Program-made: the position numbers and the translations under genes
Notes under the pieces: model-generated
Told to the model about the DNA's origin: nothing
What the model saw: only the letters and a program-made list of their open reading frames with translations
Databases searched by the model: none
NCBI GenBank assembly: GCA_021846045.1
Contig: JAJZCM010000003.1
Coordinates: forward strand, 23,604-87,603
DNA from: a bacterium
GTDB lineage: Bacteria > Elusimicrobiota > Elusimicrobia > UBA1565 > UBA9628
DNA length: 64,000 bases
Direction: 5' to 3'
Shown here: in pieces, positions 1 to 64,000 of the stretch
Layout: every line of letters starts with the position of its first letter
Numbering within the stretch: the first letter of the stretch is position 1

Positions 1-20
1 CCGTCGGATGAACCTCGTAG

Positions 21-314
21 CGGCTTGCCATCTCTGACGACGAGCTGGCTTTCTATGATGCTCTGGAGACCAACGACAGCGCGGTCAAAGTTCTCGGCGA
101 TGATACGCTTCGCACAATCGCCCGCGAGTTGGTTGAGACGGTCCGAAAGAATACGACGATAGACTGGACCGTCAAGGAGAGCGTGCGGGCAAAGTTGCGA
201 ATTCTCGTCAAACGCATCCTCCTAAAGCACGGATACCCGCCCGATAAGCAAGAGACCGCGACGAAGACCGTTCTTGAGCAGGCGCAAGTCATTTGCAAGG
301 ACTGGGCGGGTTAA
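21..314 (+). CDS. hsdR: C-terminal fragment of type I restriction enzyme R subunit (HsdR); in-frame TAG at 18-20 immediately upstream, so possibly a remnant or frameshifted gene
   Basis: Translation gives ...[86 protein letters not shown], which matches the conserved C-terminal helical domain of HsdR. Only 20 nt of upstream context exists in the window. Confidence 0.55.
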
Positions 315-922
315 TTTCCAAAGAGGCGCAAAACGAAAACGGTTGAAAGCGGCATCCAGAGATTGTCGTTGAAATAAACTGTCGTCGGCAGAAACTCGAT
401 AAAAGCGCCGGTTGCGGCGGCGAGAGAGGAGGCTTGCGGCCCAAACCCCAGCCAAAGCCCGATGGCCAGGCAAACTAAAAAGCAGGCGAGAGTTCCTTCC
501 CAGGATTTCGGGCCGCTCCCTATCTTGTGTCGGCCCAGCCTTTTTCCGACCAAGGCCGCGGCCGCGTCTCCAAAAGCGGCGTAAAAAACCCCGGCTTTAA
601 CCAAGGCGGCGTCGGTTCCGTAAAAATAAAATAGAAGGAGAATTCCCAGGGCGGTGTGAAGGGCTCCGCTGATTTTTTTCTTTTCTTCCATCCTAGCTAG
701 GCCTGAAAACAACCGAAAGAGGGTTTCGTTGACCCCGGGTCGTTTAAGGCGCGTGATTTCAAGCAAAAACAGGGATGCCGTCCAGAGAGACATCCAAAAA
801 ATAATGCGGGGGTATCCAATCAGGATGAAAGCGGCAAGATAAAGGAGCGACAAGAGATGAAAGGCTTTTCTGCGAATTTCATCGGCGAGGGTTTGCGCGG
901 TTCTAAAGGGGCCTTCGTCCAT
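311..922 (-). CDS. Polytopic membrane protein of the CTP-transferase/dolichol-phytol kinase-like family (CdsA-like fold)
   Basis: 203 aa with multiple TM helices. The C-terminal region [21 protein letters not shown] resembles the cytidylyltransferase/dolichol kinase family. Confidence 0.4.
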
Positions 923-932
923 GGAAAGAAAA

Positions 933-2093
933 TTACTTGAAGCGCGACAGGCGGAAGCGCTGGAGGTTTACGGACGGCTTTCCAGCGAGAATCCAATCCG
1001 ATAAAATTTTTCCTATCGCGGGTGCGAGGGAAAAGCCTTTCCCGTTGAAGCCTGCGGCGATATAGGCGTTGGGGAAATTTCGCAGCTTGTCGACGATGAA
1101 ATCGCCGTCCTTGGTGGCGTCGAAGTGGCAAAGGGAGGTCTCGGATTCGGAATAGGAGGCGATGTCGGGAATGTATTTTTTGAGAAAAGCGCGGCATTTT
1201 TTTTCAACGGAAGGGGGTGGGGCTTTGAGCTTGTCTTCATCGGGGTCTCCGAAGGGGCCGGGTTTGTAATCGATGATCTTCATGTAGCCGTGAACGTGCA
1301 TCGGGAATCCGCAAAAGCCCAAGGCGGTCAAGCGGAACACCGAAAAATGTTCTAGGCGGAATCTCCCGGGGTTTTGCGGAGGCTTGAGATAAATCTGGAA
1401 CTGCCGGGTTGGGCGCAGCGGGATGCGGTAGTCCTTGAGTATCTTGGGACTCCAGATGCCGGTCGTGAAAATAAAATTTTCAGCTTCCCAGGTTTTTCCG
1501 TTCGAGTCCTTGACTCCCTTGAGCTTGCCGGAGTTGTCCTTGATTAGGGACGCCACTTTGGAGCGCCCGTGGATGACCGCTCCTTCTTTTTGCGCCAAGG
1601 CCGCGATCAGAGACAATGCTCTCTGCGCCCAGATAAATCCTCCGTCTGGATGAAAGAGGGCGCCCTTAAGAGCGCGGGCGTTGAAGACTCCGTGTTCGCG
1701 CGGGAGGTTTTTTTTGTCGATCCACTCCGCGCGGATTTTCATTTTTTTGAGAGTCTCAAAGCTGTGCGTCTCAAAACCTGGAATCTTGCTGGCCAAATCC
1801 AGAAATCCGGTCTGGGAAAAAATAGTCTGCCCGCTTTCAGCGTTGAGTTTAAGCCAGAAGGGAAGAGCTGTCCGGGCCAACTCCGTGTAAAAAAAGTCTT
1901 TTCCGTGAGTTAGATAGAAGGCCCGCATGTGGTCGCCGGAGGGGGCCTTGAAATTGGGAACTTCGGCCTGGTCCAAAACGACGACTTTTTTGTGGTTTGA
2001 ACTCAGCCAATAGGCGAGGGTAAGCCCGACGACTCCTCCTCCAACGATGACGGCATCCAGTGCGGGGGAAGAGAGCGGTTTTAAGTTTTTCAT
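933..2093 (-). CDS. FAD-dependent oxidoreductase, DAO family (probable ETF-linked dehydrogenase)
   Basis: N-terminal DAVIVGGGVVGLTLAYWL dinucleotide-binding motif and C-terminal GFNGKGFSLAPAIGKILSDWI typical of the DAO family. Lies immediately downstream of etfBA in the same orientation. Confidence 0.7.
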   Translation of the reverse strand: MKNLKPLSSPALDAVIVGGGVVGLTLAYWLSSNHKKVVVLDQAEVPNFKAPSGDHMRAFYLTHGKDFFYTELARTALPFWLKLNAESGQTIFSQTGFLDLASKIPGFETHSFETLKKMKIRAEWIDKKNLPREHGVFNARALKGALFHPDGGFIWAQRALSLIAALAQKEGAVIHGRSKVASLIKDNSGKLKGVKDSNGKTWEAENFIFTTGIWSPKILKDYRIPLRPTRQFQIYLKPPQNPGRFRLEHFSVFRLTALGFCGFPMHVHGYMKIIDYKPGPFGDPDEDKLKAPPPSVEKKCRAFLKKYIPDIASYSESETSLCHFDATKDGDFIVDKLRNFPNAYIAAGFNGKGFSLAPAIGKILSDWILAGKPSVNLQRFRLSRFK

Positions 2094-3067
2094 CCGCCCC
2101 GGCGCTTCTTGATTTCGGCGACGATGAGGGGAATCATCTCATAGAGGTCGCCGGCGACCGACAAAGAAGCGGTTTTCATCATGGGGCATTCGGGATCGGT
2201 GTTTAAGGCAACGATGGTGCTGGAGGAAGACATGCCCGCCAGATGCTGGATTTGTCCCGAGATTCCGCAGGCCATGTAAAGCTTGGGGTGAACCGTTTTC
2301 CCGGTTAAGCCCACTTGATGGCTATAGGTAATCCACCCCGCGTCAACGGCCGCGCGGGAAGCCCCCACCGCGGCTTTAAGGGTCTCGGCGAGTTCTCGGA
2401 TGATTTTAAAGCCTTCCGCGTTTCCCAAGCCCCGTCCGCCGCTGACGATACGCTCAGCTGTGCCGAGATCGATTTCGGAGGAAGCCTCGGGCTGAAAGGA
2501 AACGTACTCCATTTTGGCCTCCTGGGGCGCAAAAGGGATGGGGACGATTTCGGGCGTGGCTGCATTTTTTTCCGCCTGTGGGAAAACCATGGGTAAAACG
2601 ATGAACAGGGCCGTTTCCTGGGCTACGGAGACGGTGGCCAGGGCGTTTCCGCTGTAGGCCGCGCGCTTGGCTTGAATCTTGCCGTTAGCCATGGTGATTT
2701 CGGTAATGTCAACGGCTAGGCCCGCTTTGAGACGCGCGCTCATCAAGGCCGCGAGGGATTTCCCAAAAATCGTCCCCGGAAAAAGAATCGCGCCGAATTT
2801 GTTTCCCTCGAGGATTTTTGAAATCGCCTGCGCGTGGATTTCGTCATTATTGGTCGCAAGCGCCGGGTGTTCGACGGCGAAAATTTTCTCGACGCCGGAA
2901 ACGGAGAGGTTCTTGGCCAGAGTTTGGGCCTTGTCTCCACAAACGGCGGCAAAGACCTTGCCTTGGGATTGTGCGGCGAGATTTTTTGCGACGCTCAAGA
3001 CTTCAAAGGCGCTGGAGGGAAGAGATCCCTGCTGCGGCAAACAAACGGCGAGAATTTGGTTTTCCAT
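2090..3067 (-). CDS. etfA: Electron transfer flavoprotein alpha subunit
   Basis: 325 aa. C-terminal FAD-binding signature YMACGISGQIQHLAGMSSSSTIVALNTDPECPM. Start overlaps the upstream etfB stop. Confidence 0.85.
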   Translation of the reverse strand: MENQILAVCLPQQGSLPSSAFEVLSVAKNLAAQSQGKVFAAVCGDKAQTLAKNLSVSGVEKIFAVEHPALATNNDEIHAQAISKILEGNKFGAILFPGTIFGKSLAALMSARLKAGLAVDITEITMANGKIQAKRAAYSGNALATVSVAQETALFIVLPMVFPQAEKNAATPEIVPIPFAPQEAKMEYVSFQPEASSEIDLGTAERIVSGGRGLGNAEGFKIIRELAETLKAAVGASRAAVDAGWITYSHQVGLTGKTVHPKLYMACGISGQIQHLAGMSSSSTIVALNTDPECPMMKTASLSVAGDLYEMIPLIVAEIKKRRGG

Positions 3068-3873
3068 TAGACAAGTTTCCTTTCAACGAGAATATCAACG
3101 AGCTTCTTCGCTTTTTCAGCGGCGCTTGAGCCCTCGATTTTAAGCCCGGCCGGCCTGGGGGGCGGGGCGGAAAATTTCTCAATTTTAAGGGGCTCTAAGA
3201 CCCCGCTAAAATCCTCGGCTTTAAGGCCGACGTCCGCGGCTGTCCATTTGGGAATGACGGATTTCTTGGAGGCCATTTTGCCCTTAAGAGACGGCAGCCT
3301 AGGCTCATTGATTTCCTTGAGCGTACCGACGCAGGCCGGAAGTTTGAGCTTTAAAACATCGACCCCGTTTTCCATTGCCCGCCAAACGACGGCCTCGGCC
3401 GCATTGATTGAATCAATTTTTTTGACCGAAATGGCCGCCGGCCAGTTAAGCCATCCGGCGATTTGAGAGGCGGTCACTCCGGCATTTCCGTCGCTGGCGT
3501 TTTTCCCGAATAAGACCAAATGGATGGGGCTCTCCGCGTGAATTTTTTTAAGCGCTTGGGCCAAGGCGTGGCTGGTTCCGTAGGAATTATGGGCGTCGCA
3601 TTCCGGGATGTTGAGCCACACGGCTTTGTCCGCGCCGCGGGCGATAGCTTCTCGAAGAACTCCTTCCGTGTGGTCCGGCCCCAGGGAAAGGGCGGTGACG
3701 CTTGATCCCGCGTTTTTTTCCTTGATGCGGACGGCTTCCTCAACTGCGTATTCATCAAAGGGATTCATGGCGAAAGACAATCCCGCCGTTTTTATTTTTC
3801 CGGCGGCTTCATCAATTGCGATGTTGACGGTGGTGGGCGTACTTTTGACGCAGACGACAATGTGAAGACTCAT
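3067..3873 (-). CDS. etfB: Electron transfer flavoprotein beta subunit
   Basis: 268 aa. N-terminus MSLHIVVCVKSTPTT matches the EtfB consensus (MKILVC.KQVPDT). Confidence 0.85.
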   Translation of the reverse strand: MSLHIVVCVKSTPTTVNIAIDEAAGKIKTAGLSFAMNPFDEYAVEEAVRIKEKNAGSSVTALSLGPDHTEGVLREAIARGADKAVWLNIPECDAHNSYGTSHALAQALKKIHAESPIHLVLFGKNASDGNAGVTASQIAGWLNWPAAISVKKIDSINAAEAVVWRAMENGVDVLKLKLPACVGTLKEINEPRLPSLKGKMASKKSVIPKWTAADVGLKAEDFSGVLEPLKIEKFSAPPPRPAGLKIEGSSAAEKAKKLVDILVERKLV

Positions 3874-3906
3874 GGCTTTTCTCCTTAGGCGTTGTCATGA
3901 AAAACG

Positions 3907-3990
3907 TGGTTGGGATAGGATTCGAACCTATGTAGGGCAGGGCCCGACGGTTTTACAGACCGTTGCTTTTGACCGCTCAGCCACCCAACC
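3907..3990 (-). tRNA. tRNA-Tyr (anticodon GTA) with long variable arm; CCA not encoded
   Basis: Reverse complement reads GGTTGGGTGGCTGAGCGGTCAAAAGCAACGGTCTGTAAAACCGTCGGGCCCTGCCCTACATAGGTTCGAATCCTATCCCAACCA. This gives a 7-bp acceptor stem, anticodon loop CTGTAAA, a long variable arm and the GGTTCGAATCC T-arm. Confidence 0.85.
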
Positions 3991-4102
3991 GAAAGCAATT
4001 TCCTATATCCGCTTGGGTGACTGCTCGCTGCCGCTCGCCGCCACCCAACCGAAAAACAGCCCTATTAACGAAATTTTACTTTTTTAATGAAGAAGAAGCC
4101 AA

Positions 4103-6289
4103 TTAGATTTTCCGATGCGTGAGCGTTTTAAGAAAGGAGCTAAATTGCCGCTTTTGATCGGCCTTGGGCAGGCTGCGCTTGATGGCCTTAAAGACTGAAA
4201 TAAGAGATTTTTTTGATAGCCTAGAATTTTTTTTGAGCGCCCACAATTTCCGGCTTAAAGTAATCGCCATGGGAAGAGCATTGGGGGTTTCGGCGAATTG
4301 ATTCCACCAATTAATGAGCGCCTGATTATCTTTCAATCCTTGATAAGCTGAAACGGCTTGGCTGATGCGCTTGTCCTCAAACGGTTTTGAAGCCCAAACG
4401 CCGCTTTTTTGCGGCAGGCTTGTGATTTTCCCCAACGCGACGGCTTTGGCCAATAAAATCGCGGACTCAACTTCCTCCGGCTTGGGGTATTTCAAGGCGT
4501 AAACCCATCCGGATTGAACGTAGGCGTCAAAGCCCGCTTCTTTTAGTAAGGAGGACGCGCGGTTGTTTTCCGAATCTTGAAAAACCAAAAGGACGGTTCC
4601 TTGAGCTTGAAGGGTTCCCTGATCCGCGAAAAAGACGGGACGCTTGGTATTTTCCGATGCGCGTTTTAAAGCTTGAAACAAAAAGGCGACGGCGGACGCG
4701 TAAATTCTCTCGGTCCAATAGCTCAGAATCTTGGAATCGGCCAAGGACGCCGGGGCGGCCTTGAGTGTGCGGGTCAAGTCCGAAAGGCCTTGAATGCCGG
4801 AAGAGTCTCCGCTCAAACTTTCATAGGCTTTAGCCAAATTTTCCGCAGCCCGGGCGGAGGGGGCGCGTTTGAAATCAAAATAGGGACCGGTGAGAGAGCG
4901 AAGGTCGAGAAAAACAACGGAGGAACCCGGAAGCTGGCCGCCGGAATTTTTATCCAAGAAGCGGAGAATTCCTTGAAACGCGGGGGTGTGGGTTTTAAAT
5001 TCAATTCCATTTCCAAAATTGACGCGCGTGGGTTCTCGTAGTAAAGAAACGACGCGCCAAAACCAATTCCATAATCTGCGTCCCGCGATTCGGACTGAGT
5101 ATTGGGCCGCAGTCCAGGCGGCGGCAAGAGGAGATTTTCTCCCCAGGTTTCTTTCCAAATCATAAAAGGCCTTCCAGCTGATGGCGACGGTCGGCGAAAA
5201 AACCTTCTGGGCTCCGAAAACTAAAGCCAGGTTGCCCGCTTGGGAAAAATCTCGCGGCAAGAATTTGAGCGAGAGGGTCGCAAGCTCAAAAGGCGGTAAG
5301 ACTGCCTTGAATTGTCCCGAAGGCATTTTTTCCATGCGCAGGCTGGAATTAACTTGAACCCGTGCGTCCGTTTCTTGGGGAGCAGATTTCTTGAGGTTTT
5401 GAAGATAGCTTCGGGTTTCCGTCCAGTTTAAGATGATCGGTTTTTTCCGGATTCCCAAAAGACCGTTCCAAGATTCAAAGGCCTTGAGACCGCGCGCAAA
5501 GAGAGAATCTCTTCGGTTGAGCGCCGCTTCGGCGGTGGATTTTAATAGCCCGGGCAGGGATTTTTCCGCTTTGATCAACGCTGATTGAAGGATGGCGCGC
5601 TTAAATTGAGAAGCGATTGCGCGGACGAGTTCTCCCTTTTTGACTGCCTTATCCGTCGTTGAAAGAGCTGATTTAAACAAAAGCGGCGCGTCATAAGCGG
5701 AGGCGGAAGCGGCAACGGAAGCCGCCTGATAGACGCGGTCAAAGGCATTTTCCGCTTTTCCTGGAACTTGAGGCGAAGAGGTTTTTTTGCGGCGCTTGGG
5801 GCTGGCGGCCTCGCGGTCGAAAATTTTTCGCAATTGATTTTGAAGCGCTTCGACGTCTTCGGGATTGGCGTTTTGAATAGAGTTAAGGCTTGGCTCTCTC
5901 GCCGTCCAAGCCTGATTGCTTGGGGGAATTCCAACCGGAAGATTTTTACTTTTGGCTTGGGTTTGAAAAAGCGAGCGGCGGGCTACGGCTTTGGCTGGAG
6001 ACTTATCTAGTGAAGGCGAGACCTTCGTTTTCTGCGTTTGGGGCGACGTCTTGGCTTGGGCCGGCAAAATGATTTGAGCGTTTTGAGCCTGGACGCTGGG
6101 CAGAGATTCAGACCCGGACGGCAAGGCGTTTTGAACCGGATTTTCTTGAATCCCCAAGTCCTGGTCGGGCGTTTGGGGCTGGGAAAGAACGGGCGAATTG
6201 TCGCTTGAGGGGGTTTCTGTTTCGACGTTCTGAGGCACGGCCTGAGCCTTCCAAGAAGTCAGGCAAAAGAATAGGAAGAGAAACCGCAT
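4103..6289 (-). CDS. Large secreted hypothetical protein (signal peptide, low-complexity Pro/Gln/Ser-rich N-terminal region)
   Basis: 728 aa. N-terminus MRFLFLFFCLTSWKAQA is signal-peptide-like. No domain recognised by eye. Confidence 0.5.
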   Translation of the reverse strand: MRFLFLFFCLTSWKAQAVPQNVETETPSSDNSPVLSQPQTPDQDLGIQENPVQNALPSGSESLPSVQAQNAQIILPAQAKTSPQTQKTKVSPSLDKSPAKAVARRSLFQTQAKSKNLPVGIPPSNQAWTAREPSLNSIQNANPEDVEALQNQLRKIFDREAASPKRRKKTSSPQVPGKAENAFDRVYQAASVAASASAYDAPLLFKSALSTTDKAVKKGELVRAIASQFKRAILQSALIKAEKSLPGLLKSTAEAALNRRDSLFARGLKAFESWNGLLGIRKKPIILNWTETRSYLQNLKKSAPQETDARVQVNSSLRMEKMPSGQFKAVLPPFELATLSLKFLPRDFSQAGNLALVFGAQKVFSPTVAISWKAFYDLERNLGRKSPLAAAWTAAQYSVRIAGRRLWNWFWRVVSLLREPTRVNFGNGIEFKTHTPAFQGILRFLDKNSGGQLPGSSVVFLDLRSLTGPYFDFKRAPSARAAENLAKAYESLSGDSSGIQGLSDLTRTLKAAPASLADSKILSYWTERIYASAVAFLFQALKRASENTKRPVFFADQGTLQAQGTVLLVFQDSENNRASSLLKEAGFDAYVQSGWVYALKYPKPEEVESAILLAKAVALGKITSLPQKSGVWASKPFEDKRISQAVSAYQGLKDNQALINWWNQFAETPNALPMAITLSRKLWALKKNSRLSKKSLISVFKAIKRSLPKADQKRQFSSFLKTLTHRKI

Positions 6290-6293
6290 CCTT

Positions 6294-8320
6294 TTATTGT
6301 ATCAGAGTTGGGCGCTGGCGCGCGTGGTGTGAAAGGACATAAAGGCAGATTCCGCTGATGCAGCGCAGAGGCCGGAGATTTTTTAAAAGGCCATCCATCA
6401 AGCGGTCGGCCTTTTCATAATAAGCCTGCTCAGCGGAGTTCCCCTTGTAGTTTCCAATGTAAGGATTGTAGAGAATATGAGTAAACCCCAATTCCCGCAA
6501 TTTTTTTTGCAATTGCCGCGAGCTTGTGATGGAGGAGTAATTTAAAACGCCCGGGTTTAAGGGGTCGCCCCAAGCGTACGGACGGTTGAGATAATAGCCC
6601 CGGACGTCGCGAAAAAGAAAAATTTTGGAATTGGCGGGCAGATGATTGGCCAGTTGGCTGAGGGAATAGAGAGGGCCCAGGCTTTTTTCAAGGTAATGTT
6701 CATCTGGAGGTTCCGTCGCCGCGTCGATATTAAAAAGAGCGTACATCTCATTATTAGCGGACAAATTTTTCAAGGGCCAAAGTCCGATAAGCAGAGCCGA
6801 GAGCGCGATAATTCGGAAAGACGCTTTTTTCTTGATCAATGCTGAACTCCAGGCGCCGATTAAAACCGCCAAGACAGCGGAGGCGGGCAGAAAATAGCGC
6901 CAATCTTGGTAAACCAAAAACCATTCCGTGTAGAAAAAGAAAACGAAAAGAAGCGTCTTCTTCTCGGCGGGCCTCAATTCTCGTGAACTTCGGGCGGCCA
7001 ACAAAATGAAAAAAGGAATCATCATCCATTGCGGATGATGAAGAAATTTTTGCGGCTCGGAAATGAGGAGAAAGGGAACGCTGAGATAATGAATGAAGGT
7101 CTTAGAGACCCCTTCCGTTACGGAGTCGGCCAAGCGCTTCCAAGCCGCGATGTCCGCTTGCCCGGCATGAAACCATTGTCCCAAATAAGGCCAAAATGGG
7201 TTTCCAGTTTGAACCCAGTTTTTCAGATACCAGGGAAATCCGAAAAGAAGGGCTCCGCCGGAATAGAGAAAAACTTCTTTTCCTTTTTCGCGGGTGGAAA
7301 CGGAATCTTGAATCAAAACGAGAAGGCCCAAGGCCGCAATGGCCCACAGCCCGGTAATTTTCGCGTCGGCGGCAAGGCCGCTGAGGATTCCAGAAAGAAA
7401 CAAAAGTCGCCGGCGCCGTGAAGGCTCTTTTTCCTCGGAGGAAACAAGGAAAACAAACAAGGCTGCCGCGATCGTTTGAGCAATGTTGAGATCGGTTTCC
7501 GCGTTGCCGATGACTCGCTGAAACAAGGGTTGAACCGATAGAAGAGCGCAGGAAATTTCCGCGGCTTTGGGGCCGAAAAACCGCCGGGCCATCAGCCAAA
7601 CCAAGGCCAAGAGCCCGAGCCCGTTGATGAAATTTACGGCGTGGGCGGCGCGAGCTCCTGTTAAGGCCAAGCATAAAAGATAAATCATTTCCGTGTTAAG
7701 GGGGTAATGGGCGTTGGCGGCCCAGCGGATGTCCAAAAAGGCCTTGTGGCTTAGAAAAATTTTAGGAAGCGCCAGATGATAGGCGAGCGAGTCCCAATCC
7801 GTGTCCGGGGCCGAAGCGCAGATAAAGCCTCTTAAAAGCGCGGCGAAAAGAACCGTCCAGGAAAGGATGGATAACCAATCTCTTTCTTTCCAAAAAGCGT
7901 CCTTGATTTTTCGAGCGGAAGCGATTAAAAAATCTCTTTCCCGCCAAGCGCCCCAAGCGAGAAAGATAAAAAGAATCGTCAATATTTTTTCCGCATAAAG
8001 AGAAAGAAGTCCCAAGGCCAAGAGGATGAGAGAAACGATGCCTTCCCCGAGGATCAAGGATAGCCACGATTGTTCCGTTAAATCCAGCGGGGTTTCGGAA
8101 ATCCTCAAAATTCTTAAAAGGCCGCGGCCCACGGATAAAAAACCGAGGGCCAAAACCCCCGCAAAAACGGCGCTCAGCGCGAAATGAAGCGAGCCTATAA
8201 GGCTTCTTGGCGTCAAGAACTGGGGGTGGGCAAAAAGATAAGCCAGGAAATAACGGCTTTGCAATAAAGTAAAGCTGGAGGCGAGAAAAAAAGAGAGAAA
8301 TAGATTCTTTCTTGGCAACG
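6294..8320 (-). CDS. Polytopic GT-C-fold glycosyltransferase (ArnT/PMT-like) with C-terminal soluble domain; true start uncertain because the listed ORF overlaps mltB
   Basis: More than 12 predicted TM helices followed by a roughly 200 aa soluble C-terminal domain. This architecture is typical of GT39/GT83 lipid-carrier-dependent glycosyltransferases. The ORF track lists 6294..8462, which overlaps the convergent mltB end at 8323. Confidence 0.45.
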
Positions 8321-8322
8321 CC

Positions 8323-9246
8323 TTAATTATTGTTCGAGAGCTTCTGGGAAATTTTTGCGCGCAGTTCCAAGATGGCTCGAACGTAGTTGTCGGAAGGATT
8401 GTAGGCGTAAATGGAATTCCAAACGGCGGAGCCTTGGCCATAACCCCCGGGGGCGTATCCATGGGCGATCAAATAATGGGAGACGCTGGCCAAAACATCG
8501 GGCCAAGTTTTCCAATCCTTGAGTCCATCCCCGTCGAAATCGACGGCGTAGGCGTTGTAGCTGGACGGCATGAATTGAAAGTAGCCGAAAGCTCCGGCGT
8601 AGGAGCCGTCCACGGATTGCGGCGGGATGCTTCCTTTGTAGCAAAGTTCCATGTAGGCCGCGAGTTCCTGGCGCGCCCAATCGGAAAGCGCCGGAATTTT
8701 AGCCGAAATGGTGTAAAGAGCGGAGATGACCGGAATGTTGCCGGTGACGTGTCCCCAACGCGTTTCAACTCCAACCAAACTCACCAAAACCAAGGGATCG
8801 ACCTGGTAGTCGCTTTGGATTTGGGTCAGAAGTTTCGCGTGTTTTTGATAAAAAGCGGCGCCATAATTGATGTTGGATTTGGTAATGAAGCGCTTGCGGT
8901 ATTCTTCATAGGGCATTTTCTCGGCGGAACGGTGGAATAGGGAAATAATGGCCGGGATAATCTTGGTTTTTGGGTTGAACAAGGCCTGGTGAACAAAGGA
9001 ATCGGGAACGCCGGTATTTGAAAGACGGTTGAGGATGTCCCGGTAAATGGTTTGCTTGCCGAGGGCTTTTTTGCTTTCGGTTAAATGGCCCAATGAGGAG
9101 GTCTTTTGTTTTAAGAGGACTTGGATCTGCCCCACTTGGTTAAAGAACGCGGAATCATTTTGCGGCAGGTTTACCGCTGATTGGACGGGGAGATTGCCGG
9201 CAAATAAAACGAAGACGAGTCCCAGAGACAATTTTTTGGTATTCAT
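8323..9246 (-). CDS. mltB: Lytic murein transglycosylase B family protein (start taken at second in-frame ATG, MNTKKLSLGLVFVLFAGN signal peptide)
   Basis: Motif SYAGAFGYFQFMPSSYNAYAVDFDGDGLKDWKTWPDVLASVSHYLIAHGY is diagnostic of MltB/SLT domain 2 proteins. The ORF extends to 9303 but the upstream 57 nt is a conserved leader also found at 60560-60616. Confidence 0.8.
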   Translation of the reverse strand: MNTKKLSLGLVFVLFAGNLPVQSAVNLPQNDSAFFNQVGQIQVLLKQKTSSLGHLTESKKALGKQTIYRDILNRLSNTGVPDSFVHQALFNPKTKIIPAIISLFHRSAEKMPYEEYRKRFITKSNINYGAAFYQKHAKLLTQIQSDYQVDPLVLVSLVGVETRWGHVTGNIPVISALYTISAKIPALSDWARQELAAYMELCYKGSIPPQSVDGSYAGAFGYFQFMPSSYNAYAVDFDGDGLKDWKTWPDVLASVSHYLIAHGYAPGGYGQGSAVWNSIYAYNPSDNYVRAILELRAKISQKLSNNN

Positions 9247-9303
9247 GGTTTCCTTTTGAAACAAACTCCGGAGCCAACCATTTCCTCGCTTAAGCTTGGT
9301 CAT
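9244..9303 (-). promoter_or_regulatory. Conserved 5' leader (copy A) shared with the ankyrin-caspase gene at 60557-60616; contains SD AAGGAAA and a possible AUGGUU/AACCAU stem overlapping the start codon
   Basis: About 60/63 nt are identical between the two loci and the flanks are unrelated. The block is in frame with an upstream ATG (MTKLKRGNGWLRSLFQKET). Confidence 0.5.
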
Positions 9304-9351
9304 AGTTCAAGTCTAGCATACAAGACTTACACAAGGCCATTGGAAATTCCT

Positions 9352-11634
9352 ATGATTATGGTGTTGCCAAGAAATAATATGAACGATTTGGAAGCGCGAT
9401 CAAAATCAACAGCGGAGCCCGTTTTAGAACTTTTTTCATGGCCGGACTTGGTTCGGCACTTTTTTTTGGTCGTCGCTTTTTTTGTTTCGCCGCTTATTTT
9501 TTTCACCAATTTAACCCGCAACCCCTACATCACTCAAATCTGCCTTCTCAATATCTCAATTTCGGTCGCCTTGACCCTTTGGATGTTTCAAAATCGCGGC
9601 AGTTTGGGAAAACTCAGAACCGTCCTCAATATTCCGCTTCTGTTTTGGACTTTGATTGTCTTCGCCAGTTGGGGATACGCTTTTTTTAGGCACGTAAAAT
9701 TTTACCGGCCCTCTGTTTTTAACGAAGGCCTCAATCATGAAATTTTCTGGGTCATTAATTGCGTGGGAGCCTTTTTTATCGGTGTGGCCGCAGTTCGGGA
9801 CCGGAACGGCTTGGATGAGACGGTCAATCTCGGGGCGTGGGCGGGTTTTTGCCTTCTCTGGGGCGGCTTATGGCTCTTCTTTCCATTGATGAAAAGTTCA
9901 AGTTCCCCGCCCACCGATATCGTCGCCTTGGTTTGGAACGGCTACGGCGGGTTTTTATGGGCGTTGGGCGTGAGCCTTTGCATGTGGCTGAGCTTTAAAA
10001 GACGAGCCGTCGATTATTTGCACTTGGCTTTGGCCGCGGGTTTTTTGGCCTCGACTTACGGAGTTCTCCAGTATTTTAATTTTGAGTTCATCTGGCCGCA
10101 TGCGCTCAACCCCTATGGCGGGCGCGCGGTTTCAACTTTCGGAAATCCTAACTTTCTTTCCTCCTACAACGTTGTTTTGCTTCCTTTTTGCGTGATCTTG
10201 TGGGCGCGCGCCAAAGGCGCGGCGCGTGCCGGATACGCGTTGTGCGCGCTGGTTCTTGAGGCGGGGCTTTTGTGTAGTCTGACGCGTTCTTCCTGGATGG
10301 GGGCTTTCGCTTCGATTTCTTTTTTGTTTTTTTCACGAGGATTTCGTAAGGCGCTCCGCAAGGAAGTGCGCCTGTTCGGGCTTTTTTTGGGGGTGGGTTT
10401 CGCCGTTTTTATCCTGTGGCCGCACAGCCTTCTTTCGGCGGGATATCGCCCCAGCGTCTTAGGGCGTTTGGAGGAAGCCGCGACAATTCTAAAGCCGGGA
10501 GAAAACAAGCAGGCTTACAGCCCTTGGCATCAAAGAGTGATGATTTGGACCTGCGCCTGGCTGATGGCCAAGGATAATCCCTTGACCGGACAGGGCTTTG
10601 GACTTTTCGAATTGTTTTATCCGTTTTATCAAGGGCCGGTTTTGCGCGCGACGCCTTTTTACTGGGGATTAAGAACTCACGCCAACAACGCCCATAATGA
10701 GATTCTTGAGGTTTTATCCCAGACGGGGCTTATCGGCCTCGGGCTGTTTGTTTGGGTCTGGGTTGTTTTTTTCCGTTTTGCGCGCGATTTTACAGGCGAA
10801 CCGGAAGATTCTTCGGCCGGCTTATGGGTTTCTGCGGGAGCCGCCGGAGTTGTGGGCATGATGGCGGACAATCTTCTCAACGTCTCTCTTCATTTCGCGG
10901 TTCCGGCTTTTCTTTTTTGGTGGGTCGTGGGAATGAGCGTGGGAAACGGGCGAATACCCAATGCCGAGCGCTCTGCCACGACAAAATCCCTAAAAAATCT
11001 CTGGGTTCCCACCCTGGTCTTATGTCTATGCGTCTGGATGCTCGGGCGCTGGAGCTGCGTTTGGGAAAGGGAAACGCATTATTTTTCCGGTTTTAAATTG
11101 GCGCGGCAGGGGGACATGGCCGGCGCGATTGATCAACTTGAGATTTCAAAGCATTGGGGGCCTCCGGAGGTCAACGCGATTTACGAATTAGGAAATGCCT
11201 ACGCTCGCTCCGGCTCTTTCAAAAAAGCCGAGGAAAATTACCAGGCGGCTCTGGATGCTAATGCGGGCTATGACGAGATTTTTTTCAACAAGGGGTCCAT
11301 CGAAGCCGTTCATCTGGGCAATATTCCCGCCGCCATCGATAATTTCCGCGTTTCGTGGTGGATCAACCCGCTTTTAAAAGACGTCTATAACAGCCTGGGC
11401 GCGCTCTATTTGCGGGATCCGGCCAAGTATTTGTCCCCGGCCTTGGATCTTCTTTCCTATGGAGTCAAGGTCTTTCCCCAGGCTTCCGGGTTCTGGAATA
11501 ATTTAGGCTATCTTGAGACCCTCAATAAAAACTATTCTGCGGCTGTCGGCGATTATCAGAGAGCTCTTCAAATCAGCCCCAATCTTACCGCCGCGCGGAA
11601 AAATCTGGAAATTCTGACCCACTCCCGTCCCTAA
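9352..11634 (+). CDS. O-antigen ligase/Wzy_C-family polytopic membrane protein with C-terminal TPR repeats (PglL/TfpO-like candidate O-oligosaccharyltransferase)
   Basis: Multi-TM core with an RSSWMGAFASISFLFF Wzy_C-like loop region. The C-terminal roughly 200 aa carry TPR-like repeats (AIYELGNAYARSGSFKKAEENYQAAL...). The ORF track start at 9256 overlaps the divergent leader, so the start is taken at ATG 9352. Confidence 0.65.
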   Translation: MIMVLPRNNMNDLEARSKSTAEPVLELFSWPDLVRHFFLVVAFFVSPLIFFTNLTRNPYITQICLLNISISVALTLWMFQNRGSLGKLRTVLNIPLLFWTLIVFASWGYAFFRHVKFYRPSVFNEGLNHEIFWVINCVGAFFIGVAAVRDRNGLDETVNLGAWAGFCLLWGGLWLFFPLMKSSSSPPTDIVALVWNGYGGFLWALGVSLCMWLSFKRRAVDYLHLALAAGFLASTYGVLQYFNFEFIWPHALNPYGGRAVSTFGNPNFLSSYNVVLLPFCVILWARAKGAARAGYALCALVLEAGLLCSLTRSSWMGAFASISFLFFSRGFRKALRKEVRLFGLFLGVGFAVFILWPHSLLSAGYRPSVLGRLEEAATILKPGENKQAYSPWHQRVMIWTCAWLMAKDNPLTGQGFGLFELFYPFYQGPVLRATPFYWGLRTHANNAHNEILEVLSQTGLIGLGLFVWVWVVFFRFARDFTGEPEDSSAGLWVSAGAAGVVGMMADNLLNVSLHFAVPAFLFWWVVGMSVGNGRIPNAERSATTKSLKNLWVPTLVLCLCVWMLGRWSCVWERETHYFSGFKLARQGDMAGAIDQLEISKHWGPPEVNAIYELGNAYARSGSFKKAEENYQAALDANAGYDEIFFNKGSIEAVHLGNIPAAIDNFRVSWWINPLLKDVYNSLGALYLRDPAKYLSPALDLLSYGVKVFPQASGFWNNLGYLETLNKNYSAAVGDYQRALQISPNLTAARKNLEILTHSRP

Positions 11635-11736
11635 AAATAGGGGTTTTAAACTGTAATAATTTAGCAAACACTTCGGAGCAATACTTATTGGGAGCAGTGG
11701 AAATTGTTTTAAGGGGGGAAGTATTCATTAAAGGCC

Positions 11737-13365
11737 ATGCCTAGAAGCGGGCGGAAATTCTTCTGGAGTTTTATTTTCAGCTCGGTCGCCATCGGCGCCT
11801 GGGGTGGAATTATCGTTGGAACACAGCCTCCGCCTCTTAGCCGCGACATGCAACTGGGAATTTTTTATTTTAAGAAGGGGGAAGACTCCGAGGCGATGGA
11901 CCGCTTTATTGAAGTCCTCAATGGCGGGAATCCCGCTGAACGGGTCATTGCCAATAAATACCTCAATCGCATTACCCGGCGCATGTCGGGAACCAAGCCC
12001 GGCCCGGAGGAGACATCGGCGCAAAACCCGGCGGCCCCGACCCGGATCAAAATTGTCCAATCCTCACCCCTAAGCGGTGTTGCTCTTCAACAAGAAATCA
12101 AAGGACAAATCCAGAATTTGACCGTTTCCGGACTTGCGCGATTAAAGCGCATTCATGGAATTGTCGTGCTTCGCAAAAAAGACGGGCGGCCTTGGGCGGC
12201 GGCCTTGCCTTCGAACCTCTTATTTAAAAAACGGATAACGTTTACGAAGAACGCGGATCAAATTCTTTCCGATTTGGCTCTGGTTTCTTATGGCGAGGGG
12301 AAAGCCAAGATATTCGTTTTTCCAGAAGGAGCGGCCTTGGGGGATGTGAAGGTTGGAAATATGCGCCGGGCGGTCGCGGTTGCCGATTCCCTTGTCGCTT
12401 CGGGAATTTCTCCGAGCCGGGTTCAATCGGAACTTTTGACCGGAAGTTCTTACCGCATTCCCAGTCCCCTTCTTTCTTTCAAGGGAATTATTCTTGTCTT
12501 TGCTTACCACGCGACTCTTGATCTTAAGGCGCCGCCGGATGAAGACGGGCCTCCCTTATCAATGGGGCTTTCTTCTTCCCGGTTCCTGGTGGACAAGGGG
12601 GAAGGCGTGTTGATTGAGTTTTCCATAGAAAAACCTCAATCAGGAGTGCGTTTTTGGAAATTTAGAATTTTAGGCCCGGAAAATGCCAAGCCGCGGACAA
12701 TCGAAGAAGTCGTGGGCAGCGGCTCCGTTTTTCACCAAGTTTACTGGGATGGAAGAAAAAACTATTCCGGTTCTCCGGAACCCTCCGGTTTTTATGAGTG
12801 CCTTCTGACGGCGGAAGACGGCGCCGGGCGGACTCGGGCAATTCACCGGTGGGTGGAACTCGTGGGGCCTCCCGAGGCGCAAAAAGGTCCTTCAAAACGC
12901 AGAAAAGCGGTCAAACCGGTGCGCCCAAATCCAATCAAGAGGAATTTCCCTGGACATAAAAAAATATCCTATGTCCAATTGCACGCAAATCATGGAAAGA
13001 AAAAGAAATTCCGGGCTAAAGCTCTTCTCGGCGCGAATGTCATCTCGTTTCAAGCCGGCAGCTATCAGACAAATAGGGAAATGGAGAATAAAATTTTGGC
13101 GCTTGCTAGAGGCATGGCTAAAAATAAGAAAGCGCGATATAATATCACCGGCTATGCCAAACCGGCGGAGAAAAATGCTAAAAACTTGTGTCGCCAGCGG
13201 GCGCAGATTGTAGCGGGACTGCTGATCAACAAGTATGGGATTAATTTTAGACGGCTCAAAATTAGCGGGCATGTGTTAAATTCAAAAGGCGATCGCGTCA
13301 TCGTTTTCACACGGGCCGTCGCCAAAAAAAGGAGCGCTCGAAAGCGTGGACGAAAATCTTATTGA
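11737..13365 (+). CDS. Membrane-anchored protein with OmpA-like C-terminal domain(s); first gene of the pilus cluster
   Basis: N-terminal TM segment FFWSFIFSSVAIGAWGGIIVG. C-terminal region ITGYAKPAEKNAKNLCRQRAQIVAGLLINKYGINFRRLKISGH resembles OmpA/MotB peptidoglycan-binding domains. Confidence 0.4.
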   Translation: MPRSGRKFFWSFIFSSVAIGAWGGIIVGTQPPPLSRDMQLGIFYFKKGEDSEAMDRFIEVLNGGNPAERVIANKYLNRITRRMSGTKPGPEETSAQNPAAPTRIKIVQSSPLSGVALQQEIKGQIQNLTVSGLARLKRIHGIVVLRKKDGRPWAAALPSNLLFKKRITFTKNADQILSDLALVSYGEGKAKIFVFPEGAALGDVKVGNMRRAVAVADSLVASGISPSRVQSELLTGSSYRIPSPLLSFKGIILVFAYHATLDLKAPPDEDGPPLSMGLSSSRFLVDKGEGVLIEFSIEKPQSGVRFWKFRILGPENAKPRTIEEVVGSGSVFHQVYWDGRKNYSGSPEPSGFYECLLTAEDGAGRTRAIHRWVELVGPPEAQKGPSKRRKAVKPVRPNPIKRNFPGHKKISYVQLHANHGKKKKFRAKALLGANVISFQAGSYQTNREMENKILALARGMAKNKKARYNITGYAKPAEKNAKNLCRQRAQIVAGLLINKYGINFRRLKISGHVLNSKGDRVIVFTRAVAKKRSARKRGRKSY

Positions 13366-14959
13366 CGAATGGGCCTTCGGAATCAAGGCCCCCAAGATTT
13401 CCCAAAACTTGGGCATTTATCTAAGTCCAAGCGTGGCCTATATCGCCCAATCCCATCTCAATAAAGGCAGTTTGGTCATAGACCAGCTTTTTAGAATTGC
13501 GCTTCCACAACCTAAAGTGGCGGTTGCGCCGAAAGATCCTTCCCAAATGCCGGGCGTGGAGTTGTGGGGAGATTTTAACGACATCACGGATATTTTAAAG
13601 GCGGCCTTGGGAAAACTAGTCCATGCGCCGAAGGAAGTCGTGGTTTCTCTTTCGCCGGAATTGAGTCTTCTTCGTTATTTCCAAATGCCCCAAATTGAGC
13701 AGAGATTTTGGAAAACGGCGATTCCGTTGGAAGCAAAAAAACATATTCCTTTCGCGTTTCAAGGCCTTACCAGCGATTTTCAGGTTTTTCCCTCCGTAGC
13801 GATGACTCCGGATGGAAAAGGGGTGCAAGGGGTTGCATTCGCCGTGACGTCGAAGTCAACCTGGGAAGGGGCGAATGCTTTGATCAAAGGTCTCAAGTTG
13901 GAGATGGTGGCGATAGAAACCGCGATCAACCCTTACTTGCGGTTTCTCTTGGCCATGGATAAAACGATTGTGGGGCCCGCTTGCCTTTGGGTCCATTTTT
14001 CAGATACCAAAGTCCGCATCATGGGGTTTGCAAAGGGAATTCCTCTTTTTTTCAGAGAAGCTGATTTGTATCCCAACGGCGACATTCGAACCTTGGGGCT
14101 TCCTAGCCTGGCTGATTTCATGAACCATAAACTGGGCTTTGGGCCCGTCCAAAGATGCCTGATTAGCGGCGCGGCCAATGAGGCCTTAGTCGCCAGCCTT
14201 TCTCAAGGAATGAATCTTCGGGCGGAATTTAAAAACCCAGGGCTTCCCTTGGGGCTTAAAAGCGGAGATTTTGAACCCTACGCCGCCATTGGAAGTTCTT
14301 TTCGTTTTACCGCTCCATCCCCGGCAAGCATGGACTTTTCCGCGTCCATGAAGGTGACCGACAGCGAGAGAAAGGCCGCAGTATTTCTTGTCGGAGCCGC
14401 CGCCGTAGTGGCCGCTCTTTTTATCGTCCTTGGCCTTTACTCGGGATTTCAGGCTTTCGCTAAATATCGGGAGTTGGCCGGAATCAAAAGAGACCCTCGC
14501 GTGGAGGCCCTTTTCCGCGGGAAGTCTTCCAATGACATTCAGAATATAATCGCTAAAATCGAGAAAGAAACGGTGTTTCTGGGGGCGGCGACGAGAAAGA
14601 AAAATTCCCCTACTCTTTTTTTTCAAGGCATTGCCGATACCATACCGGATAATATTTGGCTGACCAATATAGAGCTTCACAATCCGCTTAAAAGACCCGG
14701 AGTGAATTTCGGGGAAGGTCTAACACTCAAGTTGTCGGGGTATGCCGCGGCGAATTCTCGAATGGAAGAAGAAGACGACACCAGAAATTTTAAAGAGAGC
14801 CTTGGCGAATTGCCGGAATTTAAAAAGTTATCCGTTCAGATTCAGTTTCAGGAACAACAAAATCAGAGCCTCTATGGCGGCTTGAATAAAGATCCCTATG
14901 AAGTCGAACGCAAACAGGAGGAAAGGACGAGTTTTGATATTACGGCCCAATCACAATAG
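13346..14959 (+). CDS. pilM: Type IV pilus assembly protein PilM fused to a PilN-like TM/periplasmic domain
   Basis: The N-terminal roughly 340 aa are actin-like (FGIKAPKISQNLGIYLSPSVAYIAQ...). They are followed by TM helix AAVFLVGAAAVVAALFIVLGLY and a PilN-like segment IWLTNIELHN. Position is directly upstream of the PilO/PilP/PilQ homologues. Confidence 0.65.
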   Translation: MDENLIDEWAFGIKAPKISQNLGIYLSPSVAYIAQSHLNKGSLVIDQLFRIALPQPKVAVAPKDPSQMPGVELWGDFNDITDILKAALGKLVHAPKEVVVSLSPELSLLRYFQMPQIEQRFWKTAIPLEAKKHIPFAFQGLTSDFQVFPSVAMTPDGKGVQGVAFAVTSKSTWEGANALIKGLKLEMVAIETAINPYLRFLLAMDKTIVGPACLWVHFSDTKVRIMGFAKGIPLFFREADLYPNGDIRTLGLPSLADFMNHKLGFGPVQRCLISGAANEALVASLSQGMNLRAEFKNPGLPLGLKSGDFEPYAAIGSSFRFTAPSPASMDFSASMKVTDSERKAAVFLVGAAAVVAALFIVLGLYSGFQAFAKYRELAGIKRDPRVEALFRGKSSNDIQNIIAKIEKETVFLGAATRKKNSPTLFFQGIADTIPDNIWLTNIELHNPLKRPGVNFGEGLTLKLSGYAAANSRMEEEDDTRNFKESLGELPEFKKLSVQIQFQEQQNQSLYGGLNKDPYEVERKQEERTSFDITAQSQ

Positions 14960-14968
14960 AGCTCAATT

Positions 14969-15565
14969 TTGATAACCATGGACATAAAAGAGATCGAAAG
15001 AAAAATTCGCCATCTGCAAAGAGATTTTAGCGATACGATCTTTGTCCTTCAGAATAAGGGCTTAAATTTTTTTCAACGCGTTTGGCTTGCGGTGCTACTC
15101 ATCATATTTGTTCCCTATAAATTTTTTTATCAGACGATGAATAATGAAGTCGCGTCCCTTGAGATGAGAATTAATACAGCCAAGGCCGCCACCAAATACG
15201 CAAAAACCTATAACGACGCGATGGAAAATATTTCGGCCGTTAAACGCCACCTCCCGCCTCTGGGAAAGGAAGATAGCTGGTTGAGCGATGCCGCGATTTC
15301 TTCCCTTAAGAAAGAAGGTATCACTCCTGATTCCGTTTCCACCGTCCATCAGATTAAAAATGAAGAGTTAATCAAACAAACTATTTCCTTGGACTTTCGC
15401 GCGAAGTTCCCCGAGACTTTTGCCTGGATTTATCAAATCGAACATGATCGCTTTCTGATTCATGTTGATTCCTTGAGTATAAAGAAAGACGGATTGGATG
15501 AAAACAAGGTCCATTGCACGCTCTCAACTTTGATGCAATCGAACAAAGCTGGGGGGAACTCCTAG
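14969..15565 (+). CDS. pilO: Type IV pilus assembly protein PilO-like
   Basis: 198 aa. N-terminal TM helix (VWLAVLLIIFVPY) followed by a coiled-coil. Gene-order context PilM/N-PilO-PilP-PilQ. Confidence 0.55.
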   Translation: MITMDIKEIERKIRHLQRDFSDTIFVLQNKGLNFFQRVWLAVLLIIFVPYKFFYQTMNNEVASLEMRINTAKAATKYAKTYNDAMENISAVKRHLPPLGKEDSWLSDAAISSLKKEGITPDSVSTVHQIKNEELIKQTISLDFRAKFPETFAWIYQIEHDRFLIHVDSLSIKKDGLDENKVHCTLSTLMQSNKAGGNS

Positions 15566-15567
15566 CT

Positions 15568-16296
15568 ATGGCTAGAAAAAGCCCCGCTGGATGGCTGATT
15601 CTGGTTTTGGTCTTGGCCCTTCCAGGCTTGATTTTTTATTTTGGTTGGGTTCGTGTGAGAGAAAAGCGCGCATCTCGCTCTATTAGCGTGCCGCCTTCTT
15701 TGGGACAGGTTTTCAATTCCGCTCCTCCCGGGACGAGAGTTCTTAATTCACGTCCGGCAAAATCCATGGCGCCGGTTATTCCGACCGATAAATTCTCGGC
15801 CACAGCAAAAGCGCTTCCGGCTCCTGTTCCACATCCCGTGACTTCTCCTCAAGCGGCTACGCATGTGAAAACGCCGCTTTCCGAGCCCCGCGATCTCGCC
15901 AATGCCGGGAAACCCGTCTTGAAGACTCCTCCCGTGCTCGCCGCCAAGCCCGTTAGTGTGGAATCTCCAAAATTGACGGTTCCGCAGTTGAAAAGGGATC
16001 CGACTCTTTCTCCCACCGATAGAAAAGAAATCTACGATATGCTTCACCCTAGACCCAAACCGAGAGTCGTTCATCGGCGTTTCAAGAAAAAACGCGGGCC
16101 GCCAATTGAGACCCTCATTGATTTAGAAGGAATTATATTTGTCTCTCCCGCTAATGCAAAGGCGATTATTAACGGAAATATAATGAAGGTTGGTGGATTG
16201 GTTCACGGAGCCAAAATCATCAAAATTGAGAAACAGAAGGTGGTTTTTTCTTATCATGGAAGGCGAGTAATCAAAGTCATGAGTAATAAACTTTGA
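15568..16296 (+). CDS. pilP: Type IV pilus assembly lipoprotein PilP-like
   Basis: TM/signal segment, then a Pro-rich linker. The C-terminal beta domain IDLEGIIFVSPANAKAIINGNIMKVGGLVHGAKIIKIEKQKVVF resembles PilP/GspC. ATG at 15568 lies just after the pilO stop. Confidence 0.55.
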   Translation: MARKSPAGWLILVLVLALPGLIFYFGWVRVREKRASRSISVPPSLGQVFNSAPPGTRVLNSRPAKSMAPVIPTDKFSATAKALPAPVPHPVTSPQAATHVKTPLSEPRDLANAGKPVLKTPPVLAAKPVSVESPKLTVPQLKRDPTLSPTDRKEIYDMLHPRPKPRVVHRRFKKKRGPPIETLIDLEGIIFVSPANAKAIINGNIMKVGGLVHGAKIIKIEKQKVVFSYHGRRVIKVMSNKL

Positions 16297-16306
16297 GGAG
16301 AATATT

Positions 16307-18295
16307 ATGAACATCCAGGTCAGGCGTCTTAACGTTGCGCGGGATCAAGGCCTGTTTCGCGCCTTATGTCTTTTATCCGCTCTGGAATTGGGGCTTTTGC
16401 CGGGTTTAACAGTTTGGGGTCAATCTGACGGTTCAACTCCTGAGGCTAATCCTCAATTTCAAAATTCAGTGCAAACCCCCCGCGCGAACTCCGGGGGGCC
16501 GGTGGACAGCATTTCCGCGATTAAAGCTCATGCGGCTTCCGCTTCTAAAAATCTCGATCAGGCAATTTCTCCCTCCTCTAACAATTCTCCGCAACAGGGA
16601 ATACAAATCGGCGCTTCCACGGCGCCCGTTCTGCGGAAGAAAAAAGTCCTTTCTCCTCTGGAAACTCGCATATCTATTCGAGTTAAAAATGCTCCCCTAG
16701 CGACTTTTTTAGACGCCATTTCCGCTCAAGCAAAAATCAACTTCCTCATTACAGAAGGCCTTGAGGCGGTCAAAATCACGGCTTTTTTGCAGCACGTGAC
16801 GGTTCGGGAAGCCTTGCAGATCCTTCTTGAAATTAAAGGGCTCACCTATCGGCAAATTGGAAAAAGCAATACCTATGTGATTAGAAGAAAATCAAAAAAT
16901 GCTCCTAGTTTTACTACGCGCATTTATTCTCTTTCTTATATACCCTTGGTCAATATCTCTCAGCAGGGAACCCAAGGTCAACAGGGTGGAGCGGGGGGGG
17001 GCCAAGGAGGAATGTTGGGTGGGATGGGCGGCTCTTCCTCTGGAGGCGCGCAAGGGGGCGGCGGCGGTGGAAGCCCTCAAGGCGGCGGCCTGACTCCTGG
17101 CCAAGGCGGGCAAGCGATTGGAATGAGCGCGCAAAGCGCGGGTGGCGGCGCGGGCGGCGGCGCGCAAGGCATGGGTGGAATGCCCGGAGCTGGAGCGGGG
17201 GGGGCGAGCTCCATTGTCACGGTTGTCCAATCGGTTTTAACCAAGGCCGGGCGAGTGGCGGTGGACCCGAGAACCAATTCCTTAATCGTCACCGATGTTC
17301 CCGAAGTTTTTCCGCAAGTGGATCAGCTGATTGCCGATCTGGACAAGAAAGTTCCGCAAGTGATGATTGAGGCTCAGATCGTTGAAATTGATTCCAATCG
17401 CGCCAACGATCTCGGCTTTGAATGGGGCGGCCCCAACGGAGAAATGGGAACTTTCACCGGAGGCCAGAGAGACACTTCTTTTCCGATGGTTCTAACCGGA
17501 GCTTCAGGGCAAGCGCGTTTTTTTGATCCCGTCCAAAACGTCATGAGCACCTTGGCCCTTGAAGGCGGCGGCATGATGGGTGGCGGCGGTGGCGGCGGGA
17601 TGGGTGGCGGTATGATGGGCGGCATAGGCGGGCTGGGCGGTTTGGGCGGGAGTAGTGGTGGGATGTTGGCTATCCCCACGACAGCGCCCGGAATTAACCC
17701 CTTGACAGGGCTACCGATGTTAGGATCCAGCGTAATGACCAGCGTCCTTAATTTAAGCCAGCTGACCATTACTTTGCGCATGTTGGTTTCGCGTTCCGAG
17801 GCTCGCTATTTAGGCAAGCCAAAAATCTTGACGGTCAATAATACGCCGGCGACCATCTCCATTAATGGAGACACCGCTGTGTATATGGCGGAACAAACGA
17901 CCGGGGGCGGCATGGGTATATCGCAGGCGTCTTACTCTCCAGTGACGAAAACCACCGGTTTGTCCTTGACGGTGACCCCCCAGGTTAATGGCGATGGGTA
18001 TATCACGATGATGGTGTCTCCGAGTTTTACGGATGTCCAGCCGTCTGCGGTGGGGAGCCCGACCAGTCCTGTTTATGACACTTTGAAACGATCGGCTAAT
18101 ACCCTGGTTCGCGTCAAAAATGGAGAGACCTTGGTTTTGGGAGGGCTTTTACATTCAGTTGAGACAAAGATGGTTCGCAAGGTTCCCTTTTTGGGGTATA
18201 TCCCGGTGATTGGGTGGCTGTTTACCAGCGTTCAGGCTCAGCGAAAAAATACGGATCTTGTCATCTTCATCACGCCGACTATTATTAATGATTAG
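16307..18295 (+). CDS. pilQ: Type IV pilus secretin PilQ with two Gly/Met-rich low-complexity insertions
   Basis: C-terminal secretin signature VPFLGYIPVIGWLFTSVQAQRKNTDLVIFITPTII and N0/N1-like domains. Inserts are GGAGGGQGGMLGGMGGSSSGGAQGGGGGG... and GGGMMGGGGGGGMGGGMMGGIGGLGG. Confidence 0.85.
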   Translation: MNIQVRRLNVARDQGLFRALCLLSALELGLLPGLTVWGQSDGSTPEANPQFQNSVQTPRANSGGPVDSISAIKAHAASASKNLDQAISPSSNNSPQQGIQIGASTAPVLRKKKVLSPLETRISIRVKNAPLATFLDAISAQAKINFLITEGLEAVKITAFLQHVTVREALQILLEIKGLTYRQIGKSNTYVIRRKSKNAPSFTTRIYSLSYIPLVNISQQGTQGQQGGAGGGQGGMLGGMGGSSSGGAQGGGGGGSPQGGGLTPGQGGQAIGMSAQSAGGGAGGGAQGMGGMPGAGAGGASSIVTVVQSVLTKAGRVAVDPRTNSLIVTDVPEVFPQVDQLIADLDKKVPQVMIEAQIVEIDSNRANDLGFEWGGPNGEMGTFTGGQRDTSFPMVLTGASGQARFFDPVQNVMSTLALEGGGMMGGGGGGGMGGGMMGGIGGLGGLGGSSGGMLAIPTTAPGINPLTGLPMLGSSVMTSVLNLSQLTITLRMLVSRSEARYLGKPKILTVNNTPATISINGDTAVYMAEQTTGGGMGISQASYSPVTKTTGLSLTVTPQVNGDGYITMMVSPSFTDVQPSAVGSPTSPVYDTLKRSANTLVRVKNGETLVLGGLLHSVETKMVRKVPFLGYIPVIGWLFTSVQAQRKNTDLVIFITPTIIND

Positions 18296-18348
18296 GCCTT
18301 GACATATTCGAGAAACCCGCTATACTTCTAAAAGGGGTTAAATATTAA

Positions 18349-20103
18349 ATGGCTGATAGAGCGTTGCTTGCTGATGTGATGGTCGCTTCCGGCTCGCTGA
18401 CTTCAGAACAAAAAGATAAAGCCCTTAAAACTTCCCAAGAGGCTCAATGCAGCTTTGAAGAGGCGGTTATTAAGCTCGGTTTTGCCTCCGAAGGCGCGGT
18501 CACCACGGCTTTATCCAAACAGTTGGGGCTTCCCTTGGCTTCCCGTGAAAATAAGATTTTGATACCGGAAAAGGGCCAAGGGCTTGAGAAACTCATTCCG
18601 GAAAATTTTGCCCGGGAACATTTAACGATTCCTCTTTTTCTTGAAGACGGGACTCTGGGAATTGCGATGGTCGACCCCACCAACATCATGCTTCAAGATA
18701 ATATTCGAGTCCTAACTTCTAAAACCATTCACCCCTTCGTAGCGGCGAAAACCCAGATTTTAAAGGCCATTGATGAGCTTTATGGCGGCAACGGAGAAGG
18801 CGGTTTAATTGGGCGAACGCTGGAAGAAGGCAAGAAAAGCGGCGGCGCCGTCGCTGAAGAATCCGATTCGGCAGATGTGCGGGTTGACCTTGACAAAGCC
18901 GTTTCGGGCTTAAAAGACGCCCAAATTATTTCTCTTATTAACGCGGTTTTAAAACAAGCCGTGACTGAGAGGGCTTCCGATATTCATCTGGAGAGTTTTG
19001 ATAACCGGGCGAGTTTGCGCTTTCGCATCGACGGAATTTTGTATGAAAAGAGTTCTCCTCCGAAAGCCATGTTCTCATCCTTAGTTTCACGCATTAAGAT
19101 TCTTTCGAAACTCGACATCGCGGAAAGGCGTTTGCCTCAAGACGGAACCTTCTCAATTAAACTTCAAAACCGCAACATCGATTTGCGCGTTTCAATTTGC
19201 CCTACGGTTTATGGGGAAAAAGTGGTTATGCGTATTTTAGACAAGGGGGCGGTAAATCTCGACGTCGATAAAATAGGCTTTGAACCGAAACAGAAGGCGG
19301 ACTTTTTAGACGCCGCCCACCAGCCGCATGGACTCATTTTCCTGACCGGTCCGACCGGTTCCGGAAAAACGACCACTCTTTACTCCGTTCTCAATACGAT
19401 TAAAACCCCGGAACTTAATTTCATGACCATTGAGGACCCGGTCGAAATAAAGCTCGACGGTCTTAATCAAGTCCAAGTTCGTTCCGATATTGGGCTGACT
19501 TTCGCCGCGGCCCTGCGCTCCTTTTTGCGTCAAGACCCGGATGTGATTCTCGTGGGAGAGGTGCGCGATCAGGAAACGGCCCAAACTTGCCTGCGCGCGG
19601 CTTTGACGGGGCACTTGGTTCTCTCGACCCTGCATACCAATGACGCGATGTCAACCGTCGTTCGTTTAATCGATTTAGGCATAGAACCCTTTCTTTTGTC
19701 CGGAAGTCTTCTTTTGGCGGCGGCGCAGCGCCTAGTTCGCATTCTTTGCCCTCATTGTAAAACGCCCTATAAGCCGGATCCTTCTCAACTCGCGTCCGGC
19801 ATTAAAGAAGCCATGTTGCCTCAAGCTCAAATTCCCAATCTTGCCAATATCGTCTTCTATAAACCGCGCGGCTGCGATAAATGTTCCCAGACCGGCTATA
19901 TGGGCCGCCGGGCGATCTATGAAATTTACCGCATTATTCCTGAAATGCGGGAAATCATTTATAAATACGGCGGGGATTTGGCGCGGCTTCGAGAGGTGGC
20001 GGTTAAAAACGAAATGTGGGATTTAAGAGCCAGCGGCTGGCGAAAAGTTTTAGCGGGGCTCACAACGACGGATGAAGTTTTGTCGGTGACGATGAAGGAA
20101 TAG
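18349..20103 (+). CDS. pilB: Type IV pilus assembly ATPase PilB (GspE family)
   Basis: Walker A LTGPTGSGKTTTLYS, Asp box and His box. C-terminal tetracysteine motif CPHC...CDKC. Confidence 0.9.
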   Translation: MADRALLADVMVASGSLTSEQKDKALKTSQEAQCSFEEAVIKLGFASEGAVTTALSKQLGLPLASRENKILIPEKGQGLEKLIPENFAREHLTIPLFLEDGTLGIAMVDPTNIMLQDNIRVLTSKTIHPFVAAKTQILKAIDELYGGNGEGGLIGRTLEEGKKSGGAVAEESDSADVRVDLDKAVSGLKDAQIISLINAVLKQAVTERASDIHLESFDNRASLRFRIDGILYEKSSPPKAMFSSLVSRIKILSKLDIAERRLPQDGTFSIKLQNRNIDLRVSICPTVYGEKVVMRILDKGAVNLDVDKIGFEPKQKADFLDAAHQPHGLIFLTGPTGSGKTTTLYSVLNTIKTPELNFMTIEDPVEIKLDGLNQVQVRSDIGLTFAAALRSFLRQDPDVILVGEVRDQETAQTCLRAALTGHLVLSTLHTNDAMSTVVRLIDLGIEPFLLSGSLLLAAAQRLVRILCPHCKTPYKPDPSQLASGIKEAMLPQAQIPNLANIVFYKPRGCDKCSQTGYMGRRAIYEIYRIIPEMREIIYKYGGDLARLREVAVKNEMWDLRASGWRKVLAGLTTTDEVLSVTMKE

Positions 20104-20111
20104 GAGGCGGT

Positions 20112-21332
20112 ATGTCTCAGTTTTCCTATGTGGTTCAGGATCCCAGGGGGGAAGCTGTTTCCGGAACCCTTGAGGCGGGAGACGAAAATGAGGCGGTCGC
20201 TGCCCTGCAATCAAAGGGCTATTTTATTTTGTCCTTGTCTTCAAAGGATACAAAGACAAGCGCGAAAGGAGTCTCTTTATCTAAAGCGGCGAAAGTTGCC
20301 CAGCAAGACTTGATTTTTTTCTCGGAACAGCTGTCCACTCTTTTAACCGGCGGAGTCCCCTTGGTGCGCGCGTTGTCGTTGCTTGGCGAACATACCAATT
20401 CTCCGGGGCTTCATGCGGTGGTCGGGGCCGTGACTCAAGATGTGTCCCGGGGAACGGCGCTTTATAAAGCCCTGTCAAAACACCCCGCTATTTTCGATAC
20501 CCTATGGGTTTCCTTAGTTCAAGCGGGAGAAATGGGTGGGCAACTGCCCAAGGTTTTGCGGCAAATCGCCAATTACTTGACGGCCCAATCGGAACTCCGC
20601 GGGAAAATCATGACCGCCCTGGCTTATCCTGCGGTCCTTGCTTGTATGTCGGGAGGGGTCCTCGCTTTTTTCGTCATCCATATCGTCCCGGTATTTGCGG
20701 ATATCTTTAAACAATTCCATATCAAGCTCCCGGTTCTGACCCAAATGGTCGTTTCTACCTCAGAATTAATTGTTCATCATCTCGGGTTGATTATTTTTGT
20801 CGTCATCGGTGGGTATATGGCTTGGAAATCCTATACCTCGACCGACGCCGGAAAAATCGCCAAATGGAATTTGATATTTGGCGTTCCGTTCTTTGGCGAA
20901 TTCATCAAAGATATCCTGGTCGAAAGACTTTTAACGACGCTCTCGACCCTGATTGAAAGCGGCGTCAGTATTCTCAACGCCATCGCGGTCTTGGAAGGGG
21001 TTTTTTCGGCCAATATTATTTTCCAGATAGCCCTGTCCGCCATTAAGGTCGATGTCGCGGCCGGGAAATCCATATCAGCGGCTTTTAGAAAATCGGCGGT
21101 TCTTCCGCCTCTGGTCACCGAAATGATGTTCATGGGGGAAGAATCGGGAAAACTGCCGGATATGCTTCAGACCATGTCCGGATTTTATCGGCTCCAAATT
21201 GATCAATTTACGCGCCGTTTTACCGCCATTATAGACCCCATACTTGTCGTTGGCATTGGGGGACTCGTGGGAGTCATTGTCTTGGCGGTTTTCATGCCGA
21301 TATTTAAAATGTCAACGATGGGGGGAAAATGA
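20112..21332 (+). CDS. pilC: Type IV pilus platform protein PilC (GspF family)
   Basis: 406 aa with duplicated GspF domains and three TM segments. Position is immediately after pilB. Confidence 0.85.
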   Translation: MSQFSYVVQDPRGEAVSGTLEAGDENEAVAALQSKGYFILSLSSKDTKTSAKGVSLSKAAKVAQQDLIFFSEQLSTLLTGGVPLVRALSLLGEHTNSPGLHAVVGAVTQDVSRGTALYKALSKHPAIFDTLWVSLVQAGEMGGQLPKVLRQIANYLTAQSELRGKIMTALAYPAVLACMSGGVLAFFVIHIVPVFADIFKQFHIKLPVLTQMVVSTSELIVHHLGLIIFVVIGGYMAWKSYTSTDAGKIAKWNLIFGVPFFGEFIKDILVERLLTTLSTLIESGVSILNAIAVLEGVFSANIIFQIALSAIKVDVAAGKSISAAFRKSAVLPPLVTEMMFMGEESGKLPDMLQTMSGFYRLQIDQFTRRFTAIIDPILVVGIGGLVGVIVLAVFMPIFKMSTMGGK

Positions 21333-21333
21333 G

Positions 21334-21825
21334 ATGAGAGCGCGAGGCTTTACTCTTATTGAGCTTTTGGTGGTCATCTTAATTGTTGGAATACTCGCGG
21401 CCATTGGCTATCCCTCCTATATTCGCTCGATGGAGACCAGTAAGGCCAATGATGCCGTTGGATATTTGACGATGGCCGGAAACGCCGCTCGCATGTACGC
21501 GGTAGACCACAATGGATCTTACGTTCCAGCAGGCACAATTACCGATTCATGCGATGGCGTGCAAACTTGTCCGCAAGGGAATGTCTGTGACTTGGTTTAT
21601 TGCGGTTATATGCCAGCCGATAATTATAGCGAGAAGCCCTATACGATTACGATTCGAAATTGTAGTCCTAATACCTATTGTTCGCCATTGGCCTCTGTCA
21701 ATCGTCTCGGGGGCTCTTCCCCCGGCACAAACGCGTCCCCCTATGCATCTTGGGGCTACAACATTGATTCAAATGGAATCATTACTACGAACGGCGCCGC
21801 TGAGGTCCCACCCGTTCCGCAATGA
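21334..21825 (+). CDS. Type IV pilin (major pilin candidate), cysteine-rich
   Basis: Prepilin leader MRARG|FTLIELLVVILIVGILAAIGYPSY (class III signal peptide, Glu5). The C-terminal domain contains 8 Cys. RBS GGGGGAAAA precedes ATG 21334. Confidence 0.85.
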   Translation: MRARGFTLIELLVVILIVGILAAIGYPSYIRSMETSKANDAVGYLTMAGNAARMYAVDHNGSYVPAGTITDSCDGVQTCPQGNVCDLVYCGYMPADNYSEKPYTITIRNCSPNTYCSPLASVNRLGGSSPGTNASPYASWGYNIDSNGIITTNGAAEVPPVPQ

Positions 21826-21834
21826 CAGGCGACC

Positions 21835-22371
21835 ATGAAAGAAACAGGTTCGACCTTAATCGAGGTTTTAGCGGCCGTCCTTTTAACGGCTGTGATGACT
21901 TCCGCGGTTTTCAGCGTCGCTTTAGGCGCTAAGGGAGAATCAAAAATTACCGAAGAGCATAACTCGGCGTCTCAATGTATAACTCAACTGACCAATGAAC
22001 TCCATTCTTTCGTGACGGGCTATTGGAGTTACGGCACAAATTCTTTTAATCCCGTTATGCCGGAAATTTGTGGGCCGGAGTCTTCAGGGTGCGTTTATGG
22101 AGGAGGAAATTACTCGCAATGGACTTGGGCATCTTCAGGGGTCACGGATAGCTGTAGTGGTTGCTACGCGTTGTCGACCGGTGTGCATACCCTTACTGTT
22201 CAATCTAACGGCTTGACAGGTTTTAATGTGCCTTTTTGTATGCCTCCCTGGATGTGGCAGCCGCCGTACAGCGCGAATTTGTCCTACACGGTAACGTCTC
22301 CGCCGATTTCGTCAGGCCAACAAGTTGGCGGCCCCGGAGTTTCAGTCACGATAAACTGGAAAAATCAATGA
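21835..22371 (+). CDS. Minor pilin/pseudopilin (prepilin-type N-terminal cleavage/methylation domain), cysteine-rich
   Basis: MKETG|STLIEVLAAVLLTAVMTSAVFSV prepilin motif. Multiple Cys in the C-terminal domain. Confidence 0.75.
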   Translation: MKETGSTLIEVLAAVLLTAVMTSAVFSVALGAKGESKITEEHNSASQCITQLTNELHSFVTGYWSYGTNSFNPVMPEICGPESSGCVYGGGNYSQWTWASSGVTDSCSGCYALSTGVHTLTVQSNGLTGFNVPFCMPPWMWQPPYSANLSYTVTSPPISSGQQVGGPGVSVTINWKNQ

Positions 22372-23009
22372 TGAGAAAGGCTTTGGGCTTTACCTTGGTT
22401 GAGATGATTGTCGCTCTCCTTCTAAGCTCCATTGTGATGATCGGCCTTATTGACATTACCGCCAGCATGCTTATGCGCCATTTTGAGGGAATTCGACATG
22501 GAAAAATTGATAGCGAAACCCTTTATTCCTTGGATCAAATGAGACTTGAGCTGGAAGCCGCGACCTATTACTCTTACCCCAATACGTCGCAGCCTTACGG
22601 CATGGCCATTCAAGGCTGCGGAAATTATTCTTCAGCGACAGGAACGCAAATTTATACGGGCGCAGGGGCAACCATGAACTCCTTTGCCTATTGTGTTGAA
22701 AATCATTGCACAGGAACCAACCAAGCGTGTGACCCCTCCGGATATGGCGGACCTTATGACCTTGTGCGCTATTCTCAAACAGGAAGCTGTATTTCTCTTT
22801 CTTGCGGCGGCAGCGGCGGGCAAACCCTGGTTTACCAAAATGTCTACTTGGAACCAAGTTTTTCAAACCCTTTTTATCTCAATCCGCAATTCGGCGGAAT
22901 TGATTCGCATATGATCGTGGGCTATCCCGTTGAGACCGGAGTTGAAAAAACTCCGGCTTATTATCAGATTGACACGACTTATATTCCGGATACGGGGCGC
23001 CTGCAATGA
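22368..23009 (+). CDS. Minor pilin (PilW/GspJ-like), cysteine-rich
   Basis: Start at internal ATG 22368: MMRKALG|FTLVEMIVALLLSSIVMIGL prepilin motif. The ORF track entry 22236..23009 is 5'-extended over the previous gene. Confidence 0.7.
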   Translation: MMRKALGFTLVEMIVALLLSSIVMIGLIDITASMLMRHFEGIRHGKIDSETLYSLDQMRLELEAATYYSYPNTSQPYGMAIQGCGNYSSATGTQIYTGAGATMNSFAYCVENHCTGTNQACDPSGYGGPYDLVRYSQTGSCISLSCGGSGGQTLVYQNVYLEPSFSNPFYLNPQFGGIDSHMIVGYPVETGVEKTPAYYQIDTTYIPDTGRLQ

Positions 23010-23458
23010 AAAAAAAGGGCTCAGTTTCTAGGAGTTCCAAAGGGCAGATATTAACCAGCACTATTGTGACCGCTTTGATTGTGGTTATTATCGCGGCCGG
23101 CCTTATGCGCCTGGTGTTGATGAGATACATGGCCGCTAATAGAGTGACGCAGGAGGTTAAATATACCCGTTGCGTTCAATTGGCGGTGGCCCAATTTTTT
23201 TCAACCTGGGATAGGCTCACTACAGGCGCGAGTGGGGTGACTGATCCCTTTTGCAGTAGCGCACCGCCCCTGTTTAACTGTTCAGGGACCCCTGGCCAAT
23301 GCAGTTGCACTTGCACATTTACCAGTGGTTCCTTATCCGGCCTCACGGTTAGCGTTACGCCTGGTCCCAATGGTTTAAATCCGCCTTGCACTTTTACGGC
23401 GCAAACTACGACCAACACCTCCTCGCCATTTGCTTCGCAGACCCCTGTTTGCCAGTGA
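23006..23458 (+). CDS. PilX-like minor pilin, cysteine-rich (CSSAPPLFNCSGTPGQCSCTCTF)
   Basis: N-terminal hydrophobic helix GQILTSTIVTALIVVIIAAGLMRLVL, typical of PilX-type minor pilins that lack Glu5. Last gene of the pilin run. Confidence 0.55.
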   Translation: MKKKGSVSRSSKGQILTSTIVTALIVVIIAAGLMRLVLMRYMAANRVTQEVKYTRCVQLAVAQFFSTWDRLTTGASGVTDPFCSSAPPLFNCSGTPGQCSCTCTFTSGSLSGLTVSVTPGPNGLNPPCTFTAQTTTNTSSPFASQTPVCQ

Positions 23459-24357
23459 AGCGTCAAATATTTGTCACTGCCGATGATTTTGGGGCAAGCC
23501 CCGAGGTCAATGCCGCCATTATCCGCGCCTACAAAGAAGGGATTTTGCGCTACACGAGTTTGCTTGTTGACGCCCCGGCGGCTAAGGCGGCGGCGGAACT
23601 CGCCCGTCAAAACCCGGGCTTGGGAGTGGGGTTGCACTTGAATTTATGCGACTCAAATCCTGCCCTTTACGGACTTAAATATTTCTTCTTGCCGTCTTGG
23701 CGCAAGCGCTTGGAGCCTGAAATAAAGCGCCAGATGGAAAAACTGAAAAGTTTTGGCATTAATCCGACTCATGCCGACGGACATATCAATATCCATATCC
23801 ATCCCGTTATTTTCCCCGCTCTTTTGAGCGTTTGCAAAAAATTGGGCGTTTCCCGCGTCAGAATTCCTGCCGGAGAATACGGTCTGGGGATGCGCTATTT
23901 AAAAAAAGTCGTAACTACTCACGTCACCCCGACGAAAGTCGGGGTCCAGAGCAACGATTTTCTGGGTTCCGGCTTTCGCCGGAATGACGAACCTGAGCAG
24001 TTGCAAAAAATCTCTTTAGGAAGCAGAGTTGAATACGCGGCGTTTTGGACTTTGGGAAATTATTTAAAGAAAAAGGCCGAAATAATCGCGCCGGAAATTA
24101 AAATTTTTCCGCGCTCGTTTGGCCTTCTGCGTTCAGGGCGCATGAAAGAAGATTATGTTTTGTGGCTGCTTGAAAATCTGCCGGAAGGGGAAACTGAAAT
24201 TTATTTCCATCCCTCCTTGGACCCGGACAGCCGTGTTGCTGGAGAACGCCCAACTCCGAGCCATCAAACCTTAACCGAGTTTGAAACTTTGATTAGTCCG
24301 CGTATTTTAGAGGCTCTAAAACGTTCGGCTGTTTCATTGTCCCAGCGCGAGCTCTGA
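23455..24357 (+). CDS. hpnK: ChbG/YdjC-family carbohydrate deacetylase, HpnK-like; carries an in-frame insertion of a hairpin repeat (23909-24006)
   Basis: N-terminal FVTADDFGASPEVNAAI YdjC signature. GTG start at 23455 overlaps the preceding stop (GTGA). The peptide ...[30 protein letters not shown] is encoded by the repeat family also found at 52118 and 53748. Confidence 0.65.
   Translation: MKRQIFVTADDFGASPEVNAAIIRAYKEGILRYTSLLVDAPAAKAAAELARQNPGLGVGLHLNLCDSNPALYGLKYFFLPSWRKRLEPEIKRQMEKLKSFGINPTHADGHINIHIHPVIFPALLSVCKKLGVSRVRIPAGEYGLGMRYLKKVVTTHVTPTKVGVQSNDFLGSGFRRNDEPEQLQKISLGSRVEYAAFWTLGNYLKKKAEIIAPEIKIFPRSFGLLRSGRMKEDYVLWLLENLPEGETEIYFHPSLDPDSRVAGERPTPSHQTLTEFETLISPRILEALKRSAVSLSQREL
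23909..24006 (+). repeat. Double-hairpin dispersed repeat, family 1, copy 1 (inside the hpnK-like CDS)
   Basis: tcgtaactactcacgtcaccccgacgaaagtcggggtccag...ttccggctttcgccggaatgacgaacctgagcagttgca. It has two stem-loops (CCCCGACGAAAGTCGGGG and TTCCGGCTTTCGCCGGAA) and is about 85% identical to the copy at 52118-52213. Confidence 0.8.
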
Positions 24358-25300
24358 GATAAATCAAAAACCCAAAGGAAGACCATAAAATTTCTCGGAT
24401 ATGGCGGATGATGGCGAAACTCAGCCCTTGCCCTGCCGTATATCCAAAAGCCTTAAAGATGAGAACTTTTCCAGCCTCCTGGGTTCCGAGTTTTGCCGGC
24501 ACCATAAAAAACACCGCCTCAAAGGCGTTGGAGAGGGCCTCAATGACCAGAGCCCTAAGGGCGCCGATAGGCAAATTCATGAAAGAGCATATGACCGCGA
24601 CTTCGATCATCATGCTTGCATATCCAACGGTAAAAAATAAAACGGAAAGCCCCATGCGGATGGGATGGGCTAAGAGATAACGGCGCATATTGCTTCTGAT
24701 TCCAGAAACGGAGGGGCCGCCGACATCGCAGATAAATCTCCCTTGCTTGTTTTGGTAGGAGAGAATAAACAGCGAAAATGCGATCAGCCCCGCCACAAAG
24801 AGGGCGCCCAAAACAATCCAACGAATTTCTCCGTTGCCTAGGGCGTCCATTTTTCTTAAAAGTAAAAAAAGAATTCCAACTAAAATAAAGGCCATTTGCC
24901 CTAAACTTTGGGATAGCTTTCCAATGAAAACGCTGGCGTTTTTTACTTCAGAGGAAAGTTCGCTTCCCAAAAAAGGCGGGCGAACGAATTCCCCGGCAAC
25001 GGTGGCCGAGGGGGTTAGATAATTGACGCCGTCTCCGGCGAGTCTGCCTTTAGCTAACGATATAAAAGGGACTTTGCCTGCGTCTTGGGGGGCGAGCGTA
25101 AAGCGCCAGGCCCAGGCATTGAGGCTTTGCTCAAGAATTGGAATGGGGAGAATGGCAAGAAACCCCCAAACGCCGAATTCACGGATATGAGCCAGTATTC
25201 TCGCGGGGCCGAGATGCTCGACAAGAAAAAAAAGCGTGATAAGCCCGATGATGATGACGAACCGGTGAAACCAAAGAAGGGTTTTCTTGCCCGCGCTCAT
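24293..25300 (-). CDS. hpnL: Flippase-like/UPF0104 (lysylphosphatidylglycerol synthase TM region family) membrane protein, HpnL-like
   Basis: 335 aa with 8 or more TM helices and an N-terminal FHRFVIIIGLITLFFL segment. Lies immediately downstream of the GT2 gene, as in hpnIJKL clusters. Confidence 0.5.
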   Translation of the reverse strand: MSAGKKTLLWFHRFVIIIGLITLFFLVEHLGPARILAHIREFGVWGFLAILPIPILEQSLNAWAWRFTLAPQDAGKVPFISLAKGRLAGDGVNYLTPSATVAGEFVRPPFLGSELSSEVKNASVFIGKLSQSLGQMAFILVGILFLLLRKMDALGNGEIRWIVLGALFVAGLIAFSLFILSYQNKQGRFICDVGGPSVSGIRSNMRRYLLAHPIRMGLSVLFFTVGYASMMIEVAVICSFMNLPIGALRALVIEALSNAFEAVFFMVPAKLGTQEAGKVLIFKAFGYTAGQGLSFAIIRHIREILWSSFGFLIYLRARAGTMKQPNVLEPLKYAD

Positions 25301-26472
25301 CTCTCGGTTGCGGCCAAAACGGGTTCTTCAATGGTTCCGGAGAAGGAATAGGTTTCTCCTCTCCAGGAGACCGCTTGATTTCGCCAGCCAATGGTCCAGG
25401 CGAAAAAAACAATGAGTTCGCTCATGGGCAGGAGAAAAAAGGAGAGCCAGTTTGATTTCATTCCGGCAGCGCTTAAAATCCGCTTTTGGGCCAGGAATTT
25501 GGCCAGAATGACGGCGGCCATGAGGAGCAGAATAGTTGGATTGAATCCGAAGAAAACTAAAGATAGGGCTAAAAAGGAAAATCCATGGAGAAACAAAAGG
25601 CCCAAGTATCCGGAGGGACGGCAGGTATAAATCGTGTGGGCCCATCGAATCTGATGCTTTAGATGTTTGAGAAACCCTGAATCCTCAGTGACGCACTCAA
25701 CCAGCGACTGGGCGGCCGCGATCTTGAGCCCGGCGGACTTGACGGCTTCGCCTAAAACGAAATCATCGGCTAAATATTGAGCCAGATAGGGGAAACCGCC
25801 GATATTCTCAAAAATATTCCGCCGGATCAACATCGCCGCTCCCATGGCAAAGCGCATTCCGTAAGCATAGGCCGTCATGGCTTGGGGGAGAAAATAGGCG
25901 TTGATGGACAAAGCTTCCATGGTGGGCCAGAATTTGAGGCTTTGAGCTCCTTGGTAAAACGAGGTGACTAGCCCGATTTGAGGATTTAGAAGAGGTTCGA
26001 CCATTTGCTTTAGAAAATCCTTTTGGACCCGGACATCGGAATCGGTGATCATTAAAAATTCATGCTTAATCAAGGGTTGGGCGGAAGAAACGTTATTGAT
26101 TTTTGGGTTGAGACCGAGAGGGGGATTGTTTCCTGAAAATACGATCTGAATGTCTAAACCGGGAAATTGATTTTTAATTTTTTTTGCGACGGATGCGGCG
26201 GGATCATTGGGGGTCGCGACGGTCAAGATAATCTGAAACTCGGGATAGTCCATTTCACAGAAACTCCTCAGATTTTCAAGAAGCCCTGTTTCAGCGCCCT
26301 TGAGAGGCTTGAGAATGGTGACCGGCGGATAAATCTTGCTTTTGAATGGGCGCTTTTTTATGACCGATGGCGCGGCAAAGGCGGTCAAGAGGGAAAAGGC
26401 GATTGAAAAGAGGGCGATGCCGTCAACGGTAAGGGCTAAAACTCCATGAACGGCGCTCGGTCCGAAAATCAT
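25297..26472 (-). CDS. hpnI: Family 2 glycosyltransferase (HpnI/ceramide glucosyltransferase-like)
   Basis: 391 aa with an N-terminal TM helix then a GT-A domain (ILKPLKGAETGLLENLRSFCEMDYPEFQIILTVATPNDPA; DSDVRV DxD motif). Ends with C-terminal TM helices typical of HpnI/CGT-like GT2. Confidence 0.65.
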   Translation of the reverse strand: MIFGPSAVHGVLALTVDGIALFSIAFSLLTAFAAPSVIKKRPFKSKIYPPVTILKPLKGAETGLLENLRSFCEMDYPEFQIILTVATPNDPAASVAKKIKNQFPGLDIQIVFSGNNPPLGLNPKINNVSSAQPLIKHEFLMITDSDVRVQKDFLKQMVEPLLNPQIGLVTSFYQGAQSLKFWPTMEALSINAYFLPQAMTAYAYGMRFAMGAAMLIRRNIFENIGGFPYLAQYLADDFVLGEAVKSAGLKIAAAQSLVECVTEDSGFLKHLKHQIRWAHTIYTCRPSGYLGLLFLHGFSFLALSLVFFGFNPTILLLMAAVILAKFLAQKRILSAAGMKSNWLSFFLLPMSELIVFFAWTIGWRNQAVSWRGETYSFSGTIEEPVLAATER

Positions 26473-26480
26473 GCCAACGC

Positions 26481-27938
26481 CTAAACGGACGCCATGTCTT
26501 TTGCGGGAGACGCCGCTTGAGCGGTTTTTCGGTTGCGCAGGTATTGGAAAAACTCTTTTCCTTCCCGCAGACGGCGGCGGCGCTCGTTAGGATCTTTGAG
26601 CATTCCGGCCAGTATTCGCAATATGGGTTTCGGGCGGGCATAAAAGCGGGAATAAAAACGCAGTACCGCTTGCTCGATTTCAGCGCTTGAAAGATGCGGG
26701 TAGTGAAGGGTGCAGGCTTGGGTGCCGTCAGCGCGGGACAGGGCGCTTTCGTCATACCATTTGTTGGCCATGGCTTGACGATAGAGTTCGGTTCCGGGAT
26801 ACGGCGCCGACAAGGAGACTTGGATTGTCTTAACGTCGAGATCGCAGGCGTATTTCATCGTTTCTTCGATGGTTTCTTTGGTTTCTCCAGGAAGGCCAAG
26901 AATGAAGCAGCCATGGATGACGATGCCGAGTTCATGACAATTTTTCGTGAATTCCCTGGCGATGTCGGTGCGGACGCCCTTTTTGATGTTGTTGAGAATT
27001 TGCTGATTTCCCGATTCATAGCCCACCAAGAGGAGTCTCAACCCGTTTTCCCGGAATATTTTCAGGTATTCATAGGGGATATTGGCTCTCGAGTTGCAGG
27101 CCCAGGTGATGCCTAATTTTTTTAGCCCCTTGGCGATTTCAACAGCGCGCGATAGATTCGCGGTGAACGTATCATCGTCAAAAAAGAAATCTTTGACTTG
27201 GGGGAACATTTCTTTGGCGCGCGCCATTTCATTAAGGACGCTTTGAGCTGAGCGCACGCGGTAAAGATGCCCGCTGACGGTTTGCGGCCACAAGCAAAAG
27301 CTGCAGCGAGCCGGGCAACCGCGTCCGGTGTAAAGAGACAGGTAAGGGTGGCGGAGATACCCGTTGAAATAATTTTCGATGGTCAAGTCTCTTTTATAGA
27401 CGTCAATGACCGAGGGCAGCTCATCCATGTTTTCGATAAGCGGCCGGTCGTTGTTATGCGTAATACCGCCGTTTTTCCGGTAGCTCATTCCCAAGATACT
27501 CTCCCAGGGCTTTCCTTGGGCGATTTCAAGAATGGTGTAGTCGAATTCCTCGCGCGCGACAAAATCGAGATGCGGAGCGGCTTCCAATGATTCTTGCGGT
27601 AAAACCGCGACATGGGCGCCGACAAAGCCAATCAGTATTTGAGGATAAGCGTCTTTAAGAGCTTTGGCGACCTTGACGTCGCTGTCGAAAGAAGGGGTTG
27701 AGGTATGGATAATGCAGAGTTCAAAACCTTTCGCCCTTTGAATGACTTCGGTCAAACTCAGATCATCGGCCGGAGCGTCGATCAATTTTGAGCTTGGAAT
27801 CATCGCCGCCGGCTGAGCCAGCCAAGTCGGATACCAAAACGACCGAACCTCCCGGGTGGTTTGATAGCGGGAGCCCGCTCCGCCGTCGAAGCCTTCATAA
27901 GAAGGAGGGTTTAAAAAGAGCGTTCTCATTGTGTTCAT
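26481..27938 (-). CDS. hpnJ: B12-binding-domain radical SAM protein (HpnJ-like)
   Basis: 485 aa. N-terminal B12-binding-like domain, then radical SAM cysteine motif GRGCPARCSFCLWP. Length and context match HpnJ. Confidence 0.65.
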   Translation of the reverse strand: MNTMRTLFLNPPSYEGFDGGAGSRYQTTREVRSFWYPTWLAQPAAMIPSSKLIDAPADDLSLTEVIQRAKGFELCIIHTSTPSFDSDVKVAKALKDAYPQILIGFVGAHVAVLPQESLEAAPHLDFVAREEFDYTILEIAQGKPWESILGMSYRKNGGITHNNDRPLIENMDELPSVIDVYKRDLTIENYFNGYLRHPYLSLYTGRGCPARCSFCLWPQTVSGHLYRVRSAQSVLNEMARAKEMFPQVKDFFFDDDTFTANLSRAVEIAKGLKKLGITWACNSRANIPYEYLKIFRENGLRLLLVGYESGNQQILNNIKKGVRTDIAREFTKNCHELGIVIHGCFILGLPGETKETIEETMKYACDLDVKTIQVSLSAPYPGTELYRQAMANKWYDESALSRADGTQACTLHYPHLSSAEIEQAVLRFYSRFYARPKPILRILAGMLKDPNERRRRLREGKEFFQYLRNRKTAQAASPAKDMASV

Positions 27939-27955
27939 AGGAATATACCTCTTAT

Positions 27956-28462
27956 TTAGGCGGCGGCCGGAATCAGTTTAAGGGCGGCTGTTTCAATCGA
28001 GAAGAGAGCGGCGGTAAAGAATAGATCGCCCAAAGCTGAATTTCTCAAAAAAGGAAGAGCAGCCATGTAGCAATTGATAAGGCCGGAGGCGTTATGGGCA
28101 TAGAGGCCGGAAGTCATCCAGACGCCGAAATTGGTCAGGATGAAAAATAACAATGAGCTTCCCAGGCAAGCGGCGGCCACCATCTGCGCGTTGCGGCGTT
28201 TCTTGAGAAAAAGTCCCAAGGCCGAGACCAAGATGAAAGAAACGTAGACAAAGGGCATTGTCCCATGGAAGCCCAAAAACAAGTCGCTTAAGAAAAGAGC
28301 GCCTAAGGGAACGGTTAAGGCTAAAGCCGGGGTTAAATAAGCCCCGCCCAAAAGAGCGATGGCCGTGAGAGGCGTGACGTTCGCCGGATGCGGCAAGAGG
28401 CGCGCGACGGCGCCCATTAAAATGACGCTGACGCTGACTGATACTGTTTTCTTGTGGTTCAT
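27956..28462 (-). CDS. Small polytopic membrane protein (ECF-transporter S-component-like/DUF), function unknown
   Basis: 168 aa with about 5 TM helices and no diagnostic motif. Confidence 0.35.
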   Translation of the reverse strand: MNHKKTVSVSVSVILMGAVARLLPHPANVTPLTAIALLGGAYLTPALALTVPLGALFLSDLFLGFHGTMPFVYVSFILVSALGLFLKKRRNAQMVAAACLGSSLLFFILTNFGVWMTSGLYAHNASGLINCYMAALPFLRNSALGDLFFTAALFSIETAALKLIPAAA

Positions 28463-28485
28463 ATGTTTTTATTATACCAAATTAA

Positions 28486-29196
28486 TTAACTCCTCATTAA
28501 AAGGAGGCTTCCCTCAAAAAGAAGGATCGAAAACGCGGCAAGCGCGATTTGAGACACTGGGTCGGGAGTGACGAAAATCGGAAGGGCGAAGCAAGCCAGA
28601 TAAATTTGCCGCCAATATCCCCTTAAGAGCGATTTTTTGAGAAGGCCGGCGTGGTTGAGCGCATAAAGAATTAGCGGAAATTGAAAGAGGATCCCGCAAC
28701 CGAACATCAGGTGAACGACAAAGCGCAAATAATGTTCAAGGCCGATCAAGGGCTTGATTCGGGGCGTTCGGTAAGCGAGTAGAAATTTAAGCGCGGCGGG
28801 AACGGCGACAAAGAAGGCCAAGGCGGAGCCAACGAGAAAAAGAAAATAGGAAATAGGGAGCATCGTCAAAATTCGTTTTTTCCAAGGTTTGGAGAGGGCC
28901 GGGGCCGCGAAAAGATAGGCTTGTCCCAAAATAAGAGGCAAAGTCAAGATAAGGCCTGCAAAAGATGCAACTTCAAGACGGGTAAAGAAAGCTTCGGTCG
29001 GGCTCATAAAGACCAGATATCCCGCGGGTCTTGCCAAAAACGAGAGCAGGGGGCCTGAAAAATAAAATCCCACAACGATGCCGACGGAAAGGATGGCGAC
29101 GGAAATGGTGACTCTTCTTCTTAATTCATCAAGATGCGATAAAAATGGCATCGTCGCGTCTTTTTTGAGGGGCGCTTCAAGAACCTCGACGTTCAT
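28486..29196 (-). CDS. tatC: Twin-arginine translocase subunit TatC
   Basis: Motifs FLSHLDELRRR and FVTPDPVSQ with 6 TM helices. The true start may be the internal MPFLSHL at 29151. Confidence 0.85.
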   Translation of the reverse strand: MNVEVLEAPLKKDATMPFLSHLDELRRRVTISVAILSVGIVVGFYFSGPLLSFLARPAGYLVFMSPTEAFFTRLEVASFAGLILTLPLILGQAYLFAAPALSKPWKKRILTMLPISYFLFLVGSALAFFVAVPAALKFLLAYRTPRIKPLIGLEHYLRFVVHLMFGCGILFQFPLILYALNHAGLLKKSLLRGYWRQIYLACFALPIFVTPDPVSQIALAAFSILLFEGSLLLMRS

Positions 29197-29579
29197 TGGG
29201 AAAAGATCGCCTCTTCCTTGCCCTCAAACCACGGAAGGCGCACAACCTGGATTCCTAGGGTTTTGACTAGGCGTTCCGTTTCCTCATCCGGAAGCTTTTG
29301 ATCATATCCCAGGGCAAGAATATCGGGTTTTTCTTCAAGGAGAGACTTGGCAAAGCTGTTTTCTTCGCCCACCCGGATGGAATCGGCGATTTCTAGATCC
29401 TTGAGCCACTTAAGCCTAATTTGAGCCGGAACGGCGGTGGGCTTTTTGTTGTGGCTGTCGCTGGATAAAACCACAACCAACTCATCTCCGAGGCTTCGCG
29501 CTTCTTTGAGCATCTTGAGATGGGCTTTGTGAACGCGGTTAAAACATCCGGCGGTGAAAACTTTGCGTTTAGCGCTCAA
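29193..29579 (-). CDS. Cytidylyltransferase-like nucleotidyltransferase (FAD synthase RibL/GCT-like small family)
   Basis: 128 aa. N-terminal FTAGCFNRVHKAHLKML resembles the (H/T)xGH nucleotidyltransferase motif. Lies between tatA and tatC. Confidence 0.45.
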   Translation of the reverse strand: MSAKRKVFTAGCFNRVHKAHLKMLKEARSLGDELVVVLSSDSHNKKPTAVPAQIRLKWLKDLEIADSIRVGEENSFAKSLLEEKPDILALGYDQKLPDEETERLVKTLGIQVVRLPWFEGKEEAIFSQ

Positions 29580-29770
29580 GGTTTCGGGAGGGCGTCCTGA
29601 ACCTTGGCCGCTTCAATTTTTTTGTCGTCTTCCAAGCCTTCTTTGAGGCCTTGCTTGAACATATTCACCGCGCGTCCGCATTGCTTGGCAAATTCCGGAA
29701 TCTTGTTGGGGCCAAACAAAACCAGCGCTACGATTAAAACAACTAGAATTTCTCCAAAAGAAAGATCCAT
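29576..29770 (-). CDS. tatA: Twin-arginine translocase subunit TatA/E
   Basis: 64 aa. MDLSFGEILVVLIVALVLFGPNKIPEFAKQCGRA is the canonical TatA TM helix, hinge and amphipathic helix. Confidence 0.85.
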   Translation of the reverse strand: MDLSFGEILVVLIVALVLFGPNKIPEFAKQCGRAVNMFKQGLKEGLEDDKKIEAAKVQDALPKP

Positions 29771-29830
29771 GTCATTCCTCCAAAGAGACGGTGGGACAGT
29801 TCCCGCCTCTTTTATATATCATATCACGAA

Positions 29831-30547
29831 ATGGAGCCTAAGAGCCGGTCCCCGTGGCACGGATTGCGAACCCTTGGAGTCGCGATGGCGGCGTTTTTCT
29901 TGGGGGCCTGCTCGAATAAAAAAATAGAGGGGGGAAGCGGGCGCGCCTATTACCAGGCTTTGAATTGCCAGGTCTGCCACCGAATTGGAACGGAGGGCGG
30001 CGCCCAAAAAGGTCCGGACCTTTCTTTCGTCGGTTTTCGAAAAAGCGCCGATTGGCTGAACCTTTGGCTTAAGAATCCCCAGGCATGGAAGCCGCAAACG
30101 CCGATGCCCAACTTCCATTTGTCCTCATCCGCGCGAAAAGCCTTGGCGGGGTATTTATCGAGCTTGAAAGGCCAGGTTTGGGATGATCACCGCCCGTGGA
30201 ATACTCCGGAGCTTCTCCGCAATCCGGTTTTACGCGGGCACATGATTTATATCCGAGTCGGATGCGTGACTTGCCATGGAATTGAAGGCGTCGGCGGGTA
30301 CCCTGACAATAATGTGGTTGGGGGGCTCATCCCGCCGCTTGATTCTGTGTCCCAATCATTTACTAAAAAAGAATTAGTTCAAAAAATAAAATTTGGAGCG
30401 ATTCCCCAAAAAGCGGGTCCCAAAGGCCCAGCGCCGCTTCTTCAAATGCCTGCTTGGGGGCAAGTCCTTGGCGACGGCGAAATTTCTGCGGTCGCTGATT
30501 ATCTGCTTTCGCTTAAATCCAAAAAATCTTCGTCCGGAAATTGGTAG
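29831..30547 (+). CDS. Diheme c-type cytochrome (lipoprotein-like signal)
   Basis: Two CxxCH motifs (CQVCH, CVTCH). N-terminal signal with LGAC lipobox-like sequence. Confidence 0.75.
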   Translation: MEPKSRSPWHGLRTLGVAMAAFFLGACSNKKIEGGSGRAYYQALNCQVCHRIGTEGGAQKGPDLSFVGFRKSADWLNLWLKNPQAWKPQTPMPNFHLSSSARKALAGYLSSLKGQVWDDHRPWNTPELLRNPVLRGHMIYIRVGCVTCHGIEGVGGYPDNNVVGGLIPPLDSVSQSFTKKELVQKIKFGAIPQKAGPKGPAPLLQMPAWGQVLGDGEISAVADYLLSLKSKKSSSGNW

Positions 30548-30561
30548 GATGAAACCCTGAT

Positions 30562-31185
30562 ATGGCGATTGCAAGCTTGCGCGGGCGGGTGATTGGCTCC
30601 GAGAATGAGCGCTTGGTGCTGGAGGTCTCGGGGGTAGGCTATGAGGTTTTTGTTTTTCGGGGGGTTTTAGATCGGATTCGAGAAAAAGGAGAAAATGAGA
30701 CTTTATTCCAAATCGTATCCGTGTCCGGAATGTACGGCGGCGGAGAAACCCTGTATGGATTTTTAACGGCGGAAGAAAAAGAGGTTTTTCTCCTTTTTAA
30801 GGATAATATTCCCGGCGCCGGAGCCAAGAAGGCTATGGAGTATGTGGAAAAAGCCTCGAAATCCTTTCCTGATTTTCGGCGCGCCATTATCGAAAAAGAT
30901 TCTAAAGTCTTGGGCGGAATTTTCGGGTTTACCGCTAAGACCGCTGATAAACTCATTGCCGGGCTTAAAGATAAGATAGGAGAATTGTCTCTGTCTGGTT
31001 CTGAAAAAATGCGCTATTCTCAAATGCCGGCGGATGGGGCGCTATCCCAAGCGCTCAGCGCCTTGTCGGCTTTGGGATATAAAAACATGGAAGCGCGAAC
31101 GGCCTTGCAGGCCGTCATTGATGAAAACGGGGCGGCGCATTTGGGAGCGGAAGAAATTGTTCGCCTAGCGCTTAAGAAACTTTAA
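30562..31185 (+). CDS. ruvA: Holliday junction branch migration complex subunit RuvA
   Basis: [33 protein letters not shown]-fold N-terminus, HhH region and C-terminal RuvB-interaction domain. Confidence 0.85.
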
Positions 31186-32216
31186 TGAATGATTCTTCGG
31201 ATTCTGTTTTGACTCCCGAAACATCGGCGGGAGAAGAGGTTTTCGATAGGGCCCTTCGCCCTAAGACCTTGGAGGAGTTCATCGGCCAAGAAAAGCTGAA
31301 GGCGAATTTGAGGGTCTTTATCGAGGCCGCGCGTAAACGCAAGGAACCCTTGGACCACTGTTTGTTTTATTCTCCGCCGGGATTGGGAAAGACGACGTTA
31401 TCCTACATTTTGGCGCGGGAAATGGGCGTTAATTTGAGGACTTCCTCCGGACCCATTTTGGAGCGTGCCGGGGATTTGGCCGCTCTTTTGACCGATTTAA
31501 GCGAAGGCGACATTTTTTTTATCGATGAAATCCACCGCTTAAATGCGGTTGTGGAAGAGGCCTTGTATCCCGTGATGGAGGATTTCACATTTTTTGTTTC
31601 AACCGGCAAGGGCCCTTCCGCCTCAACCTTGAAATTAGCGGTTCCGCGTTTTACCTTGGTAGGGGCAACGACGAGGGCAGGGCTTTTGACTGGGCCCTTG
31701 CGGGATCGCTTCGGTATCGTCGGAAATCTTGGTTTTTATGATAATGGAGAACTCGAAAAAATCATTCTCCGGAGCGCGGGAATTTTAAAGATTCGCGTGC
31801 TGGATGAGGGGGCTTCCGAAATCGCGCGTCGCTGTCGTCAAACGCCTAGAATCGCCAACCGTATTTTGCGCCGCGTGCGGGATTTCGCCGACATCAAAGG
31901 CCGGGGGTTGATTGACGGTCCCATCGCCCGCTATGCGCTGGACGCTCTTGAAGTCGACAACGCGGGCCTGGATGCGATTGATCGCCGCCTTCTTCTTGCG
32001 TTGATTGAAAAATTTTCCGGAGGGCCGGTCGGCCTTGAGAACTTGGCGATTGCCATTGGGGAAGAGTTGGACACTTTAACAGATGTTGTTGAGCCTTTTT
32101 TGATCCAATCCGGATTCATGTCGCGCACCCCTAGAGGGAGAGTCGCCGCTCAAAAAGCTTACCGGCATTTGAATTTCCCCGTTCCTTCCACGCAACAAGA
32201 TGCCGGACTTTTTTAA
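31185..32216 (+). CDS. ruvB: Holliday junction DNA helicase RuvB
   Basis: Walker [15 protein letters not shown], sensor motifs and a winged-helix C-terminus. Translationally coupled to ruvA (ATGA overlap). Confidence 0.9.
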
Positions 32217-33348
32217 AAAAATTATCAAAATTAGCCGCTTTGTATTAATCGCGGTTTTTTTTATCCATTTGAACGCTTGGTCGCATGAACGAGCCATTCG
32301 CGTGGGAATTGTTCCGCAAGCGGATTCATTCGTTTTTATTCCAAAAGGTCATTACCAAACAGTTGATTTCTTGGGGCGCCCAAAGACCCTCATTGACGGA
32401 AAGACTTACACGGTCAAGCCGTCGGCAAAGCTCTTATCCTTGGACTTGTGGACCTTGCCGGCCAATGCGTGGTTTCGAAGTCAAGATCCCAACGCGGCTT
32501 TATGGATCGGCAATAGGCGCTATCCGGGAAATTTTCTCATCCTTTTAAATTCCAATAAGACGGTCACGGGGATTGAAATTCTTGGGATTGAGACTTATTT
32601 GTTGGGCGTTGTCGGGCATGAAATGGACGGGTCTTGGCCGCTCGAGGCTTTAAAGGCCCAGGCGGTGGTGGCCCGGACGTTCGCGTATTTTCAGCTTGAA
32701 AAATCTCACCCGCATGGTTACGATCTTGGAGACGACGCGGGATATCAAATGTACGGCGGCGTCAAAGAGACGCCGAAAAATATTATTTTGGCGGTTAAAG
32801 AAACGGAGGGCGAGGTTTTAGGATACAAAGGAAAGTTGTTGAGCGTCTACTATCATTCCTGCTGCGGGGGCCACACTGCGGATGCGGGATGGGTGTGGGG
32901 GCTTAAGCATACGCCTCGACCCTTGAGGGGAGTTTCAGATCCCTACTGTAAATTTTCCCCTTATTACCGCTGGAAGATTTTTTTTAGATCTGATGAAATC
33001 AAGGCGGCCCTCGAAAGTCGCCGTCTTTTAGGCGGAGCGCTTAATTTTTTCGGCCTTGGGTCCGAGAAATACGACTACGTAAAAAATTTCAAGGCGCAGA
33101 TTGGAACGACCCATTTGGTCGTTGGCGCGAACCGTTTTCGGTTGGCTTTGGGAGCTTCCAGCCTTAAGAGCGTGAGGATTTTTGGTATGGAAAAGGAAGG
33201 TAATGGCGTGGAATTTTCCGGAGGGGGCTCCGGACACGGGGTCGGCTTGTGCCAGTGGGGGGCGCGCGGGCAAGCGGCGCGCGGCAGAAGCTATGAAAAG
33301 ATACTGAAATTTTATTTTCCGGGCTCGGTTCTTTCTGTCGTCGAGTGA
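32200..33348 (+). CDS. SpoIID/LytB domain protein (amidase enhancer/lytic transglycosylase family)
   Basis: Conserved block [17 protein letters not shown] and the C-terminal GVGLCQWGA motif. Confidence 0.8.
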
Positions 33349-33469
33349 AGACGGATTTTTTTGATTTTTTTGACCCTTGCCTCTTGAATCTTCGTTTTAG
33401 TTCTGTTAATCTGTTGGAGTCATTGGCTGGGCAAGGGTTTCAAGTGTTTAAAGAAAGGGGAGGACTGTT

Positions 33470-33901
33470 ATGAACTATCATTTAAAGCGAATTAATCCGT
33501 ATTGGCACAATCACCCGATGATTCCCACGGGGGTCGCTGTGGGGGCCATTTGCGCAGCTATGGGTTTTGCCGCCCAGCGCCCCGCTATTGAAATTATAGG
33601 CGTGGCCATCGCGGGCTTGTCTCTCTTTGTGGCCGTTAAGCCTGTTTTTTCCCTTTTGTTTTGTCTCATCGGGCTTTTTGGGGGCGTCAGCACGTTTCTA
33701 ATCGCCCCCGGCCTCAATGCCGACAGCTTGACGGCTCCTCTTAAATTTGTCTCCATCATTCTCTTCACCGCTTTTTATGCGGCGTTGATGGATGCGATGC
33801 TCTTGGTCGTGGCGGTGATTTACAATTTTTTGGTGGGCCCGGGCGGTCTTTCGGGTCTCCATATCGAATTATCCGAAGCGGAGGCGGAGGAAGAGGCATA
33901 G
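33470..33901 (+). CDS. Small membrane protein, hypothetical
   Basis: 143 aa with 4 predicted TM helices and an acidic C-terminal tail. Confidence 0.4.
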   Translation: MNYHLKRINPYWHNHPMIPTGVAVGAICAAMGFAAQRPAIEIIGVAIAGLSLFVAVKPVFSLLFCLIGLFGGVSTFLIAPGLNADSLTAPLKFVSIILFTAFYAALMDAMLLVVAVIYNFLVGPGGLSGLHIELSEAEAEEEA

Positions 33902-34726
33902 ATGAAAATCAACGCCATTTACGCCTCGCGCGAGCCTAATCGCGCGGCTGTTTTAGTCGAAGCGTTATCGGCGAATCAATTTTCGGTTTCCATTGCGCAA
34001 AAATCCAAGGAGGTTTTGGATCAACTCTCCAAACAGAACGCCGGTCTTCTCTTGATTGGGGAAAAGTTGACGGATTTAGACGGGGTTGCGTTCGTAAAAA
34101 ATTTAAGGACGAAGGGGCCGTACAAGCAAATGCCGGTCGTTGCCGTGGTCGAACACGGGGAAGCCCAGGCGGCGGCGCCGCAGCGAAGCGCTTATGCCGC
34201 TTTTGGGAAAAAGCCCGTGGACGCGATTCGCGTTAAATTTTCCAGCGAGGCGGCGGCCAATGGCGCGGCCGCGCCCGGATCTTCCCAGGCCGTCATCCGT
34301 CTTGCATTTTTTAACGCGGGAGCGGATGAGTGCTTGTCGCTTAATTGGGACGCTGCGGAGTGCGTGGCCCGCATTAAGGCGCTTCTTCGACGCACCCAAA
34401 CAACGCCTTCCGAAGAAATCATTAAGATGGGAATAATCGAGCTTAATTTGACGAGCTATACCCTCCATATCAGCGGGAAAAAGGTCAATTTGACTTCCAA
34501 GGAACTCGATTTACTTTATGTTTTTTTAAGCTCATCTAATCGCGTTCTGAGCCGCCCCTATTTAATTGAGCGCGTTTGGGGTTATAACTATTTCGGCTCC
34601 CCTCGAACGGTGGATGTTCATGTGAGGCGCTTACGGGAAAAATTGGGTTCCGCGGCGAAATATGTGACGACTATTCCCTGCGTGGGCTACAAACTGATTC
34701 CACCAGGTTCCGAAATGCGGAGGTAG
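33902..34726 (+). CDS. OmpR-family winged-helix transcriptional regulator with a degenerate (pseudo-)receiver domain
   Basis: C-terminal trans_reg_C (LTSKELDLLYVFLSSSNRVLSRPYLIERVWGYNYFGSPRTVDVHVRRLREKLG...VGYKL). The N-terminal receiver-like fold lacks the acidic pocket: there is no DD pair and the phospho-acceptor position reads LLLIGEKLTDLDG. An Ala/Pro-rich insertion is present. Confidence 0.6.
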   Translation: MKINAIYASREPNRAAVLVEALSANQFSVSIAQKSKEVLDQLSKQNAGLLLIGEKLTDLDGVAFVKNLRTKGPYKQMPVVAVVEHGEAQAAAPQRSAYAAFGKKPVDAIRVKFSSEAAANGAAAPGSSQAVIRLAFFNAGADECLSLNWDAAECVARIKALLRRTQTTPSEEIIKMGIIELNLTSYTLHISGKKVNLTSKELDLLYVFLSSSNRVLSRPYLIERVWGYNYFGSPRTVDVHVRRLREKLGSAAKYVTTIPCVGYKLIPPGSEMRR

Positions 34727-34731
34727 CGAAC

Positions 34732-35118
34732 ATGACGAAACAAAATCATTCCAAGCTTTTGGTTATTGACGACGACGCTCATCTGCGCGAAAGTCTGGCC
34801 GAGGTTTTGGAATTGGACGGCTTTGAGTGTTCCTTGGCCGGAACGGCCAAGACGGGTCTTGAATGCGCGGCGAAGATCAACCCCGATATCGTCATCATGG
34901 ATATTCAATTGCCGGATTCTTCCGGGTTTCAGATATGCCAAGAATTGCGTAAGCGTTCTAAAACGACGATCTTGATCATGATGACGGGGCGCTTTTTGTC
35001 ATTGGACGAGAAAAAACAAGGTTTTGCTCTGGGGGCGGATGATTATCTGACAAAACCCTTTGATATCGTCGAACTTTCCGCGCGGATTCGACAAATGTTA
35101 ACTCGCCGGAAGGGATAG
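34732..35118 (+). CDS. Stand-alone response regulator receiver (CheY-like)
   Basis: LLVIDDD...DIVIMDIQLPDSSG...ILIMMTG...GADDYLTKPF carries all the canonical receiver residues. Confidence 0.85.
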   Translation: MTKQNHSKLLVIDDDAHLRESLAEVLELDGFECSLAGTAKTGLECAAKINPDIVIMDIQLPDSSGFQICQELRKRSKTTILIMMTGRFLSLDEKKQGFALGADDYLTKPFDIVELSARIRQMLTRRKG

Positions 35119-35145
35119 TTAGGGTCAAGGACCCCTAGCGGCCTC

Positions 35146-37026
35146 ATGCCATTACCCTCTCAAAGAGGCAGACTTGCCTACAAGATTCTCCTCTGGTTTT
35201 TGATCATTTCCCTGATCCCGATGGGAGTCGCGGGTCTCTACTTGATTGATATTTCCCAGGCTTCCCTCCATCAGCAAATTTTGGGAACGGAGAAATCCTT
35301 GGCCCAAAGTTTTGCCGAAACGGTTTATAAATATATCGCGACCTATCGGGATATTTTGGAAGAATCTGCGGCATTGCCCCAATTTGCTTCTGGAAATAAG
35401 TCGGAAGAGCAATTTTATCTGAAGCATCTGATGAGTCTTCATGTCGCTATTCTTGAACTTTCCGTTCTGGATTCTTCTGGGCATGAAGTCATTCGAGAAG
35501 GGCGGTTCCTCGGGCCTAACCCGCAATTGCGCAACATGGAATCCGAGGGGTTTTTTGATACGGCTTTGGCCAGAGGGGAATTTATCGGCGCTCTTAAAAG
35601 GTTTCAAGGCATTTACCCGACGGTGACGATTGCGGTTTCCATTGGATCCGCGAAATCTGGGAAAATTCCGTCCGGGATATTGGCCGCGAAAATCAGCCTC
35701 AACGGACTTTCCTCCATGCTGTCGATGGAGTTTCCGCCTTCCAGCGCAACCTCGGCCGCCGTTGCCGCTCCAGATGGATTTTTAATCGCCCATTCCGATC
35801 CGGAAAAAGTCTATAAGCCTGATGCGCGCTTAAACAGTGAAATCCTGAAAATCCTTACGACCCAGGTCGCCGATTCCGGCGGCGGGGAAATGACTCTTTC
35901 AAACGGCCAAAGCTTTTTAAGCGCTTATGCCGACGTCAACGGTTTGGATTGGATCGTCTACGTTCAGGAATCCATTCAAGCCGCTTATCACACGGCCGCT
36001 CGAATGCGCTCTCAAATTCTGCGGCTTTTGATTTGGGTCATCATCGCTATTATCGTTTTATCCTTGGCTGTTTCCAGGCACATCACGCAGCCATTGCGCG
36101 CTCTTAAGGACGCCGCGCGGAAAGTGGGGATGGGCCAATTCGAGGATTTTCCAGAAGTGTTGACGACCAACGATGAAATAGGGGACTTGGCTCAGGCGTT
36201 TTTGTCCATGAGCGAGTCCTTAAAAGAGAAGACTGGCGAACTCGTCGACACCAAACAGGAGCTTGAGCGCTTGAACCGGACCCTTGAAAAACGGGTCGAA
36301 GCGCGCACGCGGGAGCTTAAAGCGGCCCAAGAAGAGCTCATTAAAAAAGAGCGTTTAGCCGCGATCGGGCAAATGGCTTCCGTGGTCGGACATGAGATCC
36401 GAAATCCGCTGGCCGTCATTAATAATTCCATCTACTTCATCAAAACAAAGTTGGCTTCCGTCTTGTCTCAAGACCCGAAAGTTTCCAAACATGTAAAAAT
36501 TATCGAGTCCGAGATTCAGCAAGCGAACGGGATTATCAACGAAATATTGACCTATTCAAGACAGCGCGAGCTTCAGCCTGAACCGGTTAGGCTCAATGAT
36601 TGGCTGGAAGAACTATTGTCGGTTTATCCGTTTCCGCCGCATATTACGCTTCAGAAAATTTTTGTTCCGTCGAATCCTCCGGTTGAGATTGATTTAACTG
36701 AAATGCAGCAGGCGCTTAGAAATCTAATTGGAAACGCTATTGAGGTGATGCCGGAAAAGGGAATTTTGGGTGTGAAGACCTTTTTGTCCCAAGCCAATAT
36801 GGCGGCGATTGAAATTTCAGATACCGGCCCCGGCATTCCGCAGGAAACATTGGAAAAAATATTTGCTCCGTTTTTTACCACCAAAGCTCGCGGGACGGGC
36901 TTGGGGCTTGCGGTCGTCAAAAAAGTAATTGATCGCCATGGAGGGAAAGTTGAGGTGGCAAGCATCGTCGGTCGAGGCACTGTTTTTCGCCTTCATATTC
37001 CCATTTCTCAAAAGGTTGAGGCATGA
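35146..37026 (+). CDS. Sensor histidine kinase (periplasmic Cache-like sensor, HAMP, HisKA, HATPase_c)
   Basis: Two TM helices flank a roughly 270 aa periplasmic domain. HAMP region, H-box AAIGQMASVVGHEIRNPL, and N, G1 and G2 boxes in the C-terminus. Confidence 0.85.
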   Translation: MPLPSQRGRLAYKILLWFLIISLIPMGVAGLYLIDISQASLHQQILGTEKSLAQSFAETVYKYIATYRDILEESAALPQFASGNKSEEQFYLKHLMSLHVAILELSVLDSSGHEVIREGRFLGPNPQLRNMESEGFFDTALARGEFIGALKRFQGIYPTVTIAVSIGSAKSGKIPSGILAAKISLNGLSSMLSMEFPPSSATSAAVAAPDGFLIAHSDPEKVYKPDARLNSEILKILTTQVADSGGGEMTLSNGQSFLSAYADVNGLDWIVYVQESIQAAYHTAARMRSQILRLLIWVIIAIIVLSLAVSRHITQPLRALKDAARKVGMGQFEDFPEVLTTNDEIGDLAQAFLSMSESLKEKTGELVDTKQELERLNRTLEKRVEARTRELKAAQEELIKKERLAAIGQMASVVGHEIRNPLAVINNSIYFIKTKLASVLSQDPKVSKHVKIIESEIQQANGIINEILTYSRQRELQPEPVRLNDWLEELLSVYPFPPHITLQKIFVPSNPPVEIDLTEMQQALRNLIGNAIEVMPEKGILGVKTFLSQANMAAIEISDTGPGIPQETLEKIFAPFFTTKARGTGLGLAVVKKVIDRHGGKVEVASIVGRGTVFRLHIPISQKVEA

Positions 37027-38165
37027 CGGAATCAAAAGTTCGCATTTTGATCGTCGATGACGACCCGCATATTCGCGAGTCTTTGTTTGACGTTCTTGAA
37101 GATGCCGGCTACGAGGTTTTTAAGGCATCCGGAGAAAAAGAGGCTTTGTCCGAGGTCCGAACGCATTCCTTTGACGTGATCCTGATGGATTATAACTTGC
37201 CGAACTCAACCGGAATCCAGGTCATCAAGAAAATCAGAAAAATCGATTTGAAAAGCCAGATATTGATGCTGACGGCGGATCGGACTCAAGAAACCGCGGT
37301 CATGGCCATTCAGGAATCCGTGGCGGATTTTTTGGTCAAGCCGGTCGACGTCGATCACCTCAAACACGCGATTTCAAACTCTCTGGAAAAATTGCGCCTG
37401 ATGCGGGAAAACGAGCGGATGTCTCTTGAATTGAAAAAAACCAACGAGAACTTGGAACATTTAGACCGGATGAAATCCAAGTTCCTTTCGATGTCTTCGC
37501 ATGATTTGTCGAACGCCTTGATGGCCCTTCAGGCCAGCTTCGAACTTCTTTCTCAAACAATCAATCCCTCCGAAGAACAGAAGAAAAGAATGACCGCGAT
37601 TTCTTCGAGCATTAGTCAGTTGACCCGCTTGACTGCCGATCTGGTCGATTGGGCTTCCATTGAAAACGGAAAATTCAGGATTGAGCGGGAAATGTGCAGG
37701 CCGGAGATCCTTTTGCAGGAAATTCTTCCGGGCTCTCAAGCGCGGGCGCAGGCGCGGGGGATTAAGTTCACGGAAAAAATAGAAAAGTCCTTGCCCGACA
37801 TCTACGCCGATAAAAGACGCATTTCCCAGGTTCTCAATAATTTGCTTGAAAATGCCATTCGCTATACTTCGAAGGGCGGGGAAATTTCAGTTTATGCGAT
37901 GCGGGCCTTAAATGAAAACTCAAAACCCGCCATTCGATTCGGAGTGAAGGACTCCGGAGATGGAATTTTGCCGACCGAACTCAATAAAATTTTTCAGAGC
38001 TTCTATCAAGGCCCGGATGCTTCGAAGGGTGGACGTCTCGGCTTGGGATTGGCCACCTCGAAAGAAATCATCGAAGCCCATGACGGGAAAATGGGCGTTG
38101 AAAGCGAGGGCATTGGCCACGGCGCGACCTTCTTTTTTACGATTCCAACCTCGAAAAATTCATGA
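37023..38165 (+). CDS. Hybrid response regulator receiver fused to histidine kinase (REC-HisKA-HATPase_c)
   Basis: Receiver ILIVDDD...DVILMDYNLPNSTG, then H-box MKSKFLSMSSHDLSNAL and ATPase G-boxes. The stop lies at the edge of the 66-bp repeat array. Confidence 0.8.
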   Translation: MTESKVRILIVDDDPHIRESLFDVLEDAGYEVFKASGEKEALSEVRTHSFDVILMDYNLPNSTGIQVIKKIRKIDLKSQILMLTADRTQETAVMAIQESVADFLVKPVDVDHLKHAISNSLEKLRLMRENERMSLELKKTNENLEHLDRMKSKFLSMSSHDLSNALMALQASFELLSQTINPSEEQKKRMTAISSSISQLTRLTADLVDWASIENGKFRIEREMCRPEILLQEILPGSQARAQARGIKFTEKIEKSLPDIYADKRRISQVLNNLLENAIRYTSKGGEISVYAMRALNENSKPAIRFGVKDSGDGILPTELNKIFQSFYQGPDASKGGRLGLGLATSKEIIEAHDGKMGVESEGIGHGATFFFTIPTSKNS

Positions 38166-38575
38166 CCGGCTGCGTTCCTTGCTCGCGAAGCGAGAGCGTG
38201 CCGAAACATCTTGAGAAAAGGCGTTATGATTCGGCCTGCGTTCCTTGCTCGCGAAGCGAGAGCGTGCCGAAACATCTTGAGAAAAGGCGTTATGATTCGG
38301 CCTGCGTTCCTTGCTCGCGGAGCGAGAGCGTGCCGAAACATCTTGAGAAAAGGCGTTATGATTCGGCCTGCGTTCCTTGCTCGCGAAGCGAGAGCGTGCC
38401 GAAACATCTTGAGAAAAGGCGTTATGATTCGGCCTGCGTTCCTTGCTCGCGGAGCGAGAGCGTGCCGAAACATCTTGAGAAAAGGCGTTATGATTCGGCC
38501 TGCGTTCCTTGCTCGCGGAGCGAGAGCGTGCCGAAACATCTTGAGAAAAGGCGTTATGATTCGGCCCGCCGAATA
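38158..38575 (+). repeat. Tandem array of about 6.3 copies of a 66-bp hairpin-containing unit (family 2)
   Basis: Unit ggcctgcgttccttgctcgcgaagcgagagcgtgccgaaacatcttgagaaaaggcgttatgattc is repeated at period 66 with at most 1 mismatch per unit. Each unit contains the stem-loop CTCGC-GAA-GCGAG. It is not CRISPR-like because there are no unique spacers. Confidence 0.9.
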
Positions 38576-40621
38576 GGATGGTTTGTCCTCCCTTTTTTCC
38601 TTGCTTCCTGCGCCACGGTCCAGGTCCCCATGTCGGTTACCTTTCCTCCGGCGGTTGATTTGTCTCCGTATCGGCGTTTTGCGTTCGGCGATATGAATGG
38701 AAACTCTGGGCGTCGTTTTCAGGACGCCTTGGCAACGGATTTGGCGCGTTCAAAAAAATTTAATTTCATCAATCGGGACCGGCTGAATGTGTTGGTCGCG
38801 GAATATGATTTGACGCAAACTCAAAATCCGACAAGCGCCAAGACCGGCCAAATCGCGATTGAAATTCATGATGCGGCGTTTATTTCTGGAACGATCAATA
38901 AAAATTACTATGAATTTGTGAGGGAGTCTCCAGATACCTGCCAGCGGAATAATCGCGCCCATCCGTGCCCTTTAAGAACGCGCGTGGGCCGGATTCGCAT
39001 TGGCGGACATTTGGATGTAATGGATGCGGCAACCGGACGATTGATCCATTCACAGACGATAGCCAAGGTGTGCCAAGCCCAAAGTCAAGCTAAAAATGCC
39101 TTTCCTGAAGCCATCAACCGAGCGCAGCTGGCTGAAAATTGCGTCAATTCCGCCGCCTATGATCTAGCGGCGCTTTTCTTGCCCTCCAGAAAAATGTTTT
39201 ATCCGGATTTTAAAAAAGTAGGAGATATCCCGGCTGTTGCCCAAGGAATCAAGGACGTGGAGGCCGGCAAAATAGGAGAAGCGGCCAAGGATTTTAGCGC
39301 GGCCCTTAAAGACCCGAAGGCGACGAGCCGGAATTTTAGTAAAAAATCCTTGTCAGAAATCTATTGGGACGGCGCGCTGGCCCAAGAATATTCCTGGCAG
39401 TTCGGCCCGGCCCTGGATTCCTTGAAAAAATCCTACGCGCTCAATCCCCTCGCGGAAACGCGAAAAGAGGAGTCGCAGCTTCTCGGCCTTGAATCCGCGC
39501 GGAGAAGGCTTTTGGGCGTTACTCCGCTCATGCTGGCGGTTGAGGGTGGAGCTTTCAACCAGGTTAAGGCGCTTCTTGAAAAAGGCGCGGACCCCAACGC
39601 TCAGGACGTTTCAGGCAACACCGCTCTAATGGGGGCGGCGCAAAAGCGGAATTTGCCCATGGTTCAAATTCTTCTTCGCTATGGGGCTTGGCCCAGCATC
39701 AGAAACAATCAGGGACTAAGCGCTCAAGACATGTCCCGGGATCAAAAAATTTCCAATTTGTTGAGCGAGAATTTTTCAAAACCATCCGCGCCGCGGCAAG
39801 AGGGGGCTTTGCCTTCTCCCAAGGCCGTGATTCATTCCGATGTGGATCAGGTTCCCTACCATTTTCCCGAAGACCCGTTTAAAATCGCCTTGGTCATCGG
39901 CATCGAGCATTATGAGAACAATCTCCCCTCGGCGGATTTCGCCGATCATGATGCCGAAGTCATGCGTGAACATTTAATGGCTTTAGGTTACGCTCCGCGC
40001 CACATTCATTGGCTCAAAGATCAGCAAGCGACTCGCGCCGCCTTGGTCAAGAATCTGGAAGGCTGGCTCCCACAAGTCGTTTCTTCCTCAGCGACCGTTT
40101 TTGTCTATTATTCCGGTCATGGGGCGGCGGACCCGGAAACTCATACAACCTATTTGGTTCCCGCAGATGGGGATTCCGGTTATCTTCAGGAAACGGCTTA
40201 TCCTCTCTCAAGGCTTTATTTGACTCTTGGAAAATTGCCCGCCAAACAAGTGATTGTCGCTTTGGACTCGTGTTTTTCCGGTAGGGGCGCGCGGTCTTTA
40301 TCTCCTGCGGGAGTGCGGCCTTTAGTCACTTTATCTCCGGTGGTTCCTTTAGTGGAAGGGGTGGTCGCGATGACGGCGGCTTCCGGGACTCAGATTGCGG
40401 AAGTTCTCAATTCCGAGGGACATGGCCTATTTACCTATTATTTTTTGAAAGGTCTTAACGGCCCGGCAAAAAACAAGTCGAATAAAATATCGGTGCAGTC
40501 GTTATACCGGTATTTGCGTCCGCAAGTCGAGGATGCGGCGGGAATGAAAAACCGCACGCAAACGCCCGAACTTTTACCCGGAAGCGTTGCCCATTCAAAT
40601 GCCATCGTTTTAGTTCCATGA
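38521..40621 (+). CDS. Lipoprotein with ankyrin repeats and C-terminal caspase-like (peptidase C14) domain; likely GTG start inside the last repeat unit
   Basis: Lipobox LPFFLASC after a basic n-region. Ankyrin repeats (TPLMLAVEGGAFNQVKALLEKGADPNAQDVSGNTALMGAA...). Caspase fold with catalytic dyad context YYSGHGA and ALDSCFSGRG. The ORF track version 38162..40621 reads through the repeat array. Confidence 0.7.
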
Positions 40622-41772
40622 ATGAAGATAGTCCTGATTTAAATATTCCGGTCGATTTCGATTTGGAATCCTATCGCTTTTCCTATCCTGAGGAATTGTT
40701 GGCCGCGAGTCCTCTTGATAAGAGAGATGATTGCCGCCTGTTGGTTTTAGACCGCTCTTTAGGAACGGTCTTTCATGAACAATTTCACTCGCTTCCCAAG
40801 CATCTCAAGCCCGGGGATTGCTTGGTTCTCAATGAGACTCGGGTCTTTTCCTGCCGCTTGGTCGGCAAGAAAAAGAGCGGCGGAAAGGCGGAAATTCTTC
40901 TAACCCGAGAAATCAGTCCCGGATACTGGGCGGCATTGGGTTCGGGTTTTAAGAAGGGGCATGAATTAATTTTTACGGGCAACCTGACGGGGCAAATTGA
41001 AGGGTTAAACGAGGATGGCGAGTATTTGATAAGGTTTGACCGCGAGGATATCCAGTCTTACATGGAGCGTAATGGTTTGCCGCCTCTTCCTCCCTACATT
41101 CTCAAAAAAAGAAAATTTTCGCCTGCGTTCCTTGCTCGCGAAGCGAGAGCGTGCGAGGGCATCTCGGGGAAAGATTTTAGGCACGCGCCCGTTGCGGAAT
41201 CATCCGAAAAAAACGATCAAGAATCTTATCAAACCGTTTATGCGCGGAATTTGGGCTCGATTGCCGCTCCCACCGCCGGGCTTCATTTTACGCCGGAGCT
41301 CCTTCGGGAAATCGAGCGCCAAGGAGTTTTCATTTGCCGGCTGACCCTTCATGTCGGACGCGGAACCTTTAAACCGATTGTTTCAAGAGACATTCGCCGG
41401 CATAAAATGCTTCCGGAATATTATCACGTCAATTTGGAAAATTCGCGGAAACTAAAAGAGGCTCAAGAACGCGGCGGAAAAATAATTGCTGTTGGCACGA
41501 CAGTCGTGAGAACCCTTGAGACCTTGGCCAAAAATCAAAACAGAGACGGTCCCATTTCTGAAATGTCCGGCTGGACCGATCTTTTTGTATATCCGGGGTA
41601 TCCGCTTAGGATGGCGTCGGCCTTGGTGACCAATTTTCATTTGCCGGAGTCGACCCCTCTTATTCTCGCCGCTGCCTTTGCCGGGCGAGAAAAATTGCTT
41701 AAGATTTACCAGGAGGCTTTTCTTTTGAAATACCGTCTCTTTTCTTACGGCGACGCAATGCTGATTTTGTAG
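40618..41772 (+). CDS. queA: S-adenosylmethionine:tRNA ribosyltransferase-isomerase QueA, carrying an in-frame insertion of a family-2 repeat unit
   Basis: QueA blocks LLVLDR, PLPPYI, YQTVYA...GSIAAPTAGLHFT and a C-terminal TNFHLPESTPLIL motif. About 30 extra residues (KKRKFSPAFLAREARACEGISGKDFRHAPVAESSEK) sit between PLPPYI and YQTVYA, encoded by the repeat at 41112-41175. Confidence 0.85.
   Translation: MNEDSPDLNIPVDFDLESYRFSYPEELLAASPLDKRDDCRLLVLDRSLGTVFHEQFHSLPKHLKPGDCLVLNETRVFSCRLVGKKKSGGKAEILLTREISPGYWAALGSGFKKGHELIFTGNLTGQIEGLNEDGEYLIRFDREDIQSYMERNGLPPLPPYILKKRKFSPAFLAREARACEGISGKDFRHAPVAESSEKNDQESYQTVYARNLGSIAAPTAGLHFTPELLREIERQGVFICRLTLHVGRGTFKPIVSRDIRRHKMLPEYYHVNLENSRKLKEAQERGGKIIAVGTTVVRTLETLAKNQNRDGPISEMSGWTDLFVYPGYPLRMASALVTNFHLPESTPLILAAAFAGREKLLKIYQEAFLLKYRLFSYGDAMLIL
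41112..41175 (+). repeat. Solo copy of the family-2 66-bp hairpin repeat inside queA
   Basis: ttcgcctgcgttccttgctcgcgaagcgagagcgtgcgagggcatctcggggaaag matches the tandem-array unit (38158-38575) over about 45 nt, including the CTCGC-GAA-GCGAG hairpin. Confidence 0.8.
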
Positions 41773-41783
41773 GATTTGTATCA

Positions 41784-42926
41784 ATGGGATTTAAAATTAT
41801 CGGACGGGAAGGTCGCGCGCGAGCCGGGGTTTTAAAAACCGCCCACGGGGAAGTCGAGACTCCCGTTTACATGCCGGTCGCGACCCAAGCCTCGGTCAAG
41901 GCTTTATCACAAGAAGATTTGGATTCCCTGGGGGTCAAGGCTATTTTGTCCAACAGCTACCACCTTTATCTAAGACCGGGAACCTCGGTGATAAAACAAG
42001 CGGGCGGTCTTCATCGCTTCATGAAATATGAGGGGATGATTTTGACTGATTCCGGAGGTTTTCAAGTCCTTAGCCAAGCGGATTTAAGAACCATCGATGA
42101 CTTCGGCGTCTCTTTTAAGTCGCATATCGACGGCAGCGCCCACCGGCTGACGCCGGAAAAAGTTATCGCCATACAATCGGAGTTGGGCTCCGATTGTTGG
42201 ACGGCGCTGGATGTTTGCGCGCCCTATCCTTCGGATGAGGCGCAGACTAAATTAGCCCTTGAACGCACGATGAGGTGGCTCGATCTTTCTGAAAAGACGT
42301 TTCTTCAGAAGAAAGCCGAGGGCTCTGAATCTCTATTTTTCCCGATCCTGCAAGGGGGATTTTTTGCGCCTCTGCGCTTACAAGCGGCCGAACACATGAG
42401 TAAAATCCAGGCCGATGGAATTTCTCTTGGGGGCTTTTCCGTAGGGGAACCGAAGGCATTGACTTGGGAGATTCTGGGAAAGACAACCGAAGTCCTTCCT
42501 GAACAAAAACCGCGTTATCTCATGGGAGTGGGAACTCCAGAAGACTTATGGGATGCGGTTTCTTTAGGCATCGATATGATGGATTGTGTTTGGCCCACAA
42601 GGGTCGCCAGGAACGGTCAGGTCATGACCCGCGTTGGGCGCTACAATATCTCAAACAGTTTTTGCCGGACTAATTTTGAGCCATTGGAGTCTTCGTGCTC
42701 CTGTTTTGTCTGCCGAAGATATTCGAAGGCTTATTTGTCCCATTTGCACCGGAGCCGCGAGCTTTCGGCCCATCGTTTGATTTCCTACCATAACATCCAC
42801 TTGATGCTGGTTTTGGCCCGCGAAATCCGGCAAAGCATCTTGGATGGAAACTTCGCCGAAAAGAGACGTGAGTTCTTTTCCCGGATCAAAAAAGATTCAA
42901 AAGACGTTCTGGCCCTTGTCTCGTAA
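41784..42926 (+). CDS. tgt: Queuine tRNA-ribosyltransferase
   Basis: N-terminal GRARAGVLKTAHGEVETPVYMPV, LGGFSVGEP and a C-terminal zinc site CxCxxC...H (CSCFVCRRYSKAYLSHL). Confidence 0.9.
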   Translation: MGFKIIGREGRARAGVLKTAHGEVETPVYMPVATQASVKALSQEDLDSLGVKAILSNSYHLYLRPGTSVIKQAGGLHRFMKYEGMILTDSGGFQVLSQADLRTIDDFGVSFKSHIDGSAHRLTPEKVIAIQSELGSDCWTALDVCAPYPSDEAQTKLALERTMRWLDLSEKTFLQKKAEGSESLFFPILQGGFFAPLRLQAAEHMSKIQADGISLGGFSVGEPKALTWEILGKTTEVLPEQKPRYLMGVGTPEDLWDAVSLGIDMMDCVWPTRVARNGQVMTRVGRYNISNSFCRTNFEPLESSCSCFVCRRYSKAYLSHLHRSRELSAHRLISYHNIHLMLVLAREIRQSILDGNFAEKRREFFSRIKKDSKDVLALVS

Positions 42927-42936
42927 AAGAGTTCTT

Positions 42937-45003
42937 TTATTCTTTTAGGCTGTTTTGTGTCTGTTGGGGAACGGAAAGCTGCGAATAATCGGGTTCGGTC
43001 CCCATGTTCCAGAGAGCTTCGAGATATTCCACTAGGGCTCCGAGATAGGGGTCTTTCAAATAGACCGTATTCTCGAAATTATGGCGGTTTCCGTTGAAGC
43101 TCATGTTGGTTGAGCCCGTGGCGACGATTCCGCCGGATTTTCCGTCTCCGATCACAAGCTTATTGTGGAAAAGCCCGGTTTCTCCGGCGCCGGCTATGAC
43201 GCGCACTTGAGCTCCGGCGTCTTTTACTTTTTTCATGTCGGCGATGGAAGCCGGGTTGTGGGATTGGTGGATGTCGGATAATATACGGATAGACAAGCCA
43301 TTGTTGAGTTTTGAAACGATGGTTGAGACCAAATCAGGCCAAGGATAGAAGCCGAACATTCCGATCAAGGCGTCTTGTTTGGAGGCATTGATGATTTTTG
43401 CCCACGCTTCTCCGGTTCCTCCATTAGGCGAGAAGGAAGCGATGGGAAGAGAAACCCCGTTAAAATTTTGGCCCATGATTGGGTCTGTGGGAATCGGGCT
43501 GGTGATAGACGGTTCCTCGGGGTCTAAGTCGTCGGAATAAGGGCGCGCGACGCTTTTCGCCCAATTGAAGAATGTCTGATAGAGGGCGATAATTTTTTTG
43601 TCATCAATAAAAACCACGTTTTCCCAATTATTTTCCTGCGAGTGGGTTGAATAATTGTAGGAGCCGGTCTCGAGTATTTGGGAACTCCCAAAAAAATGAG
43701 GGACATTCCAAATCCGGAACTTAGCGTGTTGAATTCCGATGCTTCCCAAGCCTTTGAGTGCGTAAAGTTTGAGATTTGGGTTTCCTGCATTGGACTCATC
43801 CACCAATTTTTGAAGCTGAGGACTGCGGGTTATGCTTCTCTGACGCATTTTTTCAGGGAAAAGGTTGGAATAATCCGCGATGATTTCAAATTTCTTTCCC
43901 TGTTTGAGCCCTTGGAGAATGGAGGCGACGTCCTCATCCAAGGTTTCTTCATAGAGCATGATTTGAGTCGAGTTGGAGGCGTTATTTCCAGCGGCGAGTA
44001 TTGCGGGAATATCGTCTCCGGTCCCATTGGGAACATTGGGGAAAAGAGTTCTCTTCACGTTTTGATTTCCAATCTTGATGAGATCATTATGCGTGGGAAT
44101 AAAAATATGCGGGAATTGAAATTGTAAATTTTCGGAGCGAAGATTGAACTCCCGCGGCGTCATGACTTTTTGAGTTTCCGCTGATTTAAGCCACAGCGGG
44201 CCTTCTCTTGGCGCATCAACGTTGAAGGCGGGGTCGCTTAATAACTTTTCATCATTGGAGCCTTGTTGAGGATTTTTGCCGCTGGCCCAATAAGGTTCGA
44301 GAGTCTTTGAGATGTGTTGAGCTTGAATCGAGGCAAGGGTTTGGGAAAGTCTGTTGATTTCTTTTTCTTGCTGAGAATCGCGGATATAGATTTTGGTCAA
44401 GGGCGTTAAGATTTGATCAAGTCCTTTGGCCTTTTCAAAGGATTCTTGAGAGAGCGAGGAATGTCCCGCATCCGAGGTCAAACCCTCTGCGTATCTTTGG
44501 ATAGATTCTAAAACCTGCGCGGCCGATTTTTTTCTGCCTTTTTCCAGAAGCGCGGTAATTTGAGAGAGAAGAGCTTTTTGGCGCTGCGGATTCTTGGAGG
44601 ATAGGAGGGCGTTCAGCCGTCCCTTGATTTGAGCCTTGGCTTTTGGGTTGAGGGCGTTAAATAAAGGCGCCAAAAGCCGCTGCCCTTCGGGGGTGGAGGC
44701 GGTTTTTAAAACCGAAACCCACTCGGAGGTTTTTGCCTCTTCATTTAAATTAAAAGACGGATTTGCGGACCATTGCGAGAAGCTTTGAAGGGATGCGCTT
44801 AACCCGGCATTGGCGTTCATCGTAAAGAGCGGTTGGGTGAGAAAACCGGTTTCCGCGGGCATCGCGGAATTGAGCCCTGCGAAGGCTTGCGCCGATGACA
44901 AGAAGAGAATAAACGCAAAAACGGCGCGCGGGGTTGTTTTTAATGGAGTCAGGGGTTGCTCCCTTGGGAGGGCTGGCTTGGAGCTTTGTTGTCGCCATCC
45001 CAA
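42937..45003 (-). CDS. Secreted phospholipase D-superfamily protein (two HKD motifs; PLD/Nuc-like phosphodiesterase)
   Basis: Signal-like N-terminus AVFAFILFLSSAQAFA. HKD motifs HAKFRIW... and HNKLVIGDG...GSTN. The annotated start overlaps the upstream convergent-orientation neighbour by 55 nt, so the real start is probably an alternative codon downstream. Confidence 0.65.
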   Translation of the reverse strand: MGWRQQSSKPALPREQPLTPLKTTPRAVFAFILFLSSAQAFAGLNSAMPAETGFLTQPLFTMNANAGLSASLQSFSQWSANPSFNLNEEAKTSEWVSVLKTASTPEGQRLLAPLFNALNPKAKAQIKGRLNALLSSKNPQRQKALLSQITALLEKGRKKSAAQVLESIQRYAEGLTSDAGHSSLSQESFEKAKGLDQILTPLTKIYIRDSQQEKEINRLSQTLASIQAQHISKTLEPYWASGKNPQQGSNDEKLLSDPAFNVDAPREGPLWLKSAETQKVMTPREFNLRSENLQFQFPHIFIPTHNDLIKIGNQNVKRTLFPNVPNGTGDDIPAILAAGNNASNSTQIMLYEETLDEDVASILQGLKQGKKFEIIADYSNLFPEKMRQRSITRSPQLQKLVDESNAGNPNLKLYALKGLGSIGIQHAKFRIWNVPHFFGSSQILETGSYNYSTHSQENNWENVVFIDDKKIIALYQTFFNWAKSVARPYSDDLDPEEPSITSPIPTDPIMGQNFNGVSLPIASFSPNGGTGEAWAKIINASKQDALIGMFGFYPWPDLVSTIVSKLNNGLSIRILSDIHQSHNPASIADMKKVKDAGAQVRVIAGAGETGLFHNKLVIGDGKSGGIVATGSTNMSFNGNRHNFENTVYLKDPYLGALVEYLEALWNMGTEPDYSQLSVPQQTQNSLKE

Positions 45004-46013
45004 TTGACTTGGTTGAGAATGTGGGCCAAGCGTACCCCCGCCATCTGAAGTCGCTGATGGGCAATCGGCTGCATTTTTGCTTGGTAGTCGGCGGGTAGGA
45101 CCAGCGGTTGAGCGCTTGGCTGGCCGTTTAGCGATTTGTAATAGTCCGGATAAATCGTGTTTTTGGATATGTTGAAGCTCTCTCCGATCGCGTTATTGAT
45201 CGTGGTCTCAACGTCGCTGTCAATCCAGCTTGCCACTTCGTTTGCGGGGAGAGAATTCAAATCGGCGAGCAACTGCTGGGCTAGGATGTTTGCGGCGCCG
45301 GGTGTCTGGTTCTGCCAGCTGGTTTTGTCGATCAAGTCATCCCAGAGTTCGTGCAGCCGTTCAAGTTTGCCCTCAAATTGAACGTTTTCGGTATTGCCGC
45401 CGGCGTCATTATTATTTTCAGCGGTGTGCATGGGTTGATGCGCGTCGCCCACTAAATGCACGACATAAGACAGCGCTATAATTCTCCTATCCCGCCATAA
45501 GGCGTCCGCTTGCGCGGACTCCGCCGATGAGGCTTGCGGGTTTGGAGCCGGTCGTGGGGCGCTTAATTGGGATAGGGCGAACTTGATTTGCGCATGAATG
45601 CAATCCTGAACCGAGTCTCCCATAAACTGGGCGGTGGCTCCGGAGGCCTGCTTGTCGCAGTCCGGGTATTGATTGAGCTCATCGGTTGTCGGGGTCTGGC
45701 TGACATTTTGTTGGATCGGAATATTCGTGAAGTGCCATGAGCCGGTGGCCGCATCCTTTGCCAGCGTCCGCGAAAGAAGCCCTCCGAAGTTCGTGGGGCC
45801 ATAGCGCAGCGTATCCGGGTAGTTTGAAATGTCGGAAAGACTGACATTGGGCCCAAGAATGCCGGTGATAGCCGCTTGGGTTTGCGGATCCAAACGGGTC
45901 TGGGCGATATCGGAAATAGTTTCATGTCCTTCCGGTCCCCAGCTGAAAGCCGCGATAGGGCCAAAAAGAAGGGCTACCGCTAATGGCGCAATTCCTGCGA
46001 GTCTTTTTTTCAC
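44949..46013 (-). CDS. Secreted S1/P1-family zinc nuclease
   Basis: Signal peptide followed by the hallmark WGPEGHETI N-terminus of mature S1/P1 nucleases. Later His/Asp zinc ligands (HLVGDAHQPMH). Confidence 0.75.
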   Translation of the reverse strand: MKKRLAGIAPLAVALLFGPIAAFSWGPEGHETISDIAQTRLDPQTQAAITGILGPNVSLSDISNYPDTLRYGPTNFGGLLSRTLAKDAATGSWHFTNIPIQQNVSQTPTTDELNQYPDCDKQASGATAQFMGDSVQDCIHAQIKFALSQLSAPRPAPNPQASSAESAQADALWRDRRIIALSYVVHLVGDAHQPMHTAENNNDAGGNTENVQFEGKLERLHELWDDLIDKTSWQNQTPGAANILAQQLLADLNSLPANEVASWIDSDVETTINNAIGESFNISKNTIYPDYYKSLNGQPSAQPLVLPADYQAKMQPIAHQRLQMAGVRLAHILNQVNWDGDNKAPSQPSQGSNP

Positions 46014-46741
46014 TTTGAATTCCTCCCGACGATTCTTTCTAGATCTTCTTTTTGGAGAGTTTCTTTCTCCAAAAGTTCAGAGACGACGCTTTCAAGCGTT
46101 TTTCGGTGGGTCTCTAAAAGAGTTTTGGCTTTAGCGAGGGCTTCTCCTGTGAGTTTTTTGACTGCCTGGTCCATTTCACGGGCCGTTTCCTCGCTGTTTT
46201 TTCGCACTCCGGGAGCGCTGATGCCGAAAGTGAGAATGCCGACGGTTGCATCCATAATAAGGGGGTTGTTGCGGGTTTCAGCGGAGGGCAAAAATTCTGG
46301 GGCGGGTTTTTTCCAAGGCAGATTTTTACGGATATTCTCAATCAGGAGATGGACGCCTTTCAAATTCCCTTTGGTTGGACTTAGGGCGTTCCGGTTGTTT
46401 CCATTTTGGACTTGCGTCAGGGAAGGAACAAATCTTCCCTCAGCCTGTTTTTGATTTGTGGCAAAGACGTTGCCAGGAATTGGGGCTTCGGCGCGGAGTA
46501 TCTTTTTTTCCTGCCCTATAATGAGATGAAGCTCTTCTGGAGACTTTGATGGGGGAAGGGAACCCAATTCAGGCGTTTCAAAATTAATCTGGATGGGGAT
46601 GGCGGCGGTTTCCGTTCGTGGAGCCCCCGTGCGCTCGATTTCTTCCCCGGCGTGAAAAGCTTGCGCCAAACTTGGCATCGGCAGAAGCGCCGATAAGACA
46701 ATGGCTAAGGCTTGGTCCCTCAATCTTTTCACCATAGGCAT
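46010..46741 (-). CDS. Secreted hypothetical protein; the C-terminal about 60 aa resemble the C-terminal helical tail of FtsH
   Basis: Signal peptide MPMVKRLRDQALAIVLSALLPMPSLAQA. C-terminus ETAREMDQAVKKLTGEALAKAKTLLETHRKTLESVVSELLEKETLQKEDLERIV. Confidence 0.4.
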   Translation of the reverse strand: MPMVKRLRDQALAIVLSALLPMPSLAQAFHAGEEIERTGAPRTETAAIPIQINFETPELGSLPPSKSPEELHLIIGQEKKILRAEAPIPGNVFATNQKQAEGRFVPSLTQVQNGNNRNALSPTKGNLKGVHLLIENIRKNLPWKKPAPEFLPSAETRNNPLIMDATVGILTFGISAPGVRKNSEETAREMDQAVKKLTGEALAKAKTLLETHRKTLESVVSELLEKETLQKEDLERIVGRNSK

Positions 46742-46878
46742 AGTCTAAACCAATTCCGCGCAAGTAAACAGGGCCAAAAGGCCCAGTATGGCGCGGGCCA
46801 AAGGACCTAGTGTTGGGCCCCTGAAATACCTAGAAATTATGCCTATTGACAGAAGGCACACAACGTATTACACTTTAA

Positions 46879-47175
46879 ATGATGAAGCCCTTCACTTGGG
46901 ATGAACGGAAAAACGAGTGGCTAAAGTCGCAGCGCGGGGTAGGGTTCGAGGATGTGGTCTTTTGCATCAGCCGGGGCGCGGTATTAGACGTCTTGGATCA
47001 TCCCAACGAAAAGAAGTATCGCGGACAACGTATTTTCTTCGTGGCGATAAACGACTACGCCTACTTGGTCCCGTTCGTTGAGACGGACCGTGAGATTTTT
47101 CTGAAAACGGTCATTCCAAGTCGTAAGGCGATGAAGAAATATTTAGGGGGCCAACCTGATGCCAAAAATGACTAG
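46879..47175 (+). CDS. brnT: BrnT-family type II toxin (DUF497 ribonuclease toxin)
   Basis: MMKPFTWDERKNEWLKSQRGVGFEDVVFCI...RIFFVAINDYAYLVPFVETDREIFLKTVIPSRKAMKKY matches the BrnT fold signature (FEWDE.KN..N..KHG.SFEEA). Confidence 0.75.
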   Translation: MMKPFTWDERKNEWLKSQRGVGFEDVVFCISRGAVLDVLDHPNEKKYRGQRIFFVAINDYAYLVPFVETDREIFLKTVIPSRKAMKKYLGGQPDAKND

Positions 47176-47431
47176 AGAGGAAAATGAACTTTTGCGGTCG
47201 GTGGAACGCGGAGAGTGGAAGTCAACGCGGCGACTTAAACCCGAAACCCACCGCTACAGCCGCTATGCCCGCGCCGCCCTCCAAAAGGACAAGCGCATTA
47301 ACATTCGCATCTCGTCCAAGGATTTGGAAGGAGTGCAGAAAAAAGCGGTCGAGGAGGGCCTGCCCTACCAGACGCTGATTTCCAGCGTGATTCATAAATA
47401 TGTTTCCGGTTCGCTGATGGCCCGACCTTGA
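47159..47431 (+). CDS. brnA: BrnA-family antitoxin (CopG/RHH-like)
   Basis: 90 aa. Overlaps brnT by 17 nt. C-terminal INIRISSKDLEGVQKKAVEEGLPYQTLISSVIHKYVSG is typical of BrnA. Confidence 0.7.
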   Translation: MPKMTREENELLRSVERGEWKSTRRLKPETHRYSRYARAALQKDKRINIRISSKDLEGVQKKAVEEGLPYQTLISSVIHKYVSGSLMARP

Positions 47432-47616
47432 GAGAATCTTGCCTCATGTACAGCTATTCCCAAAAGGTTTGAGCCGGCTGAGACTATCCTGCTTCGTCCA
47501 AATTCAGGGCAAGGTTCTGTAAGCCAGCGCCGAAGCGGTGCCTAGAGCGTAGTTAGCGGGCCCAGCAGTAAAACGTTTTTTTGAGGTAGCGAGAATTCTG
47601 GGCCCTGAAAATTCGC

Positions 47617-47645
47617 TTGACATCGCGCGTTAGTCCTGCTATTCT
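47617..47645 (+). promoter_or_regulatory. Sigma-70-like promoter upstream of trxA (TTGACA, 17 bp spacer, TATTCT)
   Basis: ttgacatcgcgcgttagtcctgctattct. The spacing is ideal and the -10 box ends about 55 nt upstream of the trxA ATG. Confidence 0.5.
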
Positions 47646-47706
47646 ATTTACATAGACGTGGAAATGCTCCGCTGCCGTAAAATATCTTCATAGCGAGGTC
47701 AATAAA

Positions 47707-48042
47707 ATGTCAGAAATTCAATTAACGGACGCCGGTTTTGATAAGGACGTTCTTCAAAGCGCCGAGCCGGTTTTAGTCGATTTTTGGGCGCCGTGGTGCG
47801 GCCCGTGCAGAATGCTGGCTCCGGTCGTCGAGGAATTAGCCAAGGAGTACGCGGGGAAAATCAAGGTTGGCAAGCTCAATACCGATGAACAGCAAAATAC
47901 CGCCAGCCGCTATCAGATTTCCGCGATTCCGACCCTTTTGTTTTTCAAAGGCGGGAAAGTGGCCGAGCAGTTGGTGGGACTTCATTCGAAAGCCGAAATT
48001 AAGAAGATTCTCGATAACCTTATTTCCGTTCCGCAGCATTGA
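47707..48042 (+). CDS. trxA: Thioredoxin
   Basis: WAPWCGPCRMLAPVVEELAKEY active site. 111 aa. Confidence 0.9.
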   Translation: MSEIQLTDAGFDKDVLQSAEPVLVDFWAPWCGPCRMLAPVVEELAKEYAGKIKVGKLNTDEQQNTASRYQISAIPTLLFFKGGKVAEQLVGLHSKAEIKKILDNLISVPQH

Positions 48043-48056
48043 TTTAAACGCCTCAA

Positions 48057-48095
48057 CGTTCCCGCTCCGCCTGTTTTGAGGTGGAGCGGGCCGGT
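48057..48095 (+). terminator. Possible stem-loop downstream of trxA (CCCGCTCC...GGAGCGGG), weak U-tract
   Basis: ttcccgctccgcctgttttgaggtggagcgggcc forms an 8-10 bp GC-rich stem. No strong T-run follows, so the call is tentative. Confidence 0.3.
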
Positions 48096-48122
48096 TTGCC
48101 GTTCGACCCGCGTGTATCCTTT

Positions 48123-50693
48123 ATGAAACCCCGTATTTATCTCATTGATGCCCATGCTTACCTCCATCGGGCTTATCATGCTTTGCCGCCCTTAACCAAT
48201 GCGGCCAAGGAACCCGTGGGAGCGCTTTACGGCTTTGCCCGGATGCTGATTTTGACTCTTAAAAAGGAGAAGCCGGATTATATCGTCGTTTGTTTTGATT
48301 CTCCGGGGCCAACTTTCAGGCACGAAATTTATAAGGAATACAAAGCCACGCGAAAAAAAATAGATGAAGACCTTTTGGTTCAATTGCGCGCGGCGCCAAA
48401 ACTGGCGGAGGACATGGGATTTCGCTGGTTGGCCTCTCCCGGCTATGAAGCTGACGATTTGATGGCGACTATGGCCCAGGCCGCTGAGAAAGAAGGAATG
48501 GAAGCGGTCCTTGTGACGGGAGACAAGGACGCCCTTCAAATGGTGGGGGAGGGGATCAAGGTTTTGCGCGATGTCAATAAGGGAGAATGGCTGGATGCGG
48601 GCGGAGTGCAAAAAAAATTGGGAATTTCTCCGCTTTCGGTCGTGGATTACCTGGCTCTGATTGGGGATTCTTCCGACAATGTGCCTGGAGTTGAGGGAAT
48701 AGGCCCGGTAACGGCGGTAAAACTTATTCATCAATATGGGAATTTGGACGGAATTTTTCAAGCGGCGGTGTCCGGCGATCCGGGCCTCAACCAAAGAGCG
48801 CTCCATTCTCTTTTGAAGGGCAGGGAATCGGCGTTCGCGGCGTTGCGCCTTTTAGAGCTTAAAAAAGACGTGCCGCTGACTCTTAAACCTTCGGAATGCG
48901 CTCATTTATCTCCTGATCCGGAAAAATTGAAAAGCAGCTTTTTACATTTCGGCTTTAGTTCCCTGCTTCAAGAATTTTCCTTGTCTGAGCCCAATGGACA
49001 CGTTCCCGCGCCGCCCGAGGAAAAAACGGCGTTTGTCTTTCAGGAGAAGACTTTTGGAGATTTAACCCCCGCCTTTATGAAGGCTCAAGAAATCGCCGTC
49101 GCCGTTTCTTCCGAGCCCGATAAATCCGGACTTGCCTTGGCCTTGCCGGATCGACAAGTCGCTTTTTTGACGGGGGCCGAAATTAAAGCCCATCAAACGG
49201 ATTTATCCCATGTTTTTAAGTCTTCTTCGCTCAAAACCGCTTATGATCTTAAAGAGGTTTATGCCTTCGCCGAGGAAATGGGGCTTTCTCGTCCGGAACC
49301 CGCTTTTGATGTCCGGATGGCGGCTTATTGCCTTAATCCTGTGAGACCCCGAGAAGGCGCCTTGGATAAAAAAGCCGATTGGAAAGAGCGCCTTATCTGG
49401 AAATTGGGGGAGGCTTTGAACGCCTCGACTCTTAAGAATCGCCTCAAGGAAGAAGGTCTTCTAAATCTTTATGACGATATTGAGTTTCCCTTAATCCACG
49501 TATTGGCTTTAATGGAAGAAGAGGGAATCGGGGTTGATCAGCCGTATTTAGAAAAACTCTCCAAGGAATTTGAGGAAAAAATCGCGAATATTCAAGAAGA
49601 GATTAATCGCGAAGCCGGGTTTCCTCTGAATGTGAACTCTCCCAAGCAATTGGCCGAGCTTTTGTTCGACAAATTGGCTCTTCCCGTCGTTCATAAGACC
49701 GCCAAGGGCGGGCGCTCAACGGATGAGGATTGCCTTAAGATTTTAGCGCAAAAGCATTCCTTGCCGGAAAAAATTTTGGAGTTCCGCGAGGCCTTCAAGC
49801 TCAAGTCGACCTATGTCGACGGCCTTTTGGCCCGGATTGATTCAAAGACCGGAAAAATTCATACCCATTTCGATCAAGCGGGGGCGGAAACCGGAAGGCT
49901 CTCAAGTTATGATCCAAATCTCCAAAACATCCCTATTCGAACCGAAGCGGGGCAGAAAATTCGCCGCGCCTTTGTCGCCGGGAAAGGCCGCCAGCTTGTT
50001 TGCGCCGATTATTCTCAAATCGAATTGAGGATTTTGGCGCACGTATCGAATGACGAGGCCTTAAAAAAAGCTTTTGAAAAAAACGAGGACATTCACGCCT
50101 TGACGGCCGCGGCAATTTTTCACGTTTCGCCTGAAGAGGTGGATGCGGAGATGCGAAGGCGCGCGAAAGCGGTCAATTTTGGAATCGCTTATGGTCAGAC
50201 GGCTTTTGGCCTTTCTCAAGAACTTCAAATACCCCAATCGGAAGCCGCTTCCATCATCAAAAAATATTTTGGGCGCTATCAGGGCGTGTTCCGCTGGATT
50301 GAAGAAAATTTAGCCGAGGCGAGAAAAGAAAAGAAGACCAAGACATTCTTGGGGCGCGTGCGCTATTTGCCGGAGTTGGACGCAAAAAATACGGTCCTTC
50401 GCCAATACGCGGAAAGATCCGCGAGAAATACTCCGGTCCAGGGCGCGGCTTCCGACATCATCAAAATCGCGATGATTCAAATCGCTCGGGCTCTCTCTGA
50501 AAAAAACGAGTTTCATTCTAAGATGCTTTTACAAATCCACGACGAATTGGTGTTCGAGGTTCCGGACAAGGAAGTGGATGGGTTTTCCCTCTGGGTTAAG
50601 AAGATGATGGAAGGCGCGGTTTCTTTGGATGTTCCCTTGGTGGTTGCGGTCAAGGCCGGGCATAATTGGCGAGATTTGGAGGTTGTAAGATGA
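48123..50693 (+). CDS. polA: DNA polymerase I
   Basis: N-terminal 5'-3' exonuclease (IYLIDAHAYLHRAYHA, GYEADDLMATMA). C-terminal pol domain motifs A (LVCADYSQIELRILAH), B (RRRAKAVNFGIAYG) and C (QIHDELVFE). Start taken at MKPRIY (48123). Confidence 0.9.
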   Translation: MKPRIYLIDAHAYLHRAYHALPPLTNAAKEPVGALYGFARMLILTLKKEKPDYIVVCFDSPGPTFRHEIYKEYKATRKKIDEDLLVQLRAAPKLAEDMGFRWLASPGYEADDLMATMAQAAEKEGMEAVLVTGDKDALQMVGEGIKVLRDVNKGEWLDAGGVQKKLGISPLSVVDYLALIGDSSDNVPGVEGIGPVTAVKLIHQYGNLDGIFQAAVSGDPGLNQRALHSLLKGRESAFAALRLLELKKDVPLTLKPSECAHLSPDPEKLKSSFLHFGFSSLLQEFSLSEPNGHVPAPPEEKTAFVFQEKTFGDLTPAFMKAQEIAVAVSSEPDKSGLALALPDRQVAFLTGAEIKAHQTDLSHVFKSSSLKTAYDLKEVYAFAEEMGLSRPEPAFDVRMAAYCLNPVRPREGALDKKADWKERLIWKLGEALNASTLKNRLKEEGLLNLYDDIEFPLIHVLALMEEEGIGVDQPYLEKLSKEFEEKIANIQEEINREAGFPLNVNSPKQLAELLFDKLALPVVHKTAKGGRSTDEDCLKILAQKHSLPEKILEFREAFKLKSTYVDGLLARIDSKTGKIHTHFDQAGAETGRLSSYDPNLQNIPIRTEAGQKIRRAFVAGKGRQLVCADYSQIELRILAHVSNDEALKKAFEKNEDIHALTAAAIFHVSPEEVDAEMRRRAKAVNFGIAYGQTAFGLSQELQIPQSEAASIIKKYFGRYQGVFRWIEENLAEARKEKKTKTFLGRVRYLPELDAKNTVLRQYAERSARNTPVQGAASDIIKIAMIQIARALSEKNEFHSKMLLQIHDELVFEVPDKEVDGFSLWVKKMMEGAVSLDVPLVVAVKAGHNWRDLEVVR

Positions 50694-51529
50694 GCCCCGA
50701 AGTTTTTTCACATGAGCCGATGAGCTATAGGCGACTTCCTCCGGCGCTAAAATCCCTGATTATCGCCAATGTCGCCGTTTTTATCGTCGCGACCCTAGTC
50801 GGGAATTCTTTCTTTGAGCTGTTCGGCCTGGTGCCCCACCGCGTCTTGGCCGACCGTTGGGTTTGGCAGCCGCTTTCCTACTTGTTCGTGCACGGCAGCA
50901 TCATGCATCTGCTTCTTAATTTGTTCGCCCTTTGGATGTTCGGCGTTCCGGTGGAGACGCAATGGGGTTCAAAAGATTTCCTGAAATATTATTTTATCTG
51001 CGGCTTGGGCGCGGCGGCGGCCTCCGTTATTTTGTCTCCGCATTCGATGAACCCTGTGATTGGCGCTTCCGGCGCGATTTACGGGCTTTTGGTCGCTTTC
51101 GCGATGCTTTACCCCGATGCTGTCGTCTATCTCTATTTTTTAATTCCGGTCAAAGCCGCTCATGTGGCGATTCTCTTTGGGCTCGTTGAGTTTTTCGCCG
51201 GCGCCACCCATGCGACGCCTGGAATTGCGCGTTTCGCCCATTTGGGCGGAATGATCACGGGATATCTTTATTTAAGATGGTGGTGGGTTCTTAAAATCAA
51301 GGTTAAGTCTTTGTGGCGGGATTCTTTTTCTGGAAGCGCCATTCGCCCGGGAATTCGGCGTACGGCGACTTCTTCTCAACAGAAACCTGCCCCGAAAGAA
51401 GAAGCGGGTTCCTCGATGGGTGAAATCGATAAGATCTTAGACAAGATTCTGGTCAGCGGCATCGATTCCTTGACGGAAGAGGAAAAAGCGATTATGCGCC
51501 GCTACTCCAATAAAGGAGGCAACGCCTAA
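50690..51529 (+). CDS. Rhomboid-family intramembrane serine protease
   Basis: GASGAIYGLL catalytic Ser motif and a downstream AHLGGMITGYLY His motif. 6-7 TM helices. ATGA overlap with the polA stop. Confidence 0.8.
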   Translation: MSPEVFSHEPMSYRRLPPALKSLIIANVAVFIVATLVGNSFFELFGLVPHRVLADRWVWQPLSYLFVHGSIMHLLLNLFALWMFGVPVETQWGSKDFLKYYFICGLGAAAASVILSPHSMNPVIGASGAIYGLLVAFAMLYPDAVVYLYFLIPVKAAHVAILFGLVEFFAGATHATPGIARFAHLGGMITGYLYLRWWWVLKIKVKSLWRDSFSGSAIRPGIRRTATSSQQKPAPKEEAGSSMGEIDKILDKILVSGIDSLTEEEKAIMRRYSNKGGNA

Positions 51530-52239
51530 TGAGGCGCCGGTTTTCCATAGGCTTGACCGGGGGCATCGGTTCGGGAAAAACAGAGGCTCTCCGCCGTTTT
51601 TCCGCCTTGGGAGCCGCAACTATTTCCTTGGATGAAATCGCGCATGAGCAGTCTCGCCCCGGAGGACCGGCTTTCTTGAAAATGATCAGGGCTTTTGGAC
51701 GCCAAATTTTAGATGAGTCAGGCTGCATTGACCGGAAAAAAGTAGCCGACCGGGTCTTCTTAAATTCTAATTTACGAAAACGCTTGGAACGTTTGACTCA
51801 CCCTTTAATCCTTAAAGAGATGCAAAGCCAAATGAAACTTTTGTTCGGGATTGTGGTGGTCGATGTCCCGCTTCTTTTTGAAGGACGCCATGAAAAAAAT
51901 TTTGACGCGACCTTGGCCGTTCTCGCGCCGGCCAACGTTAGGCTTCATCGCGTTTCTAAAAGAGACCGGCTTTCGCCTTCGGAAATAAGAAAAAGAATGT
52001 TTGCCCAGATTTCAGATGAAGAGCGCATGAAACGCGCAGATGTCGTCATCGATAATGACGGAGACTTGGCCGCCTTTCACCAAGATGTTAAACGATATTA
52101 TCAGGCTTTTTGTTTAATCGTAACTACTCAGGTCACCCCGGCGCAAGCCGGGGTCCAGAACAGCGATTTCCTGGATTCCGGCTTGCGCCGGAATGACGAA
52201 CCTGAGCAGTTGCATTTAATCAATCAAGAACAAAGATAG
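51529..52239 (+). CDS. coaE: Dephospho-CoA kinase with C-terminal extension encoded by a family-1 hairpin repeat
   Basis: [15 protein letters not shown]-loop. The final about 35 codons (...[38 protein letters not shown]) are the repeat copy at 52118-52213. Confidence 0.85.
52118..52213 (+). repeat. Double-hairpin dispersed repeat, family 1, copy 2 (3' end of coaE)
   Basis: tcgtaactactcaggtcaccccggcgcaagccggggtccagaacagcgatttcctggattccggcttgcgccggaatgacgaacctgagcagttgca. Confidence 0.8.
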
Positions 52240-52324
52240 TCCCTTTCCTCATAATCTTAAGGTCGGGACAATGCCATCCCTAAGAATTATGAGGAAGAGG
52301 CATAGAAAAATTAGGAGAATAAGT

Positions 52325-53665
52325 ATGGAAACAACCACTCAAACCTCGGCGGCTCAAAATTCGCCTCAAACCACGGGACCCCAGCCCGCGACTGCGCAAT
52401 TGGACGCGACTCAGCTCTCTAAGATGACGGTCGCCGAACTTTCTCAAATCGTCAAGGACCTGAAAATAGAGGGCGTTTCCGGCCTTCGAAAACAGGAGAT
52501 GATCGCAAAAATTCTCGAAGGGCAGTTGAAGGCCAACGGCATGATTTATGACGAAGGCGTTCTCGAGATTTTGCCGGACGGCTTTGGGTTCTTGCGTTCC
52601 CAGGATTATAATTATTTGCCGGGGCCGGATGATATTTATATTTCGCCGTCCCAGATCAAACGCTTTGGCCTTAGAAAAGGGGACACCGTCGGCGGGCACG
52701 TCAGGCCTCCGAAAGATGGAGAGAGATTTTTCGCTCTTTTGCAGGTTAAAAAGATTAACGGAATCGAAGCGGAAACAATGAAAGACCGGACGTTTTTCGA
52801 CAACTTGACCCCGCTTCATCCGAACAAGCGTTTCACTCTTGAAACAGAGCGCGTGGAATTGACGACCCGTCTGATGGATTTAATCGCGCCTATAGGTAAG
52901 GGGCAAAGAGGCCTTATCGTCGCCTCTCCCAAAACCGGCAAGACCGTGATTCTTCAAAAAATCGCCAACGCCATCGCGGCCAATCATAAAGGGGTCGTCA
53001 TCATGGTTTTATTGATCGACGAACGTCCGGAAGAAGTAACCGAGATGCAAAGAGGCGTCAAGGGGGAAGTGATCGCGTCGACTTTTGACGAGCCGGCGGA
53101 CCGGCACGTTCAAGTCGCCGAAATGGTGCTTGAGAAAGCCAAAAGGCAAGTGGAACTTGGAAAAGACGTCGTGATTCTGCTTGATTCCATTACGCGATTG
53201 GCGCGGGCCTACAACACGATTACCCCGTCTTCGGGGCGGGTTCTCTCCGGCGGAATTGAAGCGACTTCTCTTCAAAGGCCCAAACGCTTCTTGGGCGCGG
53301 CCAGAAACATCGAAGAGGGAGGATCGCTCACCATCATCGCGACCGCCTTGGTCGATACGGGAAGCCGCATGGATGAAGTCATCTTTGAGGAGTTTAAAGG
53401 GACCGGCAACAGCGAAGTGTATCTGGATCGGAAACTGGCTGACAGGCGCATGTTCCCGGCTTTTGAGATTAACCGATCCGGAACGCGCAAGGAAGAGCTT
53501 CTTCTATCGGAAGACGAGATCAACAAGATGTGGATTCTACGCAAGGTCTTGGCTCCGCTTTCATCCGTTGAGGCGATGGAACTGCTGAGAGACAAAATTC
53601 TTCAGACAAAATCGAACGCCGATTTCCTCAAGTCCATGGAGTTATCCAATCTCAGCGAGGAATAA
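52325..53665 (+). CDS. rho: Transcription termination factor Rho
   Basis: N-terminal RNA-binding domain, P-loop ASPKTGKT, and Q/R loops. Start chosen at METTT (RBS AGGAGA 8 nt upstream). The ORF track has a 5'-extended version from 52271. Confidence 0.9.
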
Positions 53666-53747
53666 GGGCGTGGAAAGAAATCCTCCAAGCCCTAGCGTAG
53701 TGAGTCCAACGCTTCTTTACATTTGGAAAGGCCGTAATTCCGGCGCT

Positions 53748-53826
53748 CTCCTCACCGTCATTCCGGCGCAAGCCGGAATCCAATTGGAAACCTGGACCCC
53801 GACTTTCGTCGGGGTGACGAATGTAA
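53748..53826 (-). repeat. Double-hairpin dispersed repeat, family 1, copy 3 (inverted, intergenic downstream of rho)
   Basis: Reverse complement reads gtcaccccgacgaaagtcggggtccag...attccggcttgcgccggaatgacg. The centre between the two hairpins differs from copies 1 and 2. Confidence 0.75.
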
Positions 53827-53950
53827 AGGAATTTTTAGGACACTGCACTAAATTGGCGTTTCGCAAAATTGTTTTTCTCCTTCTAGGCCTTGGCTTGGGG
53901 CTTTTGCCGCAGGGCCGGCCCATTAATCCCATGAAAGAAATCGGCAGGGG

Positions 53951-54616
53951 GTGATGAATACTTTTCGGACGTTTTTCATTTTTCTCGGGGTCGCCTTTTG
54001 CATGGGATATTTCGTGAGGGAAGTCCGGGCCGCGCCCGCTCCGCTTTTATGGCAGGAGCATTACTATTTTGACGCGCTTCTTGAGGCGCGCGATCGCCAG
54101 AGCCGCTCGGAAAGCGATCCCAATTTGGTTCCGGTTTTGCGCTCAATAGCGGGAGAGGCCTTGCAGCAAGCCGCCAACGTCGGGCAAATTGATTCCTACG
54201 TCAAAACGCAATTTGGGAGCCTTCACTATGCCTTTCATCAGGAAGATTCGGACGCAAGTCTTAAGATCATAGGCCTTAACCTCAGCACTCTTGGGCAGGG
54301 AATGGTCCAGGTCAAAAATAATTTGGCTTATCTGACGGTGCGTTCCAATATCGCTTTTTCTCAGGCTTTGCCGGATCCGAAAATTTATCAAAACGCCTTG
54401 TTGATTCTCGCGGAAGTCAAGCGCCTTCAATTGGAAGTAAACTCTTTGTATTTAGACGCTTCTTCCAATGACAAGGTGATTAAATCCCATGCGGATGAGG
54501 AGTCCCCTTTGTTTATCTACCAGTCTCATTTCTTCATTCGAAGCCTCTACAGCTTGCAGGGAGAAGTCTTTGCTCTGTATAATTCTGCTTATGACATTGC
54601 TTTGCGGGCTCGTTAG
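53951..54616 (+). CDS. Secreted hypothetical protein
   Basis: 221 aa. Signal peptide MMNTFRTFFIFLGVAFCMGYFVREVRA. No recognised domain. Confidence 0.45.
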   Translation: MMNTFRTFFIFLGVAFCMGYFVREVRAAPAPLLWQEHYYFDALLEARDRQSRSESDPNLVPVLRSIAGEALQQAANVGQIDSYVKTQFGSLHYAFHQEDSDASLKIIGLNLSTLGQGMVQVKNNLAYLTVRSNIAFSQALPDPKIYQNALLILAEVKRLQLEVNSLYLDASSNDKVIKSHADEESPLFIYQSHFFIRSLYSLQGEVFALYNSAYDIALRAR

Positions 54617-55313
54617 GGTTTTAAGCGCCGTTGCGTTGGCGGCCGCGGGGCCGAAGGCGCAGCTGGTTCATTTCAAGACTCCTGACGGATGGACTATCGC
54701 CGGAATGTATTATGTTCCTCCCAAAGCGAGGGGGGCGGTCGTCTTGGTCCACGGAGTTGGCGCGGGGTTTGGCGAGTGGGACCCTTTAGAACCGAAACTT
54801 TGGAAAATGGGACTGGGCAGCTTGGCCATTGATCTAAGGGGGCATGGGAAAAGCGCGAGGGCGGGAAAGAAAACTTGGAAGGATTTTTCCGATTCCGATT
54901 GGGTTTCCGCCCAAAGAGACGTTGAGGCCGCGGTTCGTTTCTTAAACCGTCACGGAGTTAAAGGAAAGCGGATCGGTTTAATCGGCGGTTCCATTGGGGC
55001 TAATCTCGCCTCCCGCGCCGCTGAAAAACTGCATCTTCCATGGGAAGCCCTTCTTTCTCCCGGAGAAGATTACCGCGGAGTGCGGCTTCGGGTCTCGCGA
55101 AACGTCCGCATTTGCGTCGCGGCTTCTCCCCAGGATTCCTATGCGTTTCAAACCGCGTTGTCCTTGGTGACGGCGCCGAACGTGGTTTTTTTGCAATCTT
55201 CTTCCGGACATGGAGCCCAGATGCTGGCTCACCCAAGGTTTGTTGAACGACTATTGTCCTGGATATCCCGTAATTCAACTGCTGTTAAAAAACCTTATGT
55301 CGGTGGATATTAG
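54591..55313 (+). CDS. Secreted alpha/beta hydrolase (serine hydrolase; GGSIG nucleophile elbow)
   Basis: Signal peptide MTLLCGLVRVLSAVALAAAG, then VVLVHGVGAGFGEW and GLIGGSIGANLA. Start taken at ATG 54591 after the upstream stop. Confidence 0.65.
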   Translation: MTLLCGLVRVLSAVALAAAGPKAQLVHFKTPDGWTIAGMYYVPPKARGAVVLVHGVGAGFGEWDPLEPKLWKMGLGSLAIDLRGHGKSARAGKKTWKDFSDSDWVSAQRDVEAAVRFLNRHGVKGKRIGLIGGSIGANLASRAAEKLHLPWEALLSPGEDYRGVRLRVSRNVRICVAASPQDSYAFQTALSLVTAPNVVFLQSSSGHGAQMLAHPRFVERLLSWISRNSTAVKKPYVGGY

Positions 55314-55318
55314 CCTCA

Positions 55319-56629
55319 ATGAGACTCACCATTCACCGCGGCGCTAAAGAAATTGGCGGGTCCTGCGTTGAGATCACGGCGGGCCGGACGCGGGTCATCG
55401 TGGACCTCGGGATGCCTTTGGTCTCGCCTTGGAACAAGAAGGAAAAACTCGAAACGCGCGGTTTTGCGAAAAAATCATCACAGGAACTGCTCGATATGGC
55501 CGTACTCCCGAAGGTCGCCGGACTTTATGCGATGGATGGGGGCGGGGCTGCGGTCGACGCCGTGCTTCTCTCTCATCCCCACCAGGATCATTACGGGCTT
55601 CTTGGACATATCCGGCCCGGAATTCCGGTGTATCTCAGTGACGGTTGTCGCCGCATCATCGAGGCCTCGGATATTTTTCTTCCCATCAAGGCGAATATCC
55701 GCAACCCCGTCGTGATTGATGACCGCAAGCCGGTGAAGATCGGCGACATCACGGTCACGCCCTACCTCATGGACCATTCCGGCTACGGCGCGCTGGCTTT
55801 CCTCATAGAAGGAGACGGCAAGAAGGTCTTTTATTCCGGCGATTTTCGCGCTCATGGACGTAAGGCAGCGCTCTTTCCGAAGTTTGTGCGCACAGCTCCG
55901 CAGGGCGTGGACTGCCTTCTCATGGAGGGAACGACCCTCGGGCGCGAGGGCCGCGCGCCGGAAACGGAGACCGATATCGAGGAAAAAATCGCCGGAATCG
56001 CCCGCCGATATAAAGGGATCAAGCTCGTCTACGCCTCGGGACAAAATATCGACCGCCTCGTTTCCTTCTACAAAGCAGCCAAGAGTATCGGTGGGGTCTT
56101 CGTCGTGGACCTCTACACAGCCTTCGTTCTCGACTCCTTGGGGAACAAGAATATCCCTCATCCCTGCGCGAGTTGCAGAAACTTGAGGGTACTCTATACC
56201 AAGAATTATGTGATAAAACTGGCGCAGGCGGGGCGCGAGGACGCCGTCAAGCGCTATCGCGGCTCGGAGATCACGCTGCGGGAGATCGCGAAGGCGGGGG
56301 AAAAGGCTTTCCTGATGTATCGGGAGTCCATCCGGCCCAAGATCGAAAAAATCGGGGACTTAAAGGACGCGGCCATGATCTATTCGATGTACGAAGGCTA
56401 TAAGCGGGAGGAGTCGTTCAAGAAGGTTCAGTCGTTTCTGGATGAGAACAAAATCATGCTTGAAACCGCGCACACGAGCGGCCACGCCTCTTTCGACGAC
56501 CTCAAACGCTTGGCCGCGGCGCTCAAGCCCAATGTCCTGACCCCGATTCATACCTTCAACCCCGAGCGCTATGCCGAGCTCTGGCCCAAGGTTCGTTCAC
56601 TCAACGACGGCGAGACCTTTGAGCCGTGA
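55319..56629 (+). CDS. MBL-fold metallo-hydrolase, beta-CASP-like nuclease/RNase family
   Basis: HPHQDHYG (HxHxDH) motif 2, later DHSGY and EGTTLGRE blocks, and C-terminal HTSGHAS. 436 aa. Confidence 0.65.
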   Translation: MRLTIHRGAKEIGGSCVEITAGRTRVIVDLGMPLVSPWNKKEKLETRGFAKKSSQELLDMAVLPKVAGLYAMDGGGAAVDAVLLSHPHQDHYGLLGHIRPGIPVYLSDGCRRIIEASDIFLPIKANIRNPVVIDDRKPVKIGDITVTPYLMDHSGYGALAFLIEGDGKKVFYSGDFRAHGRKAALFPKFVRTAPQGVDCLLMEGTTLGREGRAPETETDIEEKIAGIARRYKGIKLVYASGQNIDRLVSFYKAAKSIGGVFVVDLYTAFVLDSLGNKNIPHPCASCRNLRVLYTKNYVIKLAQAGREDAVKRYRGSEITLREIAKAGEKAFLMYRESIRPKIEKIGDLKDAAMIYSMYEGYKREESFKKVQSFLDENKIMLETAHTSGHASFDDLKRLAAALKPNVLTPIHTFNPERYAELWPKVRSLNDGETFEP

Positions 56630-56665
56630 GTTGGTGACGGGAGGTCAAGAAAAGATACGCCAGCC

Positions 56666-57067
56666 CTATACCTCACCCTTATTGATTCGCTCAGATGTCT
56701 TATATGCGTCAACCATCCCAAAAATCCAGAAGGAAATTATAGGTAAGACTCCGAAAATAAAGGGTATGAGAAGCACCGCAGTCAACGATCCCATGAATAT
56801 GCTTCCAATTCCCATAAACCCTGCCCATATCAAGAGGATCACGAAGACGAAGAAATATAAAAATCCTTTTATGAATTGCCCATTATAGATTTGGCCTAGA
56901 CCCACACAACAGAGCGAAAGAATGGCGGCAAGGCCGGAACTTTTCTTCGGGATATATTGTGGCTGGGGGCGCACCCCTTTCTCAAGGAACTCACCGCAGT
57001 GCTTGCATTTCTTTGCGTCCTTCAGTATCTCTTCGCTACAAAATGGGCACTTGGTTGTTTCTTCCAT
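56666..57067 (-). CDS. Zinc-ribbon (CPFC...CKHC) membrane protein, hypothetical
   Basis: N-terminal MEETTKCPFCSEEILKDAKKCKHCGEF followed by 3-4 TM helices. Embedded in an AT-rich segment. Confidence 0.45.
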   Translation of the reverse strand: MEETTKCPFCSEEILKDAKKCKHCGEFLEKGVRPQPQYIPKKSSGLAAILSLCCVGLGQIYNGQFIKGFLYFFVFVILLIWAGFMGIGSIFMGSLTAVLLIPFIFGVLPIISFWIFGMVDAYKTSERINKGEV

Positions 57068-57141
57068 TATTAGGATTGTAAAATAAAAAACTGGACTTAT
57101 CAAATGCAGTTTGACATTCGCGTATTGACTGTTCGTTAATT

Positions 57142-57870
57142 ATGTATATTGTGGACGTAACCATGCCAGTACAAGAGTCATCCAAAGATTGGGCGCGGCT
57201 CCGCAAATGTCCCTCAGAGGCCAGTATCCGTGAAATTTGCCGCCGGGTTGACGATGATTCCTGGGAAAATGCGAGTCCGAAACTTGAAAATAAAAAAGCG
57301 TTCGTTTCGGGAAGGTCTCCTAAAGATTCCAATGGGAGCGGGCCAGAGGCTCGTTTGGAGCGGCGATTGATCGAAGAGGTTCGTACGGTTGCGCTACCAA
57401 GGCAACGCAAAGGGATATCGACCATAACATTCGTGGCGTCGGCGTTCCCCGTTGGTGCAGGCAAGCGCGGACAGATAGATCTTCTAGGGGTTTCTGATAC
57501 AGGTGGCGTAATTGTTGTCGAACTTAAGGCCGTCTCAAATAATCCTTGGTGGGCAGTAGTTGAGGTGACTGAGTATCTTCTTCGTTTGCGCGCCAATTAT
57601 CCTCGCGTTAAGGCCTGGCTGGAGAATAAATGCAATGTGGCCGTCGGCACCCTGAAGTCTAGCCGAGGTTTGGCGGTATTGCCGCAAGGTTTATTTCGCG
57701 AGAAAGAGAAAGAATCTAATTTTGCAAAGGACTTGGTGAAGGCGCTTCGTAAGAAGGAGCTTAATATCGAGCTATATGAAATGGGCTATGAGGGGAGTGG
57801 GCGCTTGCCGCAATTTCACAAGCTAACGAAATGGATGTGTGTATTTGGTCGCAAAAACCCAAAACGTTAG
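57142..57870 (+). CDS. PD-(D/E)xK-fold nuclease-like protein (Hjc/NucS-like motif GQIDLLGVSDTGGVIVVELK)
   Basis: Motif IDLL...D..G...VVELK matches restriction-endonuclease-fold catalytic core spacing. No other recognised domains. Confidence 0.45.
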   Translation: MYIVDVTMPVQESSKDWARLRKCPSEASIREICRRVDDDSWENASPKLENKKAFVSGRSPKDSNGSGPEARLERRLIEEVRTVALPRQRKGISTITFVASAFPVGAGKRGQIDLLGVSDTGGVIVVELKAVSNNPWWAVVEVTEYLLRLRANYPRVKAWLENKCNVAVGTLKSSRGLAVLPQGLFREKEKESNFAKDLVKALRKKELNIELYEMGYEGSGRLPQFHKLTKWMCVFGRKNPKR

Positions 57871-58019
57871 TGGTAGCAATTTGCTGATCGATCCGAAGAA
57901 TGTCCATTTGTGCGCCCTTGCCACCTCCAATTATTACAAGGACTGGTATTTGTCACCAGTGACGGACACAATAAATAAGGACACTGTTCGATAAATTTCT
58001 GCGTATCCATCACGGGAAT

Positions 58020-58451
58020 GTGGACTGCCTGCTCATGGAGGGAACGACCCTCGGGCGCGAGGACGCCGTCAAGCGCTATCGCGGCTCGGAGATCACGCTG
58101 CGGGAGATCGCGAAGGCGGGGGAAAAGGCTTTCCTGATGTATCGGGAGTCCATCCGGCCCAAGATCGAAAAAATCGGGGACTTAAAGGACGCGGCCATGA
58201 TCTATTCGATGTATGAAGGCTATAAGCGGGAGGAGTCGTTCAAGAAGGTCCAGTCGTTTCTGGATGAGAAGAAAATCACGCTTGAAACTGCGCACACGAG
58301 CGGCCACGCCTCTTTTGACGACCTCAAACGCTTGGCCGCAGCGCTCAAGCCCAATGTCCTGACCCCGATTCATACCTTCAACCCCGAGCGCTATGCCGAG
58401 CTCTGGCCCAAGGTTCGTTCGCTCAACGACGGCGAGACCTTTGAGCCGTGA
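58020..58451 (+). pseudogene. Truncated, internally deleted duplicate of the 3' part of the MBL-fold gene (copy of 55910-56629)
   Basis: About 98% nucleotide identity to 55910-55950 plus 56238-56629. The missing 288 bp are bounded in the intact gene by the short direct repeat GGGCGCGAGG. Similarity continues about 25 nt past the stop. Confidence 0.8.
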
Positions 58452-58495
58452 GTCGGGGACGGGAGGTCGTGTGCCACGCTGGGACACCCGCGCTC

Positions 58496-60559
58496 CTATC
58501 GAATTCTGACTAAAGCAATTTTCCCCACCGGTTTCGGTTCCACCTGAGGGACCTGGTCGGCGTTGTTGTCGAGACTGGCGGCGGCCGGAACCTTTCGCTT
58601 GAGATATCGCGACAGGGATCCCACCGTCACATGGCCAGCCCTCTTTGCTCCTCCATCTATTCCCTTCAGAAAGTAGTAGGTGAAAAGCCCGTGACCAGTC
58701 TTCTCATCCGGCCCCGCCTCCTGGTCGGCTTTTGCGGCAGAAAAGGCGATCAGCTTCCCAGTCCGTGGAAAGCTCCCTTCCTTAACAACCGTGACAAGGG
58801 CGCGCACGCCCTTCCCTATGACGGAGCGTCCGGGCCTCCCGGAAAAGCAGGCGTCTAAAGCGATAAGGACCCGTTTCGCATGAAGACGGTTGAGATCATT
58901 GTAAAAGCTGGTTTCACGGTAGGCGGTGTCTCTTAGGTCGTTGGGATTTCCTCCGGATGGAACGAGGTAGGTGTGACCATGAGCCCCCGGAGCTCCATGA
59001 CCCGAGAAATAGACCCAGACGGTTGAGTCCGGCTTTGCGTTCCGCCCGAGCCAGCGTATCCCTCCCTTGATTCCACCCCGTGTGGCCGTGCCGTTTGTGA
59101 GACGTTTGATATGGTCGGGAGGAACCCCTAGGGCAATCAGTGTGCGATAGACTGCACGGGAGTCCCGATCGGCGAACTGGACGGACGGAAGACCCCCGGG
59201 GTATTTTTCCACGCCGATCACGAGGGCAAACATGTGGCGGTTCCTGGGGGCCTTGAAGGTCGGACGATCAACGGAGGAATGAAAGACGCGAGCCTTGGGC
59301 TTAGCCTTGCGTTTGCCAATCTTCCTCACCTGCCGCTCAAGATTGGACAGCGCCTCGATCACCTGTGGCGAGGCCTGAGAAGACTGCGCGGGTTGCGCCT
59401 GTTGCTCCGCGATGGCGTTTTTTATGAGGTTGGCAACTTTATAATGGTTTTCATCTTCAGCCCATGTAAGAGCGGTCCCGCCTTTTACATCTACGACATT
59501 GAGATCGGCCCCGCTGGCAATCAAGAGCTTGACGATATTGGCGTGACCATATGTCGCGGCCAATATAAGAGCGGTAGCACCGAATTGGTTATTTACGGCA
59601 TTGACATTGGCACCGGCGGCAATCAAGAGCTTGGCGATATCTGTATGGCCTTTTACAGCGGCATTCATGAGAGCGGTAGTACTGCCGTAGCCGTATTGGT
59701 TATTTGTGGCATTGACATTGGCACCGGCGGCAATCAAGAGCTTGGCGATATCGGCATGATCAGCAACCCCGGCACCTATAAGAGCGGTATTGCCAGATTC
59801 GTCCGCGGCATTGACATTGGCGCCGCTGGCGATCAAGAGCTTGGCGACATTGGCGTGACCATAGTACGCGGCATTCATGAGAGCGGTTCCGCCGTTTTTG
59901 GCTGTGGCATTGACATCCGCCCCATCAGCAATCAAGAGCTTGGCGATATCCGTATGGCCTTTTACCGCGGCATTCATGAGAGCGGTTATGCCGTCTTTGT
60001 CTGCGGCATTGACGTCGGCCCTGGCCTTGAGAAGAAGGGAGATTATGTTCGCATTACCATTCTTAGCCGCATTCATCAGCGCGGTGTTCCCAGCATTGCC
60101 CCTAGCATTGACATCGGCCCCAGCCTTGAGAAGAGTGGTGACCATGTCCGCATTACCATTCTCAGCTGCATTCATCAGCGCGGTGAACCCAATATCGTCC
60201 CTAGCATTGATGTCAGCCCCGGCCTTGATAAGAAGTGTGACCACGTTTGCATGACCAGTTGCAGCCGCAGCCATCAGCGCGGTGTTGTCATAAGGCTCGT
60301 CCACGGCATTGATGGAAGCCCCGGCCTTGAGAAGAGCAGCGACCACGTTCGCTTGACCATTCGAAGCCGCATATAGCAACGCGGTGAACCCAATATCATC
60401 CTTGGCATTGACGTCGGCCCCGGCTTTGATGGCTTTCTCAACACCACCAAGGTCTCCGTTTTGTGCCGCGGAAAAAAGAGCTGCAGACGCGCATCCCAAA
60501 ATGTTCAGGGCGCCCGCCAAAAACAAGATGATAAAGAACATTGAAAGACCTCTATTCAT
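58496..60559 (-). CDS. Secreted ankyrin-repeat protein with C-terminal caspase-like (peptidase C14) domain; paralogue of 38521..40621
   Basis: Signal peptide MNRGLSMFFIILFLAGALNILGCASA. At least 9 ankyrin repeats (GADVNAKDDIGFTALLYAA...). Caspase fold with YFSGHGA and ALDACFSGRPG dyad contexts. The ORF track start 60616 includes the conserved leader. Confidence 0.75.
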   Translation of the reverse strand: MNRGLSMFFIILFLAGALNILGCASAALFSAAQNGDLGGVEKAIKAGADVNAKDDIGFTALLYAASNGQANVVAALLKAGASINAVDEPYDNTALMAAAATGHANVVTLLIKAGADINARDDIGFTALMNAAENGNADMVTTLLKAGADVNARGNAGNTALMNAAKNGNANIISLLLKARADVNAADKDGITALMNAAVKGHTDIAKLLIADGADVNATAKNGGTALMNAAYYGHANVAKLLIASGANVNAADESGNTALIGAGVADHADIAKLLIAAGANVNATNNQYGYGSTTALMNAAVKGHTDIAKLLIAAGANVNAVNNQFGATALILAATYGHANIVKLLIASGADLNVVDVKGGTALTWAEDENHYKVANLIKNAIAEQQAQPAQSSQASPQVIEALSNLERQVRKIGKRKAKPKARVFHSSVDRPTFKAPRNRHMFALVIGVEKYPGGLPSVQFADRDSRAVYRTLIALGVPPDHIKRLTNGTATRGGIKGGIRWLGRNAKPDSTVWVYFSGHGAPGAHGHTYLVPSGGNPNDLRDTAYRETSFYNDLNRLHAKRVLIALDACFSGRPGRSVIGKGVRALVTVVKEGSFPRTGKLIAFSAAKADQEAGPDEKTGHGLFTYYFLKGIDGGAKRAGHVTVGSLSRYLKRKVPAAASLDNNADQVPQVEPKPVGKIALVRIR

Positions 60560-60616
60560 GGTTTCCTTTTGAAACATACTCTGGAGCCAACCATTTCCTC
60601 GCTTAAGCTCGGTCAT
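60557..60616 (-). promoter_or_regulatory. Conserved 5' leader (copy B), about 95% identical to 9244-9303
   Basis: ATGACCGAGCTTAAGCGAGGAAATGGTTGGCTCCAGAGTATGTTTCAAAAGGAAACC precedes the signal-peptide ATG. There are 3 mismatches to copy A. Confidence 0.5.
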
Positions 60617-60708
60617 GGTTTCCCTCCGTACGAACTCCCGCGTTCAGCCTGCCGCGATCTCGACACATGACCCGCCAATTTCTTTAGCACCGCGATGGAT
60701 GGTGATGT

Positions 60709-61467
60709 TCATGAACAACCAGCCCTCAGATTTTTTTTAACGACCTTGAATAACAGCTCTAGCTGATAGATGCTGACGTTCAATGTCTCTATGAGTTTTT
60801 TAAGCGCGGGACGCTTGTCCTTTTTAATTTCTTCTGCTTCGTCGAAGGCACGGCAGTTTCCAAACAAAAGAATTGACTTTTGAATTTCCTTTTTTTCGGC
60901 GCCGAAATCCTTTAGGAATTTTGTGTCGCATAACTGACGGGAATAGGTCTCAATTTCAAGGACTGCTCGCAACAGGGTGTCCTTGCTGTCATATTTGAAT
61001 TCAATAAGGTGAAGGGAGTCTTCCGTTTCCGAAACCAAATCAATTTTCCCCGCTTTGTCGGCCCGTTCATCGTTGAGCGGGACCTGATATTCGATAATCT
61101 GGCCCAATTCTCCCAAGCTCGCTTGATGGCAGAAGAGCATTTTGGCAAACGTAACTTCACCGCAGAGGCTTTTCTTCATGTCATCACCGCAAGGCACAGG
61201 TTTATGCCACTTATAAGTGCTTTTCCTTGTTATTTGCTTTATTTTCTCGAATCTTTGTTTGTTTTTCTCTAACTCTTTCGCCATTACTTCCGTGTAGTAC
61301 TCCTCGGTATCCTTCGTTTTCCCTTTCTGTTTAATAAATTCCTTATTATAGAGCCTCGAAAAATCCCCAACGTTGTTTAGGCGATATAGTGTCTCGGCGC
61401 GTGTGTATTCTTTAGACATAATCCCTCCTCGCAGCTTGTTTTGCTCCTGGCTACATTGGCGTCCCAC
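60709..61467 (-). CDS. Hypothetical protein with PD-(D/E)xK-like motif (GKIDLVSETEDSLHLIEFKYD); AT-rich gene
   Basis: 252 aa. GC content is visibly lower than in neighbouring genes. The start codon abuts the stop of the upstream AAA+ ATPase gene. Confidence 0.4.
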   Translation of the reverse strand: MGRQCSQEQNKLRGGIMSKEYTRAETLYRLNNVGDFSRLYNKEFIKQKGKTKDTEEYYTEVMAKELEKNKQRFEKIKQITRKSTYKWHKPVPCGDDMKKSLCGEVTFAKMLFCHQASLGELGQIIEYQVPLNDERADKAGKIDLVSETEDSLHLIEFKYDSKDTLLRAVLEIETYSRQLCDTKFLKDFGAEKKEIQKSILLFGNCRAFDEAEEIKKDKRPALKKLIETLNVSIYQLELLFKVVKKNLRAGCS

Positions 61468-62802
61468 TCATTCCAATTCGATCCCGTCGCCGGAGGCGTT
61501 TCTCGCGCCGTCGAGTCCCGGCGTCTCAAGCGCGCCATCGTTACCTGCGGGCGGCTCGGGGAGACTAAAACCGATTGGATCCCCTGCCCCACCCACGGAA
61601 GGCGGCGCGGTTTTATAGGTCTTAACCTGGGCCTTGATCTGCTTGCTTAAGATATCCACCGCCCTTGTTAAATCCCGATCCGCAATCTCCCTGTTCTCCC
61701 CTATCGCATAAGCCACCGCACTCGCGAGGATCTCCTGAACATAGGCCATTGAGAATCCTTCGGAGCGACGCGCGGCGTCCTTAAGAGCTTCGGGGCTGAA
61801 AGTCCCTTGAGCCTTGCGCTCTAGGAACTTCAACCTCAAGGCGTAATTGGGAAGCGGAAATGTCCAGACCCGGTCAAAGCGGCTTGGCCTGAGCAGGAGC
61901 GCCGGGTCCAGGCGTTCCGGCTCGTTGGTCGTCGCGATCACAAGGATTCCGCTCAGGCTGCTCAAGCCGTCGAGGAGATTGAGGATGCTGGATATCGAGA
62001 TGTTCTGGGAGAATTTATCTAAGTCCTCTAAGACCAGGATCGCAGGCGCCATGCTCCAGGCTGAGCGGAAGGCCATCTCGAGAAAGTCCTCTTCCCTCGC
62101 CCCGTTTTTCGGGGCATAAACGACGCAGGAGGCCTGCTTCATTGAGGCGATGCTTCGCACCGCCGAGGTTTTTCCGCATCCCGGGGGGCCGGCGAAGAGA
62201 AAGCCCCGGCGATAGGCGAGTCCAAACTGACGGTACATTTTCTTCGCCTTAAAAAAACTCTCGACGCTCATTTGGATTTCCTCACTCATGCCGGGCGGCA
62301 GGAAGAGTTCCTCCCACGACTGTTTCGGTTTCGGGAAGTCCGCTCCATTAACGACCTTGACCATGCCGCTTCTTTTCGCTCGAGCTATGGCAAAACGCCT
62401 AAGTTCTTCAAGGAAGCTCGTCACGGAGGTTCGTGACTTGGCGGCCACCAGGACCACCGAAAGAGTCGCCATCACATTGACCAGCAGCGTGACGCTCCGA
62501 CAATGAATGGGCTCGCCCTTCCACGCGAACCTGATTTCTCCGCGCCAATCCCAATCCTCATAGCGATCGCGCCGCCGCAGTTTCCCGTTGGGATCGACGA
62601 CGCGCTTGAGCCCTCTGACGATGTTTACTTCCGTCGCGGCCGATGGAGGCCGCAAGTCCAGGAAATCGGGGATGTCCGCTGTGTCGATGTTGTCGGACAT
62701 ATTGATTTCGAAGACATGCCATCCCTCTCCCGCCGGGTGCTCGGCGTGAAAACGCCTGCGTTCGTCGTTATAATATTGCGAGTCGCCCATTGTTTCTCTC
62801 AA
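61468..62802 (-). CDS. Classical AAA+ family ATPase with unique roughly 200 aa N-terminal domain
   Basis: Walker A FAGPPGCGKTSAVRSI, Walker B ILVLEDLDKF, sensor-1 VIATTNEP, Arg finger region LLRPSRFDR and a C-terminal lid. 444 aa. Confidence 0.75.
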   Translation of the reverse strand: MRETMGDSQYYNDERRRFHAEHPAGEGWHVFEINMSDNIDTADIPDFLDLRPPSAATEVNIVRGLKRVVDPNGKLRRRDRYEDWDWRGEIRFAWKGEPIHCRSVTLLVNVMATLSVVLVAAKSRTSVTSFLEELRRFAIARAKRSGMVKVVNGADFPKPKQSWEELFLPPGMSEEIQMSVESFFKAKKMYRQFGLAYRRGFLFAGPPGCGKTSAVRSIASMKQASCVVYAPKNGAREEDFLEMAFRSAWSMAPAILVLEDLDKFSQNISISSILNLLDGLSSLSGILVIATTNEPERLDPALLLRPSRFDRVWTFPLPNYALRLKFLERKAQGTFSPEALKDAARRSEGFSMAYVQEILASAVAYAIGENREIADRDLTRAVDILSKQIKAQVKTYKTAPPSVGGAGDPIGFSLPEPPAGNDGALETPGLDGARNASGDGIELE

Positions 62803-62920
62803 TTTAAGAGCAATACCCTTTGGGAAGGGTAACAGCCTCTTCTAAGCCTGTCAAGGCCAAAAAATAGAGTCATGTCAAGTAAAGTTCGGACTTTTGGACA
62901 TTTAGGTATAATAACTTCAT

Positions 62921-64000
62921 TATGTGGAAAAATCTTTTTGCGGCGAAACCTCTTTCCCTCATCATGGAGGAGATGAATAGCGGAAAACGGCTAAGCCGGG
63001 TTTTGGGGCGCTGGCAGTTGGCCGGAATCGGCATCGGCGGGATTATCGGCACCGGAATTTTCGTTTTGACCGGAGTCGCGGCGCACGATAAGGCGGGGCC
63101 GGCCTTGATTCTCTCTTTTGTCTTCGCCGGAATCGCCTGCATTTTCGCGGCTCTTTGCTACGCGGAGTTTGCGGCGATGGTCCCTGTCGCGGGTTCGGCC
63201 TACACCTACGCCTATGCGACCTTGGGGGAACTCTTTGCCTGGATTATCGGCTGGGATTTGATTCTGGAATACACCGTCGCCTCCGCCGCCGTCGCTCACG
63301 GCTGGTCGCATTATTTTCAAGACTTCATCAGCATTTTCGGACTCGCGATTCCGCACGCCTTGACGAATGCCCCGTTTGATTTTAGCCCGGCTTTGGGCCG
63401 CCTTTTGCCTACGGGCACGGTTTGCGATTTTCCCGCCATCGTCATCACCTTCATTATCATGGGCATTTTGATCGTCGGCGTCAGGGAAAGCGCCTCTTTT
63501 AACGCCTCCATGGTGTTTATAAAACTGGCCGTGGTTCTTTTTGTCATCGGCGTGGGGGCTCTGTATGTCAGGCCTCATAACTGGATTCCCTTCGCTCCCT
63601 ACGGATACACCGGGATCAGCTTTTTTGGAAAAACTATTTTTGGGCAAACGGGGGCAAGCGGCGAGCCTTTGGGGGTTTTCGCCGGCGCCGCGATGATTTT
63701 TTTCGCCTATATCGGCTTTGACGCCGTTTCAACCCAGGCGGAGGAGGCCATTGACCCGCAAACAAGCGTTCCCTTCGGAATCATTACGTCCCTGATCGTC
63801 TGCACCGTCCTCTACATTGCGGTGACGGCGGTTTTGACCGGAATGATTCCCTACAAACAGATCAATATCGACGCCCCGATTTCGGAAGCCTTTAAGCAGG
63901 TGGGACTTCCTTGGGCGCAAGGGATTATTTCCTTGGGCGCCTTGGCCGGCATCACCTCGGTTTTACTTGTGATGATGCTCAGTCAACCCCGCGTTTTTCT
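62921..64000 (+). CDS. APC-family amino acid permease, partial at window end; apparent +1 frameshift at a T5 run (63000-63004)
   Basis: Frame from ATG 62921 gives MWKNLFAAKPLSLIMEEMNSGKRLSRV, then a stop. The adjacent frame continues LGRWQLAGIGIGGIIGTGIFVLTGVAAHDKAGPALILSFVFAGIACIFAALCYAEFAAMVPVAGSAYTYAYATLGE..., an uninterrupted APC permease to the window end. The minus-strand ORFs 62991..63647 and 63317..63547 are antisense artefacts. Confidence 0.6.

What the first reader, a model, noticed from the sequence alone, without database searches (positions are those of the whole stretch)
60709..62802. Two-gene cassette: AAA+ ATPase with a novel N-terminal domain translationally coupled to an AT-rich PD-(D/E)xK-like protein
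The AAA+ gene (61468..62802) has textbook Walker A and B, sensor and Arg-finger motifs, but a roughly 200-residue N-terminal domain I cannot place. Its stop abuts the start of a 252-aa ORF (60709..61467). That ORF's only recognisable feature is a restriction-endonuclease-like IDLV...EDSLHLIEFK motif.

The downstream gene is markedly AT-richer than its surroundings, which suggests separate horizontal origin. The pair sits beside the ankyrin-caspase gene, 3 kb from another nuclease-like ORF.

ATPase plus nuclease or effector pairs are the common architecture of phage-defence and toxin systems. This pair does not resemble any family I can name from sequence alone.
Basis: inference. Interest (0 to 1): 0.7.

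Follow-up and report, generated by a model that had tools for sequence, protein, structure and literature searches.

The report
Broken three-gene ATPase and nuclease operon
The two genes are real (a Bcs1/YjoB-type AAA+ ATPase and a restriction-enzyme-like nuclease), but they are not a conserved pair: the nuclease's usual partner is a second nuclease of the metallo-beta-lactamase fold, whose gene a rearrangement moved away here.

Summary
Both ORFs are real genes. The likely starts are ATG 62790 (440 aa) and ATG 61419 (236 aa), which leaves a 48-nt spacer with a GGAGG site, so the genes do not abut.

The ATPase's "unplaceable" N-terminal domain has the YjoB/Bcs1 fold. Its Walker B reads ED, the signature of that branch, rather than the textbook DE.

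The pair itself is not conserved. None of 80 metagenomic loci holding relatives of the small protein carries this ATPase family. Instead, 26 of the 35 loci with enough flank carry an RNase J-like MBL/beta-CASP nuclease next to the small gene.

In the window, a 22-codon remnant of such a gene overlaps the small gene's stop (ATGA). The intact MBL gene lies inverted 4 kb away, beyond a probably exported ankyrin-caspase.

The ATPase family sits beside WYL regulators in 8 of 14 contexts, PD-(D/E)xK nucleases of differing families in 6, and the same MBL family in 4.

Best reading: a rearranged AAA+/nuclease/MBL-nuclease module, probably defence-related. No tool or paper I searched describes it.

The parts
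61468..62790 (-). AAA+ ATPase gene, 440 aa from ATG 62790 (the mechanical ORF starts at TTG 62802). Residues ~1-155 form a YjoB/Bcs1-like N-terminal domain; residues ~160-390 form a classical-clade AAA module.
62167..62190 (-). Walker A motif, GPPGCGKT (residues 201-208).
   Evidence: Read directly. G201, G204, G206, K207 and T208 are invariant in 67 homologues.
62023..62028 (-). Walker B acidic pair E255-D256 (ILVLEDLD). This is the ED order, not DE.
   Evidence: Read. It aligns to the DE of Cdc48. E255 is invariant. The ED order is reported as a peculiarity of YjoB and Bcs1 in PMC9565160.
61567..61572 (-). Invariant G407-F408 in the C-terminal tail. The family motif is [ILV]-G-F.
   Evidence: Invariant columns; alignment. 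Its function is unknown. Any likeness to the ClpX IGF loop is my own recollection and was not tested.
61420..61467 (-). 48-nt spacer between the ATPase stop (61468-61470) and the small gene's ATG. It holds the Shine-Dalgarno-like GAGGAGGG at 61423-61430.
   Evidence: Read. No terminator-like site was found on the minus strand in this spacer.
60709..61419 (-). PD-(D/E)xK nuclease gene, 236 aa. Catalytic residues: E88 (61156-61158), D127 (61039-61041), E140 (61000-61002), K142 (60994-60996).
60630..60712 (-). Remnant of the 5' end of an MBL-nuclease gene. It encodes MNITIHRGAKEIGGSCVEIAAG then a stop (ORF 60644-60712). Its ATG overlaps the small gene's TGA as ATGA. It is one arm of an inverted repeat; the other arm is 55319-55401.
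   Evidence: Sequence. Inverted repeat of 83 nt, 81% complementary. 19 of 22 residues match the intact gene, with differences mostly synonymous. The same ATGA small-to-MBL overlap occurs in L096; gaps consistent with it occur in four loci.
58496..60616 (-). Ankyrin-repeat plus Peptidase_C14 (caspase) gene, lying between the small gene and the MBL gene. Its N-terminus has a hydrophobic stretch and a lipobox-like LNILGC. It is probably an unrelated exported protein.
   Evidence: Pfam. N-terminal sequence. No caspase homologue is found near any other small or MBL locus. A paralogue lies at 38162-40621 in the window. A homologous caspase does lie near the AAA+ relative in L174.
55319..56629 (+). 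Intact MBL-fold, RNase J-like beta-CASP-type nuclease gene (436 aa), inverted relative to the ATPase and small genes. It belongs to the family that is the conserved partner of the small protein's family.
   Evidence: Pfam Lactamase_B_2 and RMMBL. NCBIfam RNase J family beta-CASP model, E 1e-12, below its cut-off. PDB 2az4 (EF2904), E 8e-21. 37-40% identical over full length to the neighbours of small-protein relatives.

Best explanation
The cassette is what remains of a three-gene operon: a Bcs1/YjoB-type AAA+ ATPase, a PD-(D/E)xK endonuclease, and an RNase J-like MBL/beta-CASP nuclease.

Shown:
- The nuclease belongs to a large unnamed family whose conserved neighbour, on the same strand and often stop/start-overlapping, is this MBL nuclease family.
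- In the window, a 22-codon remnant of an MBL gene still overlaps the small gene's stop codon.
- The intact MBL gene lies 4 kb away in inverted orientation. The segment between is bounded by inverted copies of the MBL 5' end and contains an ankyrin-caspase gene.
- The ATPase family is independently linked to the same MBL family, to WYL/WCX (BrxR-like) regulators, and to PD-(D/E)xK nucleases of changing families.

Inferred:
- The functional core is a two-nuclease DNA-degrading effector. The PD-(D/E)xK enzyme would make the endonucleolytic cut and the beta-CASP enzyme would resect or degrade.
- This core is used in anti-phage or anti-plasmid defence.

Speculative:
- The ATPase has no conserved threading pore loop and has a chamber-forming N-terminal domain. 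It may therefore act as a nucleotide-dependent cage or gate that holds or releases a nuclease, rather than as an unfoldase.
- It is an optional third component, since most small+MBL pairs lack any ATPase.
For: Small-MBL linkage:
- 37 of 80 loci have the MBL directly adjacent on the same strand.
- 26 of 35 loci with at least 1.4 kb on both sides have it. After dereplication at 70% identity, 15 of 19 clusters do.
- The ATGA overlap seen in L096 recurs.

Remnant and inversion.

AAA-MBL linkage: the same MBL family (E 1e-105 to 1e-129 against my MBL profile) lies downstream of AAA+ relatives in L009, L173 and L175. The ATPase and MBL genes share GC3 of 0.70-0.72, against 0.51 for the small gene.

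A non-orthologous AAA also joins the trio: L096 reads DUF2779, 307 aa, AAA (555 aa), small, MBL, WYL. L113 reads WYL, small, AAA, 507 aa, DUF2779.

Defence flavour:
- Neighbours include McrBC, GmrSD, ThsB, ShosA, type I R-M plus SIR2_2, Schlafen/AlbA_2, and PADLOC candidate systems.
- The small domain is fused to SIR2 and to REase-ARP/PDDEXK_13.
- Neither family is found in IMG/VR viral contigs or PLSDB plasmids.

ATPase type: YjoB is the best single-domain match. The Walker B is ED. The NTD has the YjoB/Bcs1 fold. There is no conserved pore loop.
Against: - No experiment bears on this, and defence function rests on guilt by association.
- Some small-family genes sit alone among housekeeping genes, for example between dprA and topA.
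- The neighbour sample is 80 metagenomic loci, many of them related. The ATPase contexts number only 14.
- The ATPase family also appears with exported PEGA or caspase lipoproteins and with RadC/resolvase. Its role may therefore have nothing to do with nucleases.
- The MBL gene is now separated and inverted, so the trio may no longer work together in this organism.
- The beta-CASP assignment rests on sub-threshold HMM matches.
Confidence: 0.6

Rival explanations
1. One reading: a self-contained two-gene ATPase-plus-nuclease defence or toxin cassette, in which the AAA+ senses or regulates and the small nuclease is the effector.
For: - The adjacency holds in every contig of this species.
- The genes share a strand, with a 48-nt spacer and no terminator.
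- The AAA+ family neighbours other PD-(D/E)xK nucleases in 6 of 14 contexts.
- The small family neighbours a different AAA in 4 loci.
Against: - None of 80 small-family loci holds this AAA+ family.
- No other AAA+ locus holds the small family.
- The small gene's composition differs sharply from the ATPase's.
- An MBL gene remnant is coupled to the small gene's stop.
- In the loci with the other AAA where flanks are visible, MBL, DUF2779 and WYL genes are also present.
Confidence: 0.12
2. A WYL-regulated DNA-damage or DNA-repair module rather than immunity. The PD-(D/E)xK, beta-CASP (SNM1/Artemis-like) and Cas4-like DUF2779 nucleases would process damaged DNA ends, with the AAA+ as an assembly chaperone.
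For: - WYL/WCX regulators lie in 8 of 14 AAA+ contexts.
- UDG, an UvrD-PDDEXK_1 helicase-nuclease and a DNA polymerase III alpha gene lie nearby in some loci.
- DUF2779 is described as a Cas4-like exonuclease fusion in PMC13621843.
- From my own knowledge, some WYL regulators (PafBC, DriD) control damage responses.
Against: - Distribution is patchy and island-like.
- Composition is atypical for the host.
- Neighbours include McrBC, GmrSD, ThsB and SIR2, and the small domain is fused to SIR2.
- WCX-type WYL regulators (BrxR) are typical of defence loci (PMC9122589, listed).
- There is no WYL gene in the window.
Confidence: 0.15
3. A caspase-nuclease ('canu'-like) system. The ankyrin-caspase would proteolytically activate the adjacent MBL nuclease, with the ATPase and small nuclease as accessories.
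For: - The caspase gene abuts the MBL gene in all strains.
- Caspase or CHAT genes occur near AAA+ relatives in L174 and L257. The L174 caspase domain is 32% identical to the window's.
- MBL pro-nucleases activated by caspase or trypsin-like proteases are an established defence mechanism (PMC12799240).
Against: - The caspase has a signal-peptide/lipobox-like N-terminus, so it is probably outside the cytoplasm.
- The two genes are convergent, not co-oriented.
- The MBL here is RNase J/beta-CASP-like and matches no PADLOC model, whereas the published pro-nucleases are ComEC-like.
- None of the other small or MBL loci has a caspase.
- The genome has another paralogous caspase elsewhere.
Confidence: 0.06
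4. The ATPase and MBL genes are core genes of a mobile element that bracket a cargo slot. The small nuclease would be unrelated cargo, so the ATPase-small adjacency would have no functional meaning.
For: - The genes between the AAA+ and the MBL differ completely among the loci. The window has the small gene; L009 has 101 aa plus 149 aa; L173 has DUF2130 plus three unknowns; L175 has five genes including PDDEXK_13.
- RadC, DUF2958, resolvase and HTH genes lie nearby.
- The ATPase and MBL genes share a GC3 that differs from the small gene's.
Against: - The small-MBL pairing is conserved in many loci with no AAA+ at all, so MBL is not merely a flank.
- No integrase, tRNA or direct repeats lie at the window locus.
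- Neither family occurs in PLSDB or IMG/VR.
Confidence: 0.07

Closest known systems
Bacillus subtilis YjoB and mitochondrial Bcs1 (chambered classical-clade AAA+ chaperone and translocase)
   Same: - A single classical AAA module preceded by an alpha/beta N-terminal domain of about 150-190 residues.
- YjoB is the best single-domain PDB match (195 bits).
- The Walker B reads ED instead of DE.
- There is no canonical aromatic pore loop.
   Different: - NTD sequence identity is only about 10%.
- There is no transmembrane helix, unlike Bcs1.
- The family has an invariant C-terminal [ILV]GF motif.
- Its genomic company is WYL regulators and nucleases, not that of a stationary-phase chaperone.
- Its taxa (Nitrospirota, Elusimicrobiota and others) are not Bacillales.
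PD-(D/E)xK nucleases of defence systems: the Upx restriction domain, NucS, Cas4, HamA (Hachiman), SduA (Shedu), McrC
   Same: The core fold and the E...D...ExK catalytic constellation. The contexts are defence-island-like.
   Different: - No sequence-level membership in any named family: Pfam gives none, NCBIfam none, and PADLOC only a Cas4_II hit at E 3.7e-4.
- It has its own ~100-residue helical N-terminal part.
- No Cys column reaches even 90% conservation in the family alignment, so a Cas4-type four-cysteine Fe-S cluster is not conserved.
- Its partner is an MBL nuclease, not a helicase or McrB.
MBL-nuclease-containing defence modules: HamMAB, Avs and Lamassu trypsin-MBL pairs, canu CanABC (PMC12799240), and the type VII CRISPR Cas14 beta-CASP
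   Same: An MBL-fold nuclease encoded next to a PD-(D/E)xK protein or protease in defence-type loci. In HamMAB the MBL nuclease also partners a PD-(D/E)xK protein, HamA.
   Different: - The MBL here is RNase J/beta-CASP-like (436 aa). Its closest structure is the uncharacterised EF2904, 2az4. It is not ComEC-like.
- No fused trypsin protease and no helicase are present.
- No CRISPR components are present.
- I have no evidence of gating insertions.
IetAS ('Ietis'; anti-phage ATPase IetA/IteA plus an S8 protease)
   Same: The AAA module gives its best PADLOC hit to IetA, at E 2e-19.
   Different: - The score is no better than a generic AAA match (Pfam AAA E 3.5e-20).
- The NCBIfam IteA model scores 57 bits against a cut-off of 510.
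- There is no subtilisin-like partner.

Membership tests
Bcs1/YjoB-type classical AAA+ ATPases | Classical-clade AAA module with Walker A, sensor-1 and second-region-of-homology Arg fingers | tested here: met
   Pfam AAA E 3.5e-20. GPPGCGKT, N289, R301 and R304 are invariant. YjoB 7w42 scores 195 bits in one stretch, the best single-domain match.
Bcs1/YjoB-type classical AAA+ ATPases | Walker B with ED instead of DE | tested here: met
   ILVLEDLD, with E255 invariant and D/E at position 256. The feature is described for YjoB and Bcs1 in PMC9565160.
Bcs1/YjoB-type classical AAA+ ATPases | N-terminal domain with the Bcs1/YjoB fold | tested here: met
Bcs1/YjoB-type classical AAA+ ATPases | Ring oligomer enclosing an internal chamber; an N-terminal membrane anchor in Bcs1 | not testable with these tools
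   No multimer prediction was available. The N-terminus (MGDSQYYNDERRRFHAEHP...) has no hydrophobic helix, so the protein would be soluble like YjoB.
PD-(D/E)xK nuclease superfamily | Restriction-endonuclease-like alpha/beta core fold | tested here: met
PD-(D/E)xK nuclease superfamily | Catalytic E ... D ... (D/E)xK residues conserved | tested here: met
   E88, D127, E140 and K142 are invariant in 70 sequences that are 27-45% identical to the query.
PD-(D/E)xK nuclease superfamily | Metal-dependent nuclease activity | not testable with these tools
   This needs biochemistry.
Cas4 | RecB-like nuclease with four conserved cysteines binding an Fe-S cluster; association with cas1/cas2 | tested here: not met
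   The only hit is PADLOC Cas4_II at E 3.7e-4. No Cys column is invariant or nearly invariant. No cas genes were seen in any locus examined.
IetAS (Ietis) defence system | IetA-family ATPase above the family threshold, plus an adjacent S8 serine protease | tested here: not met
   NCBIfam IteA scores 57 bits against a cut-off of 510. There is no subtilisin-like gene in the locus.
Caspase-nuclease (canu) / protease-gated MBL pro-nuclease systems | Cytoplasmic caspase-family protease co-oriented with a ComEC-like MBL pro-nuclease that carries gating insertions | tested here: not met
   A caspase and an MBL gene are adjacent but convergent. The caspase has a signal/lipobox-like N-terminus. The MBL is RNase J/beta-CASP-like and has no PADLOC hit. 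Gating insertions were not examined. No caspase occurs at other loci of this MBL family.
Beta-CASP (RNase J / CPSF73 / SNM1) MBL nucleases (for the partner gene 55319-56629) | MBL domain with the beta-CASP insertion and the C-terminal RMMBL motif | tested here: inconclusive
   Lactamase_B_2 E 1e-16 and RMMBL E 0.002. The RNase J family model TIGR00649 covers residues 8-411 at E 1e-12 but scores 47 bits against a cut-off of 400. RNase J structures match at E 2e-6.
BrxR/WYL-regulated defence loci | wHTH-WYL-WCX regulator encoded next to the system | tested here: not met
   The window has no WYL homologue (searched all window ORFs). One is present in 8 of 14 contexts of AAA+ relatives, and in L096 and L113.

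The most novel reading that the evidence does not exclude
The small PD-(D/E)xK nuclease and the RNase J-like MBL nuclease form a widespread two-nuclease immune module that nobody has yet described. The small family alone has about 1,300 clusters at 50% identity. In some lineages the module has recruited a chambered Bcs1/YjoB-type AAA+ that cages or gates a folded nuclease instead of unfolding substrates. That would be a new way of controlling a toxic effector.
Probability: 0.25. Interest if true: 0.7.

Novelty: new variant of a known kind. Interest (0 to 1): 0.45.

Why it matters
If the small+MBL pair is a defence module, it adds a large unnamed protein family and a beta-CASP nuclease to the immune repertoire. 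In the literature I could search, beta-CASP enzymes appear in defence only as type VII CRISPR Cas14.

The ATPase would extend the Bcs1/YjoB chaperone-type architecture to loci regulated by WYL proteins and rich in nucleases. That suggests control of effectors by sequestration rather than by unfolding.

For genome annotation the lesson is practical. Adjacency in one genome was misleading; the true partner was revealed only by a 22-codon gene remnant together with comparative context.

Tried and rejected
- PLSDB plasmid search with both proteins. The small protein had no match, and the ATPase matched only generic AAA proteins such as FtsH and Cdc48.
- IMG/VR viral contigs. No relative of the small protein and no full-length ATPase relative were found. 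A phage origin was therefore rejected.
- GTDB genome scan with the ATPase alignment. The patterns picked up mostly generic AAA genes, and only about 6 loci were true family members.
- The search for related loci with the 70-sequence alignment failed for lack of a conserved stretch. It was repeated with 18 sequences.
- A profile search of the PDB with the small family gave nothing.
- Foldseek against the PDB gave nothing significant.
- The afdb50 library was unavailable.
- PHROGs gave nothing for the small protein.
- I tested whether short ORFs downstream of ATPase relatives resemble the small protein or each other. Only L008 and L174 share their downstream ORFs, and none resembles the small family.
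- Profile comparison of the other AAA (L096) with this family showed only the ATPase core is shared.
- Literature searches for an MBL plus PD-(D/E)xK pair, DUF2779, Bcs1-like defence ATPases and beta-CASP in anti-phage defence found no description of this module.
- No tRNA or known RNA family lies near the locus.
Full report
**1. What is in the sequence**

Both are real genes.

- Each has a 100% match in public protein collections and many homologues.
- The same locus, at 99.9% identity, occurs in two NCBI metagenome-assembled genomes, GCA_027406795.1 and GCA_027401925.1, and in ENA contigs. There the genes are called as 440 aa and 236 aa.
- The likely starts are therefore ATG 62790 and ATG 61419. 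The second is preceded by GAGGAGGG at 61423-61430, and homologues begin at the same residue.
- The "abutting" GTG at 61467 is a mechanical ORF start. The real spacer is 48 nt with no terminator-like hairpin. Co-transcription is plausible, but stop/start coupling is not shown.

The AT-richness of the small gene is real. Its GC is 0.423, against 0.579 for the ATPase, 0.571 for the MBL gene discussed below and 0.508 for the window. That places it in the lowest 0.3% of 711-nt windows.

**2. The small protein**

It matches no Pfam, NCBIfam or PHROGs family. PADLOC gives only a weak Cas4_II hit.

An alignment of 70 homologues, 27-45% identical to the query, has nine invariant positions. They include E88, D127, E140 and K142, which form the E...D...ExK constellation of PD-(D/E)xK nucleases.

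- AF1548, Can2, Shedu SduA, McrC, Cas4 and Hachiman HamA, at lower Z

Foldseek and a sequence profile against the PDB were uninformative.

An exhaustive profile search finds 1,283 clusters (at 50% identity) with E<=1e-10. This is a large unnamed family. Some members are fused to SIR2, to REase-ARP/PDDEXK_13 or to HEAT repeats.

**3. The ATPase**

The AAA module is classical-clade. Walker A, sensor-1 N289 and Arg fingers R301/R304 are invariant across 67 homologues.

Two details depart from "textbook":

- Walker B reads ILVLEDLD, with the acidic pair in ED rather than DE order.
- The segment that normally holds the aromatic pore loop 1 is shortened and not conserved.

The YjoB structure paper states that the ED order is an exceptional feature shared by YjoB and Bcs1 (PMC9565160). 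YjoB is also the best single-domain PDB match by sequence, at 195 bits.

So the "unplaceable" domain is a divergent Bcs1/YjoB-type domain. It is conserved over its full length in hundreds of proteins from Nitrospirota, Elusimicrobiota, Desulfobacterota and other phyla. The family also has an invariant C-terminal [ILV]-G-F motif.

**4. Is the pair conserved?**

No.

I fetched 80 metagenomic loci around relatives of the small protein. None contains a member of this ATPase family.

The dominant neighbour is instead a protein of 400-450 aa, on the same strand and directly adjacent in 37 loci. It is 37-40% identical over its full length to the window's MBL-fold gene at 55319..56629.

- Among loci with at least 1.4 kb on both sides, 26 of 35 have it.
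- After dereplication at 70% identity, 15 of 19 clusters have it.
- When the order is small then MBL, the genes often overlap by 4 nt.

The MBL protein is RNase J-like (beta-CASP type). It matches Lactamase_B_2 and RMMBL, and TIGR00649 at E 1e-12, which is below that model's cut-off. Its closest solved relative is the uncharacterised EF2904, 2az4.

**5. The remnant in the window**

Immediately at the small gene's stop, an ATG overlaps the TGA (ATGA). It opens a 22-codon ORF, MNITIHRGAKEIGGSCVEIAAG followed by a stop. That is the N-terminus of the MBL protein, MRLTIHRGAKEIGGSCVEITAG....

Positions 60630-60712 and 55319-55401 form an 83-nt inverted repeat that is 81% complementary. The repeat brackets the intact MBL gene and the ankyrin-caspase gene.

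Seven of the eleven codon differences are synonymous. This hints that the two copies diverged while both were functional. The sample is small, so this is only an inference.

The simplest reading is that an MBL gene was once translationally coupled to the small gene. A rearrangement shared by all strains then left only its first 22 codons there.

**6. What the ATPase family keeps company with**

I could examine fourteen independent contexts.

| Neighbour | Contexts out of 14 |
|---|---|
| wHTH-WYL-WCX (BrxR-like) regulator | 8 |
| PD-(D/E)xK nuclease, a different family each time (the small family, PDDEXK_1 twice, PDDEXK_4, Mrr_cat, PDDEXK_13/REase-ARP) | 6 |
| The same MBL family (E 1e-105 to 1e-129 against my profile) | 4 |
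| Caspase or CHAT protease | 3 |

PEGA-domain or lipoprotein genes, RadC and resolvase also occur in some contexts.

The genes between the ATPase and the MBL differ completely from locus to locus.

Conversely, four small-family loci carry a different AAA ATPase, 555 aa with only the ATPase core shared.

- L096 reads DUF2779, 307 aa, AAA, small, MBL, WYL.
- L113 reads WYL, small, AAA, 507 aa, DUF2779.

DUF2779 has been described as a Cas4-like exonuclease fusion (PMC13621843).

So the recurring gene set is a WYL regulator, an AAA ATPase from either of two families, the small nuclease, the MBL nuclease and DUF2779. The window holds a reduced and rearranged version of it.

**7. Function**

Other neighbours of small-family genes include McrBC, GmrSD, ThsB, ShosA, a type I R-M operon with SIR2_2, Schlafen/AlbA_2, an ADP-ribosylglycohydrolase and several PADLOC candidate systems. 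Housekeeping genes also occur.

Neither family is found in IMG/VR viral contigs or PLSDB plasmids.

Together with the SIR2 and restriction-enzyme fusions, this favours a cellular defence role. I propose the following:

- The core is a two-nuclease DNA-degrading effector. This is inference.
- The ATPase acts as a nucleotide-dependent holder or gate rather than an unfoldase. This is speculation. It rests on the ATPase's similarity to chamber-forming YjoB and Bcs1 and its lack of a threading pore loop.

A WYL-controlled DNA-repair role is the main alternative.

A canu-like caspase-activated MBL nuclease (PMC12799240) is unlikely here, for four reasons:

- The caspase has a signal/lipobox-like N-terminus.
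- The caspase and MBL genes are convergent.
- The MBL is not ComEC-like and has no PADLOC hit.
- No other small or MBL locus has a caspase.

**8. Comparison and novelty**

All three proteins belong to known kinds. The ATPase is a new member of the Bcs1/YjoB-type branch. The nuclease is a new PD-(D/E)xK family.

No library I could query names the small+MBL pairing or its facultative AAA partner. The libraries were Pfam 2025, NCBIfam 2026 and PADLOC-DB 2.0. The searchable literature does not describe it either.

I could not run current DefenseFinder models, so prior description cannot be excluded.

**9. Verdict**

- Observation: partly confirmed.
- Interpretation: partly supported. The nuclease assignment and the defence-like flavour hold. 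The idea of a two-gene cassette, the translational coupling and the novel N-terminal domain do not.
- Interest is moderate. This is a candidate undescribed nuclease module with an unusual chaperone-type ATPase, seen here in a broken state.

Noticed in passing
window 56647-58052, with the duplicated flanks 56231-56646 and 58053-58468: Compared with GCA_027406795.1 and GCA_027401925.1 (otherwise 99.9% identical), the window carries an extra 1.4 kb. The extra piece is flanked by a 416-nt direct duplication (98% identical) of the MBL gene's 3' end. It also contains a 43-nt copy of 55907-55949 at 58020-58062. It could be a real strain variant or an assembly artefact.
   Followed up: partly
window 55319-55401 and 60630-60712: An 83-nt inverted repeat, 81% complementary, made of two copies of the MBL gene's 5' end. 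It brackets the MBL and ankyrin-caspase genes. Differences between the copies are mostly synonymous (7 synonymous, 3 replacement, 1 stop).
   Followed up: yes
window 38162-40621 (+): A second caspase-domain (Peptidase_C14-like) ORF, 43% identical over 262 residues to the caspase domain of the ankyrin-caspase. The organism therefore has several such proteases.
   Followed up: no
window 61567-61572 (-), residues G407-F408 of the ATPase: An invariant [ILV]-G-F tripeptide sits in the otherwise variable C-terminal tail across 67 homologues. It could be a docking motif for a partner protein. The same family has no conserved pore-loop-1 aromatic residue.
   Followed up: partly
window 59426-60430: The ankyrin repeats show a 99-nt periodicity at the DNA level, with copies 60-83% identical. 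This is ordinary for ankyrin arrays but visible as tandem DNA repeats.
   Followed up: no
L174 1-1530; L257 3870-5969 and 8981-11185; L008 1921-4068: Relatives of the ATPase also sit near large caspase, CHAT or PEGA-domain proteins and small lipoproteins with signal peptides, plus GYF_2-domain proteins. This second, envelope-flavoured context is one I cannot reconcile with the nuclease/WYL context.
   Followed up: partly
P0262, P0266, P0307, P0261 (proteins): The small nuclease domain occurs fused to SIR2, to REase-ARP/PDDEXK_13 nucleases, and to HEAT repeats.
   Followed up: partly
window 55319-56629 and 61468-62790 versus 60709-61419: The ATPase and MBL genes share a high GC3 (0.70 and 0.72), well above the small gene's (0.51). 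Both also exceed the window's overall GC of 0.508. This suggests the two arrived together and the small gene has a separate history.
   Followed up: partly
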